DNA of 12,704 nt, taken from assembly GCA_049423385.1 (NCBI GenBank), contig JBMSQQ010000098.1, positions 1-12,704 on the forward strand, written 5' to 3'. Every line of letters starts with the position of its first letter. Within the stretch, counting starts at the first letter, position 1. Shown in pieces: positions 1 through 12,704 of the stretch. This DNA is from Silvanigrellaceae bacterium. GTDB taxonomy: Bacteria > Bdellovibrionota_B > Oligoflexia > Silvanigrellales > Silvanigrellaceae. The notes below the pieces were generated by a model that ran no database searches, was not told the origin of the DNA, and was given only the letters and a program-made list of their open reading frames with translations. A program made the position numbers and the translations under genes.

Positions 1-11
1 CGGGTTGTTGT

Positions 12-161
12 CTAAACGGGCTCTGTAAAGACCACCTGCGGAGATTCGGAGGCCAGCAAATGTTCCGCAGCTGCCGACGGCAGGGTCAGTGGAGCCATGC
101 TGACGCCCAAGACAAAAATCAGGAGAACCAGCAGACGGACTGCGTTGTTCAATGGCCTCAC
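12..161 (-). CDS. Small (49 aa) hydrophobic, signal-peptide-like protein; third gene of the leftward operon
   Basis: Manual translation: GTG (159-161) overlaps the TGA (158-160) of the 613-aa gene as GTGA. A GAGAGG SD-like motif lies ~6 nt upstream. It reads MRPLNNAVRLLVLLIFVLGVSMAPLTLPSAAAEHLLASESPQVVFTEPV and ends at TAG (12-14). Below the ORF-track length cut-off. Confidence 0.5.
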   Translation of the reverse strand: MRPLNNAVRLLVLLIFVLGVSMAPLTLPSAAAEHLLASESPQVVFTEPV

Positions 162-1999
162 AATTGGCCTCTCAGATTGGTCTTGATGAATTCGCGGACA
201 ACGAATTCAAGTTCGGACAGCTGATCATCATAACGGACAAGTTCGGCATTGGTTTGTCCGGATTTCCGGATCTCGAAGGTTGCAGGATCGGGTCGCAGCG
301 ATGCTCTTTCAATCGACCTTTGAAACTCCGCCCTCAGGGATTGTTTCTCTGCTGCATCCGACCGTTCATCGATTTTGCTCAGGATTGTCGAAAGCAGATT
401 GTTTAATTTATATTGGCGCGAATCCACCATGCCGGCGAGTCCGAGACTGTTGGCTTTGCGGTTCCATTCGCGAACCGCGGGTTCAATCATCTGAGTGATC
501 TGACGCGTGAGGGCGGACTTTTCGCTGTCCGACAGATCGTTGTTCAGATCAATGGAGGGAATCAGCACAAGGTGCAGAGCCTTGATTCCGTCAAAGGCCA
601 TTCGGTTTCCGTTGTTCCACTGTGAGCGGAGTCTTGCCTCGATCAGTACCGAAGTGATTTTTTGGGACTGTTCAACGACGGATTCCCTGAATTTAAGCCC
701 GCTGCTGAAGGTGTCCACGCCTGCAATCATGCCGTTGAGTGACTTGATGATTTCACCAAGTCCAATGTGCATGCCGTCTGCCGCCGATTTGCTGATGAGC
801 AGCGAGTTGACCATGACCATTTTTCTGTAATGGTTGCATATGTCGCGCACCAGTGAACCGTTGAGCAGTCCCTCCTGCACGGGGGAGGGTCTGACCTTGC
901 CCAGCAGATTCTCAACTCCGGCCTTCCCTTCATCGTAAAGTGGAATGTTGCCGACCTCGGTGAGTTTTGCGAGGAGCTCGTCCGTCAGAGATTTGAGTTT
1001 ATCCTGAACAACCTTGGCCTCGTCGACAGCGGTCCTGAAATCGTAAACCAGGCATGCCTTCGGCCTGACCACTTCCAGGTTTTCCCGGTTTCTTTCAAGT
1101 TGGACAGCATCCGGAATGCGTTCCGCAAATTGTTTGTTGATTTCGGTTGAAACGGCCTGAACCGGCTCTGCTTCCTGTTTAAGTCGGATAAAAAGACGGA
1201 GAATCTTGTCGTCCGCTTTGCGCATGTCATCTGCAAGCGATTTGACACCTGGATTGTAGACAGACTTGAGCCATGAAGGAAGTTCAGCTTCGGCTTTCTT
1301 CATGCGTGCGTATTTTTTTTCAAGAGCTTCGCGCTCTGCAGTAACCGCTGCAAGTTGCTCCGCCTGAGCAATACGCTGAGGGTCAGCAAGGAGTTTTGCC
1401 TTTTCAGCCTCGATTTCGTCAATCAGTTCCTTGCGGTCGTATCCGTCATTGATATTCTTGCACTCGTAAGGAAATTCCATTCCAACTGCAATTGCGTCCT
1501 GACATGCTCCCTGACACGCCTGAGTGGCCTTGAGAATTTGCTTTCCGGCATAGGAAAGTACGTTCGGAATGCAGGACAAATCGTCACATGCAGGCTTCGA
1601 CGGCGTGCATTTCTTTGCGCAAAACTGATAGTTGTCGACCTTCTCGAGGTAATAGCCGAGCCTGAAATTCGTGGTTCTGACTTCTGCGGCTTGCTGCCTG
1701 CAACTGTCAGCCGTCTCTGCGCCAGGCCTGATGCATGATTTGTCGAGTTTGGCAGGTCCGCAGGTCGGAATTTTCGGATCACCGCCGGTGTACCAGTTAT
1801 ACCAGTTGAGCATCCAAGCATCATTGCCGCCGCTTCCCTTAAACTGGACGTTTACATCGGGTGCATAAATATCGTTGTTCAATGCCGAAGCAGCAACAGA
1901 ATTTTTGATTTTCGGCATTTGAATTTTGCTCTCGTTTCGTCCGCAAGACATTGTTGCGGCAGAGAGAACAATAAGAATTGAGAACATTGTGTTTTTCAT
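158..1999 (-). CDS. Hypothetical lipoprotein, 613 aa: Cys-rich N-terminal domain followed by a long alpha-helical/coiled-coil region
   Basis: Long ORF. The N-terminus MKNTMFSILIVLSAATMS-C is a type II signal with a lipobox-like Cys19. Ten Cys cluster between PTCGP and YECKN. An E/K/A/L-rich heptad-like region follows (ELIDEIEAEKAKLL...REALEKKYARMKKAEAEL). The ATG overlaps the upstream stop (TGATG, 1997-2001). Confidence 0.85.
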   Translation of the reverse strand: MKNTMFSILIVLSAATMSCGRNESKIQMPKIKNSVAASALNNDIYAPDVNVQFKGSGGNDAWMLNWYNWYTGGDPKIPTCGPAKLDKSCIRPGAETADSCRQQAAEVRTTNFRLGYYLEKVDNYQFCAKKCTPSKPACDDLSCIPNVLSYAGKQILKATQACQGACQDAIAVGMEFPYECKNINDGYDRKELIDEIEAEKAKLLADPQRIAQAEQLAAVTAEREALEKKYARMKKAEAELPSWLKSVYNPGVKSLADDMRKADDKILRLFIRLKQEAEPVQAVSTEINKQFAERIPDAVQLERNRENLEVVRPKACLVYDFRTAVDEAKVVQDKLKSLTDELLAKLTEVGNIPLYDEGKAGVENLLGKVRPSPVQEGLLNGSLVRDICNHYRKMVMVNSLLISKSAADGMHIGLGEIIKSLNGMIAGVDTFSSGLKFRESVVEQSQKITSVLIEARLRSQWNNGNRMAFDGIKALHLVLIPSIDLNNDLSDSEKSALTRQITQMIEPAVREWNRKANSLGLAGMVDSRQYKLNNLLSTILSKIDERSDAAEKQSLRAEFQRSIERASLRPDPATFEIRKSGQTNAELVRYDDQLSELEFVVREFIKTNLRGQL

Positions 2000-3198
2000 C
2001 AGGCAGACTCTTTCATTGTCGGGGAGTTCAAGATTTCGATGATTTGCCGGTGAAGCGAGTCGGACACGCCCATCCAGCGTTCAGCTTCGTTTTGAAGAAA
2101 ATTTCGGATGATTTCGAGATCCCTTTGTGCTCGTCTGAGCTGGTTTTCAAACGTCGATTTGATGCTTTCTGAGTTCAGTGAACAGACGGATTCAACAACG
2201 GCGCATTGACTCAGTTCTTCCGCCGTTTCTCTGAGTTCGACGATGTTGTCCTGAACTTCTGCAAGGACAATGCTGAGCTGTTTGATTTTCTCTTCTGAAG
2301 TTTCAGCTGCGATTTGCTTTTTCAGGTCAATTTCCCGCGCGGAAAGATTTCCGACGGTTGACTCCAAGACCATGAGTGTCGAGGTCATGATGTTTTTCAG
2401 AGATTGCCCAGCAGTCATCAGGGTGTCGACAATAAATTTGTAGGCGCTGATCTCGTCTGCAAATTGACCGATGCTCTGCCGCTGACCTTCGAGGTCGGGA
2501 ATGGTGCAAGTGTTTGGGCTCAAGCCAAAAGCTTCATTTTTGCATGTCGGATATATTCTCGACTCCTCTCCGTGCGACGGATGGCGGCAGGTTTCGTAGC
2601 CCACAGTGCATGCGCGATAGCTTTTGACTCCAAGATTGCATTCCCTGAGAACCTCCGTGCCGAAGTCCGGATGTCTGCAGGTCTTGGGCGCCTGTCCCCT
2701 GCATTTTTTTCGTTCCTGAACGGAGACGCCAAATCCGACGCGGTGAACGCGGAATTCGCTCTCGCCTGTCGAAAGCGAAACAGAAATCGGCCCCGAGAAT
2801 CCGTTCATAATTGTCGCGGCGGGACACGATTCATCCCATCCGCTCCAAAATTCTGTCGGCTCCGTGCCGCAGACATCGGATGTGCCGACTCTATAGAGCT
2901 CGGCTCCGCAGTCTGGACTGCGTCCGCGGAAATATTCCGCAACGGGGCATCGGCTGTCCTGTGCCTGAATGGCGCGACACGCAGCCGTTGAAGTTGCGTT
3001 CCACGTTATGGAAGGTTCGCCGCATTGCGGGCCGCTGCCGATGTTTGCCGTTGAGCCGCAAACCATGTCGGTTACTATTTTGGTCCTTAGAAATTTGAAT
3101 GCGTTGGGGTCGGGTTGGTTGTCCTGCGCAAGAGCGGGCAGGACTAGAAAAAGGAGCGGCAAGACTTTGATGGCAATTTTGAAAGTGTTCGGAAACAT
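1999..3198 (-). CDS. Secreted hypothetical protein (399 aa) with a 14-Cys repeat region and a C-terminal coiled-coil domain
   Basis: Start reassigned from 3273 to the ATG at 3198. This gives a clean Sec signal (MFPNTFKIAIKVLPLLFLVLPALA-Q) with GGAG upstream, and the 3273 ATG lies inside the sigma54 motif. Repeats: TCRHPDFGTE, TCRHPSHGEE, TCKNEAFG and RSPDCGAE, TSDVCGTE, GPQCGE. Confidence 0.85.
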   Translation of the reverse strand: MFPNTFKIAIKVLPLLFLVLPALAQDNQPDPNAFKFLRTKIVTDMVCGSTANIGSGPQCGEPSITWNATSTAACRAIQAQDSRCPVAEYFRGRSPDCGAELYRVGTSDVCGTEPTEFWSGWDESCPAATIMNGFSGPISVSLSTGESEFRVHRVGFGVSVQERKKCRGQAPKTCRHPDFGTEVLRECNLGVKSYRACTVGYETCRHPSHGEESRIYPTCKNEAFGLSPNTCTIPDLEGQRQSIGQFADEISAYKFIVDTLMTAGQSLKNIMTSTLMVLESTVGNLSAREIDLKKQIAAETSEEKIKQLSIVLAEVQDNIVELRETAEELSQCAVVESVCSLNSESIKSTFENQLRRAQRDLEIIRNFLQNEAERWMGVSDSLHRQIIEILNSPTMKESA

Positions 3199-3257
3199 GC
3201 TGCTGCGAAACTCCAACTGGTTTTCAGGTCGCCGTAGGCAAACTCGTGGCCGCTTTC

Positions 3258-3272
3258 GCAAGAGCCATGCCA
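3258..3272 (-). promoter_or_regulatory. Sigma54 (RpoN) -24/-12 promoter for the leftward operon
   Basis: Minus strand reads TGGCAT-GGCTC-TTGC. This matches TGGCAC-N5-TTGC with exact GG-N10-GC spacing, ~60 nt upstream of the ATG at 3198 and in the correct orientation. Confidence 0.75.
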
Positions 3273-4108
3273 TGTTGGTATGACAGCCGAACGTTTCGGG
3301 TTCTTCAGGAAACCCGGTGGCCTGCCTGATTGCAGGATCGCAGCATAAAGCAGCGCAATCTCTGAATGTCGGATTTCAGTCAGTGCTGGCCGGAAATCAG
3401 CCAGGGCAATAGACGGTAAATACCGCCGGTGGGCGGACTCAGCACCGAGACGTGCGGCGGTACCATGCTCGATCTTCAGGTGCTGTTTCGGCCTGTGGAA
3501 TGATTCACTGTAACGAAAAAATTTTAATACCTGGTCATTGAGATGGAGACGAGCATACGATTCAAGATATTCCCTCTTGAGGTCCTCCTAAGACAAGGAA
3601 TAAGTCCTTGGCAGCGTTCCCAATGGAGAGACTCGGACACGTCAAATCGGCTATCAAGTTCAGAATCGGTCGGCGGAAAATGATTGCGAAGGAAGGTACG
3701 CCCCGCGAGAAGATTCGCTCCTCTGGCTTTGTGTTTCATGTTCGAGAAGGTCTATTCTCAATGCGTCAGATGACAAGTTTTGCAATTCAAAGGCCTGCCA
3801 ACCGATTCTTTCATTGCGGCTGAGAACTGGCGAATTGACTTTTTAACGCACAACAAACGCAACATAAGCCAAAAAGCATGGATCTGATGTTGTACCTTTT
3901 TGATCAAAGCTTCAGGATTTTTCAACGTTGAAATTGAAAACACTTTTTGTTTTTTATTGCGACCGGCACTTGTCGTGTCGAACAAACACCCTTCGCGCGC
4001 AGCGATTGAAAAAGACGATTGCTTGCAACAGGTTCTAGCTGAAATTCCGGCATAAGCATCAGACAAGCCAACAGGCTCGCATCGGCCATGAAGTCGATTT
4101 AATCAATT

Positions 4109-5536
4109 TCACAAAATAAAATCAAAGAAAAACACCAACGGCAGAGCCAAGGCGAATTTCATTTTTTCATTGCCGTGCGAACCTTCCAGGAGTGTTTCCA
4201 AAGCACCTTTCTCAGAGTCAAACAGTTTTCGCGAGCGGGTGATGCGATCGTTGATATCGGCAAGCATCTCTTCTGCCAGGCCCGGATTGTCCCTGCAGAT
4301 CAGCATCAGCTCGGAATTGAAATTCGCAGAGCGGGGATCAACATTGTACGTGCCAATCACAATGTGCTTTCTATCCACAACCGCACGTTTGGCATGAACT
4401 CCCCAACGCGATGATGCTTCATTGATGGTCAAAAGACGTTCCTTCGGTCTGCTGCCGTCGTACACGCGCAAATCAATCTTTGCCTTCTCCATTCCCGACA
4501 AACTCAACGAAAGAGCAGAAATCGTGTACCAGGCATCGGTCGAGGACAAACTGTTGGTCAAAAAGCGCTGACTCACACCCCGATCAGTCAACTGCTTCAG
4601 CAAATCGATGCCGTCCTTGCGCAGGATAAAATAGGGCGATTCCCCCACGAGCTCCGAGCGAGCCTCGCCAAGAAATTCGGCAAGCCGCTTGAACACCTGT
4701 CGGTTGAAGGCAGACTTTCCAATGTAATCCGTGGCAAAGACAACATCGTTGCAGACGTGCTGTACGGGAGGCTTTTTTCGAGCACCGGCAATATTCTCAA
4801 TCTGGACAATCGTTTCAGCCAGCGCCGGTTCAAGGCTGAAAAAGCGATCATCTCCACTTTGCGCATCCACCGGAAGGCTCGATGAGCGCAATGCAAGATC
4901 GGATTCCCAATAATGCATAAAGCTCTCACGAATCGATTGAGCAACAGGTCCTTCAACCTTCACATCGCTGTCGAGAAAATTGTAGTGCGTTGAAAGGTTG
5001 AAATAGTCGTCTCCAATGTTCCGCCCGCCCGTCATTGCGGATTTACCATCTACGATCAGCAGTTTTCGATGACTCCGGTGTTGCGAACTGACGAACCTGA
5101 ACAGGCTTGCGGTGTTGTAATAGCGGACTTCAATTCCACGTTCCTCGAGACCCCGCGCGTAACCGGGACTCAACTTCAAGACTGCAGGCGAGAAGTCCAC
5201 GAGCAACTTGACCTTGACTCCACGCTTTGCTGCTTCGAAGAGCTTTGATGTCACAATTCGCGCCGACGAGTCGAGTTCATAGATAAAAAATTCAAGCTCA
5301 ATCGATTCTTTTGCGCTGTCGATCATTTCGATGCGCCTTTGCAGACTCGTCAGGCCATCGTTGATCAACTCAATCGTGTGAGGTTGAAGCGAGCGAACAA
5401 AAACAGGATCAGCGCGCATTTCGGGTGGTTTTTCGTGACGTTCTCCCCACCACAGGAACCCTGCCAACGCCCCATAAACAACAATGAACAAACCCAGCAG
5501 AACACCAGCAGTCCATTTGAGCATTTTTCGAAACAT
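4109..5536 (-). CDS. Phospholipase D family protein with two HKD motifs (cardiolipin synthase ClsC/YmdC-like), N-terminally membrane anchored
   Basis: Motifs HRKLLIVDGKSAMTGGRNIGDDY and HAKRAVVDRKHIVIGTYNVDPRSANFNSE; also RIEMIDSAKESIELEFFIY, SPYFI and LTNSLSSTD. N-terminal TM helix WTAGVLLGLFIVVYGALAGFLWW. The start is either ATG 5536 or TTG 5557. Confidence 0.93.
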   Translation of the reverse strand: MFRKMLKWTAGVLLGLFIVVYGALAGFLWWGERHEKPPEMRADPVFVRSLQPHTIELINDGLTSLQRRIEMIDSAKESIELEFFIYELDSSARIVTSKLFEAAKRGVKVKLLVDFSPAVLKLSPGYARGLEERGIEVRYYNTASLFRFVSSQHRSHRKLLIVDGKSAMTGGRNIGDDYFNLSTHYNFLDSDVKVEGPVAQSIRESFMHYWESDLALRSSSLPVDAQSGDDRFFSLEPALAETIVQIENIAGARKKPPVQHVCNDVVFATDYIGKSAFNRQVFKRLAEFLGEARSELVGESPYFILRKDGIDLLKQLTDRGVSQRFLTNSLSSTDAWYTISALSLSLSGMEKAKIDLRVYDGSRPKERLLTINEASSRWGVHAKRAVVDRKHIVIGTYNVDPRSANFNSELMLICRDNPGLAEEMLADINDRITRSRKLFDSEKGALETLLEGSHGNEKMKFALALPLVFFFDFIL

Positions 5537-5546
5537 CCCCCCCCCC
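5537..5546 (-). repeat. Homopolymer G10 tract (C10 on the + strand) directly 5' of the PLD ATG
   Basis: + strand aaacatCCCCCCCCCCttccg; 10 C counted at 5537-5546. Confidence 0.9.
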
Positions 5547-5653
5547 TTCCGAAGCAAACCACTCCGTCCTTGCGATGTTGTGGAGTTCAGAATTGGAAGC
5601 TTACCACGGTCATGGATTCCGCGTATTCAGGAGAAAAGTCAAAAACCATCTCG

Positions 5654-6430
5654 CTACAGAGTCATGCACACATTCAAGTCCGAAAACGCAGTCACGAGGG
5701 GTTGGGAATTCCAATTGCAAGAATAGCTGCACCCACCTCCAGCGCTGTTCAACTTGATTTTTGCAATGTATTCGGAGCAGGCTGCGGAACATCCTTCCCT
5801 CGGAATGGTTGCCGAATTAAAGTTGTTTCCACCAATAAACTTTCCCTCGAAGACGCCAAACTGGGTTTTGACTTCGCAAACGCCAATGGTCGCTGTCGTT
5901 CCTGTGGAGGGATTGGCGGAAGCATTGCCGGCGGGGATGCCTTCAGTGCGTGCAATATTCCCTGAACACACACCCGAGGCTGCACTCGGAGTCAGCAGTG
6001 AAGTCGAGCCAAAATCGCAGCGATAATTGCAGCTCGTAAAACCTTCAGTTCGGATCGCGAGGTTGTTGCATTGCGACACGCATCCGTCGGACGTTTCCAA
6101 CTTGACTGCGGAGGCCTCCGCACGATTAGCAAGCTCTGGATAATTTTCATAGCCAGGCCTGACTTGAATGCCCGAGATGCTCACGGAGCACATCTGTTTT
6201 TGTATAACGGCTTTGGTATCCGTTTGCCCCGTTCCACCCGCAGCGCTTCCTCCGGTGGTGTTCCCCGAGCCGACAGTGGAAACCACGGGACTCGAACCCG
6301 TTTGGCCTTTTGGAGAAACACCACCATTCCGGGTGATTCCTTTGGAAGCATCGCCCAAAGACACCGGCAACGCACAACCGCTCCCGATGCCGAGAAAGAC
6401 GATAGCATAAACGTTTCGAACAAACTTCAT
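5654..6430 (-). CDS. Hypothetical lipoprotein (258 aa) with G/S/T-rich linkers and two tandem six-cysteine modules
   Basis: Signal MKFVRNVYAIVFLGIGSG-C (lipobox-like); GAGGA SD upstream. Modules C-x35-C-x3-C-x12-C-x3-C-x16-C and C-x28-C-x3-C-x15-C-x3-C-x16-C. Confidence 0.85.
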   Translation of the reverse strand: MKFVRNVYAIVFLGIGSGCALPVSLGDASKGITRNGGVSPKGQTGSSPVVSTVGSGNTTGGSAAGGTGQTDTKAVIQKQMCSVSISGIQVRPGYENYPELANRAEASAVKLETSDGCVSQCNNLAIRTEGFTSCNYRCDFGSTSLLTPSAASGVCSGNIARTEGIPAGNASANPSTGTTATIGVCEVKTQFGVFEGKFIGGNNFNSATIPREGCSAACSEYIAKIKLNSAGGGCSYSCNWNSQPLVTAFSDLNVCMTL

Positions 6431-6491
6431 GTTTCATTTCCTCGGGACGAAAACAAGTCTCGGACATTCGAGAAATCGCACAGGCCGAGTT

Positions 6492-6518
6492 TTATCGGCA
6501 AGTCATTAAATTCATTTC
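6492..6518 (-). promoter_or_regulatory. Sigma28 (FliA)-type promoter for 5654..6430
   Basis: Minus strand GAAA-N15-GCCGATAA: perfect -10 element, one mismatch in the -35 TAAA, canonical 15-nt spacer, ~60 nt upstream of the ATG. Confidence 0.65.
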
Positions 6519-6632
6519 AGCGAGGCAGAATATTTGATTTTATATCAATACCTTTGCCACTGGGGTTTTCGGCCCACATGGCGAGACCACAACGCCAATG
6601 CGGCGTTTTTGGCATTAAACGCAACAAACTCC

Positions 6633-6659
6633 TAAAGTTGATGGCTACATCGCCGAAAA
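6633..6659 (+). promoter_or_regulatory. Sigma28 (FliA)-type promoter for 6707..7471
   Basis: TAAA(GTT)-N15-GCCGAAAA: perfect -35 including the extended GTT, one mismatch in the -10, ~47 nt upstream of the ATG at 6707. Confidence 0.72.
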
Positions 6660-6706
6660 CCCTCAAGATGAATCTCTTATTTTCTTCCAACGTAACTGGA
6701 GAAACA

Positions 6707-7471
6707 ATGAGCCTAAGATTGAACTTGATTTTCCTTACTCTCACTTCAATATCGGGAATTGCACTCGCCCAGCGAAATTCTTCAACCAGCCAATTTGCAC
6801 CTCTTGCTGAAGCAAAAAAGAGTGCTGCCGCGCAGACCTCGGCAGTGGCACTCGACGTGCCGACCTTACCGGTTCAAAATTCGCAATCTGGAAGCCAGGA
6901 CCACTCTGCCAATGTAGGCCTTGGGATCGGCATGGGATTTATTCCACACCCGACCGTCAGATTTGACCTGGACCTGCTTTTCAATCAACCGCACGTTCTG
7001 ACGGTTTCGTTTGAAGCCAGCACGTTCAGCAACAATCACTTCATCGCCAAGTCTCTGCTGGTCAACAACTATGAGCGGGACGTCAAACGACGAAGACTCT
7101 CTGTGATGTATCGAAATTCATTTACCTCAAGTCTCTACTACACGTTCGGTCTTGGTTTCGAAAACTACTCGGCCAACCTTCTGGCGCCTGCAACTGAATA
7201 CAGTCAAGATTACAAGTCTGTCGTAACAGGGATTCGGCAAGGCTACACCGTCACGACGGGACTTGGACAGTCGTTTCACAGCGGACCTGTACTATTCCGC
7301 ATTGAATGGGTCGGCTTCTCATTTTTGAGACTTTCAAAAGACATCACGTATTTCAATGCCGACTCGTCGGAGGGAGCAGCAGCAAAATTGGCGGATTCGA
7401 AAGCCAAATTGAAAGCGGACACAGCCGAATCCATTCGCCTCATGAACATCACATTGAGCTACGAATTTTAA
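6707..7471 (+). CDS. Probable outer-membrane beta-barrel protein (254 aa)
   Basis: Start reassigned from 6071 to ATG 6707 (GGAG SD). Sec signal MSLRLNLIFLTLTSISGIALA-Q. Alternating amphipathic strands (NVGLGIGMG, VRFDLDLLF, LYYTFGLGFE, YTVTTGLG, FRIEWVG). The C-terminal ITLSYEF fits a BAM beta-signal. Confidence 0.8.
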   Translation: MSLRLNLIFLTLTSISGIALAQRNSSTSQFAPLAEAKKSAAAQTSAVALDVPTLPVQNSQSGSQDHSANVGLGIGMGFIPHPTVRFDLDLLFNQPHVLTVSFEASTFSNNHFIAKSLLVNNYERDVKRRRLSVMYRNSFTSSLYYTFGLGFENYSANLLAPATEYSQDYKSVVTGIRQGYTVTTGLGQSFHSGPVLFRIEWVGFSFLRLSKDITYFNADSSEGAAAKLADSKAKLKADTAESIRLMNITLSYEF

Positions 7472-7505
7472 AGAGTCGACCGTTCAATCATCTCAAAAAA
7501 GTCAG

Positions 7506-8603
7506 TTAGCGACAGAGCTGCTGAGCGTTTTTCGAGTCGCGGAATGCACCAATCGCAAACGCAAGCAAGACAATTTTTTCGAGTGACGTAGGCAGCGATA
7601 GATTTGCAGGACCACCAAAAACCGCAGGAATTGTTCTGACAAGATTCACGGAACGCCCAAGGTAACCCTTGACCATGTTTCCATAGTCAATTCGAATGCA
7701 ATTTCCGTTGCATGTGCCGTCTCCAACCGTGGCGTGAGAAATTTTATGGCTGCTGAGACGCTTGGCAATCAGTGCATTGACACCCTTGTCCACGACCCAG
7801 TCGCCGCTCGCAATCTGAAGTGCTCCGGGAGAACTCGTCGGCAATCCGAGTGCCGCACTCAGGCCAATGCTTGCACCCGCCAAACTGGGATCAGGCTTGG
7901 AACGGGCATTGATTGCGGTGAAGAAATTCGCATGAATTGAAAGATAATCGGCCAACACAGGAAGCGAACCCGAGATTCCGGTCGACGCAAACTTCCCCGA
8001 CCAGGCAGCGTGCACGTCGTCGCGCACACCAAATGCAAGACCCAGATAGGAATTCAAACCGGCTCCAACCGAACCCGAACCAAGCACAGCTTCCAACGAA
8101 CGGTATTTGAAGGATGCAACCTGAAAATTGTAGAAGTCCCAGACGTAGTCGATACCCGCAACCCCGTGTATGCCCATCCCTGCCTCGGCACTCGTTCCCA
8201 CAAAAAAATAAGGACGCAAAAGGGAATTTTGTTGAACACGCATGAGTGGTTTCAGGAGTGCACAGGGCTTTTTGTTGATTTCAAGCCAGCGCTGGCGGGC
8301 ACCACGAATGATCCCTGAAAGAAAATTATTTTTTACATGACCAGAATTGTTTTGCGACAATCCAAAGGAGTTTTGCAAAGAACTCTCCTCGTTCAATACT
8401 CCCTCGAAAGCATTTTCAATATTCGTGCTGGCCTCGGACTCAATCTGGTCCGCGGAAGCAACACTCAAATCCTGTGAAGGCTTTGGCTTGCAGGCCGCAA
8501 AAATGAAGCAAATCAGAACCAAAGATGCTCTGGTCCTGACTTCAAACATCAGGGGTGCTTTTTCGTGAAACAATTTCCTCACAGCGTTTGAAACCCTGTT
8601 CAC
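7506..8603 (-). CDS. Hypothetical lipoprotein with Gly/Ala/Ser-rich beta segments
   Basis: Long ORF with lipobox LVLICFIFAA-C-KPK. GTG 8603 overlaps the upstream stop (GTGA). The alternative ATG at 8549 gives a normal-length signal peptide. Confidence 0.8.
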   Translation of the reverse strand: MNRVSNAVRKLFHEKAPLMFEVRTRASLVLICFIFAACKPKPSQDLSVASADQIESEASTNIENAFEGVLNEESSLQNSFGLSQNNSGHVKNNFLSGIIRGARQRWLEINKKPCALLKPLMRVQQNSLLRPYFFVGTSAEAGMGIHGVAGIDYVWDFYNFQVASFKYRSLEAVLGSGSVGAGLNSYLGLAFGVRDDVHAAWSGKFASTGISGSLPVLADYLSIHANFFTAINARSKPDPSLAGASIGLSAALGLPTSSPGALQIASGDWVVDKGVNALIAKRLSSHKISHATVGDGTCNGNCIRIDYGNMVKGYLGRSVNLVRTIPAVFGGPANLSLPTSLEKIVLLAFAIGAFRDSKNAQQLCR

Positions 8604-9235
8604 CGATCAAGGCAACTTGAAAGTTCGGCGTTGGTTCGAACTTGGCCAATCCATCTCTTGGCGACGCTTTCGGGAACCCTGTCTGAGAAAATCTGGGGCT
8701 GAAGTTGCTGGGAAATCTCTGCAAAGCGAAGGTACTGTGAATTTTCCCCGCAACCTAGAATATCTGCAAAAGCCCTCAGGTGATCCCCATCACCCTGTGC
8801 TGATTCCTTTGCGAGACTTTCCAGATTCACAGCCACGAAGGTGGCTTGCTCCTTCAACATTGCATCCTCATCATCTGGAATATCGTTGCAATTCGAAATT
8901 CCCGAGACGATTGAACTTGACTGTGCCGAGCTTGGCCCGGACAAGAAGAAACCGAATGGCGAACCACCAATAGCAACAGTTCCTCCACCAGCAACAACAA
9001 CAACGGATGATGCCACTGAAACGCCGAGATCAGTGCCACCGGCAATGGATAGTTGTGTACCCATGGAATTGTCTTTGGGGTTGAAAACAAGAGTTCCCAA
9101 TCCACACCCACCCATTCCATAGTTTGGCAGTCGGTAGCGGCGCTCTCCTTGGTCTGAAGAACGCCTGGATTTTGCATGAGCTGAAAAAGAAAAAAGGAAA
9201 GAAACACAGAGGCCAAGACACAATTTCATTTTCAT
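8600..9235 (-). CDS. DUF3015-family secreted protein (divergent paralogue with a hydrophobic insertion)
   Basis: Signal ending FSAHA. Motifs YGMGGCGLGTLVF, SGISNC and FVAVNLESLAKESAQGDGDHLRAFADILGC are typical of DUF3015 (recognised from memory). ATGA overlap with the upstream paralogue. Confidence 0.82.
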   Translation of the reverse strand: MKMKLCLGLCVSFLFSFSAHAKSRRSSDQGERRYRLPNYGMGGCGLGTLVFNPKDNSMGTQLSIAGGTDLGVSVASSVVVVAGGGTVAIGGSPFGFFLSGPSSAQSSSIVSGISNCNDIPDDEDAMLKEQATFVAVNLESLAKESAQGDGDHLRAFADILGCGENSQYLRFAEISQQLQPQIFSDRVPESVAKRWIGQVRTNAELSSCLDR

Positions 9236-9747
9236 TGAACAACTCCGGTTTGACTATCCCTTGAGACAAGAACGCAGTCTTTTGCCAAATCTTTGTTTAG
9301 CAGCATCGAGTCCTTCAATTGATCAAGTGCAGCCACAGCACCTGGAGAGGAAAAGATGGCACTGTATTCCTTTTGCGAGTGCGACTTGAAAGCAGGCAAC
9401 TGCTTGTCCCCGCAACCGAGCAAATGCGACAAAGCTTCGAGGGAGGCCCCCTCTCCGCGAGCCATTTCCTTGCTCAATTGCTCATAATTGGCAAACATGA
9501 ACCTTTCCTGTTCAACACTCGCTTCGTCTCCGCGGTCGGGTCTGCAATTTGAAGTCCCCGAGGTGAGCCCCAGATATTTGGACCAGAACGTCCCATTCGT
9601 TGTTGCTGCAGACATTTGACTCCCTTGCCGGCTCATCACGGCAGAACCCATGCCACACCCGGCCATGCCATAGCGCCTGCCTGCGGATGCAAGGGAAGGA
9701 ACGGTTGCCACGGCAACACCGCCCAATACGAGGATCCATTTCAACAT
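9232..9747 (-). CDS. DUF3015-family secreted protein
   Basis: Start reassigned to ATG 9747 (GGAGG 7 nt upstream; signal MLKWILVLGGVAVATVPSLASA). Motifs YGMAGCGMGS, AATTNGT, GLTSGTSNC and FMFANYEQLSKEMARGEGASLEALSHLLGC. Confidence 0.88.
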   Translation of the reverse strand: MLKWILVLGGVAVATVPSLASAGRRYGMAGCGMGSAVMSRQGSQMSAATTNGTFWSKYLGLTSGTSNCRPDRGDEASVEQERFMFANYEQLSKEMARGEGASLEALSHLLGCGDKQLPAFKSHSQKEYSAIFSSPGAVAALDQLKDSMLLNKDLAKDCVLVSRDSQTGVVQ

Positions 9748-9814
9748 AAAAATGCCTCCACAAAAGAAAGAATCACCTGTTGAAAATTCCACCACATGAA
9801 GTCTTCAACAACGT

Positions 9815-9842
9815 TAAAAAGGTCCGCATGTCATGCCGATGT
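9815..9842 (+). promoter_or_regulatory. Possible weaker sigma28-type promoter upstream of the GDSL gene
   Basis: TAAA-N16-GCCGATGT: spacer one base long and two mismatches in the -10. It overlaps a GCATG-T-CATGC inverted repeat. Confidence 0.3.
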
Positions 9843-10010
9843 CAACCTCCCCAAAAATCGCGAATATTCTTTGAACTCTTTGACGAATCATCAAGCTCGT
9901 CAGAATTATGACCGCCGCATGGCTTGCCCTGCGAAGTGTTCGAAACCTCAAATAAAATGCTGGTGGGATAACCTTGGTCGACCCAAATCCCCAAATTCAT
10001 CGAGGCAGGC

Positions 10011-11072
10011 ATGCATTCAAGGCACATCGCTCCAGTCTGCTTTCTTGTCTCTTGCTCTCCCGTCAAGTCCGTGGTCAACAGTTCCCCTTCCCTGCACGTG
10101 AACAGTCTTGTCCGTTCCGATCAGGAATTCCTGTTGAAAGGATTGGTCGAGAAACCAACAGCCAACGGCTTTCGCAATCTGGTTGTCTTTGGTGATTCAC
10201 TTTCCGACCCGGGAAATCTGCATCGCAAAACTCTTGGCTTCTTTTTGCCGACAAACATTTTTTATGGGGCTCGCTTCAGCAACGGACCGATTTGGACAGA
10301 TTACGTCGCGGCATCGCTGAATTGGAAAGTCATCAACTACGCGGTGGGTGGTGCAAAAACCACTGGATACAGATTGCTTGATCGCTTTGTCTCAACGCCC
10401 CTGGATCGTCAAATTGAAGAACATTTACGGGAACTGAAGGGCTTGCCAAAGGAATCAACGGTTGTGGTGATTTGGGTTGGCTCCAACAACTATACTTTTG
10501 AAACGGCGAAATTTCAGGATGCGCAAAAAAAATTGGAGAAGGAAAAACTTCGGAAACACGCAGAGGACTCAATCCTCGACATCCGCAATTCAATTTCGAC
10601 AATGAAGGGTCTTGGATTCAAGAATTTCCTGCTGGGAAGCATTCCTGAACTGGGTGTGTTGATCGACAATCCGAAAGATCCCAGGTTGGCAACGCCTGAA
10701 ACGCTTTTTGCCGCAACAGCGGCGCACAACCACGCATTGGAGAACTTGCTTGCGGATTTTCAAAAGCAAAGCGACATTGTTGTCGGAAAATTCAGTTCCG
10801 GGGAAATCAACCAACAGACCATCGAAAACCCACAGAAGTGGGGTTTCAGACGTCTGGATGTTCCTTGTTACGTTGGCAGCCTGCGCGGGGAATTCTATGG
10901 CCCGAAAGAATTCTGTGCAGACCCAGCCGGACACAAGTTTTGGGAATTCACCCACCCAAACTCAAAAATGCACTGTTACTATGCAAGCCAGTTTTTATCC
11001 GATCTCGCCAGAATCAACATCATTCCAACATTTCCTTTCGAAACCTCGACTGCGCTCTGCAAGAGTCTTTGA
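10011..11072 (+). CDS. SGNH/GDSL hydrolase, probable lipoprotein (lipase/phospholipase; thermolabile-hemolysin/GCAT-like subgroup)
   Basis: Block I LVVFGDSLSDPGN; RFSNGPIWTDY; block II NYAVGGA; block III WVGSNNY; block V FWEFTHPN. Possible lipobox FLVS-C; GAGG upstream of the ATG. Confidence 0.92.
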   Translation: MHSRHIAPVCFLVSCSPVKSVVNSSPSLHVNSLVRSDQEFLLKGLVEKPTANGFRNLVVFGDSLSDPGNLHRKTLGFFLPTNIFYGARFSNGPIWTDYVAASLNWKVINYAVGGAKTTGYRLLDRFVSTPLDRQIEEHLRELKGLPKESTVVVIWVGSNNYTFETAKFQDAQKKLEKEKLRKHAEDSILDIRNSISTMKGLGFKNFLLGSIPELGVLIDNPKDPRLATPETLFAATAAHNHALENLLADFQKQSDIVVGKFSSGEINQQTIENPQKWGFRRLDVPCYVGSLRGEFYGPKEFCADPAGHKFWEFTHPNSKMHCYYASQFLSDLARINIIPTFPFETSTALCKSL

Positions 11073-11170
11073 TCGATCCCAGATAAAAGCGCCCCATTTC
11101 GAATGTCCCTCTGTTTGCTCATGTTGATGCCATCGTGTTAAAAATACCCATTCCCTTTGAGTCGGAGCGA

Positions 11171-11713
11171 ATGATGCGTCTTCTCGTTCTTGCGTTTTCT
11201 CTTCTGGCAATTCCGGCGTGGGCCGGAGTGACCGACCATTTTCAATGCAAATTGAATCTGAAACGTGGTCCACAAACGCAAGCTTTTCAACTCAGGCAAT
11301 TGATGACTGCCGAGCGAAAACCAATAGCCTATCCAGTGCCGGGTGGCAGACAGATTTTCGTAACCGAGGCAGACATCCCTTATGAAATCTATCTGGGATG
11401 GGACAAACTCACCGCAAAAATCACCTACAGACATGCACTCGAAAGAGATGCGCAAGGCAAGGCACTGCGCGCTGCCCAGTGGAAATGTTTTGAGGCCAGC
11501 ATCGAAACCGTAGACGGTCTGGAAAGCTTCAGCTGCGGCGACCAACAGCACGCCGACGACCCGTTCGCTGACCCCAACCAACGCTGGCGTCCGGTCACCA
11601 TCAAGAACGACTCTCCCGACTGGAACGCAGGGCAGGCGTATCATGAGCAGTTTATCAGCGGAAACGACAACCTGACCCTTGACTGTATTGTTCAAAACCA
11701 GAAAATGCTTTAA
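11171..11713 (+). CDS. Secreted hypothetical protein (~180 aa, 4 Cys, beta-rich)
   Basis: Start reassigned to ATG 11171 (GGAG SD). Sec signal MMRLLVLAFSLLAIPAWA-G. Fills the gap between co-oriented genes. Confidence 0.78.
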   Translation: MMRLLVLAFSLLAIPAWAGVTDHFQCKLNLKRGPQTQAFQLRQLMTAERKPIAYPVPGGRQIFVTEADIPYEIYLGWDKLTAKITYRHALERDAQGKALRAAQWKCFEASIETVDGLESFSCGDQQHADDPFADPNQRWRPVTIKNDSPDWNAGQAYHEQFISGNDNLTLDCIVQNQKML

Positions 11714-11749
11714 AAAAAGAGAATCCGCAAACCAGTCGCGGAGTCGGTG

Positions 11750-12571
11750 ATGTTGAAATTCATCCTGGGTGGCTCCATGACTCCTGACACAATCAAAAAA
11801 TTTTCATTTGCAGTGCATCGGACACTTTTACAGCTGTTCTGGTTGTTTTTGAGTGTTGGAATTTCAACTCAGGCGATTGCTGAAATCGCCATCCCCAATC
11901 TTTCATCACCCGTCATCGATGACGCTGGCTTTTTTTCAACAATTGAAAAACAGAGCCTCGAGCGGGATATCCGCGCATTGTTTGAAGCACAGGGCCCACA
12001 GTTGCAAGTCTGGACGTTTCCCACTTCGGAAGGTGAACCAATCGAAAGTCTTTCACTGCGAGCCGTTGATGCATGGAAATTGGGGCGGCCTGGAAAAGAC
12101 GATGGACTGCTGCTGACAATCTCACGCACAGAAAGAAGATTCCGGCTTGAAGTTGGTCGCGGACTCGAGGGCGTCATTCCTGATATTGTGGCGTCGCGAA
12201 TGTTGAGAAACTTTTTGGTTCCAGCACTCAGAAAATCGCAGGCCGCTTTTGGGGTTTCCAGCGTGATTGATGAAATCGCGCGGTTGACCCTCCCTGATGG
12301 TGGAAAAGATTTCGAAGGCAAGGTCATCAAACAACGTCCAGTCCGAAAACGTTCGCTTTTTGATCTGATCGTGTTTTTTTTGTTCATGGGCATATTTGTG
12401 ATTCTCTCCATTGTTTCGTCTCTCAAAAGAGGACGGCGCGGCTTTGGCAGAAGCTACTACGGTGGCGGATGGTCGGGTGGCGGACGCTGGGGCGGCGGAG
12501 GAGGAGGCGGTGGAGGGTGGTCGGGTGGCGGCGGAGGATTCTCGGGTGGTGGCTCGAGCGGTGGTTGGTGA
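11750..12571 (+). CDS. TPM-domain (DUF477/YgcG-like) membrane protein with a Gly-rich C-terminal tail
   Basis: Motifs VIDDAGFFS, WKLGRPGKDDGLLLTIS and RLEVGRGLEGVIPD; TM helix LFDLIVFFLFMGIFVILSIV; tail GGGWSGGGGGFSGGGSSGGW. Start uncertain (11747, 11750 or 11777). Confidence 0.93.
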   Translation: MLKFILGGSMTPDTIKKFSFAVHRTLLQLFWLFLSVGISTQAIAEIAIPNLSSPVIDDAGFFSTIEKQSLERDIRALFEAQGPQLQVWTFPTSEGEPIESLSLRAVDAWKLGRPGKDDGLLLTISRTERRFRLEVGRGLEGVIPDIVASRMLRNFLVPALRKSQAAFGVSSVIDEIARLTLPDGGKDFEGKVIKQRPVRKRSLFDLIVFFLFMGIFVILSIVSSLKRGRRGFGRSYYGGGWSGGGRWGGGGGGGGGWSGGGGGFSGGGSSGGW

Positions 12572-12607
12572 ATAAAGACTTTGCTTGTGTTTGAAAGGAT
12601 ACATTCG

Positions 12608-12704
12608 ATGATGAAAAGAAGAATACTTTCTGGTCTGACTGGAGTTTCACTGGGTCTTTCGCTGGCGGTGGTTTCAGGATGCGGCATCCAGAGCATCCCA
12701 AAAT
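12608..12704 (+). CDS. lemA: 5' part of a probable LemA-family lipoprotein (runs off the window)
   Basis: AAGGA SD, then MMKRRILSGLTGVSLGLSLAVVSG-C-GIQSIPK. SGCG-x-x-x-I is a typical LemA N-terminus, and LemA commonly neighbours TPM genes. Only 32 codons are visible. Confidence 0.68.
   Translation, partial: MMKRRILSGLTGVSLGLSLAVVSGCGIQSIPK

Follow-up and report, generated by a model that had tools for sequence, protein, structure and literature searches.

A cysteine-rich domain with two complementary repeat arms, a candidate disulfide-stapled hairpin stalk, in a predicted secreted protein of a Silvanigrellaceae bacterium

Residues 47–231 of a predicted secreted protein of a Silvanigrellaceae bacterium form one domain, in which n units of the type C-G-V-E-x-Y are followed by a variable tip and then by n units of the type C-R-H-P-x-F-G-V-E-x-Y; this domain is undescribed, in that we found it in none of the curated families, solved structures or papers searched. 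We consider it probable (roughly 0.7) that the domain is a disulfide-stapled hairpin stalk, whose units would pair as the chain runs out and back to give a rigid structure that holds the variable tip. The disulfides themselves are inferred from covariation among homologous sequences and from context, and the rod shape and the function proposed below are likewise our interpretation. The gene (called here the stalk-protein gene) lies in the window, by which we mean the whole 12,704-nucleotide stretch of contig JBMSQQ010000098.1 that was analysed, and the coordinates of its parts and of the gene that follows it are given in Table 1.

Table 1. Features of the stalk-protein gene and its downstream neighbour (window positions; residues counted from the Met at 3198)
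Feature	Coordinates	Strand	Description and basis
Stalk-protein gene, 399 aa, predicted secreted	1999..3198	(-)	Start Met at 3198, stop codon 1999–2001; translation
Predicted Sec signal peptide, residues 1–25	3124..3198	(-)	Basic N-terminus and hydrophobic run, followed by A-L-A and Q-D; translation read by eye
Arm 1, residues 47–125, seven Cys	2824..3060	(-)	Cys-then-Gly units (C-G-x-E-x-Y type) of ~13 residues each
Tip, residues 126–165, 40-residue Cys-free insert	2704..2823	(-)	Modelled beta strands, lower confidence
Arm 2, residues 166–231, seven Cys	2506..2703	(-)	Units of C-R-H-P-x-[F/H]-G-x-E type
C-terminal helical domain, residues 236–399	2002..2493	(-)	AF2 full-length model, pLDDT 55–91 by block
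Cys332 and Cys339, at turn joining two helices	2182..2205	(-)	Translation; invariant in orthologues
Downstream gene, 613-aa predicted lipoprotein	158..1999	(-)	Cys-rich N part and long helical part; translation

The reading frame was translated over 1999..3273(-), and an alternative upstream ATG at 3273 would make it 25 residues longer. The 90% identity cluster of the orthologue P0004 (n = 5) has 399 aa in four members and 424 aa in one, and the remaining orthologue representatives span 383–399 aa. Residues 1–32 have pLDDT values below 50 in the AF2 full-length model. A promoter and terminator scan of 1..4200 found such sites to be no commoner than in shuffled sequence.

The original prediction for this DNA, made from its letters alone, had placed cysteines at 47, 59, 74, 84, 97, 110 and 125 and at 166, 174, 187, 197, 204, 219 and 231 and had assigned the array to 2506..3060; the translation gives exactly these positions, with the Cys47 codon beginning at 3060 and the Cys231 codon finishing at 2506. 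The cysteine-free gap of 40 residues (126–165), the index sums obtained by pairing from the outside in (278, 278, 278, 281, 284, 284 and 291) and the quoted unit strings were also found to be correct, as was the mirrored spacing, which in full is 12, 15, 10, 13, 13, 15 in arm 1 and, read in reverse, 12, 15, 7, 10, 13, 8 in arm 2. The cysteine of the arm-2 unit sits five residues upstream of the cysteine position in the arm-1 unit, and the array is dense: residues 47–231 (185 in all) contain 14 cysteines, against 2 in the remaining 189 of the mature chain. The index sums are nearly constant mostly because both arms have the same ~13-residue period, and this common period alone would yield them if the same domain were a one-way tandem array or a globule with neighbour-to-neighbour cysteine pairs within each arm, the mirror being a by-product of the period. 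We regard such local pairing as very improbable, since beyond the common period the irregular gaps are mirrored between the arms too, both in the stalk protein and in other subfamilies.

Each of the protein's 16 cysteines (14 of them in the array) is kept in all 4 of the orthologues, which are 92, 85, 60 and 46% identical to it. Mean identity among the orthologues is 82% in each arm, with 43 of 79 positions invariant in arm 1 and 42 of 66 in arm 2, and 55% in the tip, where 7 of 40 positions are invariant.

Word-index homologue searches gave few proteins (4 and 10), and exhaustive and genome searches gave more. Of 1.84 billion cluster representatives searched exhaustively, 28 match at E ≤ 0.001, and at E ≤ 1e-5 the domain is present in at least 49 of the 131 genomes searched from the class. 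Named relatives include uncultured Silvanigrella sp. MAGs, Bacteriovoracaceae bacterium MAGs and Sorangium cellulosum So ce26. The domain occurs in several architectures, joined to several kinds of domains, and among relatives the number of rungs ranges from 5 to 9 pairs and the tip, as delimited by an automated rule, spans 9–128 residues with 0–8 extra cysteines. No named family had been recognised in the original prediction, and the stalk protein indeed has 0 Pfam and 0 NCBIfam matches at E ≤ 0.01. When 23 relatives were compared with Pfam at E ≤ 0.1, the single match over the cut-off was PEGA at residues 35–96 of P0027, outside the module, and no NCBIfam match to these relatives rose above the cut-off. 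PHROGs gave no match for 4 proteins, the ESM Atlas gave for residues 36–238 a best feature score of 0.83 (below the 0.9 taken as a lead) and a best TM of 0.38, and searches of the open literature on Bdellovibrio and Silvanigrella cysteine-rich proteins and on disulfide ladders listed no such domain.

Joint loss of cysteines among homologues argues for the nested out-and-back pairing at three of the seven rungs. In a MAFFT alignment of 19 sequences (A2) that was not fitted to any structure, Cys84 and Cys197 are jointly absent from six sequences with none discordant, a result to be read with the points that these losses come from perhaps three lineages, and are few events, and that repeats can misalign. 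Cys74 and Cys204 are jointly absent from one of the 19, as are Cys125 and Cys166, again with no discordant sequence, and each of the other 21 pairings involving variable cysteine columns has at least one discordant sequence (the 25 pairings among cysteines present in all 19 are uninformative). Pairing between neighbours within an arm accounts poorly for these losses: Cys84 and Cys197 are 113 residues apart, their loss would strand Cys74 and Cys204 unpaired, and some arms have five or seven cysteines, odd numbers that therefore cannot pair internally.

Matched gain and loss of cysteines and units in both arms, with a varying tip, had been set beforehand as the test of nested pairing, and besides the three nested pairs just described the homologues show even cysteine counts in the module in 45 of 48 clusters (60% identity) and equal run lengths of regular spacing in the two arms in 29 of the 48. 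The latter figure compares with 9.6 expected by shuffling (maximum 22, with 0 of 20,000 shuffles reaching 29); the regular-spacing rule fails in the other 19 clusters, including the stalk protein's own (7 versus 3) because its arm 2 has irregular spacings. When counted by sequence landmarks instead, the arms are equal in only 15 of the 48 clusters, with 70 of 20,000 shuffles as good, which is a point in favour of local pairing; this landmark rule performs poorly because C-P units, upstream cysteines and degenerate units break it. Unequal, uncorrelated cysteine counts in the two arms, which would have spoken against the original prediction, are not what the homologues have. The checks suggested with that prediction, as far as they were run here, all support it. 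The summed difference between gaps is 682 in mirror order, lower than in parallel order (876) and than in shuffled order (857 ± 26, 0 of 20,000 as low), a comparison that is aided by the trivial fact that irregular gaps lie near the centre; when the two innermost gaps per arm are left out it is 153 versus 190.6 ± 12.3, and 40 of 20,000 shuffles are as low. Mirrored gaps are seen, for example, in the relatives L031 (13, 15, 15 in both arms) and L005 (13, 13, 23 and 13, 13, 20) as well as in the stalk protein (12, 15, 10 and 12, 15, 7). Only 13–15 residues join the arms in four clusters, and a parallel arrangement is therefore ruled out. In a hand reading of 60 module strings every complete one splits into equal arms plus 0–6 tip cysteines, a reading to which we attach no weight, its tip-cysteine calls being subjective.

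Matched arm counts and mirrored gaps would fit equally well if the arms paired between two molecules, in an antiparallel or domain-swapped dimer or a polymer with intermolecular disulfides that might build a fibre or lattice, and the C-terminal helices could oligomerise. Tips as short as 13–15 residues and confident monomer models favour an intramolecular turn instead, and we hold the intermolecular arrangement to be very improbable. An AF2 model of residues 33–240 has a mean pLDDT of 92.4, is nearly all beta and is non-globular, with a pTM of only 0.54 (0.44 for the full-length protein); a confident globular fold, which would have counted against the original prediction, is thus not what was modelled. 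The long antiparallel ribbon of that prediction is supported by this confident, non-globular and nearly all-beta model, though the model does not establish a straight ribbon, as DSSP gives each 13-residue unit as a strand, a 3-residue helical turn and a second strand.

A wide VIA fold search with the full-length model was filled by generic helical hairpins over residues 264–340 (with Z reaching at most 10.8, where ~13 is advised for helices), and the module was therefore modelled alone; Foldseek found no match to the full-length model at E ≤ 0.001. A solved fold was defined as a neighbour that covers most of the module with Z of ~8 or more, or as a Foldseek E ≤ 0.001. Of 48,161 chains compared with the module model none reached Z ≥ 5, and the best had a Z of 3.3 over 61 aligned residues at an rmsd of 3.5; the best Foldseek E values were 0.26 in the PDB and 0.16 in BFVD (viral), and the module profile gave a best E of 0.36 against PDB sequences. 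Rods score low by nature, so this absence of structural neighbours does not prove a new fold.

Co-folding of arm 1 (residues 36–130) and arm 2 (160–238) as separate chains gave a score of 0.43, with 0.00 for the best of 3 controls. This is weak support for their pairing: of 157 solved complexes 116 pass the mark used, as do 2 of 215 mismatched pairs, and those passing at 0.60 or under are only 18 of the 157 solved complexes plus both of these mismatches; the input was our own alignment, and each chain is one half of a single protein. The runs share at least 93% of contacts with a partner pLDDT of 87 or more, and the pLDDT of the arms is 86–90 versus 33–61 with unrelated partners; that they are confident only together speaks, weakly, against pairing within each arm.

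It is also conceivable that the unit cysteines and histidines bind metal ions, in zinc-like sites along the arms with no disulfides, since arm-2 units often read C-x-H-x-x-H and two relatives have sub-threshold zinc-ribbon matches in Pfam (E 0.023 and 0.033). We find this barely credible: the histidines vary (H, N, D, S, L or A occurs at position 3, and F alternates with H at position 6), there is one cysteine per 13 residues and CxxC is absent, the even cysteine counts of 45 of the 48 clusters speak for pairs, and the proteins carry signal peptides or lipoboxes. The genome, moreover, encodes DsbB, a VKOR frame and several DsbA-type frames, and envelope oxidation is therefore available.

If the disulfide-stapled hairpin is correct, the chain would run out via seven type A units of ~13 residues (Cys-Gly-x-Glu-x-Tyr), turn within the 40-residue variable tip and return via seven type B units (Cys-Arg-His-Pro-x-Phe/His-Gly-x-Glu-x-Tyr), with arm 1 unit i lying against arm 2 unit 8-i. 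The single cysteine of each A unit would bond that of its B partner (47-231, 59-219, 74-204, 84-197, 97-187, 110-174 and 125-166), and the outcome would be a rigid, non-globular stalk whose length is set by the number of rungs and whose two chain ends both lie at the base, leading into the helical domain. Its function may be that of a spacer, keeping the tip (or a neighbouring domain in other architectures) a fixed distance away, whether within the cell envelope or beyond the cell; we infer this role, and no neighbour, domain or paper found here links the protein to a process. The helical base would probably dock on the lipoprotein, whose downstream gene is translationally coupled, its ATG overlapping the stalk gene's stop (TGATG). 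Homologues of this lipoprotein are present in 3 of 61 genomes (G000, G007 and G019), each adjoining a stalk-protein orthologue, and the lipoprotein gene is adjacent in 3 of the 3 genomes that have a full-length stalk orthologue. Paralogy of the stalk protein and the lipoprotein was considered and set aside, as BLASTP found nothing (best E 1.5), and the divergent helical neighbour of the paralogue L006 does not resemble the lipoprotein either (best E 1.4).

The same structure could have binding as its job, its Tyr/Glu/His/Arg arm faces holding a polymer (cell wall, LPS or another glycan) and so targeting fused partners, a role that we think rather unlikely but worth weighing against that of a spacer. 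Pore formers often bear a C-terminal targeting domain. Several relatives carry the module C-terminal to other domains, and a domain of P0017 resembles the Aeg-L protein of Alternaria (PDB 9uj0_A, E 7.3e-5), which is described as a pore-forming protein (PMC13341504). The arms are, in addition, better conserved than the tip; such conservation is equally expected of a structural core, however, similarity to known binding repeats was not found in Pfam or structure searches, and the variation from 5 to 9 rungs fits a role in setting length. Taken further, that role suggests a more speculative and in our view doubtful possibility, namely that the domain represents a new class of fold, a protein "ruler" of programmable length. 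Bdellovibrionota and myxobacteria would employ it on surface and secreted proteins whose action takes place a set distance away from the cell's own envelope, and in the stalk protein a lipoprotein partner would carry it. One disulfide rung would then come with every matched A and B unit pair, and gain or loss of rung pairs would tune the reach of the tip or of a fused effector such as the relatives' pore-former-like domain.

Cystine-ladder beta-hairpin peptides (theta-defensins, tachyplesins and protegrins) are cationic antimicrobials of ~17–18 residues with 2–3 rungs a few residues apart. They are antiparallel hairpins cross-braced by nested parallel disulfide rungs, as we propose for the stalk domain from covariation at 3 of 7 rungs and mirrored gaps. 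The stalk domain differs in being ~185 residues long within a 399-aa protein, in having 7 rungs (5–9 in relatives) separated by structured 13-residue units of two complementary repeat types, in its 40-residue tip, and in its setting within multidomain envelope proteins, and it has no sequence relation to these peptides that we could find. Granulin/epithelin, a stack of beta-hairpins, is likewise a disulfide-ladder rod, but its disulfides link sequence-near cysteines on a one-way chain, whereas the stalk domain, which has no Pfam match, would join the halves of an out-and-back chain. The cysteine-rich domains of TNFR and laminin-type EGF repeats, found in receptors and matrix proteins of eukaryotes, form elongated extracellular rods of tandem modules with similarly regular stiffening disulfides; theirs lie within modules of a one-way chain, and those of the stalk would join sequence-distant modules whose counts change together. 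The bovine ultralong CDR-H3 "stalk and knob" also projects a variable element from a base domain on a two-stranded stalk, but has its disulfides in the knob and not the stalk; in the present protein the stalk would contain them, and the tip is cysteine-free. The Galaxin-like repeats of PF24748 are tandem cysteine-containing repeats as well, and membership in that family was rejected: 2 of 23 relatives score 16.9 and 17.3 bits (E 0.006 and 0.0047), under the 28-bit cut-off, and the stalk protein and the other 21 have no match. Beta-helices of the insect antifreeze type are one unbroken array of identical cysteine repeats, each internally disulfide-bonded, and the stalk domain departs from this kind in its two unit types, which have one cysteine each at differing places in the unit, in the tip between them and in their co-varying numbers.

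Should the proposed pairing be correct, the two complementary units of 13 residues, joined at each rung by one disulfide, offer a simple modular route to a stiff, probably protease-resistant rod whose length can be chosen, and for protein engineering an attractive scaffold with a tunable stalk and a replaceable tip. The recurrence of the domain in the class and in a myxobacterium, fused to varied domains, probably reflects a general architectural need of envelope proteins in these groups, which are in part predatory.

The C-terminal part of the stalk protein has helices at residues 236–261, 267–298, 302–334, 343–375, 380–390 and 393–398 in the AF2 full-length model. Its two cysteines, Cys332 and Cys339, were absent from the cysteine list of the original prediction, and from their placement they probably form a local disulfide.

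The 399-aa secreted protein at the centre of this analysis (the stalk protein, numbered from the Met codon at 3198) carries 14 cysteines within the 185 residues 47–231, versus two in its other 189 mature residues. Re-translation placed them at 47, 59, 74, 84, 97, 110 and 125 and at 166, 174, 187, 197, 204, 219 and 231, exactly as in the original prediction, whose sums of paired indices, spacings and repeat-unit strings were also all correct. The Met at 3198 is likely the true start, because 399 aa is the length called in four of the five members of the 90% cluster of the orthologue P0004; a signal-peptide-like segment, judged by eye from the translation, follows it directly. We consider it probable (roughly 70%) that residues 47–231, the module, form an out-and-back stalk of disulfide-stapled mirror units, a computational reading in which the disulfides are predicted. 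Each A unit of arm 1 (47–125) would be stapled to its mirror B unit of arm 2 (166–231) by one disulfide, giving seven nested rungs in the stalk protein, and the variable tip (126–165) would lie at the far end, with both chain ends at the base beside the C-terminal helical domain.

Features of the window, with positions in nucleotides
Feature	Position	Strand	Remark
ORF encoding the stalk protein	1999..3273	minus	
Cys47 codon start; Cys231 codon end	3060; 2506	minus	from translation
Cys332 and Cys339	2182-2205	minus	helix-helix turn of C-terminal domain; invariant in orthologues
Downstream gene, 613-aa predicted lipoprotein	158-1999	minus	start overlaps stalk-gene stop (TGATG)
PLD-type (PLD-like enzyme) protein	4109-5557		family match
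Long ORF, 258 aa	5654-6430	minus	no family match
Long ORF, 466 aa	6071-7471	plus	no family match
Two overlapping tandem DUF3015 genes	8600-9795	minus	E 6e-16 and 9e-34
GDSL lipase resembling Legionella PlaA	10011-11072		below cut-off
TPM-domain protein	11747-12571		family match

Throughout the family the module runs in the order n A units, tip, n B units and one closing Cys. The A unit, about 13 residues long, has the core C-G-V-E-x-Y and the B unit the core C-R-H-P-x-F-G-V-E-x-Y; read as sequences, the two are one motif with the Cys shifted. The arm-1 Cys occupies the position of the arm-2 Phe or His, and the arm-2 Cys lies five residues upstream, at a site usually holding a small residue in arm 1, so the complementary placement first noticed in this one protein holds when units are compared across the family.

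Evidence on the order of pairing comes from 19 sequences aligned by plain MAFFT, in which changes are confined to six of the 14 Cys columns and affect strictly nested partners: Cys84 and Cys197 are jointly absent from six sequences (two of which have Phe and Gly instead), Cys74 and Cys204 from one, and Cys125 and Cys166 from one, with no discordant sequence for any of the three pairs. Matched change in the two arms, proposed as a check on homologues, is seen in these joint losses. Local pairing of the cysteines would be an alternative arrangement; the other 21 pairings that involve variable columns each have at least one discordant sequence, and the 25 among cysteines that none of the 19 sequences lacks are uninformative.

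When homologues were grouped into 48 clusters (60% identity, module limits set by an automated rule), the module Cys count spanned 10 to 18 and was even in 45; the three odd counts are one contig-truncated ORF and two clusters whose first unit, which has a 20-residue gap, escapes the rule. In 29 of the 48 (3 + 3 to 6 + 6) the longest stretch of regularly spaced Cys is as long in one arm as in the other, versus a mean of 9.6 in shuffles, none of 20,000 reaching 29, and sequence kinship inflates this and all the other pairing statistics, independent events being few. This equal-run rule fails in 19 clusters, including that of the stalk protein itself, whose arm 2 has gaps of 7–10 residues, and a second, landmark-based rule is weaker (arms equal in 15 of 48, a figure matched by 70 of 20,000 shuffles). 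Added up, the gap differences come to 682 when the arms are compared in mirror order, 876 in parallel order and 857 ± 26 when shuffled, with 0 of 20,000 shuffles as low; because the central gaps are irregular anyway, the test was rerun with the two innermost gaps in either arm left out and gave 153 versus 190.6 ± 12.3 (40 of 20,000 as low). The stalk protein's own gaps mirror as 12,15,10 and 12,15,7, and independent-looking examples are 13,15,15 and 13,15,15; 13,13,23 and 13,13,20; and 12,13,12 and 9,13,9.

The arms might instead pair between molecules. In four clusters, arms of about 50 residues each are joined by just 13–15 residues, so that only an antiparallel return is possible. Co-folding of arm 1 and arm 2 as separate chains, which used custom alignments and treats halves of one protein as partners, weakly supports their association, with a score of 0.43 versus 0.00 for the best of three controls, contact agreement between runs of at least 93% and partner pLDDT of at least 87. 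The mark for this measure is passed by 116 of 157 solved complexes and 2 of 215 mismatches, and scores of 0.60 or under include just 18 of the 157 solved complexes plus both passing mismatches.

The full-length AlphaFold2 model (19-row alignment) has a mean pLDDT of 76, with 82–96 in the module outside the tip and a set of long helices as the C-terminal part. Run on the module alone (residues 33–240, 33-row alignment), AlphaFold2 was confident by mean pLDDT (92.4), with a pTM of 0.54. This model is almost all beta, with a three-residue helical turn on each P-x-C or P-x-F/H, just ahead of the Gly. Its best structural neighbour has Z 3.3 over 61 residues and none of 48,161 representative chains reaches Z 5; by the tool's own guide, Z 7–8 is usual for a model that lacks a clear match. 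Foldseek, likewise, found no neighbour (best E 0.26 in the PDB and 0.16 against viral models); its weak rows are elongated beta assemblies superposed at rmsd >50 Å, which fits a very elongated module model and is not a measure of its length.

No curated family or solved structure was found for the module in any of these searches or in the following ones: the stalk protein has no Pfam or NCBIfam match, no above-cut-off match to either covers the module in 23 relatives, PHROGs gave no match, and the module profile reached a best E of 0.36 against all PDB sequences. The nearest Pfam candidate, Galaxin-like repeats, scored 17 bits against a 28-bit cut-off in two of the 23 relatives. A literature search, at the level of search results, returned no paper on such a module. 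Small beta-hairpin peptides with a cystine ladder come closest to it in principle, and eukaryotic extracellular proteins with disulfide-stiffened rods offer a second comparison. Compared by description, the module differs from both in scale, in having two complementary repeat types, in that its disulfides would join sequence-distant units, and in that the unit numbers of its arms change together; it is of interest mainly to structural biology and protein design.

All 16 cysteines of the stalk protein are kept in four orthologues (92, 85, 60 and 46% identity). Identity to the query among these is 82% in each arm (invariant positions: 43 of 79 in arm 1, 42 of 66 in arm 2), 55% in the tip (7 of 40 invariant) and 66% in the helical part. 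The module may serve as a rigid spacer presenting the tip. Binding by the arm surfaces would be an alternative role, compatible with the stalk structure. Wider relatives have four cysteines in the C-terminal domain.

When phmmer was run exhaustively against 1.84 billion cluster representatives, 28 proteins came in at E ≤ 0.001, of which 11 reached 1e-10 and 4 reached 1e-30. By profile search (E ≤ 1e-5) the module is carried by 49 of 131 same-class genomes (22 of 55 genera), among them 5 of the 12 others of the genus; the window's own genome, 90.6% complete, carries only the copy described here. Relatives occur, among others, in MAGs titled Proteobacteria bacterium (86% identity), uncultured Silvanigrella sp. 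and Bacteriovoracaceae bacterium, and in Sorangium cellulosum So ce26, a complete genome (31% identity, E 1e-11).

Metal binding is a further possible role for the cysteines. With DsbB, a VKOR frame and several DsbA-type frames in the genome, disulfides could plausibly form in the envelope. This genome is rich in genes for envelope thiol oxidation (contigs C17, C25, C42, C5, C39, C100 and C48); DsbB adjoins a DsbA-type frame, a single 464-aa frame has both a VKOR and a DsbA-type match, and there are further DsbA/Thioredoxin_4 frames.

To judge from the DNA, the downstream lipoprotein gene is translationally coupled to the stalk gene. Its product has no family match and no similarity to the stalk protein; about a dozen cysteines lie in its first 190 residues, a part unlike the module, and the remainder is long and helical. 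Homologues occur in 3 of 61 related genomes, each adjoining a stalk-protein orthologue, and the stalk may be anchored to this partner via the helical domain. The remaining window genes show no functional link to the stalk protein. Since neither long opposite-strand ORF has a family match, at most one is likely real over their overlap.

Several architectures were seen: the module may precede a helical domain, as in the stalk protein and often as a lipoprotein, or it may follow domains of other kinds, at least two in number. In a subfamily of lipoprotein paralogues with 6 + 6 Cys, the fourth rung is absent from both arms; 5 of the 12 other genomes in the genus have this subfamily (loci L004-L007 and L015-L018), and it was not found in the window's own genome, which is 90.6% complete. 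In the relatives P0017, P0033, P0036 and L050:64-1890 (plus strand) the module is C-terminal to a domain of about 350 residues, and an extra C-x6-C pair precedes it. The N-terminal domain of P0017 (MAG titled Bdellovibrio sp.) resembles PDB 9uj0_A 'Aeg-L' (E 7.3e-5), a pore-making protein of Alternaria according to a review (PMC13341504). The S. cellulosum So ce26 protein (L049:1771-3753, plus strand) has a 16-Cys module behind a different N-terminal domain, common to P0022, P0025 and P0030, and after the module a linker rich in Pro and a hydrophobic tail at the C-terminus; this tail resembles a myxobacterial C-terminal sorting signal. At locus L053:1-4895 three module genes stand in tandem on one strand, the product of each having the module at its C-terminus and a large domain at its N-terminus, and similar tandems occur in two other genomes (G075:C58 and G051:C172).
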